From positions 45,753-109,752 of IMG/VR virus record IMGVR_UViG_3300032753_000007: DNA of 64,000 nucleotides. The stretch is one strand, 5' to 3'. The number at the start of each line of letters is the position of its first letter. The stretch's first letter is position 1. Both the position numbers and the translations under genes were made by a program. The notes beneath the pieces were generated by a model that saw nothing but the letters and a program-made list of their open reading frames with translations, searched no databases and had not been told where the DNA came from. Shown piece after piece: positions 1 through 64,000 of this stretch. The DNA comes from a virus.

Positions 1-2
1 TT

Positions 3-2066
3 AATTTTAGCTCAACGCCCTCTCCAGTAGTTACTCCTAATCCAGTACCTACTCCTGTTGCTAAATTATCACCTACTAGTTTTCAAACATCACCTTTTGC
101 TGAAAAAGTATTAGTAGATCCTTACCAAACATTTAATTTAAATAAACTCACATTACCAGAATTATCTATTGATAAAACAGTAGATTATTTAGAAAGCTTA
201 ATACCTACTGACATTATTAGCAATTTAAAAAAAGCACCAGACTTACTTAGCTTTTTATCACAAAAAGCAATGTCATTAGAAAATTTTGTAGGCTCATTAA
301 GAAATATGATGCCGTCTAATTTTTCATTAGATGGCATATTAAGAAAATGTGGTGCTTTAGATTTATTTAATAATATAAATGATATTAAAAACGTATATAG
401 TAATTTAGGTGTAGAACTCAGTACCATTGGGCCAGATGCATTAGCTACTGCTACTAATTACATATCTAATATAGAAGGTCAATTTAGTTCTGTATCTCAA
501 CAATTTTCATCATTAGGTGGAGGGCTATTAGGATCATATGGTAGCAATAGTTATGGTAGTGTGCCTTATAGTTACAATGCATCGCCTATTGTATCTACTG
601 CAGCTACATTAAGTTACGTTAATGAGTTAGCTAAAGTAACACCATCTAATAGTGATATACTCTCTACAGTAGGATTAAATAGTATAAACAATAACAAACT
701 ATTAAATAGCACTACTAGCAGTACATTTACCACAATAATGGGAGCAGCTCAAACTATTGGTGCTTCTAATACGGCTAATATAGCTAATTCAGTATCGACA
801 TTAAATCCAGCATTAGTAACTTCTATTTATACACAAGCAGTAGCAAAACTAGGAACAGCAAATAGTTCAGGAAATCTGCCTACTACAATTCCTAAAGTAG
901 TAGCTTCTGGTATAGCTGCAGTAACTAAATTAGGTACAACTAATAGTAATGCTATTTGTGCTATGACAACAACTCAATCAGCAGTTATTTTATCAATTGC
1001 TACACAATACGATACATTATCTTCTAAGTTCATTACTACGCTAACTACACAAATAGCAACGCATGGTAGTGCTACTATACAAACAATAGTTAATGATTTA
1101 AATACAGTTATTTCTACTACTGGTGTAACGCCATTATTAACGTTACTAAATACAGTTTATAAAACAAATAGCACTACTGCATTATCTACTGCTACAAATA
1201 GCAGTATTTATACAACGTTAATATCAGACATTAACGCCTATGGGATTAGCTTTATTTATTCACTTGCACAAAGCATTGCTGTTAGTGGTCAAGCTACTGT
1301 TATTTCACTAATTACAAATATTAGTGAAATAACGCCTGCTGTATTATCGCCTATACTAGCATCAGTATCCACTATACAAACAACAATGACTAGTTTAATT
1401 GCTGATATACAGACATTAACACCCGCACAATACACAGCTATTACAGATATATTGTCTACTTATGATCCTGGATTAATTAGTGCACTAGCTACTGCAAATA
1501 CTACATTAACAGCAGCACAAGTACTACAAACTATCAATGCATTTACTAATGTAGATCCTACTGTATTAAGTAATAGCATTATACAATTAACTAATCAGTC
1601 TACATCAACGCTAACTACTATTGGTAAATTAATGGCAGTTAATGAACCCTATAGCATTGTTAGTAATTCTGTGTATGGTGATCCAATATTACTACATTAC
1701 GCAATAAAAGAAAGTTTAAAAATTTATTCATTAAAAGGTAATTATAATGCTGTTTTAAATCTATTAACTAATTATAATGGCACTATTGTAGCCAATGATT
1801 TATTAACAGTTATTAGTAACCTATTAACTAATTATAAACAGACTACTTCTGATTTATTACTGGGATTAACAGAAGCGGGTGCTAATTTATTAAACGCTTT
1901 AAATAGCATTTATATTAATTGGTTTACTGTACTCAGAAATGGCATTAGTATTGAAAATACTTATATACTAATTGGCGCTAGTAACGATGCTTTAATTTTA
2001 TTACAAACTCAACCATCCACAGCTATTGGGGCTACTTTAGTACTTGATAACAACTATACAAAATAA
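3..2066 (+). CDS. Thr/Ser/Ala-rich hypothetical, probably virion protein (5'-partial)
   Basis: The frame of the 270..2066 ORF is open back to position 3 (NFSSTPSPVVTPNPVPTP...), so the gene starts left of the window. Low-complexity T/S/A/I/L composition; lies beside the tail block. Confidence 0.6.
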   Translation, partial: NFSSTPSPVVTPNPVPTPVAKLSPTSFQTSPFAEKVLVDPYQTFNLNKLTLPELSIDKTVDYLESLIPTDIISNLKKAPDLLSFLSQKAMSLENFVGSLRNMMPSNFSLDGILRKCGALDLFNNINDIKNVYSNLGVELSTIGPDALATATNYISNIEGQFSSVSQQFSSLGGGLLGSYGSNSYGSVPYSYNASPIVSTAATLSYVNELAKVTPSNSDILSTVGLNSINNNKLLNSTTSSTFTTIMGAAQTIGASNTANIANSVSTLNPALVTSIYTQAVAKLGTANSSGNLPTTIPKVVASGIAAVTKLGTTNSNAICAMTTTQSAVILSIATQYDTLSSKFITTLTTQIATHGSATIQTIVNDLNTVISTTGVTPLLTLLNTVYKTNSTTALSTATNSSIYTTLISDINAYGISFIYSLAQSIAVSGQATVISLITNISEITPAVLSPILASVSTIQTTMTSLIADIQTLTPAQYTAITDILSTYDPGLISALATANTTLTAAQVLQTINAFTNVDPTVLSNSIIQLTNQSTSTLTTIGKLMAVNEPYSIVSNSVYGDPILLHYAIKESLKIYSLKGNYNAVLNLLTNYNGTIVANDLLTVISNLLTNYKQTTSDLLLGLTEAGANLLNALNSIYINWFTVLRNGISIENTYILIGASNDALILLQTQPSTAIGATLVLDNNYTK

Positions 2067-2069
2067 AAG

Positions 2070-2702
2070 GTGATTTATATGTTAATTAAGTTTGCAATTG
2101 AAAACGGCTATGCTATCATATTTTGGCTCTATGTAACATGGCACTCTATTTTAATTATATATAACTTAGTAAGAAAAAAGAACACAGCTGTTAAAGTAGC
2201 AAAAGCATTAAATGAAGTATTAGAGAATAATCCTAGAATTGTTTTTACTAAGCATGAAAGGAAGATACTAAAAGAAACAATGCCGTTAATGAATGATGTT
2301 TTGTTATTAAAAGTATTTTTTGAATTTCCTAGTATTAAATCATTAAGTGATAATAACTTAGTATCAGATAGAGTAATTAGTTTATATGAGTTAGGTAAAG
2401 ATTGTAGCCCTAAAATACAAGAAGCTATTGTTTGGTTATTAATGTTACAGACTAATATAAAATGTCATGAAGAATATTATCATAATAAAAAAATAGTCGT
2501 AAAAGAAGAAGTCTATAAAATACCTAAAACAAAAGTAGATTTATTGCATCAGCTAAATGCTTTAAATGGAGAATGTAGTCGATTAAAAATATCTACCGAT
2601 GCATTTACTGAAAAGGGCATTACATTTATGTATGGATTAGCAGTTGAATTAAATCTATGCAGAACTCATGAAGGAAAACGTTTAAATTGGACAACGCATT
2701 AA
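2070..2702 (+). CDS. hypothetical protein with N-terminal transmembrane segment
   Basis: 210-aa ORF; hydrophobic YAIIFWLYVTWHSILIIYNLV followed by RKK; ends just before a terminator. Confidence 0.6.
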   Translation: MIYMLIKFAIENGYAIIFWLYVTWHSILIIYNLVRKKNTAVKVAKALNEVLENNPRIVFTKHERKILKETMPLMNDVLLLKVFFEFPSIKSLSDNNLVSDRVISLYELGKDCSPKIQEAIVWLLMLQTNIKCHEEYYHNKKIVVKEEVYKIPKTKVDLLHQLNALNGECSRLKISTDAFTEKGITFMYGLAVELNLCRTHEGKRLNWTTH

Positions 2703-2713
2703 CTGCATATAGC

Positions 2714-2747
2714 ATCACTACAGAGCCAATTATGGCTCTGTAGTGAT
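2714..2747. terminator. bidirectional terminator hairpin
   Basis: ATCACTACAGAGCCA-atta-TGGCTCTGTAGTGAT between convergent genes. Confidence 0.8.
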
Positions 2748-2755
2748 TGTATATA

Positions 2756-4897
2756 TTAAAAATCTAATCGACCTTGTGCTGCTATACTCATTATGTTGCC
2801 TGGTAATGTATCATTGGCAAACCAACACAATAAGTTATTTACTGATACATAAGTATCAAAGTTTTGTTGTGCTCTTGCTCTTCTTAAACGCCATCTATTA
2901 GTAGGATAATATTGCTCTGCTAATCCTAAACTACCTAATACAGCCATATAGTCAGTAAACATAGTATCTTCATCAAACATAGATGTCCAGCCTTGCAATA
3001 CGTCTGATGTACTCAATTCAGATGTAATAGGGACATGCAGCATTTTAGATAAGTTAATAATACTAATTGTTAAATCAATCCCTAAAGGCTGTTGCTGTAT
3101 ATTCCATCCTACGTTACCAGTGCCTCTACGAATGCTTAAATTACTCACTATAGCGAGTTGATGTTGTACCCTACCCTTTTGCCATAGCTTTAAAAGAAAA
3201 GGCCCTGTCCAGCTATTTCTACCCGTTGTACGTGGCGCTGCGGCGGCTATCCACATTGCAGTAGGTACTAATAAATCTTGTAAAATAGAAATGGGGTTTC
3301 CATAAGGCGTTCTTAATTTAATAGTATAGTCACTTGTTGGTAATGAGGTACTACAGCTATCCCAAAAATCAGGTATGTCAACAAAGGCTTTACCGCCTAA
3401 CATAGCTAAACCACTAAAGCCAACTGATGCAGCTACACCAGACATAATACTACCAATTCCAGATATAGCTGTTTCTAAACTATTAGCAATGATATTATCA
3501 GCAATATTGCCATTTGCAATATTAAATAAACTGCTGCGTGCTGATCGACTCGTCTCATTCATTTTAGATGCAATTTCAGATTCTTTAGTACTATTAGAGA
3601 ATGATTCACCCGTACTCGCATCCCAATCTACAACAAAAGAAACAAATGCCTGCCCATAACCTAAGTCACCTTGTAATACTTCTGAATATTCAGCTAAATG
3701 TCGTGTTAAACCATTCCATAAATTAACGACTTCACCGCCCATAGTAGTAGTTGCTGTAGCTGCTTCATTAACTGATGTTTGTGCATCTTTTACAGTAGTA
3801 TCAGGCTGTTGATCAGGTGTTGAATTATTATTACCAGAAACAAGATCGCTTAATTGATCCAATAGCCAATGGCCAGTCGCTGAAGCACTGTTTATATACG
3901 CATCAATTGTTTTAGCAAAATCAGGTTGATCTTGTATATCGCTTTCTTTTAATCCACCGCCATCTATATACGCTTTAATAGCAGCATTAGCAGATGCTGT
4001 ATCTAATGAGTCTTCTCTAATTTTATTTATTATTTTTTGATGAGCATGTGTTAAACGATGGTATCTGTTAGCTACTTCTCTAATGTCTATGCCGCCATTA
4101 TTGTTTAACCAAATATCAGGTAAAATAGTGCTGAGTGTTTTTATATCTGCAGCGGATTGTCCAAATGCAGCTGCATTCATAGTAGCCTTTTGTCCAGGTG
4201 TTTTAGATATATCGCCTGATGCTACGCCTTGTGCTAGTTTCATATTAACGCTTAATGCATTAACAATAACTGTTACAGTAGACCAGTAAAGACTCATGGC
4301 GGGTTTCATGTAATAGAACTTACTCATAGGGCGCTGTTGTAAATCAGCAATCGCTTTTACTGCAGTACCATATAACACATTCATTAATGCTAATTCAGGT
4401 ACAATATACCAGATCATAATGAAGCCAGTAAACTGAGCAATGGTTTTTAATAGATCGCCACCTACCTTACCACTGTTAGCCATGTTGCCGTGCATAGGAT
4501 CGTAAAACGATGTAAAGAAATTAGTTAAACTATTATAAGCAGGTACGCCACATTGTATGGTAATCCGTGATGCATTTTGATCGACTGCTTCAGCATAATA
4601 TCTACCCATACCCATACAAGCATTTTTAGCAGGACGTGTACTATTTTCTACACGTGCTATTAGCGATGGTAAATTAGGATCTGCATTTTCTGTATACTGA
4701 TAGAGTGGGTTAATAGAGCGGTTTCCACCTAATGAGGTATCAGAATAGTTTAGCGTATTATAACTAAACTGCTTACTAGCTGCCATTTCTTTTGTGCGAA
4801 TATTGTTATCTCTTGTAGCACCTCTACTAGGTACAAAGAATGCTTGCCTTATCCAACTTGCATCCGTTACATTTACTGTATTTGTATATAATGCCAT
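2756..4897 (-). CDS. virion tail/baseplate structural protein (phiKZ gp182-like)
   Basis: 713 aa; directly downstream of the gp181-like tape measure; GESFSNS, DIPDFWD, LRTPYGN and RGTGNVGW segments recalled from this family. Confidence 0.7.
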   Translation of the reverse strand: MALYTNTVNVTDASWIRQAFFVPSRGATRDNNIRTKEMAASKQFSYNTLNYSDTSLGGNRSINPLYQYTENADPNLPSLIARVENSTRPAKNACMGMGRYYAEAVDQNASRITIQCGVPAYNSLTNFFTSFYDPMHGNMANSGKVGGDLLKTIAQFTGFIMIWYIVPELALMNVLYGTAVKAIADLQQRPMSKFYYMKPAMSLYWSTVTVIVNALSVNMKLAQGVASGDISKTPGQKATMNAAAFGQSAADIKTLSTILPDIWLNNNGGIDIREVANRYHRLTHAHQKIINKIREDSLDTASANAAIKAYIDGGGLKESDIQDQPDFAKTIDAYINSASATGHWLLDQLSDLVSGNNNSTPDQQPDTTVKDAQTSVNEAATATTTMGGEVVNLWNGLTRHLAEYSEVLQGDLGYGQAFVSFVVDWDASTGESFSNSTKESEIASKMNETSRSARSSLFNIANGNIADNIIANSLETAISGIGSIMSGVAASVGFSGLAMLGGKAFVDIPDFWDSCSTSLPTSDYTIKLRTPYGNPISILQDLLVPTAMWIAAAAPRTTGRNSWTGPFLLKLWQKGRVQHQLAIVSNLSIRRGTGNVGWNIQQQPLGIDLTISIINLSKMLHVPITSELSTSDVLQGWTSMFDEDTMFTDYMAVLGSLGLAEQYYPTNRWRLRRARAQQNFDTYVSVNNLLCWFANDTLPGNIMSIAAQGRLDF

Positions 4898-4918
4898 TAA
4901 TTAAAATCCTGTAGTAAT

Positions 4919-4948
4919 TAGATAGCATAGCAATTGCTATGCTATCTA
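4919..4948. terminator. 30-bp perfect palindrome, terminator or processing hairpin
   Basis: TAGATAGCATAGCAATTGCTATGCTATCTA, self-complementary, between the two minus-strand tail genes. Confidence 0.7.
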
Positions 4949-4954
4949 TAAAGG

Positions 4955-7900
4955 TTAATAGGTTCTACCACTACTAATAACAGGCGATAGTGTTTGTTTA
5001 GCAGATGATGCATTAGCTACAATAATATTTTGAGCAGGTGTATTTGCTGTTGACTTCATCGTAGTTAATATTTGAGCCAATAGATCATTAGTAGTAGACA
5101 ATTTAGTAAGATGCTCATCATGTCTATTAGCTGAATCTTTATTAGCTTGTACTAATTTATCTTCAATAGGTTTAGTATTGAGTGCTGTTTGTGTAGTAAC
5201 ACTAGATAGCGTTGTTGCACTAGGTACAGGCGGCATATCGTTAGCTGTGCTTGTAGTTGTAGATTTAGATGCAGCTGCAATAGGCGATGTTACCGCATTA
5301 GCTGGCGTTACTGAGGTAGCAGGCGTAGGCATTACACTAGATGTAGGCATTGGTGGCATGTCATTGCTTGCTAGTGATGGGCCATTTCCTTTAGTTGCAA
5401 ATGCATCAGCAGGGGGTAAGCCACCTGTATTAATAGGCACATTTGTATTAGCAATGGCATTACTACTAGACGATACTGCTACTTGATAGGCTTCATCTTC
5501 AGACATGCCTTTAGATAAGTTAGCTTTATATTGCGCTCTACTGACATTCATTGCAGTAATTACACGCTCAGCTGATACTGAAGCTACATTACCATGCCCG
5601 TGCTTACTTCTGCCTGTATTAGGGTCAGCTAAACTCGCCCATTCTTCAGCAGCAGCATTAGCAGCAGCAACTGGATTATCAGTTTTACCTTTAATATAGG
5701 CTGATATTTGAGGTCTTTTTTTATCTAATAAATATTTACTAAATAAGAGTTCTTGTGTTTTAGCATCAAACTTAGTTGTATCTGGATTTAATCCTAATTT
5801 CTTTATGCCGTCTATTAATGTTGGTGGAATCATTTGATACTTACCTACAGCAAATAAACGACGCTCATCATTAGCAGATCTATTCATATCCGCTAGTATT
5901 TCAGATAATGTCATGCTCGTTAAATCACGATTACCTACTGGACCTAAAATCTTATTACCAGAAGTACCACGATTATAAGCGTTATAGCCTTTACTGCCTG
6001 ATTCAGCATTTTTAATTAAACCAGCTAATGAGTTAACTACCGGTTCAACTAAATTAACTTTAGCCCAATCAATGCCTTTACCGGCTGCTGTTTTACCTAA
6101 TGTGTAAAGCTCTTTAGCTTTATCACCTACTTTACCAGCAAAGTCTTTAATAGGATTTAATAAGTTTTCTTTACTCCAATCTACTGCTTGATCAAACATA
6201 GATTTCTTAGGTGTACCATCTGGATTAACGCCTTGCTGTCTATCTCTATCATAGTTAGGTGGTAATACTGGTTTATCTTTATCTAGTTTAGTAACAGTAG
6301 GATGTAAATTAATTGCAGATACTTTCTTTAAGTTATCTGCTTTAGTATCATTATTTCTATTAGCTTGATTCCTAAGTTGTTCTACTAATACGTCAATAGT
6401 ACTTTTATTATCACTTAACGTTATATCATGCCAAGGACTATTTTGTATGCCATAAGGATTCATACCTAAGTTAGCTTCAACAGAACCAAACTGTACTAAG
6501 TTAACAAACTTAATTATATCTTCTTTTTTTAATTCATCGTCAATATTGTCTACTTTACTTTTACCAAATTGCTGTAAGCTAGCTTTATGTTTAATATAAA
6601 CAGGTAAAAACCGTTTATATAACCAGGTATTAAAGTTAGTCTTATCAGTCATGTTGTCATAAGTACAACCAAAATCTTTATAGTACTTTTCCCATACTTC
6701 TTTAGGCAATAAATCTATTTTAGGAATATTTTTAGTGAGTGTAATATGGGGTGTAAAATCAGATTCAAAATTACGCATATCTGCTACTGCTTGACTATTA
6801 TCAATAGGTATACCATATTGTAAAAATCTTAATTTTTCTAAAGGCTCTAATGCTGTTCTATTCATTATATATTTAGTGCCTTTATATAAGCCATAGCCAG
6901 CAGCACCAACAATAATAGCCCAGCCTACTGGATTAGATAACAATAAAGCACTTTCACCTAACGCTGCGCCTGCCACGCCTAACTCACCAACAGTAGCTAG
7001 TCCAGCGCCACCTTCAGCAGCTGCAGTAGCAGCGCCTGCTGCAGTAGCAGCGGCTTCACCGCCAGCTAGTGCTCCAGCTCCAGCTACTCCTGCTGCACCT
7101 GCACCACCAATACCTAAAGCACCTAACGCTTTACCGCCCCAGCCTTTAGCATCTTTTACTAGATCACCTGCTTTACCAAATGCATCTAATATACTACCGC
7201 CAGTAGGAGTCACAATTGGTGCTGGTTTCTTATTAGTAGGTACACCCATTTCACGTAATTTTTTAGCAGTTTCTTGTTTAGCTTTACGTTTTTTAATAAT
7301 GTCTTGAAACCCACCTTCACGATTAGCTTCTTTTTCTTCACTATTTTCAGTAGGCCACTTAGTGCTAATATAGTTTTTAATATCTTTTAGTGTAGTATTA
7401 ATGGTATCTAGTTTATTACTGATCTCATTAACGTTTTCATCTACTGATTTAGTTTTCTTTCTATTTTTAAAGAAGCTGCTAATGCTGCCTACAGGATTTT
7501 TTAATACACCACCTAATTTACTAAACCAATTGCTAGCATCTTTTTTATCAGGTTTTCGTTTACCCATAGCAGCAAATAATAAATTAGACATTACTTGAGT
7601 AGTGCCTGTAAAAGCACCCCAACTTAGTTTACCTAATGTACCTACTGCTCTAGCTGCACGCTTAGGTGCTTTCTTAGCAGACCACCATATTAGATTGCCT
7701 AATAGCTTTGCTGGGAGCAATGCGAGTTTAGCACTACCAATGCCTAATTTAGCAGCTAATGGACCTAATACTTTAGCTACTGTCCAACCAACCTTAGCTA
7801 GTCTTTGTGCTCTTTCAGGGGCTTTCATTAGTTGTCTTTTTAAAAATCCACCACCTTTCCATAATGTTCTGCCTGTAAAGCCTAACATTGTTTTAAGCGG

Positions 7901-10900
7901 ATTATAAGCAGCCATAGCTAAACTAAATGGTAGCTTTGCAAGTGTCCAAGGTATTTTTATTAATGCTCCGCCTTTATCTACTATAAAGCGGCTAATGCCA
8001 GATAAGCGTTTAAATGAATTACCAAATTTAATACCTAAATTTTTACGTATACTAGGATCACCATCTGGAGAAGGGGCTGCATAGCCCGCTGATGGAATGG
8101 TAGCAATAATGGTTTGTAATAGTGTATTAGTGGATGTGCCTGTTTCTGTCAAAACAGTCATTAGATCTTTATGTTGATCTTTTAATTGTTTAGATAATGA
8201 AGTTAATTCATCAGGATTACTGCTATTGAATAAACCATTATGTTTTTGATTATCATCATTATTCCATTTAGGTAAATTTAATTTAGGCAATTCTATTTTA
8301 TTACCGTATTTATCATAGAGCTCAGTGGCATTTGTTTTTAATGCATTTACGCCAGTACTCCATCTATTTTTAATGTTCTCTTTTATATCAGAGCCTTTTA
8401 CTTTTTTTGCTTTATTTTTAATAAGCTCTTTTACTTTATTAACACTGCCATACTTTTCTTTAAGGTTATTAAACGTAGTTTCTCTGTTATCAAAAGCATG
8501 TGTTAATGCAGCATTAATTTGATTAGGTGTTAATCCTTTACTTGTTAAGTTTTCAAATAGTTTTGGATTTTTTTCTTTTATTAAAGTTTCTAAATTTTCT
8601 ACTGTTGGTTTATCCGGTAATTGATCTTTATGTTTATCATAGAAACCACGAATAGCAGTAGTAGCTGTATTAACTAGCTTATCTTTTCTTTCTAATAAAT
8701 TAGTTTGTAAAGCTTTAGCATCAAAAGGCGTATGGATTACCTTATTAGCTTCTTCTAATTTAGTCTTTAATAAATCTTCTATTTCTTTTTTATTAAACCC
8801 ACGTTTTTCTAATTCAGTAAATAGTTTACCACTTTGTGCAGTTAGTTGCTTACCGATTTCTTCAGGTTGTAATTGAGCGGGTATTAAATGTTTATGTTTA
8901 TTATAGAAGGCTTTGCTTTGTTTACTTGCTTCAGTAATGTGTGGTGCAACATGTTTTAATAAACCACTTTTAACATTTTCTATATTTTGAGATAATGGGA
9001 TAGCTGTTAGTTTTCCTTTAGTATCTTGAATATAAGTTGATAGCCCTTTTATCCGCTTACTGCCAGCACTATATACGCTATTTAAATGTTTAGATAATTC
9101 ACTTGGTGTGGAAGTATAATTAATAAATCCAGCACTAGGCATTAAATCAATCATGTTTTGTAGCAGGGCATTATTACTGCTGCTATGTGCTGCTAACGCC
9201 TTTAACATATCGCTATGATTAAAGCTCATTACATTAACTAATGTAGTAATATTATCATTACTAAAATTAACATTAGTAGTAGGCGATATCCCCTCATTAA
9301 TGTTAACTGTAGAGGATGTAGGCAATAATGAATTATTACTAGATAATGGTGTAGGGTGAATGGTTTTACCTGCCATTACTTTCATTCTGGCTTTAGGTGA
9401 TTTATTTTGATCGCCATATAAAGCGTCAATTAAATCCCAACGATATTGTTGATTAACAGCACCTTCATTATTGATTAAATTACCTAATAACTCTTTAGTA
9501 CCTGTTGCATTAGCTTCATTAAGTACGTCACCAAAATTACCCACGCCATATCGCAAAGCATTATAATTTCTGCTAATGTCTTTTTTTAATGTAGCAGTTT
9601 CTATATCATTGCTTGATACAGTCTTTATTCCGTTTTCATTAAACTCTTCAGTAATTTTAAACTTTTCTATAAATAAATTAGCAATTTTATTACGAGATTC
9701 ATATGAGAGTACAGCAGGTAAGTTATCAGGCGATGCATAGTCTATTGGGTCAAAGTTAACACCTTCAACCGCTGATTGTTTCATAAAGAAAATACCTAAA
9801 TATTTTCTTTCATTGGCATTTAGTATATTTTTATCAGGATCAATTAAATCAATGATATAATCAGCATTTGTTTTTAAATCAACACCGACTTCTTTTTTTA
9901 ATAGCTCACTAACTCGTTTTTTAGCACTAGATAACGTAGTAAACTGTTCAGTACGTGTATCAAACGTCAATCGTTCTGCTATTTCACCATTGCCTGATGT
10001 GTAGTTATAGAGTTTAGTTTGTTGTTCTAATATACGAGAAAGATAGCCTGGAATAATCTCTATTAATGAGCGACGTGATATTAAATCCCATGATACTGTT
10101 TCTGTAGCATCACTCATTAAATTCTTATTAACAGATTCGCCTAATGTGCCATTATCGCCACCATTAAATAGCTCGCCTACTGAGCCTACTAATGACCCGT
10201 ATTCTGCATGTTTAACTTTACGATTAATTATACCTGGTAGATCACCAAACCAGCGTGCTAGATCTTGTCCTACTGCATTAGTTTTATTAATGGCGCTAGT
10301 GCCTCTTTCACCAAGCACATTTTCAACATGTTTTTTACCATTCTTTTTTATCCAACCTGCAAATAACTTTCCAAGACCTTCACGCGCTTCATCGCCTGCC
10401 ATACCTGCTGCCATTTCAGCAGCAGATGGCATAAATTCATCCATGCCATCTTCTTGAGGTAAATTAGAATTTATAGCACTAGCAAATTCACTAATTTGTG
10501 TTTTTAGATTATTTTTAATACGATTAGGCATATCACCTAATCGATTACTAATACTCTTTTGTACACTACCAATGATGCGTCGTTTACTTTCATCTCTAAA
10601 CTTTTCAGAATTAGTTACTTTAACTTCATTAGGTAATGCTGTATTTTTAACAACATCAGCTAATAATGTTAATGTTTTACTATTATGAGAAAGCGTATTT
10701 TCTAATATGTCTTGTGTAGCAAAATAATGGAGGTATTGTACTTCTAATGACTTTTTATAATAAGTAGCTAATATCTTATCTTGAAAACCAACTATTCTTC
10801 CAATACCACTAACTATTTTATGCTGATACTCTATACCATGTTGAAATTTAGCTTTATCTAATTTAATGCTATTTAATTGAATAACATCATCGCGCTTTCT

Positions 10901-11428
10901 TTTTAACTTACCTTCAAGTTGTTGAGCACCAAAGATAGTTTCTAATGTATCTTTTAATCCTGTTTCTCTTGTATTTGAAGACCGTCCATAATCGTATGAA
11001 TCGGATTCTTTTCCTACATGAGACATGTCTTTTATTTTATTAGTCACTTTATTAGGTAAGAATTTACCTAATGTAGGGAGTGCTTTTTGTACTTTTTTAT
11101 CAATAACATTTAGCGCAGGTGCAAGTTCTTTTCTTGCATCATCAAACATGCTCTCTGCATCATATTTAAATGACATAATAGAGCTATAAGCGTCGCCGTA
11201 ACTACCTGGTAATACATCTTTAATTAACTTACCTATAAAGCCAATGCCATGCTCTTTTGGATTAAAACTGCTTTTTAATCCTGACGCTATATCGCTAATA
11301 GGTTTGCGATCTTTTTTAATATCAGGATCTGAATCATCAAAATCACCAAATTCAGATCCAAACTCTTTCATAAAGTCATCATAGTCATCATCTAAATCTA
11401 ACTTTATATCATCATCTTTCTTTGCCAT
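4955..11428 (-). CDS. tail tape measure / cell-puncturing protein with muramidase domain (phiKZ gp181-like)
   Basis: 2157 aa; divergent from the vRNAP beta' gene as in the gp180/gp181 pair; Gly/Ala-rich membrane-type segments; lysozyme-like motifs AESG..YNAYN and AVGKYQMIPPTL..FDAKTQ at ~5530-6030. Confidence 0.8.
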   Translation of the reverse strand: MAKKDDDIKLDLDDDYDDFMKEFGSEFGDFDDSDPDIKKDRKPISDIASGLKSSFNPKEHGIGFIGKLIKDVLPGSYGDAYSSIMSFKYDAESMFDDARKELAPALNVIDKKVQKALPTLGKFLPNKVTNKIKDMSHVGKESDSYDYGRSSNTRETGLKDTLETIFGAQQLEGKLKRKRDDVIQLNSIKLDKAKFQHGIEYQHKIVSGIGRIVGFQDKILATYYKKSLEVQYLHYFATQDILENTLSHNSKTLTLLADVVKNTALPNEVKVTNSEKFRDESKRRIIGSVQKSISNRLGDMPNRIKNNLKTQISEFASAINSNLPQEDGMDEFMPSAAEMAAGMAGDEAREGLGKLFAGWIKKNGKKHVENVLGERGTSAINKTNAVGQDLARWFGDLPGIINRKVKHAEYGSLVGSVGELFNGGDNGTLGESVNKNLMSDATETVSWDLISRRSLIEIIPGYLSRILEQQTKLYNYTSGNGEIAERLTFDTRTEQFTTLSSAKKRVSELLKKEVGVDLKTNADYIIDLIDPDKNILNANERKYLGIFFMKQSAVEGVNFDPIDYASPDNLPAVLSYESRNKIANLFIEKFKITEEFNENGIKTVSSNDIETATLKKDISRNYNALRYGVGNFGDVLNEANATGTKELLGNLINNEGAVNQQYRWDLIDALYGDQNKSPKARMKVMAGKTIHPTPLSSNNSLLPTSSTVNINEGISPTTNVNFSNDNITTLVNVMSFNHSDMLKALAAHSSSNNALLQNMIDLMPSAGFINYTSTPSELSKHLNSVYSAGSKRIKGLSTYIQDTKGKLTAIPLSQNIENVKSGLLKHVAPHITEASKQSKAFYNKHKHLIPAQLQPEEIGKQLTAQSGKLFTELEKRGFNKKEIEDLLKTKLEEANKVIHTPFDAKALQTNLLERKDKLVNTATTAIRGFYDKHKDQLPDKPTVENLETLIKEKNPKLFENLTSKGLTPNQINAALTHAFDNRETTFNNLKEKYGSVNKVKELIKNKAKKVKGSDIKENIKNRWSTGVNALKTNATELYDKYGNKIELPKLNLPKWNNDDNQKHNGLFNSSNPDELTSLSKQLKDQHKDLMTVLTETGTSTNTLLQTIIATIPSAGYAAPSPDGDPSIRKNLGIKFGNSFKRLSGISRFIVDKGGALIKIPWTLAKLPFSLAMAAYNPLKTMLGFTGRTLWKGGGFLKRQLMKAPERAQRLAKVGWTVAKVLGPLAAKLGIGSAKLALLPAKLLGNLIWWSAKKAPKRAARAVGTLGKLSWGAFTGTTQVMSNLLFAAMGKRKPDKKDASNWFSKLGGVLKNPVGSISSFFKNRKKTKSVDENVNEISNKLDTINTTLKDIKNYISTKWPTENSEEKEANREGGFQDIIKKRKAKQETAKKLREMGVPTNKKPAPIVTPTGGSILDAFGKAGDLVKDAKGWGGKALGALGIGGAGAAGVAGAGALAGGEAAATAAGAATAAAEGGAGLATVGELGVAGAALGESALLLSNPVGWAIIVGAAGYGLYKGTKYIMNRTALEPLEKLRFLQYGIPIDNSQAVADMRNFESDFTPHITLTKNIPKIDLLPKEVWEKYYKDFGCTYDNMTDKTNFNTWLYKRFLPVYIKHKASLQQFGKSKVDNIDDELKKEDIIKFVNLVQFGSVEANLGMNPYGIQNSPWHDITLSDNKSTIDVLVEQLRNQANRNNDTKADNLKKVSAINLHPTVTKLDKDKPVLPPNYDRDRQQGVNPDGTPKKSMFDQAVDWSKENLLNPIKDFAGKVGDKAKELYTLGKTAAGKGIDWAKVNLVEPVVNSLAGLIKNAESGSKGYNAYNRGTSGNKILGPVGNRDLTSMTLSEILADMNRSANDERRLFAVGKYQMIPPTLIDGIKKLGLNPDTTKFDAKTQELLFSKYLLDKKRPQISAYIKGKTDNPVAAANAAAEEWASLADPNTGRSKHGHGNVASVSAERVITAMNVSRAQYKANLSKGMSEDEAYQVAVSSSSNAIANTNVPINTGGLPPADAFATKGNGPSLASNDMPPMPTSSVMPTPATSVTPANAVTSPIAAASKSTTTSTANDMPPVPSATTLSSVTTQTALNTKPIEDKLVQANKDSANRHDEHLTKLSTTNDLLAQILTTMKSTANTPAQNIIVANASSAKQTLSPVISSGRTY

Positions 11429-11453
11429 TTTTTATACCTATAAAAAGGACATC

Positions 11454-13550
11454 ATGTTAAGTAAAAAAGAACCCTTTAATATATTTTTATTAAGTAATCA
11501 GAAATCACGTCTGATGGGCCTATTGCCTGTCCAATCAATGGACATTAAAAACATTGGTGGAGAATTTCATCCACAAGGGCTATACAGTATTGAAATATTT
11601 GGTGCACTAGGATCTAGGCAGCGTCAAAATAAACACGCCTATATTGATATGCGCTGTTATGTCATGCATCCTAAAATCTTTAGTGATTTAGAAAAACTAA
11701 AAGGACTCTATGCAGGCATCATGAGTAGAAAACAATATGCATTATGGGATAATAACATAAAAGACTTTGTTAAGGCTGATGCCATTGATGGTAAAACAGG
11801 TTATTCTTTTTTTATGTCTCATTTTGAAGATATTCAGTTTCCACGTAATGAGTCAGGCATACGCGATGCACGTATTGATCTATTAATACAAGAACAAAAA
11901 AAATGTATGTATCGCTATTTAGTTGTATTACCTGCAGGATTAAGAGATTTGACTTATGATGAAAAAGGTCAAGAAGTAGAAGACGAAATTAATCCTATCT
12001 ATAGAAAAATATTACGTACAGCTAATACTATTTTAGTAGATAATAACAACATAAATCCAACAAATATTGATGTGGCTAGATGGACATTACAGACATCATT
12101 TAATGAGCTTTATGATTACATAGAATCAATCCTAAGTGGTAAGAAAGGACTCATATTATCTAAATTAGCAGCACGCGCAGTGCATGGCGGTACACGGGCT
12201 GTATTGACGGCGGCGGATCCATCACCTGCTCATTTAAATGCGCCTGGTGGCTTTACTGTAAATGATACATTAGTGGGTTTACATCAATATATAAAAGGTA
12301 CAGTAGAGTTAACTATTTATGGTATTAAAACAGGGTTAGCTAAAGACATTATTGATAGATTACCTGGTGAAATATCATTAGTTAATAAAAGCACTTTAAC
12401 TAAAATAACATTAAACCCATCAACTGATACAGTTACATTATGGGGTGGCGAAGTAGGATTAGAAAAACTAATTAATAAGTTTGAAAAACCTATTATACGA
12501 CATAACCCTATAATGATTGATGGTCATTATTTAGCTTTGTTATATAGAGATAGTACGCATTTTAAAGTACTGTATGATATTACTGATTTACCTAAAGAGT
12601 TTAATAAAGCTAACGTAAAACCTATTACATGGGCTGAGTTTTTTTATTTAGCTGTTTATGAGCGCGTTAAAGATGTAGCAGTTTATGTTACGCGTTATCC
12701 TATTACTGAATTAGGTAGTATTTATCCATCTATGGTTAAATTACAAACAACTGTACAGTGTGAAAAGCTAATACCATTAGATGATGATTGGAAACCTATA
12801 ACTACTAATGTAAATGAAGTAACTGCCTACGCAATGCCTGTTTTAGGTAAACCCTTTTATGATAGTATCTCTGTACATACTACAAAGCTTCTTGAATTAA
12901 ACGCAGATTATGACGGTGATAAAGTAAATGCTGTATTTGTAATGTCTAAAGAAGCAGTAGATGAAGTAAAAAAATACCATCATACAAAAACTACTTTTTT
13001 AAATAGTAGTGGTAGTTTACGGTATGGTGCTTGTGGTGTTAAAGATCCATTAATTGGCTTGATATTACAAGGACTAACATCCGGTTTAGATAAAGATAAA
13101 ATAATTACTATAGAGCCATTAAAAGAGAGTGAAACTAAAAATTATATTCAGTTAGTTGAACATAAATCACATGACCCTTCATTAGGTGGCATTGTTATTG
13201 ATAAATTAAAAGCTGAATCTATTTATAGTAATTTATCTGATAGTGCTAATATAGGCTATACATTGAAACGAGGTAGTGCTATAGTTGGATTTGCTGTTTT
13301 TATTCGATCAGGCGTTTCTATGTCAGGTGAATTATACTGTATTGTTTTAGATATTTATTCAGGTAATAACTACGGCTATAAAATACTTAAAACATTATTA
13401 AAGCAATTAAAAACACTAGGTGTTAAAGAAGTCATTACTACTGTAGGTAAAGACGCATCTGCTGGTATTGTTTTATGTAAAAAACTAGGCTTTATGTATG
13501 TGCCAATTAAATCACCTAATGTAATAGAATATCGTTTGAGGTTATTATGA
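11454..13550 (+). CDS. rpoC: virion RNA polymerase beta' catalytic subunit (phiKZ gp180-like) with C-terminal GNAT-like domain
   Basis: GLYSIEIFG, VLPAGLRD, LSGKKG, VTRYP and catalytic NADYDGD motifs; last ~150 aa show GNAT motifs A and B. Confidence 0.9.
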   Translation: MLSKKEPFNIFLLSNQKSRLMGLLPVQSMDIKNIGGEFHPQGLYSIEIFGALGSRQRQNKHAYIDMRCYVMHPKIFSDLEKLKGLYAGIMSRKQYALWDNNIKDFVKADAIDGKTGYSFFMSHFEDIQFPRNESGIRDARIDLLIQEQKKCMYRYLVVLPAGLRDLTYDEKGQEVEDEINPIYRKILRTANTILVDNNNINPTNIDVARWTLQTSFNELYDYIESILSGKKGLILSKLAARAVHGGTRAVLTAADPSPAHLNAPGGFTVNDTLVGLHQYIKGTVELTIYGIKTGLAKDIIDRLPGEISLVNKSTLTKITLNPSTDTVTLWGGEVGLEKLINKFEKPIIRHNPIMIDGHYLALLYRDSTHFKVLYDITDLPKEFNKANVKPITWAEFFYLAVYERVKDVAVYVTRYPITELGSIYPSMVKLQTTVQCEKLIPLDDDWKPITTNVNEVTAYAMPVLGKPFYDSISVHTTKLLELNADYDGDKVNAVFVMSKEAVDEVKKYHHTKTTFLNSSGSLRYGACGVKDPLIGLILQGLTSGLDKDKIITIEPLKESETKNYIQLVEHKSHDPSLGGIVIDKLKAESIYSNLSDSANIGYTLKRGSAIVGFAVFIRSGVSMSGELYCIVLDIYSGNNYGYKILKTLLKQLKTLGVKEVITTVGKDASAGIVLCKKLGFMYVPIKSPNVIEYRLRLL

Positions 13551-13813
13551 AAGAAGAGTATAAAATTAAATTATTAGCATTAGTAAAGTTAATAAAAAAA
13601 CGTTTATGTAAATTAGTAGGCTGTAATTTTTCATTAGTTGATGAAGTCACTGTAAACGCTATTAGTAAACACCAATCTTATACTAAATTTACATTAAGCT
13701 GTAAACGCTGTAAAGGTGATATGATGATTGGTATGCTAGTGCCTATTACTGAAATAGAGTTAGAAGATGCTATTTTATTAGAAAAATTTAAAAAGGGGTT
13801 AATTGTAAAATGA
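13547..13813 (+). CDS. small Cys-rich, putative Zn-binding protein
   Basis: 88 aa; LCKLVGC...H...CKRC; ATGA overlaps with both neighbouring RNAP genes. Confidence 0.6.
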   Translation: MKEEYKIKLLALVKLIKKRLCKLVGCNFSLVDEVTVNAISKHQSYTKFTLSCKRCKGDMMIGMLVPITEIELEDAILLEKFKKGLIVK

Positions 13814-16800
13814 CACTATTATCTACAGATGCTTTTACAACACAATTTGTTACACGACAATTAAATAAACTCAGCACTGTATCTCGTTTACGATCAGTTG
13901 ATGATTTTGAATTACCTGAAAATGCGATTATTCATTATGTTAGTGATAGCGATCAGGTATTAGGCATTACTAAATCTAACGATATGATTAGAAGTACTAG
14001 CGATGTTTATACTTATCACGTTGATGCATTAGAGGGTAAAGAAGGCCATTATAGTAAATCAGAAACTACACTAAATGCTTTAATTACAAAATACCATCAG
14101 TTTAATTTAGGTATTAAACGCATTAATAATCTGTCAAGTGTATTAGAAAAAGTTAAACAGCCTATTGTAGTTAACTATAGCATGTTACCTTCTTTATACA
14201 AATATACTGTTTCTTCATTATCAGTCTATTACGAGTGGTTAAATATACGGACTACTATTTGGCACCATATTAAAGAAATAGGCAGCGATAAGCTTCATTT
14301 TATAGTTTATAAAATACCTGAAGTATTAATTACTAAAAATGATTTAAACAAATATGCCCATAATTTTAAACCTGATGCGTTAGAATTATTTACTGATATT
14401 AATAATTTAAACCTATTAGAGCTATGGCGAATGTTAGGCGAAAATAATACTACATTAGAAAGTGAAATGGATGAATTACTTTTAAGTAAAGTACATATCG
14501 TATTTATTGAAAGTAGACATATCGGTATTTTTACATTAAAGTCTTTTATTGATTGGGGTAAAAGCGATGGCTCTAAAGCTAAGATAGAGTTTTATAATTT
14601 CTTAGATAATTTAATTGCTAAACGCTCTAACTTAGAATCTGAAAAACTAATTAAAGAAGCAGGTGAAGAGCCTGAACAAGGTGAAATTAATAATGATAAA
14701 ATTCATCAATTAATTAATGAAAAAGCAGAAAACGGCTTATTATCTACTAATGAAAAGAAAGCTTTATTAAAACTATCTGAAAAACATAAAACAGTAATAG
14801 ACCCTGTTACTGGTTTAACGTTAGATAAAATAGCTGTTAAAAATACTGAATTAGTATTAAAGAAAAAACCACTCATTAAAGATAATAATACTATTTTTGA
14901 TAAGTCTATGCTATACAGTAGCATTAGAGATTTAGACAAGCAATATATTGAAGAAGGCTTATTACATCGGCATATGATAGAATCCGTAATGATGTTACAT
15001 CCAGCAGGTGTCATTGTTAAAGATATGCGTGTTAAAGATAAAATGACAGCCGCTACTAAAGCAACTGTATATAGTTTTTCTTTACAGCCTATTAATGGGC
15101 CTTCATCTACTATTACTTTTCCTATCCCTAAAATTAATCCAGATGGTACATTTTTAGCTGGTGGTGTTTTATATCGAATGGATAAGCAACATGGTGAAAT
15201 GCCAATTGCTAAAATTAAACACGATACAGTTAAATTAACTAGCTATTACGGCACTATCTTTATTAATCGATCTGAAAGTACAGTGACTAATCTATCTAAA
15301 TGGATAGTCAATGCATTAGTTAAATTGACTAAAGCAGGATCAGTTACTAATTTAGTTTATGGTATTACTACTAAATTTGATAAAAACTTACCTAGACAAT
15401 ATACAGCCATAATGAAAAGTATTAGTCGGTTTAATTATCAGACTACTGAAGTTAATTATAGCTTTTATTTTACCTATAGTAAGCTTAGTAATTTCTTTTC
15501 AGAAACAGAAATAGCTAAATTTGCTAATAGTAAGTTAGTAGGTTGTGGTAGAAATGAAAAGACAGGTAATCTATTAGTCATGGATGAGTTAGGTGATGTA
15601 ATAGAGTTACAAGATAACTCACCACTTAACTTAGGCAAGATACAGAATATACTATCTGATACAGGTGGCCCTATTGAATATACTGAAATGGGTTTATTAA
15701 ATAGACGTATTCCAGTAATAATGGCTATGTGTTATGTACATGGATTTACTAAAATTTTATCTGAATTAAAAGTACCTCTTGTTCAACATCCAGCAGGCAC
15801 TAGAGTGCCCTATAAGCCAAAAACTTATGTATTAAAATTTAAAGATGTCGTTATTGAATTACCTTATAGAAATGTAGAAGAAGAATTACTATTCGGCGGG
15901 TTTATGCCATTTCGTAAAGATTTAATCAATTTCCGTAGTGGCGATTTAAATAAACGAACTGCTTATTCTAATTTATTAAGTGGTAATGGATTATCTACTT
16001 ATCATTTTAGAGAATTATTATTAATGTGGGATATGTACATTGATCCTATTACAGCTGCACTATTACGAGAAACTGATGCACCTACGGACATCTTTAATGT
16101 TATATTAGCAGCTAATCGTTTATTAATTAACGATGCTATGCCTGATTATACGACTGTACGGTATAAAGGCTATGAAAGACTATGTGGGTTTATGTATAAA
16201 GAGCTTATTGGTGCAGTTAAAGCACACCGTGCTAAAGGCGCTTTAAGTGATGTAGGCATTACTATTAAACCTAATGGTGTTTGGTTAAATATATTGGAAG
16301 ATCAATCTATTGTCTTAGTAGAACAAAGTAACCCTATTCATAATTTAAAAGAGCAAGAAAGCTTTACTCATGCAGGTGCTGGCGGTAAGTCCGCCATTAC
16401 TATGGTAGCTGCTACACGTGGTTTTAAAGACAGCGATTTAGGTGTTGTATCTGAAGCTACACCTGATTCTGCTAAAGTAGGTATTAGAGCTATGTTAACG
16501 CCTAATGCTAATATTGTTAATCTATTAGGTATGGTTAAACAATATGAAGAAGATAAAGATGGTATTAGTTCAGTTATATCTACAACTGCTATGTTAGCAC
16601 CAGGCATTACCCATGATGATGGAAAACGATGGAACTTTAATAATGTTCAAATGTCACATGGTGTAGCTGCGATTGGTTATCAACCGTTACCCTATCGTAC
16701 TGGTTATGAGCAAACAATTGCTAATCGTGTTAGTGATTTATTTGCTACTGTAGCTACAGGTAATGGTTTTGTTTCTGAGATTAAATCATCTGGCATTACA

Positions 16801-17760
16801 ATTACTTATGATGATGGTTCTAGTAAAACGTATTTCTTAGGTGTTAAACACGGCATTGTATCGGGCAGTACTATACCACATCACATTGTAACGCATTTAA
16901 ATAAAAATGATAAAGTTATTAAAGATCAAGTCATTTGTTATAATGACGGGTTCTTTACAACAGGCGAATTAGATCCAAAAAGCATTATTTATAAACACGG
17001 CGTTATTTGTAGAATCGCATTAGCTGAAGATAGCGATACATTAGAAGACGGTTGCGTTATATCAAAAGGATTAGCTGATAAACTATTAACACCTACATCA
17101 GAAGTCTATGGCATTGTTTGTGACTTTAGTATGGCAATACATAATTTAGTTACTATTGGACAACGCGTTACACCTGAAACTATTTTGTGTATTCTTGAGC
17201 ATAGCTATGAAGGTGCTGCAGAAAAAGATTCTGATGCAATTTGGGCATTAAGTCAATTGAGCAATATATCGCCTAAATGTAAAGTCTATGGTACAGTCAG
17301 CGATATTGAAGTAGTTTACTTTGGTAAGCTAGAAGATATGTCACCTTCTTTAGCTGAAGTCGTTAGACACTACGATGCAATACGAAATCGTAATGTTAAA
17401 ACCTATTCTTTAAATGAAGCTAAATCAGGTGAAATCGATGAAACAATTCGTGTATCAGGTAAAAAGCTAATTAAGAATCAAGCAGCTATTAAGATATATG
17501 TGGATTATATTTTAGATATGGGTGATGGCGATAAGATCGTTATAGGCCATCCATTAAAAACAACCATTAGTCGAGTAGACATTAATCCTATGACAACTGA
17601 CGATGGTGTTGAAGTAGATGCTTTATTTGGCGCTCAATCGGTATCAGCGCGTATTGTAAAATCTGCTGAAATATGTGGATTATCAAATGAAGTAATGTGT
17701 AAATTATCAGTAGATTTTGGTGAAATGGTTTTAAAACTTAATGAAGGAGATAACAAATGA
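13810..17760 (+). CDS. rpoB: virion RNA polymerase beta subunit (phiKZ gp178-like)
   Basis: 1316 aa; SEATPDSAKVG, HDDGKR..Q, YRTGYE, EDGCVIS and GDK motifs of two-barrel RNAP beta; gene order. Confidence 0.9.
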   Translation: MTLLSTDAFTTQFVTRQLNKLSTVSRLRSVDDFELPENAIIHYVSDSDQVLGITKSNDMIRSTSDVYTYHVDALEGKEGHYSKSETTLNALITKYHQFNLGIKRINNLSSVLEKVKQPIVVNYSMLPSLYKYTVSSLSVYYEWLNIRTTIWHHIKEIGSDKLHFIVYKIPEVLITKNDLNKYAHNFKPDALELFTDINNLNLLELWRMLGENNTTLESEMDELLLSKVHIVFIESRHIGIFTLKSFIDWGKSDGSKAKIEFYNFLDNLIAKRSNLESEKLIKEAGEEPEQGEINNDKIHQLINEKAENGLLSTNEKKALLKLSEKHKTVIDPVTGLTLDKIAVKNTELVLKKKPLIKDNNTIFDKSMLYSSIRDLDKQYIEEGLLHRHMIESVMMLHPAGVIVKDMRVKDKMTAATKATVYSFSLQPINGPSSTITFPIPKINPDGTFLAGGVLYRMDKQHGEMPIAKIKHDTVKLTSYYGTIFINRSESTVTNLSKWIVNALVKLTKAGSVTNLVYGITTKFDKNLPRQYTAIMKSISRFNYQTTEVNYSFYFTYSKLSNFFSETEIAKFANSKLVGCGRNEKTGNLLVMDELGDVIELQDNSPLNLGKIQNILSDTGGPIEYTEMGLLNRRIPVIMAMCYVHGFTKILSELKVPLVQHPAGTRVPYKPKTYVLKFKDVVIELPYRNVEEELLFGGFMPFRKDLINFRSGDLNKRTAYSNLLSGNGLSTYHFRELLLMWDMYIDPITAALLRETDAPTDIFNVILAANRLLINDAMPDYTTVRYKGYERLCGFMYKELIGAVKAHRAKGALSDVGITIKPNGVWLNILEDQSIVLVEQSNPIHNLKEQESFTHAGAGGKSAITMVAATRGFKDSDLGVVSEATPDSAKVGIRAMLTPNANIVNLLGMVKQYEEDKDGISSVISTTAMLAPGITHDDGKRWNFNNVQMSHGVAAIGYQPLPYRTGYEQTIANRVSDLFATVATGNGFVSEIKSSGITITYDDGSSKTYFLGVKHGIVSGSTIPHHIVTHLNKNDKVIKDQVICYNDGFFTTGELDPKSIIYKHGVICRIALAEDSDTLEDGCVISKGLADKLLTPTSEVYGIVCDFSMAIHNLVTIGQRVTPETILCILEHSYEGAAEKDSDAIWALSQLSNISPKCKVYGTVSDIEVVYFGKLEDMSPSLAEVVRHYDAIRNRNVKTYSLNEAKSGEIDETIRVSGKKLIKNQAAIKIYVDYILDMGDGDKIVIGHPLKTTISRVDINPMTTDDGVEVDALFGAQSVSARIVKSAEICGLSNEVMCKLSVDFGEMVLKLNEGDNK

Positions 17761-17975
17761 GTGCAGTAATGACAACAGGCATTAATGATGTGCCTGGTAA
17801 TGGCGACGTTATTGAACATGCTAGAGCAGCACGCGTAGGTGCTTGTGCAGTGAGCTTAGGCGTAGCTATTGTAAAAGAGTTAATTGGTAATGAAATTGGT
17901 AAAGAGGGCTTTAGTGATGAGTCATTGCCTGATATGATGGCTGCCGCTATCAATAGCCATATTAGAGGATTATAA
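17757..17975 (+). CDS. small hypothetical protein
   Basis: 72 aa; strong SD (AAGGAG); overlaps the stop of the beta gene. Confidence 0.6.
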   Translation: MSAVMTTGINDVPGNGDVIEHARAARVGACAVSLGVAIVKELIGNEIGKEGFSDESLPDMMAAAINSHIRGL

Positions 17976-17977
17976 TC

Positions 17978-19390
17978 ATGTTAACAGTAAGAGCAGCAGA
18001 ACTCGGTACTGATATGGCATTTTCTCTTTCTACGTGTTGCGAAAATGATCATAATCAGAAACGAAGGACTTTATATTCCAAATCAGGCACACCTGTTAAT
18101 AATGCGTTATTAACATTAACCCCTATTGAAAACACTATTAATGCTAAGAGTATTTCAGATGATTCTATTGCTACTAAAAGTAGTTATGGTAATCATGCGG
18201 ATATTCAAAATCAAACTGCTATTAAAGCTTCGCATACTATTGCTAATATACTCAACACAGCTCAAAATACAATTAATCCTATTTGTAGAGAGCTACGTGA
18301 AGCTATTACAAAAGCAAAAGAATTAGCAGCAGCTAGACGCGTTAACATTATAGGCAATATTATTCAAGTTGATGTACCTGCTATTTTTACTAATAGCACA
18401 TTAACTGATATGACTGAACAATATCTAAATGCTTCTATAGATAGGTTTATTAAAATAACTGAATTATCAGTTATTTTAAATAATAACTTTAGTGATGAAG
18501 AATGTAGAATTCTTATTCAAACAAACTCATCAGGTTTAGATCAAGCGGTTGATGCGTTTTTATCAACTGATGATTTTAACATTAGAACAATGATTAATAA
18601 TACTAACTTTTACGTTGATGAGTGTGCTGTTAATAAAGCAGTAAGTATCTTTTTATTCTGTATGGGAATAGTTAATCATCGTATTGAAAAAGCAGCAATG
18701 ATTACTGATGATACGGTCTGTAATAATATGTTAAAATTACTCATGGCTACTACAGGCGCTATTATTGCAAGAGAAAGACGTAAATCTATATTAGCGTCTA
18801 AATCAGGAAAACTATTATGCGTAGATCCTAATCGTGGTACTTATGAACCTGAAGGCAGCATTGCTGTTTATGGTGATGCTTATCGTAAATGGTTAAAAGA
18901 AAAGGGTGGGTCACCTGAAGCCTTATTAGGGTTTGCATCTTCATTTTCACGTAGACAAGATATGGATTATACTAGAGAAAATGATTTATTAGAAAACCCT
19001 GAAAAGTATGTAATACGCTATAAAGAAAAGCTATCTGAATTAGCTAATATAGCAACAATGGATGATTATGCTATTGTTAAAGATACAACACGTACTTATA
19101 TTTCACGTTACATTAGAGAAAATAATAAAGATACTGCAGTTGTACAACGACTACAGAATAACTTATCATTAGCTTATGAGCATGAGTATTATGGCGAAAA
19201 GAATTTATCTGCTTATATCATTAAAATGGTTTGTCGTACTTTTACAGAAGGCACTACCATTAAAGAGTTCTTATTGACTATGGATAATATCCTATTGCAC
19301 GATCCTGAAACAGATATTCCTACTGCACGTAACTTAGCAGTTATTCAAGTAGTGGGTAAATGGATTGCCAGTCAATTAGTGGTCGCATAA
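17978..19390 (+). CDS. virion head/ejection protein (phiKZ gp177-like, positional)
   Basis: 470 aa; position between vRNAP beta and beta'-C; YRKWLKEKGGSPEALLG segment. Confidence 0.55.
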   Translation: MLTVRAAELGTDMAFSLSTCCENDHNQKRRTLYSKSGTPVNNALLTLTPIENTINAKSISDDSIATKSSYGNHADIQNQTAIKASHTIANILNTAQNTINPICRELREAITKAKELAAARRVNIIGNIIQVDVPAIFTNSTLTDMTEQYLNASIDRFIKITELSVILNNNFSDEECRILIQTNSSGLDQAVDAFLSTDDFNIRTMINNTNFYVDECAVNKAVSIFLFCMGIVNHRIEKAAMITDDTVCNNMLKLLMATTGAIIARERRKSILASKSGKLLCVDPNRGTYEPEGSIAVYGDAYRKWLKEKGGSPEALLGFASSFSRRQDMDYTRENDLLENPEKYVIRYKEKLSELANIATMDDYAIVKDTTRTYISRYIRENNKDTAVVQRLQNNLSLAYEHEYYGEKNLSAYIIKMVCRTFTEGTTIKEFLLTMDNILLHDPETDIPTARNLAVIQVVGKWIASQLVVA

Positions 19391-20116
19391 ATGGATGTAT
19401 CGCATTTAGTACGTAATGCTGAAGCAGTACATAGTGCATTACAAGAAACCGATAAAACACTCATTGCATTAGAACCTTGTAAAATTTACTTTCCTGAAGC
19501 GTATATGGGTGGCGAATTAGGGTATATGGGCGATGTAATTAGGGTATGTGCTATTTATGGTATTGTCGTTAAAGAAAAGTTTTTAGGTGTTAGTAGAGCC
19601 TGTGCTTTAATGGAAACAGCACCGAGTGTTATTGATATTGTTGTTATTGGTGCTATGCGATATTATGAGTTTACTTATAAAGAAGGTGATGAAGTCATTG
19701 GGAATTTAGACTTAGTTAGGCTATCTACTTTAGTATATCGCATTTATAATGAGTTTATTACTAATGGTAAAGTGCCATGGTACTTTGATTATAATGATTT
19801 AGCCTTTATATTTGACACTGCATTATTACATGGTGGTGCTGATTTAAGAACTAACTCTACATTACTAGAAATGATAGCAGCTGTTATGGCTAGACAAACA
19901 GAAAATAAGTTTTTATATAGCAGACATGATCCTAGACTACAGCGTAAAAATTACAGTAAAAAAGTAATTAGTTATGTTGGTATGAAGTCAGTTATATATC
20001 AAGCAACGAATACATCAGCACGATTAAGTGGCAACTACTTTAATGAAGGCGTAACATCAGCACTCATTGCAACGTCAACTACCAATGAAAATATTGAAGA
20101 TTTAATTAGAGGATAA
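19391..20116 (+). CDS. virion RNA polymerase beta' C-terminal subunit (phiKZ gp176 / SPN3US gp244-like)
   Basis: 241 aa; C-terminal ATNTSARLSGNYFNEGVTSAL...IEDLIRG resembles the beta' C-terminal clamp region; position upstream of the protease. Confidence 0.65.
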   Translation: MDVSHLVRNAEAVHSALQETDKTLIALEPCKIYFPEAYMGGELGYMGDVIRVCAIYGIVVKEKFLGVSRACALMETAPSVIDIVVIGAMRYYEFTYKEGDEVIGNLDLVRLSTLVYRIYNEFITNGKVPWYFDYNDLAFIFDTALLHGGADLRTNSTLLEMIAAVMARQTENKFLYSRHDPRLQRKNYSKKVISYVGMKSVIYQATNTSARLSGNYFNEGVTSALIATSTTNENIEDLIRG

Positions 20117-20130
20117 ATAAAGATTAATGC

Positions 20131-20168
20131 TACAGCCACTACACTAATGTAGTGGCTGTATTTTTTTG
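20131..20168 (+). terminator. intrinsic terminator
   Basis: TACAGCCACTACA-ctaa-TGTAGTGGCTGTA followed by a T7 run. Confidence 0.85.
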
Positions 20169-20174
20169 TATTCT

Positions 20175-20210
20175 AAATAATTACAAAGCTATATTATTGT
20201 TATGCAGTAC
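20175..20210 (+). promoter_or_regulatory. putative early (vRNAP) promoter
   Basis: AAATAATTACAAAGCTATATTATTGTTATGCAGTAC; near-identical copy at 22734; resembles the phiKZ early TATATTAC motif. Confidence 0.7.
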
Positions 20211-20244
20211 ACTTAATTTAAACTCAAAATAGAGGAATACAAAA

Positions 20245-21111
20245 ATGAAAACTAATAAAACCAATGCTAAAAGAACTTCAATCTTAGAAATATTAAGCCC
20301 TGACTCATTAAACATTGGTGCTTATGCTCGTCAATGGCAACAAGATTGTAAGGAGACATATATTAAACAATATGGCGAAGAAAACATAGACAGCTGGTAT
20401 AATCGGCTGAATAAGGTTTCTAAGCTAAGAAAGGAGCTAATAGCAACGGTAGATTTATTAGGACCTGAAAAGTTAAAAGATCAATTACTTATCATAAAGA
20501 ATCTATTGGAACTAAAGCCAGTAGATTTAAAACAAGTCATACTTCTTGAGCTTTCTGTAACGTTCATGATTGATACTATACTAGGTAATCCAGTTGAATT
20601 TATAACAAAGGAGTTTTCAGGCACACCTGCTGAAATTACAAATAAACTAAAAGCACTAAGAATGGGTAAGATTTCTACCCATAATTACAACATACTCTCA
20701 CTGCTATTTAAGTGTGAGTTTACTGAACGAGATGCTTATATTAAATCACTTATTCTTTTAATAGAGCTACAGTATAAATATGTTATAAAACTAATGGTTG
20801 TTAACATACATGACCAAAGTTATTATAAAGAAACCATTGGTATGTGTACGTGGGTACCAACCACTACACAAGGCGTTACCATATTGGTTAATAGAATTGA
20901 AGCTAGTAACCAATTTAAAGAAATAAATGAGAGCTTTGATAAAATTATGGAAACACAATTACCAGAAACAAATGCTGGCTATGCCGATCCAGTAACTAAT
21001 GAAGTAATAGAAGTGCCTTTGACAGATGATGAGGAAACAGAATTAGTTCCAACACAAGAAGAAAAAACTGAAGTACTACAAGCGTTTGTTAAAATGCTAG
21101 GAGTAAACTAA
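20245..21111 (+). CDS. hypothetical early protein
   Basis: 288 aa; SD GAGG; follows a promoter motif; acidic C-terminus. Confidence 0.7.
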   Translation: MKTNKTNAKRTSILEILSPDSLNIGAYARQWQQDCKETYIKQYGEENIDSWYNRLNKVSKLRKELIATVDLLGPEKLKDQLLIIKNLLELKPVDLKQVILLELSVTFMIDTILGNPVEFITKEFSGTPAEITNKLKALRMGKISTHNYNILSLLFKCEFTERDAYIKSLILLIELQYKYVIKLMVVNIHDQSYYKETIGMCTWVPTTTQGVTILVNRIEASNQFKEINESFDKIMETQLPETNAGYADPVTNEVIEVPLTDDEETELVPTQEEKTEVLQAFVKMLGVN

Positions 21112-21185
21112 TGGCATATATTCTATTATTAATAATCTTAGGATTTGTTGTTGCAGACATGTGCAAAGACATATCTAGAAAGTAA
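21111..21185 (+). CDS. 24-aa membrane micro-protein (not in ORF track)
   Basis: MAYILLLIILGFVVADMCKDISRK; TAATG overlap with upstream stop; SD AGGAG at 21099; followed by a hairpin. Confidence 0.55.
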   Translation: MAYILLLIILGFVVADMCKDISRK

Positions 21186-21199
21186 TCGTTGGTGTAATA

Positions 21200-21231
21200 G
21201 TGTATACGTGCCTTATAAGGCACGTATACAC
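21200..21231. terminator. 32-bp perfect palindrome
   Basis: GTGTATACGTGCCTTATAAGGCACGTATACAC. Confidence 0.7.
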
Positions 21232-21269
21232 GTATCATATAGAGATGACTATTTTTTTTGGAGAAATAT

Positions 21270-22034
21270 ATGGCAGACGCAATTAATGCAATTAAATATT
21301 CGGCTGTTGCTTTTAATAGTGGCAAGCCATTAGAATTAAAGTATGATGATAAAGGTTATTGTAAAGTCATATTAGGTGGATTTGATATCTATAATAGGCA
21401 TGGTGACTTATACCCAATGGTGCCTAAAGTAGCCGCTCTATTTGCACCAGGTGGTACTGTAAGAAGGCGTTTAGATGAAGGCACTATGAGAGGCGAATAT
21501 AAGCATCCTGAATTAGTGGGTTTAACTAAAGCACAAATATTAAGACGATTAGAAATGATAGATGAATTACTAATATCTCATCACATTAGAGATATTGAGC
21601 TAATAGAAAAGAATGATGATAAAGGTAAAAAAATGGTATTAGCAGTAGGGAGTATTAAACCTACTGGCCCTTATGCAGATCCATTAGAAAAAGAATTATC
21701 AAATAGTGAAGAAAACGTAGCATTTAGTGTAAGGTGTTTATTTGATATTGGTCCAGGTATTCCTAGAAACGTTAGACCAGTATCGCATATCTTTACCTAT
21801 GATCATGTTTATGAAGGTGGTATTTTTCTTGCTAATAAGTTTTCATCAGTAGGTTTAGAAGATATTACAAGAGAACCTATTTATTTAACAGAAGATGATT
21901 TTGATGATGCTATTGAATTAAGTAGTGTAAATGGCATTGGATTAGAATCAGAAAAAACATACTTAACAATGATTAAAACAGATTTAGGTTGGAAAAAGAT
22001 ACAAGTAATGAGAACGAGCTCAATAGATTGGTAA
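21270..22034 (+). CDS. prohead maturation protease (phiKZ gp175-like)
   Basis: RGEYKHP, SHHIRDI, AFSVR and TYDHV motifs; C-terminal GLE sites fit S/A/G-X-E autocleavage. Start placed at ATG 21270 behind GGAG. Confidence 0.85.
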   Translation: MADAINAIKYSAVAFNSGKPLELKYDDKGYCKVILGGFDIYNRHGDLYPMVPKVAALFAPGGTVRRRLDEGTMRGEYKHPELVGLTKAQILRRLEMIDELLISHHIRDIELIEKNDDKGKKMVLAVGSIKPTGPYADPLEKELSNSEENVAFSVRCLFDIGPGIPRNVRPVSHIFTYDHVYEGGIFLANKFSSVGLEDITREPIYLTEDDFDDAIELSSVNGIGLESEKTYLTMIKTDLGWKKIQVMRTSSIDW

Positions 22035-22044
22035 ATAGATAATC

Positions 22045-22076
22045 TATTACTGGATAGCATTAGCTATCCAGTAATA
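22045..22076 (+). terminator. terminator hairpin
   Basis: TATTACTGGATAGC-atta-GCTATCCAGTAATA after the protease gene. Confidence 0.75.
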
Positions 22077-22092
22077 ATATTTACCGTATTTC

Positions 22093-22178
22093 ATAAATTC
22101 AAATAATTTTCATATATATATAGTTAATATGAATAAAGACAATTCCGTCTTTTCAAACGCTGCGATGAGCAGCAAGGA
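22093..22178 (+). repeat. promoter plus two-hairpin leader element, copy 1
   Basis: ~85 bp homologous to 45962-46049: CATATATATATA..ATATGAATAAAGACAATTCCGTC..AACGCTGCrATGAGCAGCA. Confidence 0.85.
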
Positions 22179-22186
22179 AAAATATT

Positions 22187-22558
22187 ATGTTTGTTTTAAA
22201 ATCAGTACAACCGTTCTCTAATATAGATAACGGAAAAGTAAACTTGACAATAACAATAACGCTAAACGGAGGTGTGGTTACAGCAAAAAGAGTAGAGTGC
22301 AGATATCTGCACGGGGTGTCCACTAACAAGCTTGTAGTAGAGAAAGAAATCACCATTGTAGAAATGGAAGCTCTGCTTCAGTTCTACAACATTATGGACT
22401 ATCTAACTCATCTCACTGATGAGTTAGTAAGAATTGAAGAAATGCCTAATAACCACTTACATATAAGGGACTTAGAAGAGAAAATTAAGGAAATGGAAAA
22501 AACCAGTTCCTTACTAAGGAAGGCATTTCCAGATAGGATAAAAGACTTTATCTGGTAA
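22187..22558 (+). CDS. hypothetical early cassette protein
   Basis: 123 aa; SD AAGGA; has its own promoter/leader and terminator. Confidence 0.7.
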   Translation: MFVLKSVQPFSNIDNGKVNLTITITLNGGVVTAKRVECRYLHGVSTNKLVVEKEITIVEMEALLQFYNIMDYLTHLTDELVRIEEMPNNHLHIRDLEEKIKEMEKTSSLLRKAFPDRIKDFIW

Positions 22559-22566
22559 GACTTCAG

Positions 22567-22610
22567 CTACCGCAGAGAGATTAATCTCTCTGCGGTAGTA
22601 TTTTTTTTTT
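22567..22610 (+). terminator. intrinsic terminator (32-bp perfect palindrome plus T tract)
   Basis: CTACCGCAGAGAGATTAATCTCTCTGCGGTAG followed by T10. Confidence 0.85.
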
Positions 22611-22733
22611 CTATTCATTTTTATATTGATATTATTACTATGCTAATTAAATATAGTTAGCTTTAACTTAATGCTTAATGAGAATTTAAAATGGAAAAAG
22701 CACCATTCATGCCACCTACTAAGTAAATTATGT

Positions 22734-22769
22734 AAATAATTACAAAGCTATATCATTACTATGCAGTAC
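22734..22769 (+). promoter_or_regulatory. putative early promoter
   Basis: AAATAATTACAAAGCTATATCATTACTATGCAGTAC; 33/36 identical to 20175-20210. Confidence 0.7.
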
Positions 22770-22801
22770 AATCAACTCAATTAATCTAAAGGAAAAATAA
22801 A

Positions 22802-23161
22802 ATGAACAACATTGTAACTTTTGCAAAAAACACAACTACAGTTAAACATGCTGATCCTTTTGTTGGTACGTTGCCAGCAAATGAAACTAGAGAATCTATT
22901 CTTGAAAAAGCAGCGGTTGTGGATGAATGGCGTGAGAATGTAATGAGTCATGTAGCTAATGAGGTAACCGCTCATTTCAGTACAATGGATCATAGTTTGA
23001 ATCCAACTATATCAGTTGATGGCTTGTCACTAGGTGGGAAAACTACATTAGCTGTGCATTGTAACAAAACAGACGGGTTATTTACAGTAACTGAATTTGA
23101 CCACGGTGACTTAATGAAAGAGGCTTTACAAAAAAGCAAAGAATTGTTTGGACCGTTTTAA
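22802..23161 (+). CDS. hypothetical early protein
   Basis: 119 aa; SD AAGGA; downstream of a promoter motif. Confidence 0.7.
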   Translation: MNNIVTFAKNTTTVKHADPFVGTLPANETRESILEKAAVVDEWRENVMSHVANEVTAHFSTMDHSLNPTISVDGLSLGGKTTLAVHCNKTDGLFTVTEFDHGDLMKEALQKSKELFGPF

Positions 23162-23298
23162 AAAATACAGTTAACCATCACATCTCTTACCAGGAATAAA
23201 TATGAAAGTCAAACAATATATAGAAAAATTTGCTAAAGAAACACCGGTAACACGAAGATGCTAACAACAATAACACTATTGTAGAATAAACAACAATA

Positions 23299-23330
23299 AT
23301 ATCACACTACCATTGTTGGTAGTGTGATAT
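23299..23330 (+). terminator. terminator-like hairpin
   Basis: ATATCACACTACCA-ttgt-TGGTAGTGTGATAT. Confidence 0.7.
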
Positions 23331-23530
23331 ATTCTTACTCATTAATAAATAAGGAAAATAGTGATGACACTGAATAAATTAACACTGCCCGCATTCTACA
23401 GTGCTTGAAGATGTATTGCTTGTATTTCAACTCAATGACAAACAGTTAAATAATTTAACGAGCTTATTTAGTTTATATTTAAAAGATGATGTAAAATGCA
23501 TTGAATTACGCACACTTGTTAATGGAGTAA

Positions 23531-23986
23531 ATGAATATTATGATATTTGAAACAACCGGCAATATATTTGACTCTACAGCGGATTGGTTAGTAAATCCAG
23601 TTAACTGCGCTGGTGCGATGGGTAAAGGACTAGCGTTTAAGTTTAGAGAACGATATCCTTCTATGTATGCCTACTACAAAGATGAATGTCTTAAGAGAAA
23701 TATAAAAGTAGGTAAAGTAAACTTCTGGAACAACAAGTCATTTGTTGTACCTGGCATTATTTTGTTTCCTACTAAACAACACTGGGCTAATCCATCTAAA
23801 CTTGAATGGATTGATAGTGGGTTAGAATATCTAAATGAATCTATTTTAGGAGGTTTTGCTGAAAACGAATCTATAGCGGTGCCTGCTATTGGGTGTGGTT
23901 ATGGTGGGCTGGATATAGCAGATGTAAAACCATTAATTTACAAATGGCTAGATCCAGTCCCAAATCCAGTATACTTGTATCTGTAG
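23531..23986 (+). CDS. macrodomain ADP-ribose hydrolase (DarG/TARG1/Poa1-like)
   Basis: GNIF, VNPVNCAGAMGKGLA..F..RYP, FPTKQHW..PS and SIAVPAIGCGYGGL motifs. Confidence 0.9.
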   Translation: MNIMIFETTGNIFDSTADWLVNPVNCAGAMGKGLAFKFRERYPSMYAYYKDECLKRNIKVGKVNFWNNKSFVVPGIILFPTKQHWANPSKLEWIDSGLEYLNESILGGFAENESIAVPAIGCGYGGLDIADVKPLIYKWLDPVPNPVYLYL

Positions 23987-24001
23987 AAAGAGGCTAAAAC
24001 A

Positions 24002-24292
24002 ATGATGGAAATAATGCATTTGGTACATCGCCTGCATAAACTCGATCTCGCTGCATTTTATAACCCAGACGATCAAGATATGATTAATCTTATTAAAGAA
24101 AGAAATAAAGAACAAATTTTCAACTATCTAATTGAAAAGAACCACTGTAGAATCGCCCCCCATAATGCCAATACTAATGTACTTACCCATGCTTTTACTG
24201 AAGAAGATCTTAAAGCTTTAGTAAGCGATTGTATTTTCATTGGAGAACAGATTGAGTCTAGTAAAAATGCATCTCTACTGCTAGATAAATAA
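24002..24292 (+). CDS. hypothetical protein
   Basis: 96 aa; SD GAGG. Confidence 0.6.
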   Translation: MMEIMHLVHRLHKLDLAAFYNPDDQDMINLIKERNKEQIFNYLIEKNHCRIAPHNANTNVLTHAFTEEDLKALVSDCIFIGEQIESSKNASLLLDK

Positions 24293-24315
24293 CAATTCTT
24301 AACCTCTTACCATAT

Positions 24316-24360
24316 AGCACTAACGTTTGATTAATCAAATGTTAGTGCTTTTTATTTTTT
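24316..24360 (+). terminator. intrinsic terminator
   Basis: AGCACTAACGTTTGATTAATCAAATGTTAGTGCT (one G-U pair) followed by a T tract. Confidence 0.8.
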
Positions 24361-25074
24361 ATGAAAATTACATTAATTACCCTATTTGTTTTATTAATGA
24401 TTAGTCCATTAGATGGATTAGCTAAAACTTATAAAAAAAGCTTAACAACAAAACGAGTAGATACTCGACCTAACGAATACAATAAAGACATATGGACATA
24501 TACTGCTGAAGTAGATATGTATTCGTATGCATCTTTTTTAAATATGACATTAGACTATTCTGATAGTAATGGGTGGGATATACAGCTAGCAAATTACAAT
24601 GACCAAATATACGGTAAAAATGCTAAAGACTATACAGGCACTGAGTATCTTAATATATCTAAGTCGTTTTATTTAAATAAGCATTATAGCTTTTTATTAG
24701 GATCACAAATAGGCACTACGTTATTTACTACACTAAAGCCTATGTATTTGTTTGAGTATGGTTTATTTACTATTCAGCCAAATAAGTACTTTAATATTCA
24801 ACTAGGTTCTTATTTTGCAAATAGTAGCTTAACAACAACTACAGATGTTATTGGCTATATAACTGGCTTTACTGTTAATAACTATAATGGGTCTTTAATT
24901 TTACAAGGTGATTATTATAGTGGTGAAAACAATGTATCCAGTGCTGTTATAAATTTGCTATATAGCGCTAATAATACAACACAGCCTTACATAGGTGTAG
25001 AGATACCTGAAACAAGTTCAGGTAATGATTTTTATGGTATTGTTGGTTTAAATTATACATTCAATAATCATTAG
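24361..25074 (+). CDS. putative outer-membrane beta-barrel protein
   Basis: Sec-type signal peptide MKITLITLFVLLMISPLDGLA; Tyr/Asn/Gly/Thr-rich alternating strands; last strand FYGIVGLNYTF. Confidence 0.65.
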   Translation: MKITLITLFVLLMISPLDGLAKTYKKSLTTKRVDTRPNEYNKDIWTYTAEVDMYSYASFLNMTLDYSDSNGWDIQLANYNDQIYGKNAKDYTGTEYLNISKSFYLNKHYSFLLGSQIGTTLFTTLKPMYLFEYGLFTIQPNKYFNIQLGSYFANSSLTTTTDVIGYITGFTVNNYNGSLILQGDYYSGENNVSSAVINLLYSANNTTQPYIGVEIPETSSGNDFYGIVGLNYTFNNH

Positions 25075-25160
25075 GAAACTTTATAGATACATCAGACCAT
25101 GTAGTTTACTATAAGTTATATTGTGAGTAATTATAATTTTAACTTATAGAGAATATAAAC

Positions 25161-25367
25161 ATGGGGTTTATTATAGGCTTAATAATGGCTTTTCTTATAT
25201 CGTTATTTAATTTTAATAATGATAATGATGTAATGCACAGTCATTCACAAACAACTGAGGAAATAGCTAAAAAAGATAAACACTATTATTCTGTTCCTGA
25301 AGTCAATAAAGATAAAACAGCTACAATAGCAATTGCTTTATTTATTAGCATTATGCTATTAATTTAA
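25161..25367 (+). CDS. small membrane protein with VPEID-CTERM-like C-terminus
   Basis: Hydrophobic N-terminus, polar linker, then SVPEVN..TATIAIALFISIMLLI. Confidence 0.5.
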   Translation: MGFIIGLIMAFLISLFNFNNDNDVMHSHSQTTEEIAKKDKHYYSVPEVNKDKTATIAIALFISIMLLI

Positions 25368-25400
25368 TAATACATATAACTCATTATAGGATACACCATT

Positions 25401-26051
25401 ATGCAAATTATATATAACGACTGCCACGCAATGCAAGATTTTCCAGATATTCAAAATGAGCTTTTATATGATAGGGCAGTCAATATAAGTAGTTTAATTA
25501 ATTTTGAAGTATTAGGCAAATACCTCAATATAGATGAAAACATTGAAAATAACTTTACATTTAAAGATTATTTTTATAAATTAATAGAAGTAGCTTTTGG
25601 TGATGTGGATAATTATGTAAGTGCTTTTGGTGAAAAGTTTGTGTTAATTATAATGGTCTGGAGTAAAGCCATTGATGAAATATTAGCCAGTGGATTAAAA
25701 CGGCCTAAGAAAAAAGACGACTTATTATTTAGTTGGGAATGGAATACGCATGGAAAAATGACAAATACCAAATTACAAGGAGAATTTATTGTTTCACTTA
25801 CATCAGGCAAATATATAGACATCTATTGCATACTCCATAATGGTGTTGATACTTTAAGTGAAAAAGAAATACATTGCATTTTAAAATGTAATGCTATCGT
25901 TGCTTTACTCATATCATTTTATTATGGCATAGCTTATGGCATATCACTTATGCCTAATGTAGCAATAGTGAGTGATAATTATACATTGGTAAGTGATCGT
26001 AATAATTTAGTTGATTTAGCGATATTACATGACTATGTAACAATACATTAA
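25401..26051 (+). CDS. hypothetical protein
   Basis: 216 aa; SD AGGA. Confidence 0.6.
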   Translation: MQIIYNDCHAMQDFPDIQNELLYDRAVNISSLINFEVLGKYLNIDENIENNFTFKDYFYKLIEVAFGDVDNYVSAFGEKFVLIIMVWSKAIDEILASGLKRPKKKDDLLFSWEWNTHGKMTNTKLQGEFIVSLTSGKYIDIYCILHNGVDTLSEKEIHCILKCNAIVALLISFYYGIAYGISLMPNVAIVSDNYTLVSDRNNLVDLAILHDYVTIH

Positions 26052-26056
26052 TAATC

Positions 26057-26089
26057 TATCATCACACATCCAATGGATGTGTGATGATA
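26057..26089. terminator. bidirectional terminator hairpin
   Basis: TATCATCACACATCCA-a-TGGATGTGTGATGATA between convergent genes. Confidence 0.8.
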
Positions 26090-26112
26090 ATTATAATTAT
26101 ATTATTTTTTTT

Positions 26113-26967
26113 TTATGCTGTTGGTGGCAATACAGCAGCAGTAATTTCTGATGCTAAACCTTGTAATGAGGCTACATTGGATGCAATGCCATTTGCCATA
26201 CCTGCCAAATCTAAAGGTCTCAAACCATTTAGCTGTAAAGTATTTAAATAGTTTTTAGCCATTTGATCAATTTGTTGACCTACTTGCTGTACGCCAGTAA
26301 ACTCAATATCAACAGTAGTCAATTCTGAACCAGCACCCATTTCACGAGAACCTTCAATAGGGCCTGCTGTTTTTGGCATATGATTGCTAATTAGCCAAGC
26401 ATTAGTAATCTTAGTCATTGTCAAATCAGGTTCAAAATACAATACAGTAAATGATTGTTGTGATGCTAAAATAGCAGGAGAGCCTGCTGAAATATAAGCA
26501 GGTTCAGCAACAATACCTGGCACTTGTAAATCTGGATCTAAAATTAATTGTCTACCAAATTCAGTCCAGTATTTTGTAATTGCTTGACCGTATTTTTCAG
26601 CCCATGAGAAAGTAGGTGTAGACTGCTCACGGCTTGCTTTTAATGGAGACTCTAGTTTTAAACCAGAGTGTCCTATTGGAACGCCATCATATTCCCATTC
26701 AAGACTTTGTTTTAAACCGTCAATTTTTTGAGGCATTACTTCAATCAATTGTTTAAGTGCTTGCATTTGATAACTCGCATTAGGCATGTACTGCATTAAG
26801 CCTGGTGCAGATATCAATACGGCCATGACTTTCTGACGTATATAGTTACTAGATGTAGCCCAGAATAATGGATTAACCATTAACCCTTGCTGACCACCAT
26901 TAGACATGTCTAATTGTGGGGTGTTATTTGAGTTCATTGAAATCGTAGAAGTCGTTGTAATAGCCAT
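26113..26967 (-). CDS. tail tube protein (phiKZ gp30-like)
   Basis: 284 aa; directly after the sheath gene; EKYG, LYFEPD and MPKTAG motifs. Confidence 0.8.
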   Translation of the reverse strand: MAITTTSTISMNSNNTPQLDMSNGGQQGLMVNPLFWATSSNYIRQKVMAVLISAPGLMQYMPNASYQMQALKQLIEVMPQKIDGLKQSLEWEYDGVPIGHSGLKLESPLKASREQSTPTFSWAEKYGQAITKYWTEFGRQLILDPDLQVPGIVAEPAYISAGSPAILASQQSFTVLYFEPDLTMTKITNAWLISNHMPKTAGPIEGSREMGAGSELTTVDIEFTGVQQVGQQIDQMAKNYLNTLQLNGLRPLDLAGMANGIASNVASLQGLASEITAAVLPPTA

Positions 26968-26980
26968 AATTTACTCCTTA

Positions 26981-29845
26981 TTATGCTGCTGCAGCGGTGG
27001 TATTACGTTTAGTAATAATGGTGTACATACCTACTGTTTTAGGCACTTGTCCATAAACAGTTACTTCTTGTTGCCAAGAATATCCATTTGCTGTATCAAC
27101 TGCTGTAAAATAAGTATTTACTGAAATAGTAACTTGACTATCGTATTTGCCTGATGTACCCGCAATTAACAAACCATTAGCTTTATCAATAAATTCAGCA
27201 GGTGTTAGTGAATCATCATTAGTCATTTGTCTCCAAACGCCTTCAGATACAGCGGTTACATTAGCGCATATCCACATGAATTTTTCACTAGCCAATACAG
27301 AACGTTCTTGATTATAGATAGTATGCAAACCTGCATAGAACAAACGTTTAGTATCATAAGATTGACAATAGTTTAAACCACTAATCCAAGCTTGTGTTTT
27401 AGCACTCAATGGAATAAAGCTATTACTAATGTCTTTCATATAAGTAACAATATTGCCAGGTGCAACACTGTATTTATTATCTGAATTTAAAACACCTTGA
27501 GTAGCACCACTATAAGCAGCGCGTTTTGAAGCTAATTCAAATACAGTAGATACTAAACCATTAAAGCGACCATTTAACAATGTGCCTTGTTGCATCATAA
27601 TACAAGCACGTACAGCAGGTGTACCCCAATAAGCAGATTCAACATGGTTAAATAACTGATTACGTAACATTGTACCAATACTAATTTCATCAGACAACGA
27701 TAATGCTTTTCCTGCACCACTAGTAGGAACACTATAAGTACCTAATGTAACATGTACGTCGGGTCTATAATCTAACCAATTAGCCAATGCATATTTAGCA
27801 CACGTAATTTGTCCTGAACCAGGCAATGAATAACCAGAGTCATAGATTGCACTAAATGGATATCTAGCACTATCAATTAAAGGGGCTGATGGATTTTGAT
27901 AATGTGAAGATAGCGTACATTCATTATAAACGCATTGTTCATAAGTAGCATTATCTAAAGCGCCGTCTACACCACCTGTTAAATAATAGGTTCTATTTTT
28001 ATTAATTTGTACATTGCTAGTATCAACAACAAATCCATAGTAAGGCGTACCGTAATAATCAGTACCTGTAAATGGATCAATCATATAAATAGACAAAGAG
28101 TTACTGGTATTTTCACTATAAGGAATAAGAGTACCACTACCATTATTAGCACCTGTTCCACTAGCAACAAATGTAGTACCAACAGTATTACTGGGTGCAC
28201 CAATTAATGTAAAGTCAGTTAAATTAGTGAGTGTAGTAGAAGCAATTGTTTGTGTTACTGATTTAATAACAGTACCATTACCGGTAGGTGTAGTATTGTT
28301 AAACGTAAATACATCACCAATTTCAGGAGTGCTAGCAGTATCGCCAATAGCAGACCAATTAGTAAGCGTGCTACCTAAAGTAACAATAGTATAACTAGTG
28401 CCTGATAGCATTGCAGTAGCCGCAATAGGGGTAGTAGTGCTTACTAAGTAAGTACCTATACCACCAGTAGTACCTGTTAATTGTGATATTACAGCAGTAT
28501 TAGCAGGAACATTAGTACCTGACAAAATATCACCAGCATCTAAACTGCCTGAATTAACAGCAGTAACAGTCATTACGTTATTGGTAATGCTACCAACAAC
28601 ACTAGTGCCTAATGATTTAATGATATAAGCAGTTTGTAATTCAAAATTACCTGCGTTAATAGGCGAGCTAATGCCACTGCGTGCTGCTAACTCTTGTGTT
28701 TGTAGCGTAGTCAATACAGCTTCAATATTGTTATAATGGACTAACGGTGCAGTAATAGGACTAAAGGTGGGTGAAAGACCAGTAGTACTGCCATCATCAG
28801 AATACAACTGATCTGCTGTTTCTAAAGATAGTGGTTGATTTGTTTTGTAATTGTAGCTATTAGGCTGCAACATAAAACTAACTATAGGCGCATTATCTAG
28901 TGTAGGAATAATAGTAGGGCTACTATTTGGTACATTTTGTACAATTTGTAAACTGTATTGTAATGCACTTTGATCGGTAATAACATCTAAATCAGCTGGA
29001 TTAATAGAGGTAGAGTTTGATGACCATAGACGAACACCAATGCTATCATAACTACCACTTACACCGTTGTTATTTACACCAACAAAACTATCTCTAAATG
29101 TAATCAATGGATAATAAGTAATGCCATTAACATTAACAGGACCTGCATCTAGTGCGCTATCTGTTGTACTTCTTAGTTCTTGCCAAGATAACTCTAATGT
29201 AATGCCATTAGTAATTGGTGTAGTAGCGTTATAAGTATAATTACCATTACTATCCAATACAGGTACGCCAGAGCCATCACGCACTAAAGGATATAGTGTT
29301 GGGACTACAGTACCTGAAGATTGAGTTGTGCTAGTAGCAACAAATGTTGTTGAATTTAAAGTAATGCCACTTGTAGTAGTAATGCTAGTAGATAACCCCA
29401 TTGTGTGCCATTGTGAAATAGTAGTATTTCCCAATGAAACAATTGTATATGATTTTCCAGCCACTAATGACGTTACTGGATAAGCATTAGTAGAAGCACC
29501 ACCATAAATAGCAGCACATAAAGTGCTTTGTGCTTGCTGTGCTGTACTGTCATAAACCCGTTTACAATAAACAGGGTTAGCTAAATCTAGCATAGATAAT
29601 GCAAATGCAGTTGCATGATTATAATAATCACCGCGCATATCAACTGCAGCTGAACCAAACGCGCGAATAAACTCTGAGCCACTCATGGCTAAAAATACAT
29701 CAGGGCCAGTTGGCGCCATGATGTATACTAATGGGGTATGAATAGCCGTCGCTTCAGTAGCAGTAACAGCAGGCAAGACCGATTGGTCATTAATGCCTAG
29801 CATTACAGCCCTTGGCGTACTATTTGTAATAGGTGGTGTAATCAT
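26981..29845 (-). CDS. contractile tail sheath protein (phiKZ gp29-like) with inserted domains
   Basis: [34 protein letters not shown] and GYSW motifs; 954 aa including Thr/Gly-rich inserts. Confidence 0.85.
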
Positions 29846-29931
29846 TGCGATTCCTTTATTATTGAATTTAAACGTTTAATTCATATTATAAATAATAGAA
29901 TAAGTGTCAGCCTTATATAGGCTGTTATTCT

Positions 29932-30894
29932 ATGACTTTACTACAGCTGGAGATTTACATGAGTATTTATGATAGAGAAAAAATTTATACATCGTATAAC
30001 ACGATCACTATGTTAGGCTTACATCAAAAAGCTTATAATGCTGCAAAAGCATTTGAAAGAATATTAGTCATTGATAATGATGATGAAAACTTTATTAAAA
30101 CAATGGATGGCCACATTGTATCAGTAATTGGTGACATTGGTGAAATAGATAAAATAGATCATCCTGTTGTTTTAAATAATGTGATTTATATTGATTGCCG
30201 TAGCTATTATTCTAAAGGTGGTACACTAAAATCAAAATATGAAAATGATTTTCTATATGCTAGAGCTATTTATGAGTATCTTTGGCTGTCTGATAGTGAG
30301 ATATTTTTTCCACAAATGAACTTTATGGTTGATGCATTTTCTACTTGGGCATCTAATGCTTTAGCAAGAGAACAAGTCACCTCTATTTTAGTACAATCAC
30401 AATACAGAATTTTATTAGCTATTTATTATTCAGCTATTTTTTCTAATGATCATTACCACAGTAAAGAAGATTTAGTATTGTATTTATTAAAACTAATACC
30501 TAAAATAACTGGATTACCACAACAGTTGTTACTGGATTTATTAGAAATGCATGAAGAAACGATACTCGCACTCTATATGATAAATACACCTGAATTGAAA
30601 ACTTCTAGAATAGAATTACTTTGTGAAGTATTTAATGGGGTATTTGAAGGGGGTATTTTGTTCCAACCTTATTATCTATTTAATGCTATTTGTAGAGGCT
30701 CTATCATTATGGCTAATGGCGTTGCTATTGCTACCATTGGTATGGAACACCCACCTACATTCTGTGCTATGCTATCCTTGAGTTTAGATAGAAATGAACA
30801 AAATAAAACAGCATTAGGTAGAGCAGTTATGTCTATTAGTCGGCGCAATAATCCAGAACACTTTAAATTGTTTTTAAAGGAACACAGTAAATGA
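29932..30894 (+). CDS. virion structural protein (phiKZ gp28-like)
   Basis: Divergent from the sheath gene; EHPPTF motif; gene order. The start may be ATG 29959 behind GGAG. Confidence 0.65.
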   Translation: MTLLQLEIYMSIYDREKIYTSYNTITMLGLHQKAYNAAKAFERILVIDNDDENFIKTMDGHIVSVIGDIGEIDKIDHPVVLNNVIYIDCRSYYSKGGTLKSKYENDFLYARAIYEYLWLSDSEIFFPQMNFMVDAFSTWASNALAREQVTSILVQSQYRILLAIYYSAIFSNDHYHSKEDLVLYLLKLIPKITGLPQQLLLDLLEMHEETILALYMINTPELKTSRIELLCEVFNGVFEGGILFQPYYLFNAICRGSIIMANGVAIATIGMEHPPTFCAMLSLSLDRNEQNKTALGRAVMSISRRNNPEHFKLFLKEHSK

Positions 30895-33512
30895 GTGATT
30901 TATCATCAAGTGTTTTAAATTCAGCTATAGCTAATGTATGGCCAAATAAAGAAGCTGATCGTGGTGCTACATTTAAAGCAACTAGAATTACGGGTGTTAA
31001 TGGCGCTATTGGTCAAATTGATTTTTCTAATATGACATTAGCAGCTGGATTAAGTGTTACTACATCATCTTACTTAGATGTGTTACCATTACCTGATAAT
31101 GTAACTTTATTTACAGTATTAGAATTTGGTTTAATTCCAATGAACTTAATGGGCATTACAACTACACCTATTTGGTGGACACCTATTGCTAATATTAGCT
31201 CTAAATACGCTATGTTAATTTTAGGCATTTGTGATGGACGATACATTACATTAAATGGTACTTATATGATGATTAATAATAGCGGCAATATGTATGTCGC
31301 TATTAGTTATGCTATATGCCCGTTTGTATCTCAAAATGTAGATGACATTTATTATAAGTTTTATATTAATCAAGCCTATGCTAATGAAGTATTATCTAAT
31401 GTTACTATAGGCACTACTAATTCTTACATTAATGTAACTAATGATTATACAGGGTATACTGCTTTTGCAACTGCTTATAATTTACTTGTAAGTACACTAA
31501 CTATACCGCCAATGGTATTTATTAATGGCTATTATAGACCAGATGGTTTACCACCACAAGTTAATTTATCCAGTGGTGATGTAGTTGATTATGTATCTGA
31601 TCCTTACTTTACAGATTACTTAACATTTAATGAATCATCATTAGTCTCGTATACATCATCAATCGATAATAATGCTAAATTAATTTTATCATTTAATGCA
31701 TTAATTCAGTTAATTTATGTTACTGAATTGGAATGCTTTATATCAGGCACTACTAAAACAGGAAATCATATAGGACTTTACTACATTGTTAAATCACCTG
31801 CTAGTTTAAGAATGTTAACCTATAAAGATTTTGGTATTGATGCAACTAGTGTTAGTGCATTAATAACGCAGTTAATGGTAGGCTCTGGTAATGTGACACC
31901 ATTGACTAATATTACTATTCATTTATATAGAAGATCTACTGGTCAATCTAAACAAGATATATTAGATTCAAATTACATTTCAGATTTAATGAATGTCAAT
32001 ACATCTGTTAGAGTAGGTGCTTTAGCAGGTGTAAATGCTACAATTCCTTTTTGGCAAGCACCTATATTAGAGCAATGTAACTATATTAAATGGTTATTTT
32101 TAAAATATACTCAATTAAATGATAGTAGTTTAATGGGTATATTTTCACGTTATGGTTTAATTAAATTTTATGAAAAAGTAAGATTTAATACAAATGCACA
32201 AGCATGGCAGCTACCTGCTAATGCAAGTAATGGTGGTATGTTACAAAGCTATGTAGGTAGTGGTGGGTTAGTAACATTTACTGATTATGCTAGTGGTAAT
32301 ATTAGCTCATCAACGTACAGTAATGGAACTGGTGTTGAATTATTTTATCCTGGACAAAACTTACAAAATCCTTTAGATAATGTTATTAATAGTGGTGATA
32401 CCAGTACACCTACTATTAATTCAGATATTGGTGTATTTTGTTATTACCTATTTGGCAGCGTATTAACTTATGCTATTGAAGGTACTGATTATAATTTAGT
32501 TACTACTAATGGGGTAACTACATTGGTTTGGAATAGTAATTTAATTCAATATACACGTTGGTATAGAACCAGTGAACCTGTTATATATTTTAAAGTAGCA
32601 TTAACCTATTCATTATTGACTACTGGTATTGATATATACAATGGTAGATCAAAGGCTAATGAAATTGGAATGGGCACTTTGATGGTTTGGATTAATTTAA
32701 CTGATGGTAGTGATCGGTTTTTAATAGAGGGTTTAGATTATAGTGTTTTAAATGGAATGCTTTATTTAACATCTAAACCTGTTAATTGGAATCCTACTGG
32801 TATAGTGACAATTGTTTATTTTGGTTTGCCTGATCCATCATTACAGCATGTTAATAAGAATGATTGGGGCTGGGTTAAACATGGCTATATTTATGAAAAC
32901 TCAGTATATGACTTATTCATGAATAGGAATAGATTGTTCTTTATTGATGGCAGAGCTACGCCATTTGAAGCAGTCATTTCACCTGAAAACTATTTAGACA
33001 AAACAAATTTACAACCAACAATACCTACTGTTGATGGTACGCCATATGCGGTTATTAAACCTAATAGTTTTTATAATGACGATGTATTAACATCGTACTC
33101 TACATCACTAGCTCAAGAAGTAGAAAATGATACATTAATTGCTAATTACTTATCTGCTATGGTGCCACAAGTACCATCAACTACACCTATTGGTATTACA
33201 CAGAAATATGAATTAGTTAGCCCATTATTAAATAGTGTAATTGATGGAGTAATAAATAATACAATTAATATTAACTACAGCAATTATACAGCAGATACGT
33301 TACAAGCTAGTTTAGAAAGTTATATGTACTTGCAGCCATTAGACCCCTGCACACTCAATCATGATGCTAACTTTACAGTCATTTCACCACGTTGGAGTAC
33401 TGATGCGGTTACTGTAACTAATGCTCAAAGTATATTTATTAATGATGTAAATATTCTTTTATTACAAGGAAAAGTATCAGATATTAATCATTACCTTACA
33501 ATTAGTCAATAA
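30891..33512 (+). CDS. virion structural/baseplate protein (phiKZ gp27-like)
   Basis: 873 aa; NVWP, RMLTYKD and LIEGLDY segments; gene order. Confidence 0.65.
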   Translation: MSDLSSSVLNSAIANVWPNKEADRGATFKATRITGVNGAIGQIDFSNMTLAAGLSVTTSSYLDVLPLPDNVTLFTVLEFGLIPMNLMGITTTPIWWTPIANISSKYAMLILGICDGRYITLNGTYMMINNSGNMYVAISYAICPFVSQNVDDIYYKFYINQAYANEVLSNVTIGTTNSYINVTNDYTGYTAFATAYNLLVSTLTIPPMVFINGYYRPDGLPPQVNLSSGDVVDYVSDPYFTDYLTFNESSLVSYTSSIDNNAKLILSFNALIQLIYVTELECFISGTTKTGNHIGLYYIVKSPASLRMLTYKDFGIDATSVSALITQLMVGSGNVTPLTNITIHLYRRSTGQSKQDILDSNYISDLMNVNTSVRVGALAGVNATIPFWQAPILEQCNYIKWLFLKYTQLNDSSLMGIFSRYGLIKFYEKVRFNTNAQAWQLPANASNGGMLQSYVGSGGLVTFTDYASGNISSSTYSNGTGVELFYPGQNLQNPLDNVINSGDTSTPTINSDIGVFCYYLFGSVLTYAIEGTDYNLVTTNGVTTLVWNSNLIQYTRWYRTSEPVIYFKVALTYSLLTTGIDIYNGRSKANEIGMGTLMVWINLTDGSDRFLIEGLDYSVLNGMLYLTSKPVNWNPTGIVTIVYFGLPDPSLQHVNKNDWGWVKHGYIYENSVYDLFMNRNRLFFIDGRATPFEAVISPENYLDKTNLQPTIPTVDGTPYAVIKPNSFYNDDVLTSYSTSLAQEVENDTLIANYLSAMVPQVPSTTPIGITQKYELVSPLLNSVIDGVINNTININYSNYTADTLQASLESYMYLQPLDPCTLNHDANFTVISPRWSTDAVTVTNAQSIFINDVNILLLQGKVSDINHYLTISQ

Positions 33513-33525
33513 GGAAAATTAACAA

Positions 33526-35199
33526 ATGACACAAATTGTTTTTGAAATTGATATAAATAGAGGTTTTAGATGCTGGTATATTAGTCAAATCTATATGGGC
33601 CCTACTAATCCTGGATTAGGTAGAATTGTACCTAATGTTGATGATGTAGTGTTTGATTGGTCTGCTGGTATTTATAGAGTTATTTCTGTAGATGCGGTTA
33701 CTAACTTATCTGTATTAGTATTAATGTTTCCAATAGAAGCACTAGTACAAGGTGGCTTATCACCTAGTAATGACTTTTATAAATGGCAACCTAGTATACA
33801 AGAAGTCGCTTATTTAAATACCGCAGTTACACCGTATCAAATGGCATTAGACGCTAAGTACTTTATTGTAGGCATTGAAACGTCTTCAGTTGTTTTATTT
33901 AGAGGCACTGATACTTCATCAACAGGCACTGTAATTAGTGCAGTCTATGATTCATTGAATAATTACATTGGAAATACAGTTAAGGTATATCCCATTGATC
34001 CTACTAATTTAGCCATTACACGACCAAATGCCTTTAACTGCAGTACTGCATTAAACGATGGAGAAATCGTTACCTTAGTAGGCTATACTGCTTCTAATAC
34101 GCCGTCTATGGAACACCCTTTTTTAGTTAAGAACTCATCTGCAATACAGCCAATTAATAATGCAGTGAGTACATTAGTAGACGTTCAATTAGTCAGTAGG
34201 TTATTAGATAGTACCGTAAGTAATCAGATTAATGTACCGGCTAATATACCCATTCAGTCTAGTGATTATAGTGCTAATTTAATTTATGCAGATGGAACAA
34301 CTAAAGCTATTAGCATTGATAATGTTAAGTGTAAGTTACAAGGCACAGTAGCATTAAATACAGCCGTAGTAGGTGTATATGGTACATTAGTTTTAACATA
34401 TTACCCAGCTAATAATGAGCCCTATATTAATGGCAGTAACCCATCTATAGCATCATTATCACATATATACAATGTAAATGTAATGCCCAATACATTAAAT
34501 AGTGGGTTTAAAGTTTATGTAATTCCTAATTATAACGTTGATTATAATAGTTATCAGTTGTCGTTTTATTTAACCACATTAGATTATAGTACAGTGACAT
34601 TACTTAATCCATCACAATACACATTAAGTGAAATTGGTGGAAATCCTATTAACTATAGTTCAAGTGGTAGGATGCAATCATTAGAAATACAAGTGCCTAT
34701 TACATCGAGTATGGCTAATGGGTTTAGTGGCTATACATTTGTTCAAGCATTTGGTATACAGTTTAATAAACCTGCTCAAAATCCATGGATTATTGATTAC
34801 CTTAATACAAATAACAATATGTATGGTAGTGGGATATATTTTAATTTAGTAGCTCAAAACAATGCTTATGTCATTGATATGTCAATGGGGTTAACGTCAG
34901 TAACTACATGGTTAAGTAGTTTATTTGCTCCGTTATATCCTATTTATAATACTGCTTTGACAACAACAGCGCCTACACCTACACACATTTCATTAAGCTA
35001 TAATGGCTATACTACATCGCCTATATTACTCAGCAGTAATTGGAATGTAGTCGTAACAACAGCACTCTTTAATACGAGTACTGTATTTACATTTAATGAT
35101 TCAAGTAACGTTACTATTTCATGGCTAACCGCCACTGATCAAACTGATGTATTTTCAACAATTGCCTTATCTAGTGTAATACTATTAATGTCTAATTAG
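33526..35199 (+). CDS. virion structural/baseplate protein (phiKZ gp26-like)
   Basis: 557 aa; W...IYMG...GRIVPNVDD N-terminus; upstream of terminase. Confidence 0.65.
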   Translation: MTQIVFEIDINRGFRCWYISQIYMGPTNPGLGRIVPNVDDVVFDWSAGIYRVISVDAVTNLSVLVLMFPIEALVQGGLSPSNDFYKWQPSIQEVAYLNTAVTPYQMALDAKYFIVGIETSSVVLFRGTDTSSTGTVISAVYDSLNNYIGNTVKVYPIDPTNLAITRPNAFNCSTALNDGEIVTLVGYTASNTPSMEHPFLVKNSSAIQPINNAVSTLVDVQLVSRLLDSTVSNQINVPANIPIQSSDYSANLIYADGTTKAISIDNVKCKLQGTVALNTAVVGVYGTLVLTYYPANNEPYINGSNPSIASLSHIYNVNVMPNTLNSGFKVYVIPNYNVDYNSYQLSFYLTTLDYSTVTLLNPSQYTLSEIGGNPINYSSSGRMQSLEIQVPITSSMANGFSGYTFVQAFGIQFNKPAQNPWIIDYLNTNNNMYGSGIYFNLVAQNNAYVIDMSMGLTSVTTWLSSLFAPLYPIYNTALTTTAPTPTHISLSYNGYTTSPILLSSNWNVVVTTALFNTSTVFTFNDSSNVTISWLTATDQTDVFSTIALSSVILLMSN

Positions 35200-35212
35200 G
35201 AGTTTAAATAAA

Positions 35213-35521
35213 ATGAAACAGGTAAGCTTTGTATCAAACTTTGGTATTATGTGTCTAGCCTTTTATATGGTTGGCATTATGGCCAATGATATGTATCTTG
35301 ATCAAAAACAAATTATAGAAACTATTATGCCATCTAATAACGTAATGTATTCAATAGAACGTTATTTAGATAATATCGATTTAAACTGCATAGTAGATGA
35401 TATTATTTATCCTACAGCACATAGCTCATTTAATTTAGGTACTTTTGAATCAGAAAAAAGCCTATTAACTAGTTATGAGTTAATAGATAACTGCATTAAT
35501 GATAGTGATGAGTTAATATAA
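35213..35521 (+). CDS. hypothetical membrane-anchored protein
   Basis: 102 aa; SD AGGAG; hydrophobic N-terminus. Confidence 0.55.
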   Translation: MKQVSFVSNFGIMCLAFYMVGIMANDMYLDQKQIIETIMPSNNVMYSIERYLDNIDLNCIVDDIIYPTAHSSFNLGTFESEKSLLTSYELIDNCINDSDELI

Positions 35522-35524
35522 ACC

Positions 35525-35566
35525 ATTTACCCTATACCTAAATACTGGTATAGGGTAAATTTTTTT
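35525..35566 (+). terminator. intrinsic terminator
   Basis: ATTTACCCTATACC-loop-GGTATAGGGTAAAT plus T tract. Confidence 0.8.
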
Positions 35567-35588
35567 AATTTATTTTTTTATTTAAGTT

Positions 35589-37739
35589 ATGATTTTATCA
35601 CTAGATGATTGGAAAAGCTATCCAAGTGCCATTGTAGATTTAAATACACGAAATGAATCTTGGATAAGAATGGCTAGTTTATTAAAATTAATGGGTGTTA
35701 AAAACTATTATTTTTTCTTAGCTTTATTACAACCAGAATTACAAGGCGTAGATCCTTATTCTCCTGATCTAACAGACCATCAAAAAACACTAATTAGTTA
35801 TGAAGTAAGATACAATATTTGGTATTTCTTTAGAGAAGTAGTAAGAGTACCTAATGGTAATAACCCACTGCGATATGGGCTTAATCGTGGTAACTTATCT
35901 TTGTATTGGTCTTTTTTGTCAGGCATTGATTATGGTTTAATTATGATTCGTCAAACAGGCAAAACATTAGCCTGTGATGCATTAGAAAATTGGTTACTAT
36001 ATATATACTATCGTAATCAAGATATGTTTTTGTTTACTAAAGATGATAAGTTAAGAAAAAAAAATATATCTAGATTAAAAGACTTACGTGATTTATTACC
36101 TGTCTATTTAATACCTACTTCTAAAAAAGATGTTGATAATTTAGATGAATTGTCGTGTAGTCAAAACGCTGTTTATTATAGAACAAAAGCAGGTCAACCT
36201 GGCAGGCAAGCAGCAGAAAGTGCTGGTCGTGGTTTAACAGCACCTTATGTTAGAATTGATGAAGGCCCCTATATTCCTAATGCGCAGCTTTCTATTCCCG
36301 CTATTATATCTATTACAGGTGCAGCTAGAGAAAATGCTGAAAATGACGGTACGTTATATGGTAACGTTTATATAACGTCAGCAGGTAGATTAGATAGTAC
36401 TGAAGGAAAATACATGTATAATTTTTTAAATTCAGGCATGTATTGGAATGAAACGCTATATGACTGTAAAGATAAATATGAAGCCAGAGAAACAGTCATT
36501 ACTAACAGTGGTGGACGGTGTTTGTTATATGGTACGTTTAATCATAGGCAATTAAGTAAAACTGACGAGTGGTTAAAAAAGCGTATCATGCTAGCGCAGG
36601 ATACAGCAGATGGTATTAATAAAGACTATTTTAATATTTGGGTAAATGGATCAGAATATGGTGCTATTCCATCTAACCTATTAGACATTATTAGAAAGTC
36701 TGAAATAGATCCTCTTTATACAGAAGTCACTACTGATAGATATATCATTAGCTGGTATACCGATAAAAATAATCTAAATGACTATTTAAATAATAATGAT
36801 CACATAATTTCATTAGATAGTAGTCAAGCAGTGGGTAGAGATAGTAATGGATTAGTATTTACAAATGTAATAGACATGGGTGTAACTGCCGTATCACGTG
36901 TTAATGAAGCTAGTTTATTACGCTACGGTGAATGGATAGCGACATTATTAATTAAGTATCCAAGAACTACCTTTGTAATTGAAGCTAAAGACTCTGCAAG
37001 AGGTTTAATTGATACTATAATTGCACGACTAGTAGCAGCTGGCATTGATCCATTTAAACGCATGTATAGCAGTATTGTAGATAACCATAAAGACAAAGAA
37101 ACTGAATTTAGAGAAATCAGTCAAGACTTATATCGTAGACCTGAACATGTCTATATTAAGTATAAAAAATATATAGGGTTTAATACTACTGGTAAGACAA
37201 GACGTTTGTTATACGATACTATATTAAATGACGCAATACGATCAACAGGACATTTAATTAAAGATAAGTGTTTAAGTGATGAGTTAAGAGGGCTCATTAT
37301 TAAAAAAGGTAAAGTAGATCATATGGATGGTGCTCATGATGATTTAGTCATTGCTTGGTTATTAGCCCATTGGTTTATTAAACACACTAAGAATTTAAGT
37401 TATTATGGTATAAATACAATGAAGTGTTTATCAGGTGTAGTAACTGATGGTGCTAGTATTAGTAAAGAAGAAGTTGAAAAAAGAAAACAAATAACGGTAT
37501 TAAATGATGAAATTAATAGTTTAAAACAAGAGTTATTGGTTTCTAATGGCATTATTGATAATATGCGATTAGAAAAAATGTTAGCCTATAAAGTAGGTCA
37601 AGCAAACGCATTAGGCGATAGTACATTAAACTTAGATACCATTATGCGATCTATTGATGAAAATAAAACAAACAAAACATCATTAAGAACGCAATTAAAT
37701 AACTTACAAAACCAAAACCTATATAGACGCCGCTATTAA
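35589..37739 (+). CDS. terL: terminase large subunit
   Basis: Walker A RQTGKT, GRGLT, Walker B VRIDE, nuclease SLDSS and HDDLVIAW motifs. Confidence 0.92.
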   Translation: MILSLDDWKSYPSAIVDLNTRNESWIRMASLLKLMGVKNYYFFLALLQPELQGVDPYSPDLTDHQKTLISYEVRYNIWYFFREVVRVPNGNNPLRYGLNRGNLSLYWSFLSGIDYGLIMIRQTGKTLACDALENWLLYIYYRNQDMFLFTKDDKLRKKNISRLKDLRDLLPVYLIPTSKKDVDNLDELSCSQNAVYYRTKAGQPGRQAAESAGRGLTAPYVRIDEGPYIPNAQLSIPAIISITGAARENAENDGTLYGNVYITSAGRLDSTEGKYMYNFLNSGMYWNETLYDCKDKYEARETVITNSGGRCLLYGTFNHRQLSKTDEWLKKRIMLAQDTADGINKDYFNIWVNGSEYGAIPSNLLDIIRKSEIDPLYTEVTTDRYIISWYTDKNNLNDYLNNNDHIISLDSSQAVGRDSNGLVFTNVIDMGVTAVSRVNEASLLRYGEWIATLLIKYPRTTFVIEAKDSARGLIDTIIARLVAAGIDPFKRMYSSIVDNHKDKETEFREISQDLYRRPEHVYIKYKKYIGFNTTGKTRRLLYDTILNDAIRSTGHLIKDKCLSDELRGLIIKKGKVDHMDGAHDDLVIAWLLAHWFIKHTKNLSYYGINTMKCLSGVVTDGASISKEEVEKRKQITVLNDEINSLKQELLVSNGIIDNMRLEKMLAYKVGQANALGDSTLNLDTIMRSIDENKTNKTSLRTQLNNLQNQNLYRRRY

Positions 37740-37757
37740 CTAATTGAAATAAAAACA

Positions 37758-38222
37758 ATGAATGCTATGTTACAAGATAAAATAAAGTATAATGTTGATG
37801 AGTGTCTACTTAAAAATAATCTATATACACCTGTTAAATTAACTGCAGCTAAACGACATCCCGATAAACGAAACTATCCTTACATTGTAGATATAGAATC
37901 TATTGTTAAAGTACTCATTGAAATAGTATTCCCATATGAATTTAGTTACTTTAAAATGAATGCTGTTGATGAAAAACAAATCATTAAGAATATAGCAGGA
38001 TCACTCAAAGTATTTTCTAAAGTCAATAAATTATATCGTGGCTTTATTATTAATCAGCCTACTTCATTAGTTTCACCTGAAGGGTATGTTTATAGACAAA
38101 TGTATGAATACATGTTATACTATTTATATAGCTTTAGTGAAGTACCTAGACAAAGAACAACTGAAATGAATAACTTAATTATACAGTTATGGAAGTCAGT
38201 AATTAAATTAAAACATATGTAA
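37758..38222 (+). CDS. hypothetical protein
   Basis: 154-aa ORF followed by a terminator. Confidence 0.6.
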   Translation: MNAMLQDKIKYNVDECLLKNNLYTPVKLTAAKRHPDKRNYPYIVDIESIVKVLIEIVFPYEFSYFKMNAVDEKQIIKNIAGSLKVFSKVNKLYRGFIINQPTSLVSPEGYVYRQMYEYMLYYLYSFSEVPRQRTTEMNNLIIQLWKSVIKLKHM

Positions 38223-38231
38223 AATATCATA

Positions 38232-38263
38232 TACTAGTGCAGAGAGTAATCTCTGTACTAGTA
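38232..38263 (+). terminator. terminator hairpin with GNRA loop
   Basis: TACTAGTGCAGAGA-gtaa-TCTCTGTACTAGTA (one G-U pair). Confidence 0.75.
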
Positions 38264-38270
38264 GTGTTTT

Positions 38271-38308
38271 AATAGTTTTTTTAAATATATATTATTTACA
38301 TGAAGTAT
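38271..38308 (+). promoter_or_regulatory. putative early promoter
   Basis: ...TATATTATTTACATGAAGTA; same core as the copy at 51013-51047. Confidence 0.55.
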
Positions 38309-38390
38309 ACAGTATTTTTAATAATTATTAAAGAGGTATTATGCGAAGTAAAAAGTTAAATTATGACACCCAATCAGAAGAGTAAACCCT

Positions 38391-38507
38391 ATGAATATTT
38401 GTGAATTAAATACTAAAGACAAAATTATCTATGGATCAATTACCGTAGCTTTACTTGTAATTGTGTTCTTAGCAGTCTACAATGCGGTAAAATTCTTAAT
38501 GCCGTAA
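38391..38507 (+). CDS. 38-aa single-pass membrane micro-protein (not in ORF track)
   Basis: MNICELNTKDKIIYGSITVALLVIVFLAVYNAVKFLMP. Confidence 0.5.
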   Translation: MNICELNTKDKIIYGSITVALLVIVFLAVYNAVKFLMP

Positions 38508-38629
38508 TGGACACAATTATACTAAACACACTGTTGATCATTATGACAGTAGGATGGCTAATGTCAATTGTTATACCATTTGGTATAATTTCATATATTA
38601 TAGCAGCATTCAAACCCAATAAGAGATAA
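38507..38629 (+). CDS. 40-aa membrane micro-protein (not in ORF track)
   Basis: MDTIILNTLLIIMTVGWLMSIVIPFGIISYIIAAFKPNKR; TAATG coupling to the previous ORF. Confidence 0.55.
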   Translation: MDTIILNTLLIIMTVGWLMSIVIPFGIISYIIAAFKPNKR

Positions 38630-38665
38630 ACTCTTTATCCACCTGATTTGCAATAAAGTACGGCA

Positions 38666-38702
38666 TAGTGTCCTACTACAGCATTGCTGTAGTAGGACAC
38701 TA
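38666..38702. terminator. bidirectional terminator hairpin
   Basis: 18-bp arms TAGTGTCCTACTACAGCA-t-TGCTGTAGTAGGACACTA. Confidence 0.75.
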
Positions 38703-38832
38703 GTACCAGCTTTTTAACAATTAAACTTATTGCCAGTAAGTTTACTTTCACCCCTTACCACAAGGATATCTTTAAGTTATTATGTTCATAACTTTCACAT
38801 AATATAATGATTATCTTTTATTTTTTTAATCA

Positions 38833-40062
38833 TTAATGAATAGTAACTAATGCACGAATAAGAATATATATCATTACACCAATCCGTGTACCAGGCAATG
38901 TTAATTCAGTAATGTCTGGATTAGCTTCTTCAATAATGACCGCTATATTTTTTTTTATTTTATTATATTCAGGTGATATCAATCTACTGGATCTTAAAAC
39001 ACCTTTCATTTTAATACCAATTATACCTAAATCATGTAATGGAATACTTTCTTTTTGTAATACATCAAAAGAAAACATTAATATTTCATCTACTAGATCA
39101 TGTACATTAACACCATGTATTCGTTTAAAATAATTTTTAGATATAACTTTTAATGTATTATCTAAATAAGCAGGATATACAGTATTAACAGTTAACAATA
39201 TAGCGCGTCTAACATCGTCATTAATAAATGCATTAACATCAGGCACTATAGCATCCATAGCTGTTTTAATACTAATATATTTATTAGTAGCATCTTTTAA
39301 AAACTTTTCTCCTTCAAAAGTAGAAAACTTACTCGTTGTTGCTATCTTTAATTCTTTTTCATGATATTCATAAAAACGAGTATTTAAGATATTTATAATT
39401 GATCTTAAACGACTCTGTATATCATTTAACATTTTAACAATTGAAATATTATCATCTAATGATCTTAATGTATGCGTGTGTAATGTATCATCAGCTATAA
39501 TTTCATCAGTACGCATTTGGATTAGTGCTTGCCAACTGCCTGCTTTTTTTAAAGAGAATCTATTGTTTAATGACTCATATACGGCTGTAGCTATAGCAAT
39601 ATTAGCAGGGTATTTAAAGTCATTGTATAAAATGCTACTAATAAACTTATATTGCAGCATATTAATTGCAGCGCTCGCTAATGCCATTTTTTCTTTTTCA
39701 TTTAAAGTATCTGAAATTAAAGCATGATGCGCTATCCATATACAGGATAAGTTAATTGGATTACTAGATACTTTAAAAGATTTATTGATATCAGGTAAAT
39801 GATAAAGATGCTCTGTTAAGATATCAAAGTCTACTACTTCAATACCGAGTACATTATTAATCCAATTGTTTCTATCTACTTTACTCCAAACAATAGGAAA
39901 TACACCTGTTAAATTACCACCAAAGAAATTAATAGAATTTTCATCTTTATTAATAAAGTCATTAGTATAGTTAATAACTTTTAATATAAATGCTCTATCA
40001 AACTTAATATCTAAAAACTGATCAAATGCATATTTTACTGTTTTTTCAATAGGTAATTTCAT
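38833..40062 (-). CDS. conserved jumbo-phage hypothetical or virion-assembly protein
   Basis: 409 aa; FFGGNLTGV and SLKKAGSW segments recalled from phiKZ-like phages; exact ortholog uncertain. Confidence 0.55.
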   Translation of the reverse strand: MKLPIEKTVKYAFDQFLDIKFDRAFILKVINYTNDFINKDENSINFFGGNLTGVFPIVWSKVDRNNWINNVLGIEVVDFDILTEHLYHLPDINKSFKVSSNPINLSCIWIAHHALISDTLNEKEKMALASAAINMLQYKFISSILYNDFKYPANIAIATAVYESLNNRFSLKKAGSWQALIQMRTDEIIADDTLHTHTLRSLDDNISIVKMLNDIQSRLRSIINILNTRFYEYHEKELKIATTSKFSTFEGEKFLKDATNKYISIKTAMDAIVPDVNAFINDDVRRAILLTVNTVYPAYLDNTLKVISKNYFKRIHGVNVHDLVDEILMFSFDVLQKESIPLHDLGIIGIKMKGVLRSSRLISPEYNKIKKNIAVIIEEANPDITELTLPGTRIGVMIYILIRALVTIH

Positions 40063-40069
40063 TATTCAC

Positions 40070-40816
40070 CTATACAGTTGACAACATACGTGCAATAGCG
40101 TTCATACTTGCTCTATCACCCAATATGCCCATTTTAGTGGTTTTTTCCATAAGTTCATAATACTCTTCTTCAGCACTGCTATAGCTATCAATGTATTCTT
40201 TTATAACACCTAATGCAATACCTTGTCTTACTTCAGCAGTGCCCAGTTTAATGCGCATGGTATTATAAATAATAAACTTAGTAGCGAGTATACAGAGTTT
40301 TCTATAATGGGGTAATAATCTAGGTGCAATGTTTCCTAAGTCAGGATCATTCTCTAATATACAGCGTAATGTTGCTATTGGTGTATAAAACATACCAGGT
40401 ACATAAATGGTATTAATGCCTGTTAAAGATAATTCTACTTTAGCATCTGATGTCGAAATCATATCAGTTGCAGCAGATGCAATAGTAGGTTGATAAGGGG
40501 CTTGTAATGAATAGCCATAACCAACTGATAGGACAGATAGTATACGTCTACCATTAGTAACGGATAAGCCAATTCTATAAATAGAGCCTTCACGTAATTG
40601 CGTAATATCAGCATTAGATAAATCTACAATAGCTTCAATGCCAGATACTAAATTACAATCAGCACCTACTTTATCAATAATTATTTTATTTTTTAATACA
40701 CCATTTAAAGGAAGTGGTAAGTCATTTAGATTAGGTGTTTCCATAAATGACATTTCTAGTATTTCAATAGGGATAGCATACTTAATTTGGTTAATTAAAT
40801 ATTCAGCATTATTCAT
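40070..40816 (-). CDS. putative virion structural (neck-type) protein
   Basis: 248 aa; IPIEILEMSF, LENDPDL and LATK.IIYN segments recalled from phiKZ-like virion proteins. Confidence 0.5.
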   Translation of the reverse strand: MNNAEYLINQIKYAIPIEILEMSFMETPNLNDLPLPLNGVLKNKIIIDKVGADCNLVSGIEAIVDLSNADITQLREGSIYRIGLSVTNGRRILSVLSVGYGYSLQAPYQPTIASAATDMISTSDAKVELSLTGINTIYVPGMFYTPIATLRCILENDPDLGNIAPRLLPHYRKLCILATKFIIYNTMRIKLGTAEVRQGIALGVIKEYIDSYSSAEEEYYELMEKTTKMGILGDRASMNAIARMLSTV

Positions 40817-40876
40817 GGCATTACCTCAGCTAAAAAATGAATACACATTATAACTTTATGTATGGCTAGTTATATC

Positions 40877-40908
40877 AAGATAATTTAAATGATATATTAT
40901 TACTATGC
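40877..40908 (+). promoter_or_regulatory. putative early promoter
   Basis: AAGATAATTTAAATGATATATTATTACTATGC matches the repeated motif. Confidence 0.6.
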
Positions 40909-40938
40909 TTTATACTACAACTAACTAGGAAAAATTCA

Positions 40939-41373
40939 ATGAAAGAAAAAATAAGCTCTATTGGCATATATAGTGTTGAGCTAGACATTATTGTAGACAA
41001 AGTAATGGTAAACGCCTGTCTTTTTGCCTCTGGTGAAATAGGCATCTATAGGAAGGTTAATAAGGCTGCACGCAGTGGGTATGCTAAAGTAAACCCATTG
41101 CAATTTATTGAATATAGGAATCATTGTGAAAAGATAAACCATATGGCACAGTTGTATAAACGCATTCAGCATCTAAACACCTATTTAGATATAAGTGAGG
41201 ATTCAATAGCGTTTATAGAGTATAAACTATTTACACGCGAACGCATTGTTAGCGCACTCTATCGGATAAGAAAACTGTATGAAGAAATAACAACATTTAC
41301 TGATAGGCTTATTTATAGCGGTCTAGATGATATTATTATTCCATTACCACTAGACCTTTTATCATCACTTTAA
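40939..41373 (+). CDS. hypothetical protein
   Basis: 144 aa; SD AGGA. Confidence 0.6.
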   Translation: MKEKISSIGIYSVELDIIVDKVMVNACLFASGEIGIYRKVNKAARSGYAKVNPLQFIEYRNHCEKINHMAQLYKRIQHLNTYLDISEDSIAFIEYKLFTRERIVSALYRIRKLYEEITTFTDRLIYSGLDDIIIPLPLDLLSSL

Positions 41374-41412
41374 TTTATTTACTCTTTACCACAATTAAAT
41401 AAGGAAAATCTA

Positions 41413-42414
41413 ATGCCTAAAAATACAATTCACGTTTATGCTTGCGGCGGTGCTGGAATTAACAGAGCCATTAGTATTGAACTACCCATCAATGCAGCTG
41501 GGTTTGCTACACCCCATACCACACTCATTGACACCAGTACATCAAACTTACCAAAACAACTACCCTCTAACTTTACACAATACATGATACCAGGTGTTGA
41601 TGGTGCTGGTAAGAATAGAGGATTTGCACACAATGTTTCTATTGCTCATTTAGATAAGATATTGATTGATAATAAACAAGGCGATGTCAATGTGGTTATA
41701 TTCAGCATGAGTGGTGGTAGTGGTTCAGTTATTGGCCCTATGTTAATTAAGCGGTTATTAGAGCGTGATTGCTCTGTTATCAGCTTAGGAATCGCTAACT
41801 TAACCAGTGCTGTTGAAGCTAACAATACGCGCTCCACGCTGCTAACATTATCAAATGTCAGTAGCAATGTAACTGGCGTACCATTGGTTTGTGGTATGTA
41901 TGAAAATACAAGTATGACACCACGCAGTGCAGTAGATGCTAAAATCGATAATGATTTAAGAGCTATCGCGATGTTATGTAGCGGTGAAAATATTGCATTA
42001 GATAAAATGGATATTTATAACTGGCTACATTTTAACAAAATTACGTCAGTGCCTTCACAATTGGTAGAGCTACACATTGATGTAGTCACCATAGAAAATG
42101 AACCCCATTATTCACCTGAGTACGCGAATGTAATTAGCACTGCATCGGTATTGCATTCTCAAGACTTAATTGAGCCTGCTTTAAATCAGGCTTATGGTTG
42201 CGTCGGTTATTTATCGCCTGCTACATTAGAAGCCTCTGATTCTTCTAAACCGTCACTACACTTCATTTTATCTAATGCTAATTTAGTATCACGATTAGAA
42301 AACTATGAAGCTATATTAAAATCGTTTAAAGAAAAAGAAGCAGCGACTGCAGCTGTTAAACTAATTGATGTACCTGTTATAATTGGAGCTGATAAAGACG
42401 GCTTTATTATATAA
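41413..42414 (+). CDS. phuZ: phage tubulin PhuZ
   Basis: YACGGAGIN, IDTS, DGAGKNR, tubulin signature SGGSGS, LDKMDIYNW, acidic-hydrophobic C-terminal tail. Confidence 0.92.
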   Translation: MPKNTIHVYACGGAGINRAISIELPINAAGFATPHTTLIDTSTSNLPKQLPSNFTQYMIPGVDGAGKNRGFAHNVSIAHLDKILIDNKQGDVNVVIFSMSGGSGSVIGPMLIKRLLERDCSVISLGIANLTSAVEANNTRSTLLTLSNVSSNVTGVPLVCGMYENTSMTPRSAVDAKIDNDLRAIAMLCSGENIALDKMDIYNWLHFNKITSVPSQLVELHIDVVTIENEPHYSPEYANVISTASVLHSQDLIEPALNQAYGCVGYLSPATLEASDSSKPSLHFILSNANLVSRLENYEAILKSFKEKEAATAAVKLIDVPVIIGADKDGFII

Positions 42415-42420
42415 TCATGT

Positions 42421-42451
42421 AGAGGTGACTACCTAGGTAGTCACCTCTTTT
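42421..42451 (+). terminator. terminator (28-bp perfect palindrome)
   Basis: AGAGGTGACTACCTAGGTAGTCACCTCT followed by TTT. Confidence 0.75.
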
Positions 42452-42465
42452 AATGGAGATTAATA

Positions 42466-42924
42466 ATGAATTTTATATTTGATATACGACAATTAGCATG
42501 TGAAACAGTAGGCATACTAAATATGTATACGCCTAACTTAGGTACGGACAAACCACAAATAGATGACATGGAATATCTAATATGGTGCATATTAAATTCA
42601 CAAATAGAAAGAAAGCTAAATAAGCTAGTCTTTAAAAAGACGAGTAGTGCTGTGCATTATCGCAATTACATTGAACGATATCGCCTATATCTAAATCCTA
42701 CTAAAAAAATAGTAGAATCAATGACTGGCTTTATAGCCTATAGCCAAATAATTGAAGAGTATATCAAACAAGATACATTTGAGTATTGGATCATTACTAA
42801 AGGAATGGGAGAAAATAAAGAAATCTATCAGCTAGAATCAGCAGGTGATTATCGAATATTAGAATGGGAAGCAGATCATCTTATTAATGGCATATATGTT
42901 TCAAGAAGACGCACCATTCCCTGA
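42466..42924 (+). CDS. conserved hypothetical protein
   Basis: 152 aa; SD GGAG; GDYRILEWE segment. Confidence 0.6.
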   Translation: MNFIFDIRQLACETVGILNMYTPNLGTDKPQIDDMEYLIWCILNSQIERKLNKLVFKKTSSAVHYRNYIERYRLYLNPTKKIVESMTGFIAYSQIIEEYIKQDTFEYWIITKGMGENKEIYQLESAGDYRILEWEADHLINGIYVSRRRTIP

Positions 42925-43318
42925 AGCAGTATCTTATATTTTTTCTGCTAATGCATTAAAAGAAATAGTCAATGAGATTATTGCGCCCTCTATTGGTAGC
43001 TTTAGTAGTATCATTGATTTAGAGCCATACTTAATGAATGAGTTATTTAAAGAATTACAAAAAGAAAACTATTATGAAATACCAAACATTGCACAGTATT
43101 TAAATGAATGGCCTATGCCTAGTGACATACGTGAATATATTCTTTATGAATTATCAGTTGTTTGTAAATCAATTGCCAATAACATTATTAATGATTTAAA
43201 AAATAAACTATTAGTCGATTTTATAATCATTAAAAACTACACTATCATAGCCAACGTTGTTTATTATTCAGAGAGAACATCATGCCAGAATCTATTACAA
43301 TATCCCAAATACAATTAA
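42887..43318 (+). CDS. hypothetical protein
   Basis: 143 aa; overlaps its neighbours within the operon. Confidence 0.55.
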   Translation: MAYMFQEDAPFPEAVSYIFSANALKEIVNEIIAPSIGSFSSIIDLEPYLMNELFKELQKENYYEIPNIAQYLNEWPMPSDIREYILYELSVVCKSIANNIINDLKNKLLVDFIIIKNYTIIANVVYYSERTSCQNLLQYPKYN

Positions 43319-43707
43319 ATGACATTATATCCTTTACTACTTATGGTGTAGGTGGCATCCTTCAAATTACTAATGGCACTGTCATTGGAATTGAAACAGG
43401 CACTAATTTAAGAAATCCTACTGCTGCTGCTGCTGAACACACTAATCTATTTGGTGCTATTCCACAAAGCACTAGTAACCCTATCCCAAATGATTATAGA
43501 AAATATAATTATTTATTAATTCAAAAAACTGATAATACGTTAGTAGAAGTAGGGTTTCCATGGATTAATCAAAGCACCTTAACACGTTTAGCCTATGGTA
43601 CTTTAACAGTGGTCATTGAAGATTTTACTACGAGTAATTTACCTATATTGACTGCGTTCTTATTAGCACAAGGTTGGACAAACAACACCATTACTTATAG
43701 CAATTAA
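43282..43707 (+). CDS. conserved hypothetical protein (phiKZ gp49-like, positional)
   Basis: 141 aa; PNDY..YNYL and GFPWIN segments; directly upstream of DNA polymerase. Confidence 0.55.
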   Translation: MPESITISQIQLNDIISFTTYGVGGILQITNGTVIGIETGTNLRNPTAAAAEHTNLFGAIPQSTSNPIPNDYRKYNYLLIQKTDNTLVEVGFPWINQSTLTRLAYGTLTVVIEDFTTSNLPILTAFLLAQGWTNNTITYSN

Positions 43708-43715
43708 ATGCATTA

Positions 43716-43749
43716 TACACAGCCATTGCATAATTGCAATGGCTGTGTA
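43716..43749 (+). terminator. terminator hairpin
   Basis: TACACAGCCATTGCA-taat-TGCAATGGCTGTGTA. Confidence 0.75.
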
Positions 43750-43799
43750 ATTGTAGGCGTTTCTATTATTCTATACCTAAGATAAATTGAGAATAATTA

Positions 43800-45965
43800 A
43801 TGAGTGATGCTTTTGTTAAACCACCTGACCACTATCATAGAGACCTAGATATTAAAGGCAATGCTGAGCTAATAGCAGCTAAATATTTACAAGTCAAAAC
43901 AGGACAATCATTTGATGTTTGTTTAGATTTTGTTAAAAAAGAAACAAGTGATAATGGTTTATTTCCGTTAGCGCCTAAACATTTAAAAGTATTAAGAAAA
44001 GATCAAAATCAAGATAGAGTAAAAGACGTTTATAGCATTGATAAGATATTAGGTATAGCAACGCATGAGAAAGCAGCACTAACGGGTAATATGTGCGTGT
44101 ATAGCTCAAATGAAAATATACCATGTAGTACGGCTAATTATATAAATGATAAGTTAAATCTAAGAGCTTCTATTAAAGAGAAAGAAAAGATTGCTGAACA
44201 AGAAGGAAATAAACTATTAGCAATGACCTGTAACAATGGTCAAACTGCTGCAAAGCTATTAAATAACTCAGTATCAGGTGCTAGAGTATCACCTTATAAT
44301 CCCTTACATTTAAAAACAGCACATTCTTCATTAACCTCTACCACTATGTTGTCAGTTAGTTATAGTAACTCATCTACTGAAAGATTCTTATCTGGAAATA
44401 GGCATTATTATAATCTCTCAGTCACTATTGACGCTATCCTATCTGTTACATTAAATACAGATTATCGAGCCTTAGAAGCGACTGTCGTTAAGTATAGGCT
44501 ATATATACCTAATACGTCAGATGTATTTAAAAGCATTAAGCGCTGTAGTAAGTTCTATTGGAAAAATACACATTGGGATGATGAGTTAATAGATATTATT
44601 AACGGATTAACTGATTTAGAAAAATGTGCTTTTTTATATACAGGTGATTTTTTTAATCTCTCTAAACACAATCCAGACTTTGTAAGAGGTTTGTTATTTG
44701 AAGGTATACAGCCTGCTGATACAAATAGAGATATTGATTCAGATGCTATTGTAAAATCTGCTGATGCAGATATTATTGCATTATGTTCAGTATTATGTTC
44801 TGAGTTTTTAACAGGCACAATACCTGCTAAAATTAAAGCAACTAACCCAGAGCAATACAAGTACTTTGCTTGTACTATACTAGATGTTTGTAATTACATG
44901 AATAAATACAGTGATTTGTTTAGCACATTATTTGCTACTGTTAATATGCCATTAATGATTAGTGAGTTTCCTAATTCAATTAGACGCTCTGTAATGGGGT
45001 CTGATACAGATTCTAATATGTTTACTGTACAAGAATGGATAGTTTGGTTATTTGGTAAAGTTATTTTTTCTATTGAATCCACTAAAATAGCACAACTATT
45101 GTGTTACTTAGTATCTGAAGTAACCGCACATTCATTAATATCCTTATCACGCCAATTAGGCGTTAAAGATAAAGAATTATATCGATTAAAAATGAAAAGT
45201 GAATTTAGCTTTGCTATTTATGGTAGAGCAAATAAAGCTAAGCACTATGCTACATTAATGACCTCACGTGAAGGCAATGTATTCTCAACACCTAAGTTTG
45301 AAATTAAAGGTGTGGGATTAAAAGATTCTAAAATACCTAAATCTATTATAGGTCGCTTAGAAGAAGAATTTATTTATTTGTTTACTAAAATAACAAATAA
45401 CAAAGGTATTGATATTTACCTATTATTACAACGGATTGCTAACTTAGAACACTCAATTATGGAAGATTTAAATAAAGGCGATATTCAGTATTTATCAATG
45501 GTTAAAATAGCTAATAAAGAAGCTTATAAAAAACCAATGGCTAGTAAGTACATGCATTATGACTTATGGCAAAATGTTTATGAAAAAAAGTTTGGATCAG
45601 TAGGCGCGCCGCCTTATCAATGCGTTAAAATATCTACTACATTAATTAATAAAACCAGTATAGAAAAATGGATAGCTGCATCAGATAGTAGCTATAGAAA
45701 TGAATTAGAAGAGTGGTTAATTAGAAATAATAAGACATCATTAAAGATGTTATTAGTGCCATTAGAGTTGTTTAAAACAGGATTGCCTAAAGAGTTTTCT
45801 GACTTGATTGATAAACGTAAAATTATAAGTGAGTTAATTTCAGGCTATTATACATTATTAGAAATCATAGGGTTTTATGTACGTAATGAATCCACATCAA
45901 TTCTATTAATGGATGATATAGAATATAGACCAGAATATGGATTACCAGGTGATGAATTAAAATAA
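43800..45965 (+). CDS. family B DNA polymerase, polymerase subunit (phiKZ gp50-like)
   Basis: Q...K...NS.SGA (motif B), SDTDS (motif C), MKSEF, KHY and EIKGV motifs. Confidence 0.9.
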   Translation: MSDAFVKPPDHYHRDLDIKGNAELIAAKYLQVKTGQSFDVCLDFVKKETSDNGLFPLAPKHLKVLRKDQNQDRVKDVYSIDKILGIATHEKAALTGNMCVYSSNENIPCSTANYINDKLNLRASIKEKEKIAEQEGNKLLAMTCNNGQTAAKLLNNSVSGARVSPYNPLHLKTAHSSLTSTTMLSVSYSNSSTERFLSGNRHYYNLSVTIDAILSVTLNTDYRALEATVVKYRLYIPNTSDVFKSIKRCSKFYWKNTHWDDELIDIINGLTDLEKCAFLYTGDFFNLSKHNPDFVRGLLFEGIQPADTNRDIDSDAIVKSADADIIALCSVLCSEFLTGTIPAKIKATNPEQYKYFACTILDVCNYMNKYSDLFSTLFATVNMPLMISEFPNSIRRSVMGSDTDSNMFTVQEWIVWLFGKVIFSIESTKIAQLLCYLVSEVTAHSLISLSRQLGVKDKELYRLKMKSEFSFAIYGRANKAKHYATLMTSREGNVFSTPKFEIKGVGLKDSKIPKSIIGRLEEEFIYLFTKITNNKGIDIYLLLQRIANLEHSIMEDLNKGDIQYLSMVKIANKEAYKKPMASKYMHYDLWQNVYEKKFGSVGAPPYQCVKISTTLINKTSIEKWIAASDSSYRNELEEWLIRNNKTSLKMLLVPLELFKTGLPKEFSDLIDKRKIISELISGYYTLLEIIGFYVRNESTSILLMDDIEYRPEYGLPGDELK

Positions 45966-46049
45966 ATTCAAACTTTTTTTCATATATATATAATTTATAT
46001 GAATAAAGACAATTCCGTCCTTACATTAACGCTGCAATGAGCAGCAGGA
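45962..46049 (+). repeat. promoter plus two-hairpin leader element, copy 2
   Basis: Homologous to 22093-22178. Confidence 0.85.
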
Positions 46050-46057
46050 GCTTTACA

Positions 46058-46450
46058 ATGAGTTTAGTCGCCAAGAGCAACCACAACAAATTTAATAACA
46101 AATACGACGGTGACGTATTTCCACTGTTGACGGAAACAATATTTACTCAGCATGAGGCTGATATATCGGAACATAGCCTAGTAAAATTGAAAATCGAACT
46201 CATTTATGAGAACTTAAATAAAGGGGATATACAATATTTATCAATGGTTAAACTCCGTGAGGACCTTGTATACCAAACAAGGTACATAAGCGATCTTAAA
46301 GAAAAAATAGTAAAGGATCACGAGTTTTTACTTAAAACTCCGTGTAAGGGTACTTTAGAAACTAGCGTTGAGGCTGCATTAAATGCAGCATATGATGATC
46401 ATCTACAATGGCTAGCCGAATTTATAGCCGATATGTGTAGTTCTTCTTAA
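46058..46450 (+). CDS. hypothetical early cassette protein containing a 13-aa DNA-polymerase-identical segment
   Basis: Start moved from 46037 to ATG 46058 (SD AGGAG); LNKGDIQYLSMVK at 46214-46252. Confidence 0.7.
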   Translation: MSLVAKSNHNKFNNKYDGDVFPLLTETIFTQHEADISEHSLVKLKIELIYENLNKGDIQYLSMVKLREDLVYQTRYISDLKEKIVKDHEFLLKTPCKGTLETSVEAALNAAYDDHLQWLAEFIADMCSSS

Positions 46451-46458
46451 CCATTTAT

Positions 46459-46498
46459 TACCACTATAGAGTTTAAACTCTATAGTGGTATTTTTTTT
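46459..46498. terminator. bidirectional terminator (32-bp perfect palindrome plus T tract)
   Basis: TACCACTATAGAGTTTAAACTCTATAGTGGTA followed by T8; between convergent genes. Confidence 0.85.
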
Positions 46499-47555
46499 AT
46501 GCTTCACTTATTTTTTTTCTACTTTCTTCATAACGCTTAATAAAGGTTTCTCTTAATGCAGTAGGCATTCTTGTTAATGAATCAGTAGAATAAATAAATC
46601 TATCTACTCGTAATAATAAATTATGAATATTAGTAGTCGTTTGATTACCATTAGCTACAATAGCTGCTAAATAAAACCAATCAACATAAACTAATAACAA
46701 TAACCAATAACTGTACATACTCAATTCATTTATTTCATATGGTAATCTAGTCATTACATTATCACTAAACAATAAAGGTATTTGTTCTAATGTATTATAG
46801 TAGGGCAATCGCCTTGTTCTTAACTTAACTAATAGATGAGTTAATTCATGATCTATTGTTTCTTCAATACTTTTAATATTTTGTCTTTCTCGTTTAGTAG
46901 GATCAGGAATATCTTCACCTAATGCTAAGTGTATGATTCTATTTCTTAAAGCAATATCTATTTGTTCAGGCATCATACCAGGCAGCACATATTGCCCTAT
47001 AAACTCCGATAATGATTCATGTGTTAGCTCCGCATTGGTATCTTGTTCATGTAGCCATCCTCGCAATTGTCGTGCCAATTTAAATAGATCTATACCAATA
47101 GCTGAAAATCTATTATCTATAATATCATTACCGAGTGGAGGCAAGAATATTTCCATTGTGGTAAAGGGATGATTTAAACATCTAACAGGTCTTTCATTAC
47201 GCCAATCTAATTGCTTATCTGTAAATGTAGTAGATAAGACAGCACAGTTAGTCGTATAGAAGAGTTTTGTATAAATCATACCCTTTGTAAAGCTAGAGGT
47301 AATTCGTGCTGCAGAACAGATTTTTGTATGGTTATCTTCAATTAAACGATGTAGGTCTGTCTTAATAGTAACATAATCCATTAAGGTGTATAATACTTTA
47401 ATAAGTAAGTGATTTGAATTTATATACTTTGGATGTGTGGTTAAGAAGTATAAGTAATAATCATAATAGCCTTTATATACATTTCTTAATCGTAGTATAT
47501 TAGGTACATCAATCTCACCTCTATTACTAAGGTGATGTGTAAACAATCTAAACAT
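46497..47555 (-). CDS. virion structural protein (phiKZ gp52-like, positional)
   Basis: 352 aa; minus-strand gene between DNA polymerase and chmA; NHLLIK and YVLP segments. Confidence 0.55.
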   Translation of the reverse strand: MFRLFTHHLSNRGEIDVPNILRLRNVYKGYYDYYLYFLTTHPKYINSNHLLIKVLYTLMDYVTIKTDLHRLIEDNHTKICSAARITSSFTKGMIYTKLFYTTNCAVLSTTFTDKQLDWRNERPVRCLNHPFTTMEIFLPPLGNDIIDNRFSAIGIDLFKLARQLRGWLHEQDTNAELTHESLSEFIGQYVLPGMMPEQIDIALRNRIIHLALGEDIPDPTKRERQNIKSIEETIDHELTHLLVKLRTRRLPYYNTLEQIPLLFSDNVMTRLPYEINELSMYSYWLLLLVYVDWFYLAAIVANGNQTTTNIHNLLLRVDRFIYSTDSLTRMPTALRETFIKRYEESRKKISEA

Positions 47556-47591
47556 ATATATCTCCTAATAGTCATAGGATTAACATGATTC

Positions 47592-47627
47592 AAATAATTT
47601 ATATAGCTACATTATAGCTGTGAGTAA
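47592..47627 (+). promoter_or_regulatory. putative early promoter
   Basis: AAATAATTTATATAGCTACATTATAGCTGTGAGTA, a variant of the repeated motif. Confidence 0.55.
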
Positions 47628-47652
47628 ATACAATTAATTAAACGAGGAATAT

Positions 47653-47838
47653 ATGACTAATAATGATACCCAACCAGTTAATAACGATACTAATAAAGAA
47701 GTATCGTTTAATAGCAGCCTCAATAACTTAAAACCTATGTCTGATGAACAATTAAAGCTCTACACTGAGACAGTTGACAATCCAAACATAAGTTTTAATG
47801 AAAAACTATTAGTACTTAATTCAAAATACGGCAAATAG
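47653..47838 (+). CDS. small hypothetical protein
   Basis: 61 aa; SD GAGG. Confidence 0.55.
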   Translation: MTNNDTQPVNNDTNKEVSFNSSLNNLKPMSDEQLKLYTETVDNPNISFNEKLLVLNSKYGK

Positions 47839-47848
47839 GATTTAATTT

Positions 47849-48163
47849 ATGTTAAAACGCATAGTGCTTTACTTTCTATTACTAGTGGTATCACTTAATC
47901 TATTTGCTGCTACTTTAGCTGAATGTGATGTAATGTTAAAGCACTATGCTAAAGTCAGAAACAATAGTAATCCAAGTATTAGGAGTAAAGCCAATCTAAT
48001 ACATGATAAAATATTTAAAGAATGCATCATACCACAAGGATATGATACGGATACATTGATGTATCATTTAACTCACGATAAACCACTAGAAATAACACCT
48101 ACCAAACCTAAAGGAAAACATAATGAAAAAACCAAAAAGATACCCAATGCTAGACGACGATAA
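47849..48163 (+). CDS. small exported protein
   Basis: Signal peptide MLKRIVLYFLLLVVSLNLFA; two Cys; basic tail. Confidence 0.55.
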   Translation: MLKRIVLYFLLLVVSLNLFAATLAECDVMLKHYAKVRNNSNPSIRSKANLIHDKIFKECIIPQGYDTDTLMYHLTHDKPLEITPTKPKGKHNEKTKKIPNARRR

Positions 48164-48566
48164 TAACAGTGATGCTGCTGTTATAATGGCTATGCCAGAC
48201 ACACCACTACCAGAAGACGATGACACAGTACCATTTCTTATTAAAGGCGATGAGCCTACTGAAGAAGTTAAACCACAGATAACAATGGATGTATTACCAC
48301 CAGAAGTACAAGCATTCATAAAAGAACAAATAATAGCAGCAGTAGCACAAAGTACTGCTGCTATGTTAAGTGCTCAACCAATACTTAGTGATATTAAGGA
48401 TCAGTTAGATCATATTAATGAAGCTAGTAAAGTTGTCATAGAATCAAATAAAGTAGAAGAAATAACTACTAAAGAGGAAGATCCATATGCTGAGTTATGC
48501 TCACTAGATAGATTTATTATGGAATCAACAGAACATATTAGATTAGAACAACGTAATCATTGGTAA
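48123..48566 (+). CDS. acidic hypothetical protein
   Basis: 147 aa; SD AAGGA. Confidence 0.6.
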   Translation: MKKPKRYPMLDDDNNSDAAVIMAMPDTPLPEDDDTVPFLIKGDEPTEEVKPQITMDVLPPEVQAFIKEQIIAAVAQSTAAMLSAQPILSDIKDQLDHINEASKVVIESNKVEEITTKEEDPYAELCSLDRFIMESTEHIRLEQRNHW

Positions 48567-48571
48567 AATTA

Positions 48572-48606
48572 CTATCTACTACATCACAGAGTGATGTAGT
48601 AGATAG
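48572..48606 (+). terminator. terminator hairpin
   Basis: CTATCTACTACATCAC-aga-GTGATGTAGTAGATAG. Confidence 0.75.
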
Positions 48607-48609
48607 ATT

Positions 48610-49070
48610 ACTTCTAGTACTATTATTTTTTTAATATATTAGATATGTATTTTATTTATTACATATAAAAACATATATTATAGAGAGGTAAGGGGGGGAT
48701 ACCCCTTACACCAACAGTAAAATATATATTCTAATACAACGTAGTTGTATTAGAATATATATTGCTTTAGATAACATAGACATCGTAGATGTCTATTCCT
48801 CATAACTTAATTAATAATAGTAATATCACTTGAGTAGTAGTAGCTATGCTACTACTACGAGAGAATACATTGAATAATAGTACTGTTATTATACAGTAGA
48901 TGAGTAATGTGTATAGCATTGATAGATTAGTTAATTCATTAATAATTAAGTAGTGTGGTAATGAATAGATAGATTATTAATCAGTAGAGTAATGAAAGAG
49001 AGACTATATTACAGTACTTAAAGAGTAATCTATAGTAGAGTAATAAGAGTAATCATAGCTGTAATAAATA
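48610..49070. other. candidate replication origin: clustered hairpins, AGAGTAAT repeats, skew switch
   Basis: Large non-coding stretch with five inverted repeats (48688-48890), four AGAGTAAT copies plus one TGAGTAAT, and a C-poor top strand to the right. Confidence 0.5.
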
Positions 49071-49071
49071 G

Positions 49072-49106
49072 AAATAATTATAAACAGATATTATTAATGA
49101 GAGTAG
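49072..49106 (+). promoter_or_regulatory. putative early promoter
   Basis: AAATAATTATAAACAGATATTATTAATGAGAGTA. Confidence 0.5.
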
Positions 49107-49126
49107 ATAGTTATTGGAGATAAGTA

Positions 49127-49747
49127 ATGAATGAAATGAGATGTATTCCTGTTAAAGATATGGAAAGGATTGTATCGGGCAAATATAAAGGGAATTTAGG
49201 GTATAGTAATAGAGTGAGTAGTATTACGTTAGAAAAGCATATCGACTATGATGGTAGAGTAGAGGTGAGTACATTTAAGGTGGATGTTAATGCTAAAGAT
49301 ACTACGAGTGATGCTAGGTATGAGATAACGAGTGATGGTGAAACACATTTAGAAATAGTATCTAAAGTGAATTTAGTGGTGCCTTATGCAATCTATGAGG
49401 GTAAAAAAGGCTGTAATAAGGTGGTGTTAGAAACAATGGGTAAAGCAACGGCTATAATAACACACGATGTTATTATAGCGAAACAAGATAAGGTAGTGGG
49501 TGATGGGGTTCGTAAGGTCTATAAAAAAGGTGAAAATGAGGTATTAATAAATACCTATATACATCCTGGTATGCCTGTTATATTTCATCATGATAATCCT
49601 TTTTTAGAGGTAGTAAAGAGTACGTTTTATAGTGACTTAGTTAAAAGGTATGTAAATATAGAGCCTATTGGTGTGAGTTATACCATGGGGTTAGATTACT
49701 TTATAAATAAGCTTAGAGAGTACATTGATAGGGAGAATAATAAATGA
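49127..49747 (+). CDS. hypothetical protein
   Basis: 206 aa; SD GGAG. Confidence 0.65.
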   Translation: MNEMRCIPVKDMERIVSGKYKGNLGYSNRVSSITLEKHIDYDGRVEVSTFKVDVNAKDTTSDARYEITSDGETHLEIVSKVNLVVPYAIYEGKKGCNKVVLETMGKATAIITHDVIIAKQDKVVGDGVRKVYKKGENEVLINTYIHPGMPVIFHHDNPFLEVVKSTFYSDLVKRYVNIEPIGVSYTMGLDYFINKLREYIDRENNK

Positions 49748-49774
49748 CATGTAACCCTTTTATTAAAAGCTAAT

Positions 49775-50338
49775 ATGAGAGTAAAATCAATTACACTAGA
49801 AGGTGAAATTACACCTAATAGCAAAGGCAGTACTCATGTAGCTATTAGTTTTAATAATGATAGCTTAATCTATAAAGTACTGTATAACGCCTTATACAAA
49901 ATAAATGAGGATTTAATTGTAATAATTATAACTAATCCTGAATTACAACAATTTGGAATTATTTATTCACTATCAACTAAAAAAATCAAAGATTATAGTC
50001 CATTAACAGCAATTGCTGCAAGTGCTTTAGGCAACTACAATAAAGCATTAAACGAGTATTTGGATAACCTATGGGGTAATTGCGTAGATGAAAAACTAAT
50101 TAGACGTTGTTACTTTAATATTAGAATATGTGAGCGTGATTTATTTAAACTAGAATTAAGTAAATTTTTAGTTGAAAATGATTACTTAATAAATAGCATA
50201 ATGAATATTGTAAATGTAGTGCCAGTAAAAGAGATGGATTGGTGGTTTAGAGATGACATAGTAGTGGATAAAGATGTAGTAGATGATGTAAAAGCATTAA
50301 ACGAGTATTTGGATAACAAAGAGCAAGAGGATAACTAA
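49775..50338 (+). CDS. hypothetical protein with internal 9-aa duplication
   Basis: 187 aa; KALNEYLDN occurs twice. Confidence 0.6.
   Translation: MRVKSITLEGEITPNSKGSTHVAISFNNDSLIYKVLYNALYKINEDLIVIIITNPELQQFGIIYSLSTKKIKDYSPLTAIAASALGNYNKALNEYLDNLWGNCVDEKLIRRCYFNIRICERDLFKLELSKFLVENDYLINSIMNIVNVVPVKEMDWWFRDDIVVDKDVVDDVKALNEYLDNKEQEDN
50042..50317 (+). repeat. 27-bp exact direct repeat (50042-50068 and 50291-50317)
   Basis: AAAGCATTAAACGAGTATTTGGATAAC twice, 249 bp apart and in frame. Confidence 0.9.
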
Positions 50339-51009
50339 TGATAAGTTTTAATGAAATACAGGAAAATATTAAAGATGAAATACATAAAGACATTATAAAT
50401 GACACGAGTACTAATGGTAAAGATGTGGTACAAGGTGATTTGTTTGATGTATTTGTACCTGAGTATTATAGTGAGGCTGTGTTAACCTCTGCTTTTATGT
50501 TAGCAATTTCATATGTTAAAAAAACTAAATTAATTACAGCAGCTACTGAAAGTTTTATTTTTCGTGGGTGGCAGTTAGCTGACAATAAAGAAGCATATAG
50601 ATTAAAAGATGATAAACACTTTACACCACTAATCTATTCAAATACATTAGCATTAAATAATGCATTTGAACTAACATTAAAGTATTATAACTTTAAACTC
50701 TTTAGTGCATTACACAGTGGTCAACATCGTCATGCAAAAGTGTTTTATAGGTCATCATCTATTAGTTATTATAGCTTATCTAATTTCAATACAGATGAAT
50801 TAAATGGCTTATGGTTGGGTGTGGTGCTGCGATATATTTATGACATTTATGTTAAAGAATTAAAAGCTATTGGAAGTGTTAAAATCTTAAAGAGTAGGCC
50901 ATCTGATTTATGGATTAACTTGTTAGACACAGAAGTACTCCATTATGATGGTAAATACTATACTGATCCTTTGTATAAAATACTCGCATTGCCATTAGCA
51001 TCACAATAA
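50338..51009 (+). CDS. hypothetical protein
   Basis: 223 aa; TAATG coupling; SD GAGG. Confidence 0.65.
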   Translation: MISFNEIQENIKDEIHKDIINDTSTNGKDVVQGDLFDVFVPEYYSEAVLTSAFMLAISYVKKTKLITAATESFIFRGWQLADNKEAYRLKDDKHFTPLIYSNTLALNNAFELTLKYYNFKLFSALHSGQHRHAKVFYRSSSISYYSLSNFNTDELNGLWLGVVLRYIYDIYVKELKAIGSVKILKSRPSDLWINLLDTEVLHYDGKYYTDPLYKILALPLASQ

Positions 51010-51012
51010 TCA

Positions 51013-51047
51013 AGTTAAACTAATAAATATATTATTTACATGTAGTA
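51013..51047 (+). promoter_or_regulatory. putative early promoter for chmA
   Basis: ...AAATATATTATTTACATGTAGTAT matches the repeated motif. Confidence 0.6.
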
Positions 51048-51191
51048 TATGCTAACGTTTAACGATTAATGAGGATTTAAAAAATGTAATTAAAAACATT
51101 GAGTAATATCATATGTGATAACACGCACGACATAGCCATCTATGTCGTGTTTTACAATCTAACCTTTACCATTAAAAAAAAGGAATAAAAC

Positions 51192-53183
51192 ATGTCAAAT
51201 ACTTATTTTGATGAAGACGATATCTCTAGCTACAAAGCCAATAGAAATACTGCACAACAAGCACAACCACAACAACAAAGACAAGCACCACCGACTGGTA
51301 ATGCTCAAAAGACATTTAACTTTAGAGATTTAAGAGGTGCTGTATTAGCACACATTGGTACCAGTAAAGATGGTAAAACCGCACTGACTACAATGCAACA
51401 AATTACTGAGCAGTTTGTTGCACAAAACGTAGAGCGTCCAGTATCTAAGTTTCTGTTAATTGAAGATCCACAATTATCAGTGACTGCACTCGTAGCGTAC
51501 TTCACACCAGCGAGTACAATTTGCTACTATATGGTTTACTTGTTAGCTGCTAGTGCTCAACCGCCTAGCAACAAAATGATACAAATCCACAATGGCACTA
51601 AAACCATTGAAAAGGATTTTCCAGTGTCCGATTACTTTAATGAGAAAATGCGGGCTGTTGTAGAACATACTCTGAAAACCACACTACAACACAGTGGTGT
51701 TAGTTTTATGGGCATTAGTAACTATGGCATTACTGTTATTCCAAAAGAAGTTAACTTGGAAGACATTAGTGCATTAGCACCATTCTATATTCACATGGTT
51801 TCATCACTGTCAGCTGCTATTTCTATTGGTGGTGGCATTAGTACCTCTAGCTTAACATGTGATAGGTTGCGAATCGAAAACAGAAAGCTTGTAGCACAGT
51901 TTGTATTGACACCAGGTGCTACTTATAGAAGCAGTATTGGACAACCAATGGCAGGTGACTTTACAGTAACAACCAGTTCTGTACCTGTTAATACACGTCA
52001 ATACAGCGATATGATTCATAGTAAACAAGATGAATCTGTTATCACTCATTTAGTGGGATACCTTGATTTTATTAGGATTCCACAACAAAGGCATTTACCA
52101 CAATATGGTGTGCCACAAAATTACTATGAGCCAGGTTATAATCCTGTCATTGTTATTACTGAATTATCGTCATTTGGTAAAACAGCAGTGCCTATTGATA
52201 GTTTGTTAACATTCTTGTTAGCATTGCCATCTGTTATTCCATTGGTTACCGCTGAACAGAAATGGACGCAATTGTTTGCGCCTAATATTGGCACTACAAA
52301 TAAGGCAACACTAGGCGCATTGTCGCTTGAACATAACCTAGAGCCTGGTAAACCCTTTCAGCCTAAAATCACTGAATTGTACCCTGATACTGGTGTATAT
52401 AATCCAGAGATTACAACTATTTCTGAATTTGCTAGAGCTTTTGTCTCTACTACTCCCGTGATTGTCTTAGACATTCTTAACGGTGGCCCATTAATGGGCA
52501 TTTACTATTATATCGTATTTGCCAAACCAGGCACCGAATGCGAACGCATTATATTGCGCGAGCTAGATTCATTCTTTGCTATCACACAAGCAGATGGTAG
52601 CGTTGTAAACGATGTGTTTACTCGACTATGGCAAGCTGCAGGTAGCCCTTGTATCATTGCTCAAAATAGAAATACAAAGGTTCCTGATGAACCTACCATT
52701 ATTCATGCGGCTACTGTTATTACAGGCGATAAATCATTTGGTGATGCAAGTGAAAGCATTCTTGATATTCGTAGCTGTGATTACCTATCAGTACTGGAAA
52801 GAAGCAATGGTAATAAAGAAGTCATTGATGCATATAGCTGTGGCTATGTGCCAGGTACTTACAGCGATGAAGAGTTGGACATGAAACGAAATATCTTGAA
52901 AAATATGTTTGCCAATTTGAACATTACTGGTAAAATTACCAGAGTACACTTAAACAACGCTTTCATTTCAGTGATTGAAGAAGCGTTGAAAGTAGCCAAC
53001 ATCATTTATCAAGTAGAAGGTCTACAAGACTCAATGGCATTTAGTAATGAACGCCATTACTTTGATCCAGATAGCGTAAACGTACCGTTGAAAACACACG
53101 GCGCGTTTAACGCTTGGGCAAACAACCCCAATACTCCTCCTACTGGATTTAACAATCCGTTTATGAACTCGATGTACAGATAA
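51192..53183 (+). CDS. chmA: chimallin, major phage nuclear shell protein (phiKZ gp54-like)
   Basis: 663 aa; immediately upstream of nvRNAP beta'; disordered Q-rich N-terminus, GYLDF, P.IVIT, DIRSCDYL and ITGKITRV segments; aromatic/Asn-rich tail; own promoter and terminator. Confidence 0.8.
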   Translation: MSNTYFDEDDISSYKANRNTAQQAQPQQQRQAPPTGNAQKTFNFRDLRGAVLAHIGTSKDGKTALTTMQQITEQFVAQNVERPVSKFLLIEDPQLSVTALVAYFTPASTICYYMVYLLAASAQPPSNKMIQIHNGTKTIEKDFPVSDYFNEKMRAVVEHTLKTTLQHSGVSFMGISNYGITVIPKEVNLEDISALAPFYIHMVSSLSAAISIGGGISTSSLTCDRLRIENRKLVAQFVLTPGATYRSSIGQPMAGDFTVTTSSVPVNTRQYSDMIHSKQDESVITHLVGYLDFIRIPQQRHLPQYGVPQNYYEPGYNPVIVITELSSFGKTAVPIDSLLTFLLALPSVIPLVTAEQKWTQLFAPNIGTTNKATLGALSLEHNLEPGKPFQPKITELYPDTGVYNPEITTISEFARAFVSTTPVIVLDILNGGPLMGIYYYIVFAKPGTECERIILRELDSFFAITQADGSVVNDVFTRLWQAAGSPCIIAQNRNTKVPDEPTIIHAATVITGDKSFGDASESILDIRSCDYLSVLERSNGNKEVIDAYSCGYVPGTYSDEELDMKRNILKNMFANLNITGKITRVHLNNAFISVIEEALKVANIIYQVEGLQDSMAFSNERHYFDPDSVNVPLKTHGAFNAWANNPNTPPTGFNNPFMNSMYR

Positions 53184-53189
53184 TAGACG

Positions 53190-53234
53190 TAATAGAGGCA
53201 GGATATATCCTGCCTCTATTATTTATCTTTTTTT
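53190..53234 (+). terminator. intrinsic terminator (32-bp perfect palindrome)
   Basis: TAATAGAGGCAGGATATATCCTGCCTCTATTA followed by a T-rich tract. Confidence 0.85.
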
Positions 53235-53251
53235 CACATTAAGGAGAACAT

Positions 53252-54790
53252 ATGCCAGGATATTTAGAAATAACGGATATGGATGCGTTATTTAAATTAT
53301 GTAAATCACCAATAATCATTAATGATTTGCCCAATACCACAAAAGAAGAAAGAGCTGCTTTTGATTCAGTCATTTATACGCGATTAGGTGATACAGAAAT
53401 ATTATCTAATACACCTACTTGTTCCTGTGGGGTTTTAAATGAAGGTAAAGAGTTAAATAGAATTTGTCCTAAATGTGGAACTGAAGTTCTCTATCCTAAT
53501 GAAAGTGATATTGAGTTTACTAATTGGATGCGTATTCCTGAACCATTAGATGGCTTTATAACACCAGTTGTATTTCATCGTTTACATATGGCATTAGGTG
53601 GTGGTAAGTATTCGTTATTAAATTATTTATTAGAAAGTAAATCAGAGCCCCCACCTAATGCTCAAAAAGTATTATTATCTAAAATAGCATACATTAATAA
53701 ATTAGGTTTTCCAAGAGGTTATAATAACTTCATTAGAAACTTTGATTGGTTTTTAGAAATCTATCCTACGATTAGTAATAAGAAATCCAAACATAAGCCA
53801 GATAGTTATGGTGAAATATTAAAAAAATTTAAAGACAGATTATTTCCTAAGCATTTAGCATTGCCTTCTAAAACAATGCTAATCTTAAAAGAAACACAAC
53901 TAAAATCATATGCTGATAAGAATACGATGTTAGGTGCTATTGATGGCATTAGAACATTAACATCTATCTATAAACGACGTACTAGACCTTTATCAGAATA
54001 TTTGATTGAAAAGAAAGTCGTTAGCATTTTGTTTAACTTAGCTAAATACTATAACAATACCATACGCTTATCTTTTTGTCAAAAGAAAGGCTGGTTTAGA
54101 TATCATTTAGGTTCGTCTAAAAGTCAGTTTTGTTGTAGAGCAGTTATTGTGTCGTTATCTGAACCGCATTGTGTGCGTGAAATGCATATTCCTTGGGCTC
54201 AGGGTTTAGAATTACTCAAAATTCATATATGCTCAGTCCTGTTAAGAAGAGGCTGGCACCCTATTGATATATTAGCATATATTAATAGTCATCATACCGT
54301 GTATGATAAAATGTTAGATGATATCATGAAAGAACTTATTTATGAGTCATTAAAACCAGAAGATTTAGATGATGTCAGTGGAATAGATAAATTAATGTTA
54401 GCTAAAAATCCTAACTGTACTGATGTATTTCCTGATCATGGTATGCCCTGTTACTTTCCACGTGAAGGTTTACCGGTTATATTTCAACGTAATCCTTCAC
54501 TATCACGATTAAGTGCACAAATGCTTTATATTACGCGTATAAAGACAGATGTAAATGATCATACCATTTCGTGGAGTGAGCTATTAACAAAAGGCCCTAA
54601 TGCGGATTACGATGGTGATGCTATGCACTTTTATATGGTATTAGGTAAAAAGCATTATGATGCAGCTAGATTATTAGAAACACAATTTGGCATTCATGAT
54701 AAAAGAAAATTAGGGCGCATTAGTCGTGACGCATCATTACCTGACGTAGTGGTATCAACTATTGCAAATTGGTGTAATTATGAACGATAA
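53252..54790 (+). CDS. rpoC: non-virion RNA polymerase beta' N-terminal/catalytic subunit (phiKZ gp55-like)
   Basis: Zn finger CSCG...CPKC; KKGWFR, RAVI, QRNPSL and NADYDGD motifs. Confidence 0.9.
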   Translation: MPGYLEITDMDALFKLCKSPIIINDLPNTTKEERAAFDSVIYTRLGDTEILSNTPTCSCGVLNEGKELNRICPKCGTEVLYPNESDIEFTNWMRIPEPLDGFITPVVFHRLHMALGGGKYSLLNYLLESKSEPPPNAQKVLLSKIAYINKLGFPRGYNNFIRNFDWFLEIYPTISNKKSKHKPDSYGEILKKFKDRLFPKHLALPSKTMLILKETQLKSYADKNTMLGAIDGIRTLTSIYKRRTRPLSEYLIEKKVVSILFNLAKYYNNTIRLSFCQKKGWFRYHLGSSKSQFCCRAVIVSLSEPHCVREMHIPWAQGLELLKIHICSVLLRRGWHPIDILAYINSHHTVYDKMLDDIMKELIYESLKPEDLDDVSGIDKLMLAKNPNCTDVFPDHGMPCYFPREGLPVIFQRNPSLSRLSAQMLYITRIKTDVNDHTISWSELLTKGPNADYDGDAMHFYMVLGKKHYDAARLLETQFGIHDKRKLGRISRDASLPDVVVSTIANWCNYER

Positions 54791-54807
54791 TATAACGTGG
54801 AGTCACT

Positions 54808-55434
54808 ATGGCACCTGCACGTATTTATGAAGTAACTGATATATCAACTGTGGGTGCTGGAATTTATCAACAGCCCTCTTCAGAAACACAGCGTTATTTA
54901 GCACAACAAATGAATGATTATGTAGGGCGTGTATCTCAAGTAGATCCTAATTTTGGACAACAATTATTAAGAGATTATACGCAGTATCAAACATCTTGTA
55001 ATCAGTTATCTGAAAATTACTTTACTAATGTTGTTAGTACATTATGGAGTGCTCCAAGAACTCGACCAATTACACTGATGGAAGAAATGCAATTAGCACC
55101 TACTAGTATGCAGCGGTGGATATTGGCTAATCCTGCTGTTCAAGATAAGTATTTAAAAAATGAAATTTCAGGTTATAATGATGCGTATGAGGGTATTAGG
55201 CATAATCAAATAGGTATACATAATCGTGATTATCGTATAGCGACTTCAGGTGTAATGATGGAGCTTAGAAATAAACTAGTTACACGTACTTATACTGAAG
55301 TTTTAGAAGAAGAAGATATTTTAACAGTTACTGATAAATACAACATTAGAGTAACTTGGAATGCAATTGAAGATCTATTTAATAATGAAAGCAATTATGA
55401 AGACCCTACTTCATCAAGTGGTGGTACGTTATAA
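54808..55434 (+). CDS. conserved protein (phiKZ gp59-like, positional)
   Basis: 208 aa; APTSMQRWILANP, DYR and C-terminal DPTS..G.L segments. Confidence 0.6.
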   Translation: MAPARIYEVTDISTVGAGIYQQPSSETQRYLAQQMNDYVGRVSQVDPNFGQQLLRDYTQYQTSCNQLSENYFTNVVSTLWSAPRTRPITLMEEMQLAPTSMQRWILANPAVQDKYLKNEISGYNDAYEGIRHNQIGIHNRDYRIATSGVMMELRNKLVTRTYTEVLEEEDILTVTDKYNIRVTWNAIEDLFNNESNYEDPTSSSGGTL

Positions 55435-55465
55435 TAACAAATAAATAGATAGCACTATTTTATGC

Positions 55466-55499
55466 GTGGTTAGCTAATTAGCTAACCACTTTATTTTTT
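55466..55499 (+). terminator. intrinsic terminator (24-bp perfect palindrome)
   Basis: GTGGTTAGCTAATTAGCTAACCAC followed by a T tract. Confidence 0.8.
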
Positions 55500-55515
55500 A
55501 TACAGGCAATAATAA

Positions 55516-55938
55516 ATGGAAGAGTTTGAAAAAATAACAACATTATTTAGTTTTTTTATTGAAGAAGCTAAATGGATTGATAAAGTTGAAGTACCTTATG
55601 TTAAATATGAACACATTGCTGTTTTTAAGAAATTAAATGAAAATGATGCTACTCTATTTGATACGTCTGATAGTGAAGTATTTTTTATAAAGCATACTGC
55701 ACAGCGTGAACATTTATCTATAACGTGCAATGAAATAGGTGAAATGCAAGCAATGTTGTATGTAGAATTAGATAAAATTAATAATAAAATTATTTTGTTA
55801 AAAAATATTATTAATGATTATACTAAACTATCTTTAGATGAAGTATATCATTCATTAGAAGATAAAGTAAAAGAACGGCAATCTATTATTGATAAGCTAT
55901 TAGAACTTAACTCTAATTCTTTTATATGGCAAAGTTAA
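55516..55938 (+). CDS. hypothetical protein
   Basis: 140-aa ORF. Confidence 0.55.
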   Translation: MEEFEKITTLFSFFIEEAKWIDKVEVPYVKYEHIAVFKKLNENDATLFDTSDSEVFFIKHTAQREHLSITCNEIGEMQAMLYVELDKINNKIILLKNIINDYTKLSLDEVYHSLEDKVKERQSIIDKLLELNSNSFIWQS

Positions 55939-56318
55939 TTCCAAAACTAGATGGTGCAAGTTGGTCAATGACACCACGTCAAAAAGTCGTTAATGCGTTT
56001 GCTAATTTATTAACGTCTAATTATTCACAATCAACTATTTATAAAGGTAAAGTAACTACATTACAACAATTAATAGCGACTTATCAAACTGACATAACTA
56101 CAATGACTGATGAGTTAGAAAACGCACTCTTTGCTTATTACAGTCGTTTTTGTACGTTAGTTAATGTAGGTGTAGTTGCTGCTGATATAACTGATACTTC
56201 ATATACTTTACAAATCTCAATTAATGTGACACTGGATGGTGAAGTAGTTAGCGTAGCTAATGCAATACCTGTAAGCGGTGGATCATTAGCAACCGTTATA
56301 CAGGAGCTTAATAAATGA
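55926..56318 (+). CDS. conserved hypothetical protein of the chmA block
   Basis: 130 aa; SNYSQSTIY segment; coupled to the next gene. Confidence 0.6.
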   Translation: MAKLIPKLDGASWSMTPRQKVVNAFANLLTSNYSQSTIYKGKVTTLQQLIATYQTDITTMTDELENALFAYYSRFCTLVNVGVVAADITDTSYTLQISINVTLDGEVVSVANAIPVSGGSLATVIQELNK

Positions 56319-56788
56319 ACGACTATTTAGAAGTAATTATTAATGAAGCATTACCTACTATTAAAGAAAATGAATTTAAAGCTAATTATTTACCATTATT
56401 ATTTTCTGATGATCTTTCAGCGTTTAATACTGCTTGGTTAAATAATGTAGCTAGACATCCTCATGCCAGTGTAAACATTGTAGATAATAATAGCAACGTT
56501 ATTATTACTGTACCGCCATTACGCATTTCGTTATTAGATTCAAGCAATAGCACTATAGCTGATGAATTAGCATTAGCTGAACGCTATAGTGAAACAAATG
56601 CCATGATTGGTAATGCAATGTTAAATAAAGTCATTAATAAATTAATGCTATCTCAAAATGAAGGCTATGATTCAGAGCATATTGCTAAATGGACTGCATT
56701 AATTAATCATTATGGCGGTCATACCTCTATTCCTAAACCCGTAAAAGAACCTACCAGCATTGTTAATTACGTTGATGAAGAATGGTAG
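56315..56788 (+). CDS. conserved hypothetical protein of the chmA block
   Basis: 157 aa; E..F...YLPL, W...A and VPPL segments. Confidence 0.6.
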   Translation: MNDYLEVIINEALPTIKENEFKANYLPLLFSDDLSAFNTAWLNNVARHPHASVNIVDNNSNVIITVPPLRISLLDSSNSTIADELALAERYSETNAMIGNAMLNKVINKLMLSQNEGYDSEHIAKWTALINHYGGHTSIPKPVKEPTSIVNYVDEEW

Positions 56789-57905
56789 TGTAATTAAAAT
56801 TATTGAACTCTCTGATTTACATTTAGGTGTAAAGAGTATACCCATTGAAGCAATGATTAATGGGCTAAATAAAAGTTTACCTGATAATGATTATCTCAGT
56901 GATATTGATATTATTTTTTTAGCAGGTGATGTATTTGATAGAGAGTTAATATTTCCTTCTGTAGAGGCATTAGTTATTCAGCATTGGATTGTTAGATTAT
57001 TAAAGTTATGTAAAAAATATAATGTTTTATTAAGAATATTAGAAGGCACGCCTTCACATGACCATAGACAATCTAAACACTTTATCCATTTAAATGATGT
57101 ATTTCATATTGAAGCTGATGTTAAATATATAGATATATTATTTATAGAGTATATAGAGCAATTTGATATTAGTGTGCTCTATGTACCTGATGAATGGCGT
57201 AGCACTACTGAAGTCACTCAAGCTGAAGTAAAGCAATTACTAAATGCACATTCATTAACTCAAGTTGACTATGCTATTATGCATGGTTGTTTTACCTATC
57301 AATTACCTGAGGTAGCATATGCGCCAGTCCATAATGAAGCGTATTACTTATCAATTGTCCGATACTATATCTTTATTGGGCATCATCATCAACACACTCA
57401 TTGTGATAGGATTATTGCAGCAGGGAGTCATGATCGCATCACGCATGGTCAAGAAGAATCTAAAGGCTATATATGCGCTACCATCGATCATATATCCCAT
57501 GAAATGAGTTTTGAATTTATTACTAATGAATTAGCTGCACTATTTATTACATTAGATAGTAGTTTATTTACAGCTAAAAAATTAACGAGTAAATTAGATA
57601 GCTTACTTAAACAACAGATAGAAACAAATATACCATTAAATATTCGTTTCTTGTATGATTCGCCATCACCATTAGAATCAATTATGAGTTCTTATAGTCG
57701 GCATTATAAATATGTCACTTGGACGGAGTCTAAAAAGACAAAAAAAGAAAAGAAAAAGAAAGGTAATCATTTACCTGACTTATTTGTACCCTTAATTATT
57801 AGTAAAACTACTATTAATGATATTATAAAATTACGACTCATTAATAAAGGTCATGAGCCTACATTCATTAATAAAATAGATTCACTATTAAATGTATTAA
57901 AATAA
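56775..57905 (+). CDS. sbcD: SbcD/Mre11-family metallophosphoesterase nuclease
   Basis: SDLHLG, AGDVFD, GTPSHD, MHG, GHHH and GS motifs; ATG at 56775 preferred to TTG at 56760. Confidence 0.9.
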   Translation: MKNGSVIKIIELSDLHLGVKSIPIEAMINGLNKSLPDNDYLSDIDIIFLAGDVFDRELIFPSVEALVIQHWIVRLLKLCKKYNVLLRILEGTPSHDHRQSKHFIHLNDVFHIEADVKYIDILFIEYIEQFDISVLYVPDEWRSTTEVTQAEVKQLLNAHSLTQVDYAIMHGCFTYQLPEVAYAPVHNEAYYLSIVRYYIFIGHHHQHTHCDRIIAAGSHDRITHGQEESKGYICATIDHISHEMSFEFITNELAALFITLDSSLFTAKKLTSKLDSLLKQQIETNIPLNIRFLYDSPSPLESIMSSYSRHYKYVTWTESKKTKKEKKKKGNHLPDLFVPLIISKTTINDIIKLRLINKGHEPTFINKIDSLLNVLK

Positions 57906-57919
57906 AGGTAAATTGATAT

Positions 57920-58732
57920 ATGGAAAGACAGCTCGGTGAGGTGATTGGTGTCAGTATAGGATCAGCCATTGCATTAGAAGGAATACTCACTGGTACAGTG
58001 CCTGTTAATGATTACAGTAAAATCTATATTAATTTAAAGACATTACATCGTAATTATTTCGGTACATTTAAAGCCATTGATATGCCTCCATTAAAAGCAT
58101 ATAAATCAGAGTTTTTTAAAGAACTCACTAAAATACAATCTATTATTACAGAAACATTACCAGGTAACTTACAGCCAGTATTTTATCTATGCACACATAA
58201 GACCATTATAAACCAAATGCCTTATGCTAAAATTAAAACTAAGTTTACTGATAAACAAAATAATTTCTTAGAGTTAGAAAAACTCTGTTTAGAAAACATT
58301 AAGCTATTAAACAAGCTAGCAATATTGCCACAAGTATTTGATACACTCATTAATGGATATAAAACACGTTCATTAATCCTTACCCATCATCCAGTTGATT
58401 TATTAAGTGCGCATACATTTAGAGAACTCATTTTGTTAGAGTCACACACGGGCACAACTAAAGATAAATTACATTGGTTTTCAAAATTATCGAAAAAAGA
58501 AGATTATCAAAATATTCCTTTTAATCCATTAACATTGCAATTGTTTGGTGATAACAATAATTTATTAGAATCAGAAAGCCATAAAATGATTAAAGCATTT
58601 ATGGCTATTGCTACTACTAATCGTTGGAATCGTATGACCAATATTGAAAAAATGAAACTAGATATCAGAAAAATCAATGATAAAGCATTTTCTCAGTATC
58701 TAATTGCAATGTCTTCTATTAACCTTAAATAA
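57920..58732 (+). CDS. conserved protein (phiKZ gp66-like, possibly nuclease fold)
   Basis: 270 aa; NLKTLHRN, THHPVDLL, LLESHTG and LQLFGD segments; follows sbcD. Confidence 0.6.
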   Translation: MERQLGEVIGVSIGSAIALEGILTGTVPVNDYSKIYINLKTLHRNYFGTFKAIDMPPLKAYKSEFFKELTKIQSIITETLPGNLQPVFYLCTHKTIINQMPYAKIKTKFTDKQNNFLELEKLCLENIKLLNKLAILPQVFDTLINGYKTRSLILTHHPVDLLSAHTFRELILLESHTGTTKDKLHWFSKLSKKEDYQNIPFNPLTLQLFGDNNNLLESESHKMIKAFMAIATTNRWNRMTNIEKMKLDIRKINDKAFSQYLIAMSSINLK

Positions 58733-58744
58733 AGAGATATAATA

Positions 58745-59389
58745 ATGGCTGAATTTAATGGTGGTGGATTTCCACCACGCCCTTGGACAGTATGGCAGCA
58801 TAAAGTATTTCAACGTTTTGGTAAGCCGTGGGCACCAAACGATTATAAAGCTATCCCTAGTATGCACTTTAAGATAGAAAATGGAAAACCTGGTTTTGTA
58901 TTTTACATCAATGAGCCTAATGGTCAGCCTGGTGCAGTAGTAACTGCTTTTGCTCAAGCCGATGACTTTTATAGCTTTTTAGAAGCATTTGAAGCAGTCT
59001 GTCATGGTAAAGAAGAAAAAGTAGTAATAGAGTTTAAAACTATGTTTAATGGCCAACAGCGTTTAGAACAACCTATGGTTATTTCTAAACTAATTGTAGG
59101 TATTAATGCTGATAAAATTATCTATATTAGTGTAGCAGCTAAAGGTAAAAAACAACCTATCTTTGAAATGCTGCCTTCTATTAATGTTGGATTTAATGGT
59201 GCTGATGGCGAGCGTCTTAATACTGAACAGGCAAGTAAGTATTGTGCGTTAGGGTACATTAAACGAATTAGAGGTGCTGCTGATACTTACCTATCATTAA
59301 AAGTAGAAGAGCCACCACAAAAAAATAAACCAATGAATCAACCATCATCACGATCGACGACTGATTGGGAAACTGATGTAACATTTTAA
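58745..59389 (+). CDS. putative ChmC-like nucleus-associated RNA-binding protein (phiKZ gp67 position)
   Basis: 214 aa; directly upstream of the gp68-like gene; beta-rich core with disordered C-tail. Called mainly by synteny. Confidence 0.5.
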   Translation: MAEFNGGGFPPRPWTVWQHKVFQRFGKPWAPNDYKAIPSMHFKIENGKPGFVFYINEPNGQPGAVVTAFAQADDFYSFLEAFEAVCHGKEEKVVIEFKTMFNGQQRLEQPMVISKLIVGINADKIIYISVAAKGKKQPIFEMLPSINVGFNGADGERLNTEQASKYCALGYIKRIRGAADTYLSLKVEEPPQKNKPMNQPSSRSTTDWETDVTF

Positions 59390-59395
59390 TACCTA

Positions 59396-59427
59396 TACTA
59401 CGCAGTGAGATTACTCACTGCGTAGTA
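59396..59427 (+). terminator. terminator hairpin
   Basis: TACTACGCAGTGAG-atta-CTCACTGCGTAGTA. Confidence 0.75.
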
Positions 59428-59492
59428 GTAAAATAATTAAAAGTTTTATATAGATACATTATATATTTGTTAGTCAACTTTATAGGAGTTTT

Positions 59493-60974
59493 ATGGACTT
59501 ACAATTGGTATTACAAGTACCACCATTAATAGTAACTCGATTTGATAATGGCGATATAATTGAGTGGTCTGCAGGGTATTGGAATAGAGGAAGAGTTAAA
59601 GCTAAAATACAACACCATGATGATGTTGGCAATATTGTTGATCCTGATTTATTTAATGTCATTAATAATTATTTAGCAGTGCTATCTATAGATGATCGAT
59701 GCAGTATTGAGCAAGGTTATAGAGAAGCGTTTCATGCATTAAATACAGTGACTGAAATTGATAGATTAGATTCAATGTTAATGTCAGCCATTAATAAAAT
59801 CTTTTCTCCGTTTATATGGCATCACTTTGTAGAATGGTTAATTGTTTATGGTAATGTTAATTTAGAAATTGGTCGTAAAGATGCATTAAATGAAAAACAA
59901 TCATTAGAACGTACTTACTTTACAAAAGACTACGCTGAGCTTGTAGCATTTAGTGTAATGTTAAAATTAATTATGCCTATTTGGGGTAATTATGAACGCA
60001 TTGTAAAAACAACATTAAATTCAGACCATATGCTAATTCATGGTGTAGAATTAATTCAATGCGATACAGTTGTAAATTGTCCTGCTTATATTAAGTTATG
60101 TCAGCATATTAATAATTATATTACCGCTGAATTACAATTAAGTGGGTTTAGTATTATGGGCGGCATTGGATATGAGGAAATGCCTGAGTTTTTATTAGCA
60201 ATGGTGTTGTGGAAAAAAGTTATTATATTTGATCCACGATCACATGAGCATTCTATTGTTAGTGATGTACATAATTTGTTATTTGATAAGTGTAAGCGCT
60301 TAGTCATTACGGGCCCTGCACAAAAAATGGCAACTAATGTAAAGGGCGAAGATGTGCCAGTTACAGATATGTTTAAAACACAACAGAAAATAGCGCCTGG
60401 CATCATAGTAATGATTGAACACTTTATTGAAGAACATGCATTAATGGCCTTCATGCCAATTACAGAAAGCATGTTTAATGAAGTTAATCGTTGTACGCCA
60501 CCCGTTATTCCAATGAATGAGTTATCTGGATTTGTATTATCATTGTTGTTTGGTAACTCAATTGGTATAAGAACTAAAGAATTGATTACTATAAAATCAA
60601 TTATTCTATTAACTCAAGTAGGCGTATTAAAATTAAAAGCATTAGGGTATCCTACATTAGCCGCTATGCTTATTGGCATTGCTATACCTAAAGATACAAC
60701 ACAACATATATTTTCTGATAATCAGTACATTGCTCGTTTATCAGAGAGTCAAATAAAAGCGATTAACGCGCTTTATAGTGATAGCCACATTGCAGGTAGA
60801 GATAATCCTGCAATTAAAATGTTTGATATTATTGCTAAAGAGTTATCAGTGTATAATTGGAGTCATTATACCATAATAGATAACGAAGTTTACGAAGAAG
60901 ATATTGAGTTGTTAAATTTAATGATTGAATTAGCTAACTTATTACTATACACCTATACCACAGAGGAAAAATAA
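59493..60974 (+). CDS. non-virion RNAP promoter-specificity subunit (phiKZ gp68-like)
   Basis: 493 aa; RTY...DY.ELV..S..LK..MPIWG.Y segment; gene order. Confidence 0.65.
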   Translation: MDLQLVLQVPPLIVTRFDNGDIIEWSAGYWNRGRVKAKIQHHDDVGNIVDPDLFNVINNYLAVLSIDDRCSIEQGYREAFHALNTVTEIDRLDSMLMSAINKIFSPFIWHHFVEWLIVYGNVNLEIGRKDALNEKQSLERTYFTKDYAELVAFSVMLKLIMPIWGNYERIVKTTLNSDHMLIHGVELIQCDTVVNCPAYIKLCQHINNYITAELQLSGFSIMGGIGYEEMPEFLLAMVLWKKVIIFDPRSHEHSIVSDVHNLLFDKCKRLVITGPAQKMATNVKGEDVPVTDMFKTQQKIAPGIIVMIEHFIEEHALMAFMPITESMFNEVNRCTPPVIPMNELSGFVLSLLFGNSIGIRTKELITIKSIILLTQVGVLKLKALGYPTLAAMLIGIAIPKDTTQHIFSDNQYIARLSESQIKAINALYSDSHIAGRDNPAIKMFDIIAKELSVYNWSHYTIIDNEVYEEDIELLNLMIELANLLLYTYTTEEK

Positions 60975-60976
60975 CA

Positions 60977-62599
60977 ATGAGTGAACAACAAACTGAAGGA
61001 CAAGCGTACATTGATAGTTCTTTTTTAGAACCTAAATCAGTTGTTAGAAGAGCAATGCTCATTCTCATGCCACCTCAACATGAGCAGTATTTACGGCCTT
61101 ATATGTCTGGTAATTCAGCTGAAGGTTTAGACTTAGTACTTGAAGCTACAAATGGTGGTGCAAATTTATCATCTGCTGTATTTTCTAACATTGCATCTAA
61201 AGTACTAACGCCTACATGGGAGCCTAGAGCAGAATTGAAAATTCCAAATACCATGCGTAATTTACGATATGCATTCTATATTGAAATAGAAACAATGTCC
61301 GTGTATGGTCGTGAAGTAGAAATTATTAAAGGCTTTACTAATTATGATGGTGTTAGTCAAGGCGGTCATTTAGATCCTAACATGTGGTTTTATATAAACC
61401 ATAGACAATTAGTATCTCTAGAAAAGTTTAATTCGCCTCGTATAGAGCCAGCTACCATGCGTCATGATAACATGGTATTATCTAATATTGGTGGAATTGA
61501 TAATGGCGTAGTAATGCGGCCTGAAGATATTATTTATCATCAGCAATACAATCCAATGCAAACTGTTGGTTATGGTAAAGTTATTGAAGTACGTACTAAA
61601 CTCGATGGTGTTGCTAAATATGCACAACATACGCACCATATGCCAGCTGAATATTTAAGCAATATATTAAATGCTTATGTAACTGCAGTTGATCCAAATA
61701 AAGCAAGTACGCAAGATGAGTTAAAACGACAAAGTGTTGATTACTATAGCGATGCATATGCTACATTAAAAACATCAAACTTAGATAGGAGTAATTTTTA
61801 TCTAACGATGTCTAATGGCAGTGCTTTACAAAGCCATTGTTTTAATCTAGATCAGTTTAGTAAAGCATTTAACGTAGATGATAGTATTTGGGAAATTATA
61901 CAGCCCTCTAAAAAGTTACAGTATTCATTAATTGACCATACATCTACGTGGAAATCAGCATCAGTTGAAACTAATGTAGCATTTTCATTAACACATATGG
62001 TGCCTGCATTAATGGCTAAAGTGTTAATTGATAGTTTACATTTTAGTATTAATAACCTAAACTTTACAGGTGAACCCGATATTGGCATTTGGTCATTTAT
62101 GCGACATGCCACTAATAAAGCAGTTAATGAAATACAATTAGCTGATTACATTAAAGGCAGAATTAATATTGATTTAGTACGTGGCTTATTAATGCAAAAA
62201 GCATATACGTATAACATTACTGTTAAATGCGATACAATGACGAATATCAATATCGAAATGTCGTTAGATGGAAATCCAAAAGAAATTTATAATTCGCCTT
62301 TATTCTGTTCATCAAAATACAGTCCAATGATTGGTACTGATGAGCATGATTTACAATTACTCTCCAGTAGCATTGATACATTAGCAGAAAATATAATTAA
62401 TCAGCGGTATGGCTATCATACACCAATGCCTAATGAAAGATTTGATGCACCAGAGTGGTCTGGATTTGAAGCAGGTCATTTAGATAGTCTCTATCCTCGC
62501 AATGACGAGCTAGTATGTGAACAACCCTTTTCATTTATTCAACAGCATCCAAAGCCACGGGCATTAATGGATGAGCTATCTAGCTATAGACCTTTATAA
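60977..62599 (+). CDS. putative nuclear-import factor PicA/Imp1 (phiKZ gp69 position)
   Basis: 540 aa; Q.LRPY, G.T.YDG....G.LDPNM..YIN, MRPED and PLFC segments; gene order. Confidence 0.6.
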   Translation: MSEQQTEGQAYIDSSFLEPKSVVRRAMLILMPPQHEQYLRPYMSGNSAEGLDLVLEATNGGANLSSAVFSNIASKVLTPTWEPRAELKIPNTMRNLRYAFYIEIETMSVYGREVEIIKGFTNYDGVSQGGHLDPNMWFYINHRQLVSLEKFNSPRIEPATMRHDNMVLSNIGGIDNGVVMRPEDIIYHQQYNPMQTVGYGKVIEVRTKLDGVAKYAQHTHHMPAEYLSNILNAYVTAVDPNKASTQDELKRQSVDYYSDAYATLKTSNLDRSNFYLTMSNGSALQSHCFNLDQFSKAFNVDDSIWEIIQPSKKLQYSLIDHTSTWKSASVETNVAFSLTHMVPALMAKVLIDSLHFSINNLNFTGEPDIGIWSFMRHATNKAVNEIQLADYIKGRINIDLVRGLLMQKAYTYNITVKCDTMTNINIEMSLDGNPKEIYNSPLFCSSKYSPMIGTDEHDLQLLSSSIDTLAENIINQRYGYHTPMPNERFDAPEWSGFEAGHLDSLYPRNDELVCEQPFSFIQQHPKPRALMDELSSYRPL

Positions 62600-62608
62600 G
62601 GAACACTA

Positions 62609-63997
62609 ATGCATACCCATGTTACTAATACTAATATAACATTATTAGATTTCTATAAAGAAATCTTACAAACATTAGATTATATTATTAAAGATGATTA
62701 CATCTTTAGTCAGTATGATGATAAAACACCAGCACAGTTAAAAGTAAATGGTGAAATAAGACCATTAGTATTGCCAACACGCAATATTATAAAAACAGGT
62801 GATTGGACTACGCTCTATGCATTTCATCCAGGCTCAGAATCGCCTTATGCAGGTCAAAGTGAAATCATTAGTTTCTTAGCAATGGCATTTAGTGTTAAAT
62901 TATATAATAGCGTTCAGCAGTTAGTATCTGCTATTATTGAATTAGGTATGGATGAATCTAAACTAGGTACATTATCATTGCCACAAAAAAAGCTATTGAG
63001 TCAATTTAGTTTTGATAAAACGACTTATAAACTAGCCATTAGTATTATTAAAAACAATACAGGGTGTTCAGGTGCAGCGCCATTAATAACCACTCGTTTT
63101 GAACGAGGTGGTGTAATTGATGATGAGCAATATGCTAGAATTTGTATTATCGTACCACATGTATTAAATGGTACTGATAAGATCTGTGGCGTAACACCTA
63201 GCTCAATCAAAAGTAAAGATAATATACTGGCATTATATAAAGCCATATTACCACCTAAATTAAAAGTAGGCAGCAACAATACCGCTATTCCTTATTTTGC
63301 AGCGTTACTTACGATGATGAAAGAAACATTTGATCATCTAAATGAATTAGTTGAAACATTAGGCAATCATTCGCCTATCCATACAACCAGTACAGAATGG
63401 TTTGCGTACATTAAAAATGTACCTAAATTAGTAAAAGCTGAATTACCCCAGCAATTTATTGGCAATATTGGAAAGCCATTACAAAAGAAAGATAATGATG
63501 ATGATAAAAAAGAACCTATTAATACACAGCGCTTAGTAGCGCCTATTGTGGGTAGTTCACCTACACCACCAAATCATCAAGTACCTCCAATGATGCAACA
63601 GCAACCTCAGCCTGTAAATCAAATACAGCCACTCATGCAGCAAGTAGCAGCTGTACCTAATGATAATATTAGTCCTGCTAAACGCGCATTAATGGCAAAA
63701 CAAGGTCAGTTTGGTTATCCGCCTCCACCACCACCAAACTATGGTGATTATCCAAATCAATATATGCAAAACAATCAGTATATGCAGCCAAATCCTATGC
63801 AAATGAATCAGCTGCCGCCTGCTATGCAACATATTTATGGTGGTGCAAGTATGTCACCACCCATGCAACAAACGAACCCATACCTACAACCAGGGTATGA
63901 CCAATACGGCAATCCAATTAACTACTCTAATCAAACTAATATTAATACTCTAAATGGGTTTAATATGCAAAAGTTTGGTAAAACAATAATACGGTAA
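62609..63997 (+). CDS. conserved chmA-block protein (phiKZ gp70 position) with P/Q/N/M/Y-rich tail
   Basis: 462 aa; PLVLPT, FHP.SE...GQS and GSN....PYF segments; low-complexity C-terminal third. Confidence 0.6.
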   Translation: MHTHVTNTNITLLDFYKEILQTLDYIIKDDYIFSQYDDKTPAQLKVNGEIRPLVLPTRNIIKTGDWTTLYAFHPGSESPYAGQSEIISFLAMAFSVKLYNSVQQLVSAIIELGMDESKLGTLSLPQKKLLSQFSFDKTTYKLAISIIKNNTGCSGAAPLITTRFERGGVIDDEQYARICIIVPHVLNGTDKICGVTPSSIKSKDNILALYKAILPPKLKVGSNNTAIPYFAALLTMMKETFDHLNELVETLGNHSPIHTTSTEWFAYIKNVPKLVKAELPQQFIGNIGKPLQKKDNDDDKKEPINTQRLVAPIVGSSPTPPNHQVPPMMQQQPQPVNQIQPLMQQVAAVPNDNISPAKRALMAKQGQFGYPPPPPPNYGDYPNQYMQNNQYMQPNPMQMNQLPPAMQHIYGGASMSPPMQQTNPYLQPGYDQYGNPINYSNQTNINTLNGFNMQKFGKTIIR

Positions 63998-64000
63998 ATA

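Follow-up and report, generated by a model that had tools for sequence, protein, structure and literature searches.

A GNAT-fold domain is fused in frame to the catalytic β′-N subunit of a virion RNA polymerase (vRNAP) in the window, the 64,000-nucleotide stretch of DNA of a giant lake phage that was analysed here and that belongs to a metagenome-assembled contig estimated to be 41% complete. The two parts are encoded by a single ORF of 698 residues that runs without interruption on the plus strand, and the GNAT follows the polymerase core with no linker. The positions of the ORF, its parts and the neighbouring genes discussed below are collected in Table 1.

Table 1. Features of the fusion gene and of its surroundings in the window (positions count from the first nucleotide of the window).
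Feature	Position	Strand	Basis
phiKZ gp181-like virion or tail protein, 2157 aa, with lysozyme-type C-terminal part; divergent; synteny anchor	4955..11428	-	phrog_3201; phiKZ map
Whole fusion ORF, 698 aa: vRNAP β′-N (phiKZ gp180 ortholog) plus C-terminal GNAT-fold domain	11454..13550	+	
RNAP core part, aa 1-548	11454..13097	+	phrog_2986; tblastn ends and annotated gene ends; alignment with unfused P0007 and P0009
NADYDGD catalytic Mg-binding motif, aa 483-489	12900..12920	+	sequence; weak Pfam RNA_pol_Rpb1_2 match, aa 472-507
GNAT-fold domain, aa 549-698, from β1 ITIEP to the C-terminus	13098..13547	+	Pfam, PHROGs, phmmer, ESM features, AF2, Foldseek
Degenerate motif A (pyrophosphate-binding loop), S636-G-N-N-Y-G641	13359..13376	+	alignment with fused GNATs
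Motif B region, A668 to C675	13455..13478	+	alignment with fused GNATs
Cys-rich orphan ORF of 88 aa between the gp180-like and β genes	13547..13813	+	
vRNAP β subunit (phiKZ gp178-like), 1316 aa	13810..17760	+	phrog_3148, 1128.7 bits
Chimallin-like nuclear shell protein	51192..53183	+	phrog_4795
Non-virion RNAP β′-N paralog, 3′ of the chimallin-like gene	53252..54790	+	phrog_2987

Results

The polymerase core

The profile phrog_2986 (RNA polymerase beta subunit, 539 positions) spans residues 4-525 of the fused protein with an E-value of 8.7e-171. Among the PHROG profiles it scores 570 bits, against 36 bits for phrog_2987. Against phiKZ gp180 it shows 35% identity over residues 7-485 (E 4e-96), and the DxDGD catalytic motif is present as NADYDGD. 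The other β′-N paralog of the window, which belongs to phrog_2987, adjoins the chimallin-like gene and gives no match to gp180. Judged by these profile and alignment scores, the core of the fused ORF is a vRNAP β′-N of the phiKZ gp180 type and not the non-virion paralog of the gp55 type.

The gene order is also kept, with the gp181-like gene divergent upstream, then the gp180-like gene and the gp178-like β gene downstream. This arrangement and the DxDGD motif are shared with phiKZ, where gp180 has gp178, gp149 and gp80 as partners. However, the annotated phiKZ gp180 stops at residue 490 and is followed by gp179, whereas the window's gene is uninterrupted. The chimallin-like protein together with the non-virion RNAP β′-N paralog identifies the phage as a nucleus-forming one of the phiKZ type.

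Homologs are present in 313 jumbo-phage records; in these the tblastn alignment reaches only query residues 522-548 and the annotated genes stop there too. Likewise, alignment with the unfused P0007 and P0009 shows that these proteins stop at the equivalent of residues 543-548. Some 150 of the 698 residues are thus extra, and the in-frame extension of this length beyond the RNAP fold that the initial annotation had described is borne out by the ORF, the homolog end points and the gene ends.

The C-terminal extension has a GNAT fold

The C-terminal 168 residues, scanned alone, match Pfam Acetyltransf_1 (PF00583) with 22.7 bits and an E-value of 1.3e-4, above the gathering cut-off of 20.7. The same family scores 23.3 bits in a six-frame search of the genome and 19.4 bits, under the cut-off, when the whole 698-residue protein is scanned. 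Acetyltransferase families of PHROG also match the extension, with E-values of 3.7e-5 and 4.3e-4. A phmmer search carried out exhaustively over 1.84 billion representatives returned the sister variant and two bona fide GNATs and nothing else. The best sequence match is P0004, a RimI-like GNAT of 34% identity, and a profile search with the query and P0004 returned only P0004. When the whole protein was searched by phmmer against PDB sequences, GNAT matches appeared below threshold only (E 0.3-0.5). With language-model (ESM) features the extension scored 0.97 to GNAT clusters, and all ten of its ten best matches were in GNAT families.

An AF2 model of the extension, made with a 77-sequence alignment, has a pLDDT of 84 and a pTM of 0.81, and its order of elements, β1-α1-α2-β2-β3-β4-α3-β5-α4-β6-β7, is that of a canonical GNAT; the fold is partly inherited from the alignment, since this was built of GNATs picked for similarity. 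The whole 698 residues modelled without an alignment gave a pLDDT of 33. In Foldseek the AF2 model of the extension falls among solved GNATs, with an E-value of 1e-10 and TM of 0.7-0.8. Fold, length and the α4 KKLGF are common to the domain and to RimI-like cellular GNATs (Brucella RimI, 4j3g/4jwp), which rank with the top Foldseek matches, and SpeG and phosphinothricin acetyltransferases are further structural neighbours. The earlier reading of the extension as a complete GNAT therefore agrees with Pfam, PHROG, phmmer, ESM and AF2, and with the structural neighbours found by Foldseek.

The junction

Contigs from three other lake-water runs (X3, X4 and X5) cover position 13098 with no differences; these are Logan contigs and not raw reads, so that minority variants are not visible in them. 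In another assembly, P0003 is a 95% identical variant with the same fusion, and its amino-acid divergence from the window protein is 4.9% in the core and 4.7% in the GNAT. GC3 is ameliorated. With the three runs and the 95%-identical variant in agreement, the junction is no product of faulty assembly and, as first described, continues in frame without a stop, at the level of contigs rather than reads.

Distribution of C-terminal domains among gp180 homologs

A tblastn search of 50,697 GenBank phage records with the C-terminal 168 residues gave no match, and a C-terminal domain of any kind is absent from phiKZ gp180 and from all 313 GenBank jumbo-phage homologs. When contigs of IMG/VR and of JGI metagenomes were scanned by peptide pattern, neither the domain nor the whole protein brought up relatives; the relatives in metagenome contigs came from an alignment-based scan. 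A GNAT sits at the same junction in no fewer than six other clusters (90% identity) of gp180 homologs, and in at least eight homologs more distant than P0003 the fusion is uninterrupted at the same point. A canonical GNAT follows the same junction in P0008, P0010, P0016, P0018, P0024 and P0052 (Pfam E-values from 2.6e-9 to 1.4e-15).

Other arrangements occur as well. The core is followed by InPase (inorganic pyrophosphatase; PF18823) in P0028, and by a GNAT, InPase and a weak second GNAT in P0037/L087, while exon 2 of L088 encodes the core C-terminus, InPase and a GNAT. A PF18823 search of the 110-kb record that holds the window gave no match, but neither did its control, so that the result carries no weight. 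The cores of the fused relatives are 45-52% identical to that of the window, and the gene, the junction and the synteny are the same as in the window for P0052, P0016, P0008, P0010, P0037, L088 and P0028. The fusion is therefore not specific to the window's lineage, a possibility that the initial annotation had proposed to check by alignment with gp180 homologs: at least six other clusters have it, in addition to the InPase and mixed arrays.

In a tree of the cores, the fused forms fall within one 34-row subclade (SH-aLRT 90), inside the starred 36-row clade, and the GNATs of the fused forms find their best matches in one another. Between the window's GNAT and the other fused ones the matches are weak (21-29 bits), so that the case for a common origin is carried mainly by the phylogenetic position and by the identical point of fusion. 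At least four changes of the GNAT label, be they gains or losses, are required on the tree if intron-split genes are not scored, but this count is unreliable, since 24 "short" rows are exon-1-only gene calls that do not cover the C-terminal state.

Motifs A and B of the window's GNAT are degenerate

Of the expected motif A, Q/R-x-x-G-x-G/A, the window's domain keeps the last Gly only, with the length of the loop unchanged. All nine other fused GNATs that were aligned have Q/R/H-x-x-G-Y-G/N at this place and retain the fourth-position Gly, which is Asn639 in the window. At motif B, the Asn, Ala and Tyr of the other aligned fused GNATs are replaced by Ala668, Gly671 and Cys675. RimI-like GNATs are free-standing and have a near-invariant Asn and Tyr (the general acid) and a β5 Glu, at positions where conservation is at least 90% across an alignment of 76 RimI-like sequences; the window's domain, in contrast, is fused and has Ala668, Cys675 and Thr663 there. 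The substitutions of a motif-A Gly and of the motif-B Asn had been noted from the outset, and the alignments uphold both (S-G-N-N-Y-G and Ala668). The change of the motif-B Tyr to Cys675 is an additional observation.

P0003 shares these non-canonical motifs with the window, whereas the other GNAT-bearing relatives keep the canonical residues of motifs A and B. The losses of Gly, Asn and Tyr, which other aligned fused copies keep, probably point to a weakened or altered enzyme, or to a binding module, and by its motifs the window copy may thus be weak, altered or non-catalytic.

Discussion

Virion presence and injection have been demonstrated for phiKZ gp180 and Goslar gp196 (PMC10612078, PMC10541120). 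In phiKZ, mCherry-gp180 assembles into vRNAP, and each virion packages about 7-10 copies of it, which are then injected (PMC10612078). Injected vRNAP is reported to stay with the DNA inside a membrane-bound, transcriptionally active early infection vesicle (PMC10541120). Against this background we consider it probable that the GNAT fusion is old, that the β′-N C-terminus is an attachment point for accessory domains, that the domain is likely carried as covalent cargo and that the window's copy has been altered.

A RimI-like GNAT would have joined the natural C-terminus of a gp180-type β′-N, and the fusion, with its identical junction, would be an old one common to several lineages of one uncultured jumbo-phage clade. 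The occurrence of GNAT, InPase and mixed arrays at one C-terminus suggests that accessory enzyme domains are attached at this end of β′-N. A natural cargo-attachment site would fit the packaging and injection of mCherry-gp180, in which the tag is N-terminal. Since gp180-type subunits are packaged, in phiKZ at about 10 copies per virion, and injected with the DNA, the domain would most likely travel as covalent cargo. It would enter the capsid first and later the early infection vesicle, the place of early-gene transcription by this polymerase; for the window's domain we infer packaging from phiKZ and Goslar, and likewise infer the site of action and the activity. In the window's lineage the fold would have been kept under constraint, with Asn639, Ala668 and Cys675 replacing Gly, Asn and Tyr. 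This copy would probably be an acyltransferase of weakened activity or altered chemistry, or else a module that binds a ligand or a protein, and not a standard acetyltransferase.

The domain could also be a pseudoenzyme, in which the GNAT fold survives only for structure or binding: it might take up CoA or acyl-CoA as a signalling ligand, hold the polymerase to proteins of the inner body or portal during packaging, or make contact with other vRNAP subunits. We regard this as possible, though short of probable. The losses of Gly, Asn and Tyr in a retained fold, with a core-like sequence constraint, are consistent with it, as is the fact that the gp180 homologs of most phages work without the domain, which marks it as accessory. 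However, the relatives have canonical catalytic motifs, and their GNAT is paired with InPase, itself a true enzyme domain, and this argues for enzymatic roles of the array. Moreover, catalytic residues differ among GNAT subfamilies, and a Cys could stand in for the Tyr as proton donor and still protonate CoA. A pseudoenzyme overlaps the explanation that we prefer, in which activity is left open.

More tentatively, and with rather low expectation, the C-terminus of β′-N could have evolved into a docking site where enzymes support transcription in a sealed vesicle, with InPase, GNAT and a retuned Cys variant all included. The early infection vesicle, derived from the capsid, would be without host housekeeping enzymes. 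The β′-N core ends about 40 residues beyond the weak Pfam match to Rpb1 domain 2, at what we take to be the start of the RNAP pore and secondary channel. InPase would here strip the PPi product at the channel mouth, and the GNAT would modify DNA-bound polyamines, co-injected proteins, the polymerase itself or nascent RNA. The Cys-for-Tyr variant of the window would then be a re-tuned enzyme and not a dead one.

The reading of the initial annotation, taken as an acetyltransferase effector that is fully active, arrives together with the polymerase and acetylates host defence or transcription proteins such as host RNAP or Cas proteins early in infection, seems unlikely. By fold and by closest sequence matches the domain belongs with RimI-like protein acetyltransferases, and its rate of evolution is as low as that of the polymerase core, but the motif-A Gly and the motif-B Asn and Tyr are lost relative to all other aligned fused copies. 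The prohead protease of phiKZ cleaves at S/A/G-x-E, and inspection of the sequence by eye found no such site at the junction. Rac, with which the window's domain shares the tie between a phage GNAT and the takeover of transcription, is a stand-alone early protein that is made in the cytoplasm and is not known to be packaged. It exemplifies the stand-alone phage GNATs known to act on host proteins: in phiKMV-like phages (LUZ19), which rely on host RNAP early in infection, Rac causes the α subunit of that RNAP to be cleaved (PMC7552054). A domain tethered to vRNAP would be confined with the DNA in the vesicle, apart from cytoplasmic host proteins, which makes targets such as Cas proteins and host RNAP less likely for the injected copies (PMC10541120).

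We give somewhat less weight still to a role in the producer cell, where the tethered GNAT would modify vRNAP subunits or virion proteins before packaging, or host proteins late in infection. In phiKZ about 3000 gp180 molecules per cell have accumulated by 30 min in the cytoplasm, excluded from the phage nucleus (PMC10612078), and acetyl-CoA is available there; RimI-like relatives, moreover, acetylate protein N-termini. The InPase that is co-fused in relatives, however, suits a site of transcription better than one of assembly.

Finally, an artefact, be it a gp180-like and a GNAT gene merged by assembly or sequencing error or a chance similarity to GNATs, is effectively refuted, for against the incomplete metagenomic contig and the borderline whole-protein Pfam score stand the three runs that span the junction, the close variant, the more distant uninterrupted fusions and the concurrence of independent methods on a GNAT.

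As to novelty, the literature searched held no description of a vRNAP-GNAT fusion, in line with the initial annotation, but the concept is not without precedent, as GNAT and InPase domains are known from polyvalent proteins (PMC5512222). These are virion-packaged and include RimI-like GNAT, InPase, ART and peptidase domains and, in some cases, an N4-type virion RNAP; associations of InPase with GNAT were noted among them, and InPase was proposed to clear PPi for early transcription (PMC5512222). The window likewise has a RimI-like GNAT, and its relatives InPase with or without GNAT, on a carrier that would be packaged and injected. In polyvalent proteins, however, the carrier is MuF, portal or an N4-type single-subunit polymerase, whereas here it is a subunit of a multisubunit phiKZ-type vRNAP. 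In addition, the window protein has two domains only, with no processing peptidase domain seen. The relatives with three or four domains fit the polyvalent pattern; in the window protein a single accessory domain is joined to an RNAP subunit, and we treat polyvalent proteins as an analogy for it, without assigning membership.

These fusions bear on how nucleus-forming jumbo phages carry out early transcription in a membrane vesicle shut off from host enzymes. A GNAT and InPase welded to a packaged polymerase would be activities apparently needed at the first step of infection, and the polyvalent-protein principle, by which ready-made enzymes are delivered with the DNA, would be extended to a multisubunit virion RNAP. 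The fusions give directly testable constructs, and P0052, P0016 and P0037, with their canonical motifs, are better starting points for biochemistry than the degenerate copy of the window.

The 88-residue ORF and the GNAT domain share one inserted stretch, located between the gp180-like and β genes. It belongs to no Pfam or PHROG family and has no homolog in 76 related loci. Its start overlaps the stop of the GNAT and its stop overlaps the start of the β gene, in both cases as ATGA.

Identity of the polymerase gene

The window comes from a lake-water viral contig in IMG/VR that spans 109,752 bases and has an estimated completeness of 41%. Its 698-aa ORF matches phrog_2986 ("RNA polymerase beta subunit") over aa 4-525 (PHROG, E 8.7e-171) and shares 35% identity with phiKZ gp180 over aa 7-485 (E 4e-96). 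On one side lies a gp181-like gene of 2157 aa, read divergently, and a gp178-like beta subunit gene comes next, as around gp180 in phiKZ (divergent gp181, beta subunit gene gp178); Proteus phage 10, Salmonella phage SA002, Pseudomonas phage D6 and related metagenomic loci have the same gene order. A second beta'-N paralog is the non-virion polymerase subunit. Given the gp180 similarity, the shared gene order and this separate phrog_2987 paralog, the 698-aa ORF is identified from sequence as the catalytic subunit of the virion RNA polymerase (vRNAP) of a nucleus-forming, phiKZ-type phage. The paralog and the chimallin-like gene before it, in the order of phiKZ gp54-gp55, mark this uncultured lake phage as nucleus-forming. 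Elsewhere in the window, terminase large subunit profiles match only the first ~230 residues of a 716-aa ORF (phrog_2 positions 58-220 of 807), so the gene may be interrupted by an insertion or split.

Features of the window, its fused relatives and regions around its early-ending homologs (P, homologous proteins; L, related loci; InPase, inorganic pyrophosphatase domain)
Feature	Position	Strand	Description
vRNAP subunit ORF	11454..13550	+	698 aa, no interruption
NADYDGD Mg-binding motif	aa 483-489 of the 698-aa protein
88-aa ORF	13547-13813	+	two Cys pairs (C-x4-C, C-x2-C)
Terminase-like ORF	35589-37739	+	716 aa
Chimallin-like nuclear shell gene, then directly the non-virion RNAP beta'-N gene	51192-54790	+
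Second beta'-N paralog	53252-54790	+	phrog_2987; adjoins chimallin-like gene; no match to gp180
P0037	L087:3980-7624		1214 aa; core + GNAT + InPase (PF18823, E 2.9e-49) + weak second GNAT
P0028			1000 aa; core + InPase
L088 second exon			core C-terminus + InPase + GNAT + tail with DLDGTL motif
Early-ending homolog	L085:5474-5960
Early-ending homolog	L089:~5500-6950
Early-ending homolog	L088:5456-6115
phiKZ region	L162:6159-7786

Reality and fold of the C-terminal extension

The initial annotation had described an extra in-frame domain past the RNAP end, and this description holds: in 313/313 GenBank jumbo-phage records with a homolog the alignment ends at query aa 522-548, where the annotated genes also end, whereas the window's ORF continues. 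Unfused metagenomic homologs finish in "...FTRGLQ"; the equivalent "...LTSGLDKDK" of the window's protein runs straight into "IITIEP...", which forms strand 1 of the added domain (family alignment). An error at the junction, named at the outset as a point on which the fusion could fail, was not borne out, with 0 differences at 13098 in the Logan contigs (assembled, not raw reads) of three other lake-water runs (X3, X4, X5) and the same fusion in P0003, a 95%-identical sister variant on a 200-kb contig from another assembly. Between the variants, 4.9% of positions in the core (a 3-residue deletion counted) and 4.7% in the extension are different; in the extension all seven changes are substitutions, most of them conservative, and the frame is intact. 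Their sole indel is the absence from P0003 of C-G-V, aa 527-529 of the window's protein (13032-13040), ~20 aa before the junction. GC3 is 14% in the extension and about 18% in the remaining genome. Judged by its core-like divergence from P0003, intact frame and genome-like GC3, the extension is neither a recent nor a decaying insertion.

As had been proposed, the extension has a GNAT fold, on which Pfam, PHROG, phmmer, ESM, AlphaFold2 and Foldseek agree. Pfam Acetyltransf_1 scored 22.7 bits when the domain was scanned by itself and 19.4 bits with the full-length protein, the latter below the cut-off of 20.7 bits, and PHROG acetyltransferase families matched. Exhaustive phmmer against 1.84 billion representatives returned only P0003 and two genuine GNATs at E < 1e-3, and ESM features gave a 0.97 score to GNAT clusters. 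The AlphaFold2 model (pLDDT 84, pTM 0.81), with the canonical order beta1-alpha1-alpha2-beta2-beta3-beta4-alpha3-beta5-alpha4-beta6-beta7, is partly conditioned by its input alignment of 75 RimI-like GNATs gathered from genome contigs; none of the other evidence depends on that alignment. Foldseek matched the model to solved RimI, SpeG and phosphinothricin acetyltransferases (E about 1e-10, TM 0.7-0.8) and, in BFVD, to viral GNATs, among them podovirus proteins named "internal virion protein A" (TM about 0.56-0.73), a hint that other phage groups also package GNAT-fold proteins.

Fused relatives and the attachment point

The main interest lies in a clade-wide pattern in which a single attachment point bears GNAT, InPase or arrays of domains. 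A search with the core alone (aa 1-548) returned 704 homologs. The fusion is not lineage-specific, a possibility raised by the initial annotation: at least six relatives (P0008, P0010, P0016, P0018, P0024 and P0052; 692-700 aa in total, cores 45-52% identical to the window's) carry Pfam GNAT domains at the same junction (aa 545-690, E 2.6e-9 to 1.4e-15). Others carry InPase, with or without GNAT (Table); the DLDGTL tail of L088 is HAD-like by eye, with no Pfam confirmation. Further cargo domains may occur at this point. All listed GNAT- or InPase-fused relatives keep the gp181-like neighbour. In the core tree, fused forms fall within one 34-row subclade (SH-aLRT 90) inside a starred 36-row clade, with unfused forms also present. 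The fused GNATs, except the window's, match each other best, ahead of cellular GNATs, and a profile of them built without the window's lineage recognised its domain at 28.6 bits. The identical junction and the nesting of fused forms in the core tree favour one old fusion, then losses, over independent gains. No fusion was found in cultured phage records. Beyond the InPase or second GNAT, P0037 and P0028 have about 150-280 more C-terminal residues with no Pfam match, and the 92-aa tail of P0023 (637 aa) matches no family.

GNATs encoded as separate proteins are common among jumbo phages, and injected polyvalent proteins also contain GNAT domains (PMC7824862, PMC5512222); some polyvalent proteins include an N4-type single-subunit virion RNAP, whereas the carrier here is a subunit of the multisubunit phiKZ-type vRNAP. 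The literature searched held no description of enzyme domains fused to such a subunit, in keeping with the earlier statement that no described vRNAP-GNAT fusion was known.

Among gp180 homologs, 26 of the 120 listed stop some 50-60 aa short, in most cases exactly at the catalytic DxDGD motif. An Rfam group I intron (RF00028) lies just downstream in L085 (77 bits) and L089 (86 bits), and the remainder of the subunit forms a second exon past it; the L088 second exon includes InPase and GNAT. In phiKZ the arrangement is the same: the annotated gp180 has 490 aa, and gp179 and a 500-nt gap come after it. Because of this split layout, gene callers truncate the beta'-N subunit and miss any C-terminal cargo domains; the C-terminal content of intron-split homologs was scored only where loci were available.

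Motif losses in the window's copy

In the family alignment, the other fused GNATs have motif A as Q/R/H-x-x-G-Y-G/N (9/9) and motif B as N-x-x-A-I-x-L-Y-x-x-x-G-F (9/9). The window and P0003 read S-G-N-N-Y-G (636-641), with the fourth-position Gly replaced, and A668-S-A-G671-I-V-L-C675-K-K-L-G-F; the substitutions first noted, of the motif-B Asn and a motif-A Gly, are joined by that of the motif-B Tyr by C675. The motif A loop of GNATs binds the CoA pyrophosphate, and in RimI-type enzymes the motif-B Tyr usually serves as the general acid. With these three residues replaced, the window's GNAT is likely weakened, of altered chemistry (with Cys donating the proton or accepting the acyl group) or a mere binding module, and it is the least canonical example of the fusion clade. 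Its rate of change is like that of the core, which says that the domain is still useful.

Probable route and site of action

N-terminally mCherry-tagged phiKZ gp180 still assembles with gp178, gp80 and gp149, enters virions at about 7-10 copies each and accompanies the injected DNA into the next cell (PMC10612078). In phage Goslar, injected vRNAP remains with the DNA in an early infection vesicle that is bounded by a membrane and active in transcription (PMC10541120). A domain welded to the beta'-N subunit would therefore travel into the capsid and then the vesicle. There, no host pyrophosphatase would clear the PPi from transcription, and the InPase of relatives would fit; for InPase domains packaged in virions, Iyer et al. 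proposed a role in clearing PPi, and their account of polyvalent proteins lists RimI-like GNATs as well as InPase-GNAT associations (PMC5512222). Alternatively, the GNAT could act late in infection in the producer cell's cytoplasm, where new gp180 builds up to thousands of molecules in phiKZ (PMC10612078). Action of the injected, tethered GNAT on cytoplasmic host targets, as first suggested, is argued against by vesicle confinement unless the domain were cleaved off and exported, for which nothing in the analysis speaks.

The adjoining 88-aa ORF overlaps the GNAT stop with its start and the beta start with its stop, by ATGA both times. It matches neither a Pfam nor a PHROG family and lacks a homolog among 76 related loci, and it lies with the GNAT in one inserted stretch that separates the gp180-like gene from the beta gene.

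Follow-up and report, generated by a model that had tools for sequence, protein, structure and literature searches.

In phage T4, templated short-patch mutation, or template switching, involving imperfect repeats was reportedly described by Schultz and Drake in 2008. In yeast, templated short-patch mutation has been described as a source of protein change (PMC8604942). In such events, a cluster of changes is copied at once from a nearby donor in cis, and the borders of the copied tract are sharp. The locus described here is alike in these respects, but no repeat or homology is visible between donor and recipient, and the tract is long (39 nt) and would have carried a peptide of 13 residues from one protein into an unrelated one. 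A short, near-identical tract in two neighboring genes and one-way copying are also features of interlocus gene conversion between paralogues; here, in contrast, the flanks are non-homologous and agree only at chance level. Because donor and recipient are non-homologous, the event is not ordinary paralogue gene conversion. T4 UvsX pairs minihomologies of 3 to 7 nt, priming repair synthesis (PMC8262927), and repair of this kind would let an ectopic template be copied after a break; that paper covers deletions, not templated insertions.

Orphan genes of T4-type phages are shuffled in promoter/stem-loop (PeSL) cassettes (PMC2839356, PMC4122927). The cassette at our locus likewise has a single orphan gene with a conserved early-type promoter in front of it and a stem-loop terminator behind, is repeated in the genome (four leaders), and varies between close relatives. 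It differs in belonging to a chimallivirus-like family and in having other motifs; the resemblance is one of architecture, and mobility of the cassette is putative. PeSL shuffling moves whole cassettes, not 39-nt pieces as here. In this study, we examine a 39-nt match between the DNA polymerase gene of an uncultured jumbo phage and the orphan gene that follows it, which we regard as probably a short templated patch copied between non-homologous neighboring genes.

Results

Genomic context of the polymerase gene and the orphan cassette

The window, meaning the whole 64,000-nt stretch of DNA that we analyzed, is the last 64 kb of a 109,752-nt IMG/VR viral contig (the 110-kb record) with an estimated completeness of 41%. 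The runs that hold this phage are labeled lake-water or freshwater metagenomes (Logan). In run X5, contigs cover the flanks of positions 46093-46421 and none lies over that interval, which is a coverage gap only. Positions of all features are collected in Table 1. The source is an uncultured, chimallivirus-like, nucleus-forming jumbo phage, as indicated by its phiKZ-type polymerase gene, with genes for PhuZ tubulin and the polymerase-associated SH3DP protein just upstream.

Table 1. Positions of features in the window and protein identity of gene products to those of the sister phage
Feature	Position	Strand	Evidence or remark	Identity to sister phage
PhuZ-type tubulin	41413-42414		Upstream of polymerase gene	97.0%
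ORF	42466-42924			98.7%
ORF	42887-43318			98.6%
SH3DP polymerase-associated gene	43282-43707		Upstream of polymerase gene	100%
DNA polymerase gene, 721 aa, putative donor	43800-45965	+	Pfam PF20286, PHROG 2927	97.6%
Putative donor segment, polymerase residues 557-569, LNKGDIQYLSMVK	45468-45506	+	Family motif, AF2 model	
Cassette leader	45962-46057	+	Promoter-like block common to four loci of the record	
Leader hairpin GCTGC-AATGA-GCAGC	46031-46045	+		
Shine-Dalgarno AGGAG	46046-46050	+		
Orphan gene, 130 aa (P0003), putative recipient	46058-46450	+	Start from protein collection; predicted helical protein	59% (62% by BLASTP)
Divergent center, orphan residues 39-65	46172-46252	+	Alignment of orphan with P0004	
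Graft, orphan residues 53-65	46214-46252	+	Hairpin tip in AF2 model	
Cassette terminator, 32-nt perfect palindrome, then T run	46459-46490	+		
ORF	47849-48163			90.4%
ORF	49127-49747			87.5%
ORF	49775-50338			90.9%
Second patch, exact 27-nt direct repeat (27/27)	50042-50068 and 50291-50317		Within ORF 49775-50338	

The polymerase matches Pfam PF20286 over residues 8-705 (E = 3.9e-193; 643.9 bits, gathering cutoff 25.7), and its open reading frame is also matched by the PHROG family annotated "DNA polymerase". Its identity to polymerases from numerous jumbo phages, Phabio and 201phi2-1 among them, is 31-34%. We aligned 30 polymerases with 31-48% whole-protein identity to it, among which D402, T403, D404, and S405 of motif C (DTDS) and K481 and Y483 of the KxY motif are invariant. 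The AF2 model of the protein (pLDDT 89.5) has a weak fold match to RB69/T4 gp43. Its sequence places the protein among the divergent, phiKZ-type DNA polymerases of family B.

In the polymerase model, the segment of interest takes in the last part of helix 539-558, then a loop, and finally the first residues of strand 566-570. Its position downstream of the KxY motif would place it in the thumb, given the general architecture of family B, which we assume to apply. The segment matches the family consensus SLxxGEIxYLSxxNI; across the 30 polymerases, G560 does not vary and L565 hardly does. The family-conserved residues G560, Y564, L565, and S566 look like structural elements (helix cap, loop, and strand) rather than an obvious epitope.

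The cassette is a self-contained unit that begins at the polymerase stop codon and runs through a promoter-like block, a hairpin, a Shine-Dalgarno sequence, the orphan open reading frame, and a palindrome. The promoter-like sequence TTCAAA-16-TATAAT (10/12 match) lies at 45967-45994, and the four copies of the leader are at positions 33880, 37866, 67845, and 91729 of the record (G000). We most likely have the orphan's start at 46058 rather than at the ATG of the mechanical open reading frame call (46037), because that ATG sits in the loop of the leader hairpin, and AGGAG follows the hairpin, an arrangement that recurs in the other copies of the cassette. A Pfam search assigned the orphan to no family, and PHROG gives only a weak match of unknown function; among 1.84 billion cluster representatives, its family comprises two members at E<=1e-10. 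Its AF2 model is a helical hairpin (helices 33-54 and 60-87; pLDDT 63 overall and 77-85 over residues 30-90), in which the graft runs from the last part of helix 1 through the turn into helix 2 and occupies the predicted tip of the hairpin.

A 39-nt match joins two different genes

The two segments lie on the same strand, 746 nt apart, and are identical at 36 of 39 nt. Both encode the same 13 residues in frame, and the differences (GGC/GGG, ATT/ATA, and CAG/CAA) are without exception third-position and synonymous. Our re-comparison thus confirmed what the first-pass annotation had read from the letters, an exact 13-residue copy with synonymous differences only. Its remark that the flanks are weakly similar did not hold, since in-register identity outside the block is 6/12 over the 12 nt to the left and 1/3 in the codon to the right, no more than chance. 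The borders of the tract are sharp. The differences, being C/G, T/A, and G/A, are not adenine-specific in either direction, and we therefore rejected a diversity-generating retroelement as their source.

A k-mer scan of the 109,752-nt record found this to be the sole long repeat joining two different genes; the remaining long repeats are palindromic terminators, copies of the promoter or leader, and one case in which both copies lie in the same gene. The record holds no third copy of the patch. Searches of the region and the orphan by blastn and tblastn against 50,697 phage records gave no match, nor did a back-translated 13-mer pattern in viral contigs or JGI metagenome contigs, nor a related-locus search with the orphan or its alignment. 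These collections, which are incomplete and exclude the window's own records, yielded neither a foreign donor allele nor a further orphan homologue.

The contig is metagenome-derived, and we therefore considered whether the match could be an assembly artifact, or else a chance or convergent similarity. By our own estimate, a 36/39 match is expected about 1e-6 to 2e-6 times by chance in 110 kb of DNA with 30% G+C, and convergence cannot yield 36 identical nucleotides in 39. Assembled Logan contigs from four lake or freshwater runs, each from a different study, match both copies without a single difference; two of the runs come from samples that carry no flag as a potential origin of the DNA. 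A single 7,122-nt contig bridges the polymerase and orphan copies. Moreover, the copies have no exact run in common that is longer than 18 nt, whereas the Logan index uses 31-letter words, which makes a repeat-induced misjoin unlikely. Since contigs from four runs carry both copies unchanged, the match is not the assembly chimera that had been named as a risk when the match was first noted, and we give artifact or chance almost no credence.

The orphan is an outlier in comparison with a sister phage

A sister phage, known from a 200,407-nt Logan/ENA contig, was compared with the window at the protein level. Its polymerase, P0039, is identical to ours at 704 of 721 residues and contains the same 13 residues. 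Its homologue of the orphan, P0004 (126 aa, E = 1.8e-43), is 59-62% identical to the orphan, which makes the orphan an outlier against the 87-100% of the flanking genes. P0004 does not contain the patch and has unrelated residues at the graft site. Within orphan residues 39-65, only 2 of 27 residues are common to the two proteins, compared with about 80% identity elsewhere and complete identity over the C-terminal 15 residues. By our own reading, an alignment shifted by one residue would make the sequence upstream of L53 homologous, and the replaced stretch would then amount to about 11 residues swapped for 12. Two further open reading frames, a cassette one at 22187-22558 and another at 48123-48566, have no partner in the sister phage at >=90% identity.

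From these comparisons, either the cassette gene evolves much faster than its neighbors, or it came by exchange with a more distant relative, in the way that PeSL cassettes of T4-type phages are exchanged; a separate history for the cassette is plausible on the sequence differences. An earlier suggestion was that the patch is a homing-type recombination scar from another phage's polymerase allele. The notion of a scar, possibly from another allele, survives in spirit, given the contrast between the cassette and its flanks. A free-standing homing endonuclease gene was rejected, as the Pfam and PHROG searches gave no nuclease domain in the orphan. The first-pass annotation had also pointed to homologues of the orphan as the place where its proposal of a patch retained for function could fail, and the only homologue, P0004, lacks the patch.

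The polymerase gene as the probable donor

We consider the polymerase to be the donor and the orphan the recipient, as judged from sequence comparison, because the segment fits a conserved motif of the polymerase family, because the G+C content of the graft is anomalous in the orphan, and because the sister phage has the peptide in its polymerase but not in its orphan. At 0.205, the G+C content of the graft is the lowest among all 39-nt windows of the orphan, compared with 0.37 for the rest of the orphan and 0.30 for the polymerase. At third positions, the polymerase has a G+C content of 0.20, against 0.37 for the orphan outside the graft. In a comparison that involves one homologue and no outgroup, the sister phage could, strictly speaking, instead have lost the patch.

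We also considered whether the whole orphan could be an old polymerase fragment. An hhalign comparison of the graft-free P0004 with the polymerase family gave a probability of 0.07%, and in BLASTP of the orphan against the polymerase the patch is the sole match. Thus, the orphan is not a decayed polymerase fragment. The same hhalign result bears out the earlier proposal that the orphan holds a captured piece of polymerase in an otherwise unrelated protein.

Reading frame, selection, and RNA structure

The pattern of differences could also mean that the graft is under selection for reproducing the polymerase thumb loop, whether by acting as a decoy for a host polymerase sensor, by competing for a polymerase partner, or by licensing import into the phage nucleus as a surface patch. 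An outcome in which all three of the changes are synonymous has P of about 0.005 if the changes are random, and in the orphan model the graft is an exposed-looking hairpin tip. In addition, PhuZ tubulin and the SH3DP gene mark this as a nucleus-forming phage, and as of 2024 phages of this type had no known import signal (bioRxiv 10.1101/2024.03.27.586873). The synonymous-only pattern leaves some room for selection on the graft.

Several observations weigh against this reading. Both off-frames of the graft hold stop codons, so that only an in-frame graft could survive, and in-frame copying is no evidence for selection. The value of P becomes about 0.03, by our own estimate, if the polymerase copy alone was constrained and the event was intragenomic. 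Purifying selection on the polymerase copy, or on an allele of it, accounts for the three synonymous differences, which are not proof of selection on the graft. If the graft was templated by the polymerase allele of a sister strain and came in with the cassette, the differences are allele divergence and carry no information on the orphan. Between alleles whose proteins differ by a few percent, three changes in 39 nt would be plausible. The sole homologue of the orphan is without the patch, though its phage has an identical polymerase peptide. For these reasons, the claim that the peptide was "kept at the protein level" loses its value as a sign of function.

The predicted structures point in the same direction. 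Beyond the turn, the polymerase model shows the segment as a strand and the orphan model shows it as a helix, and shape therefore need not be mimicked. On balance, we regard selection for reproducing the thumb loop as unlikely, and a role in mimicry, as a decoy, or in nuclear import is unsupported. That the graft transplants a working surface loop of the polymerase, giving an early cassette protein one of the enzyme's properties, such as being recognized by the import machinery of the phage nucleus, by a polymerase partner, or by a host sensor, seems to us quite improbable.

The identity of the two segments at the nucleotide level raises the further possibility that the 39 bases are a DNA or RNA site (for a regulator, a small RNA, or a nuclease) needed in both transcripts. 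The cassette mRNA is strongly structured overall (z = -4.4), which would fit such an element. However, the patch region is not structured beyond shuffled sequences (z = -0.72), its pairing probability is average for the open reading frame, and putting the polymerase bases at the three differing positions would give the orphan mRNA a more stable fold. On these findings, we rejected an RNA-structure rationale for the three differences. Nor does a shared site predict differences that spare the amino acids, as those seen here do, and neither the rest of the 110-kb record nor the sister orphan contains the patch. We judge a shared nucleic-acid element to be very improbable.

A second patch and other local repeats

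The other long repeat within a gene noted in Table 1 has its copies 249 nt apart, both in frame (KALNEYLDN), with sharp borders and unrelated flanks. As with the graft, both off-frames of this 27-nt patch carry stops. The corresponding protein of the sister phage also has both copies of KALNEYLDN. We counted 7 local direct repeats (>=16 nt, copies within 3 kb), compared with about 0.6 in Markov-shuffled genomes, and some of them are promoter motifs. Together, the second patch and these counts suggest that templated copying of short tracts from one site to a nearby one is a recurrent event in this lineage.

A search of the 110-kb record gave no donor for the other 14 divergent residues in the center of the orphan. 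A 7-residue match (VYQTRYI) at position 42759 of the window was set aside, being out of frame with the local open reading frame and at chance level (E about 2 to 7).

Discussion

The reading that we favor is that of a short templated patch. About 36 to 39 bases of the polymerase gene would have acted as an ectopic template and been written into the orphan 746 bases downstream, on the same strand, replacing roughly 11 to 13 codons at the tip of the orphan's helical hairpin. What a template switch leaves behind is seen at this locus, namely, a near-identical donor in the same genome, sharp borders, and a tract that is absent from the orthologous site of the sister phage. The likely route would be that a nascent or broken 3' end in the orphan annealed to a few bases of the polymerase gene, was extended by about 39 nt on that template, and went back to its own strand, either by a template switch during replication or by break repair primed on a microhomology of a few bases. 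No junction microhomology or imperfect repeat is visible in the flanks as they are now.

The donor may have been the phage's own polymerase gene or a near-identical allele in a sister strain that then hosted the cassette. A different history of the cassette would explain the three synonymous differences. The graft could persist because it landed in a fast-evolving cassette gene, and there in the part that changes most and is under the least constraint.

As it stands, the patch looks like a mutational scar, left by DNA repair or copying that was sloppy, and as such is of modest interest. It is at the same time a clean and datable natural case in which a 13-residue peptide moved between unrelated genes by a short templated copy. 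With the second patch, which lies 4 kb away, it gives a hint that events of this kind contribute to remodeling the fast-evolving orphan genes of giant phages. If the functional reading were true, the case would matter more: the graft, as a peptide common to a nuclear replication enzyme and an early cassette protein, would be a natural, short, transferable recognition element in nucleus-forming phages, and a testable candidate for one.

Leader, orphan gene and palindrome units

The promoter-like leader (ATAAATTCAAA ... ATGAATAAAGA) is present in four copies in the complete 109,752-nt record. Downstream of each copy, a small hairpin (loop RATGA) adjoins a Shine-Dalgarno sequence, and each copy drives one small orphan gene, the end of which is marked by a long perfect palindrome and a T run. 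The architecture of these leader-orphan-palindrome units is PeSL-like, and the phage that carries them is chimallivirus-like.

The mRNA of the orphan cassette directly 3′ of the polymerase gene (46020-46500) folds far more stably than its shuffled counterparts (z = -4.4), with none of 100 shuffles equaling its folding stability. Unlike the whole cassette, its middle section, which holds the graft (the 13-residue segment copied from the polymerase), shows no such excess stability (z = -0.72). Directly upstream of the polymerase gene lie genes for a PhuZ-type tubulin and SH3DP; the SH3DP protein of the sister phage, a close relative on a 200,407-nt contig, has the same sequence.

Repeats and palindromes

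The ORF at 49775-50338 (+) contains an exact 27-nt direct repeat, both copies of which are in frame and encode KALNEYLDN (residues 90-98 and 173-181). The surroundings of the copies are unrelated, and the repeat has stops in both off-frames. P0038, the sister-phage counterpart (91% identical), also has both KALNEYLDN copies. This repeat may be a second short patch templated from nearby sequence, as we favor for the graft, or else a short linear motif that occurs twice. Between genes there is also a 38-nt direct repeat, with 35/38 positions identical, whose copies each lie 5′ of one of two plus-strand genes; it is probably a promoter or regulatory motif of a second class.

Coordinates of features (window positions unless marked)
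Feature	Position	Basis or remark
Leader copies	45962-46057; 22079-22186
Leader copies	33880; 37866	Whole-record coordinates; precede window
PhuZ-type phage tubulin	41413-42414	TubZ_C_2 and tubulin GTPase domain
SH3DP	43282-43707	“SH3 fold domain associated with phage DNA polymerases”
27-nt repeat	50042-50068; 50291-50317
38-nt repeat	20174-20211; 22733-22770
Palindrome examples	38666-38702; 53190-53221; 46459-46490

Across the whole record we observed more than 20 long palindromes of 24 to 43 nt, perfect or near-perfect. Most are probably terminators, and their density is striking for 110 kb.
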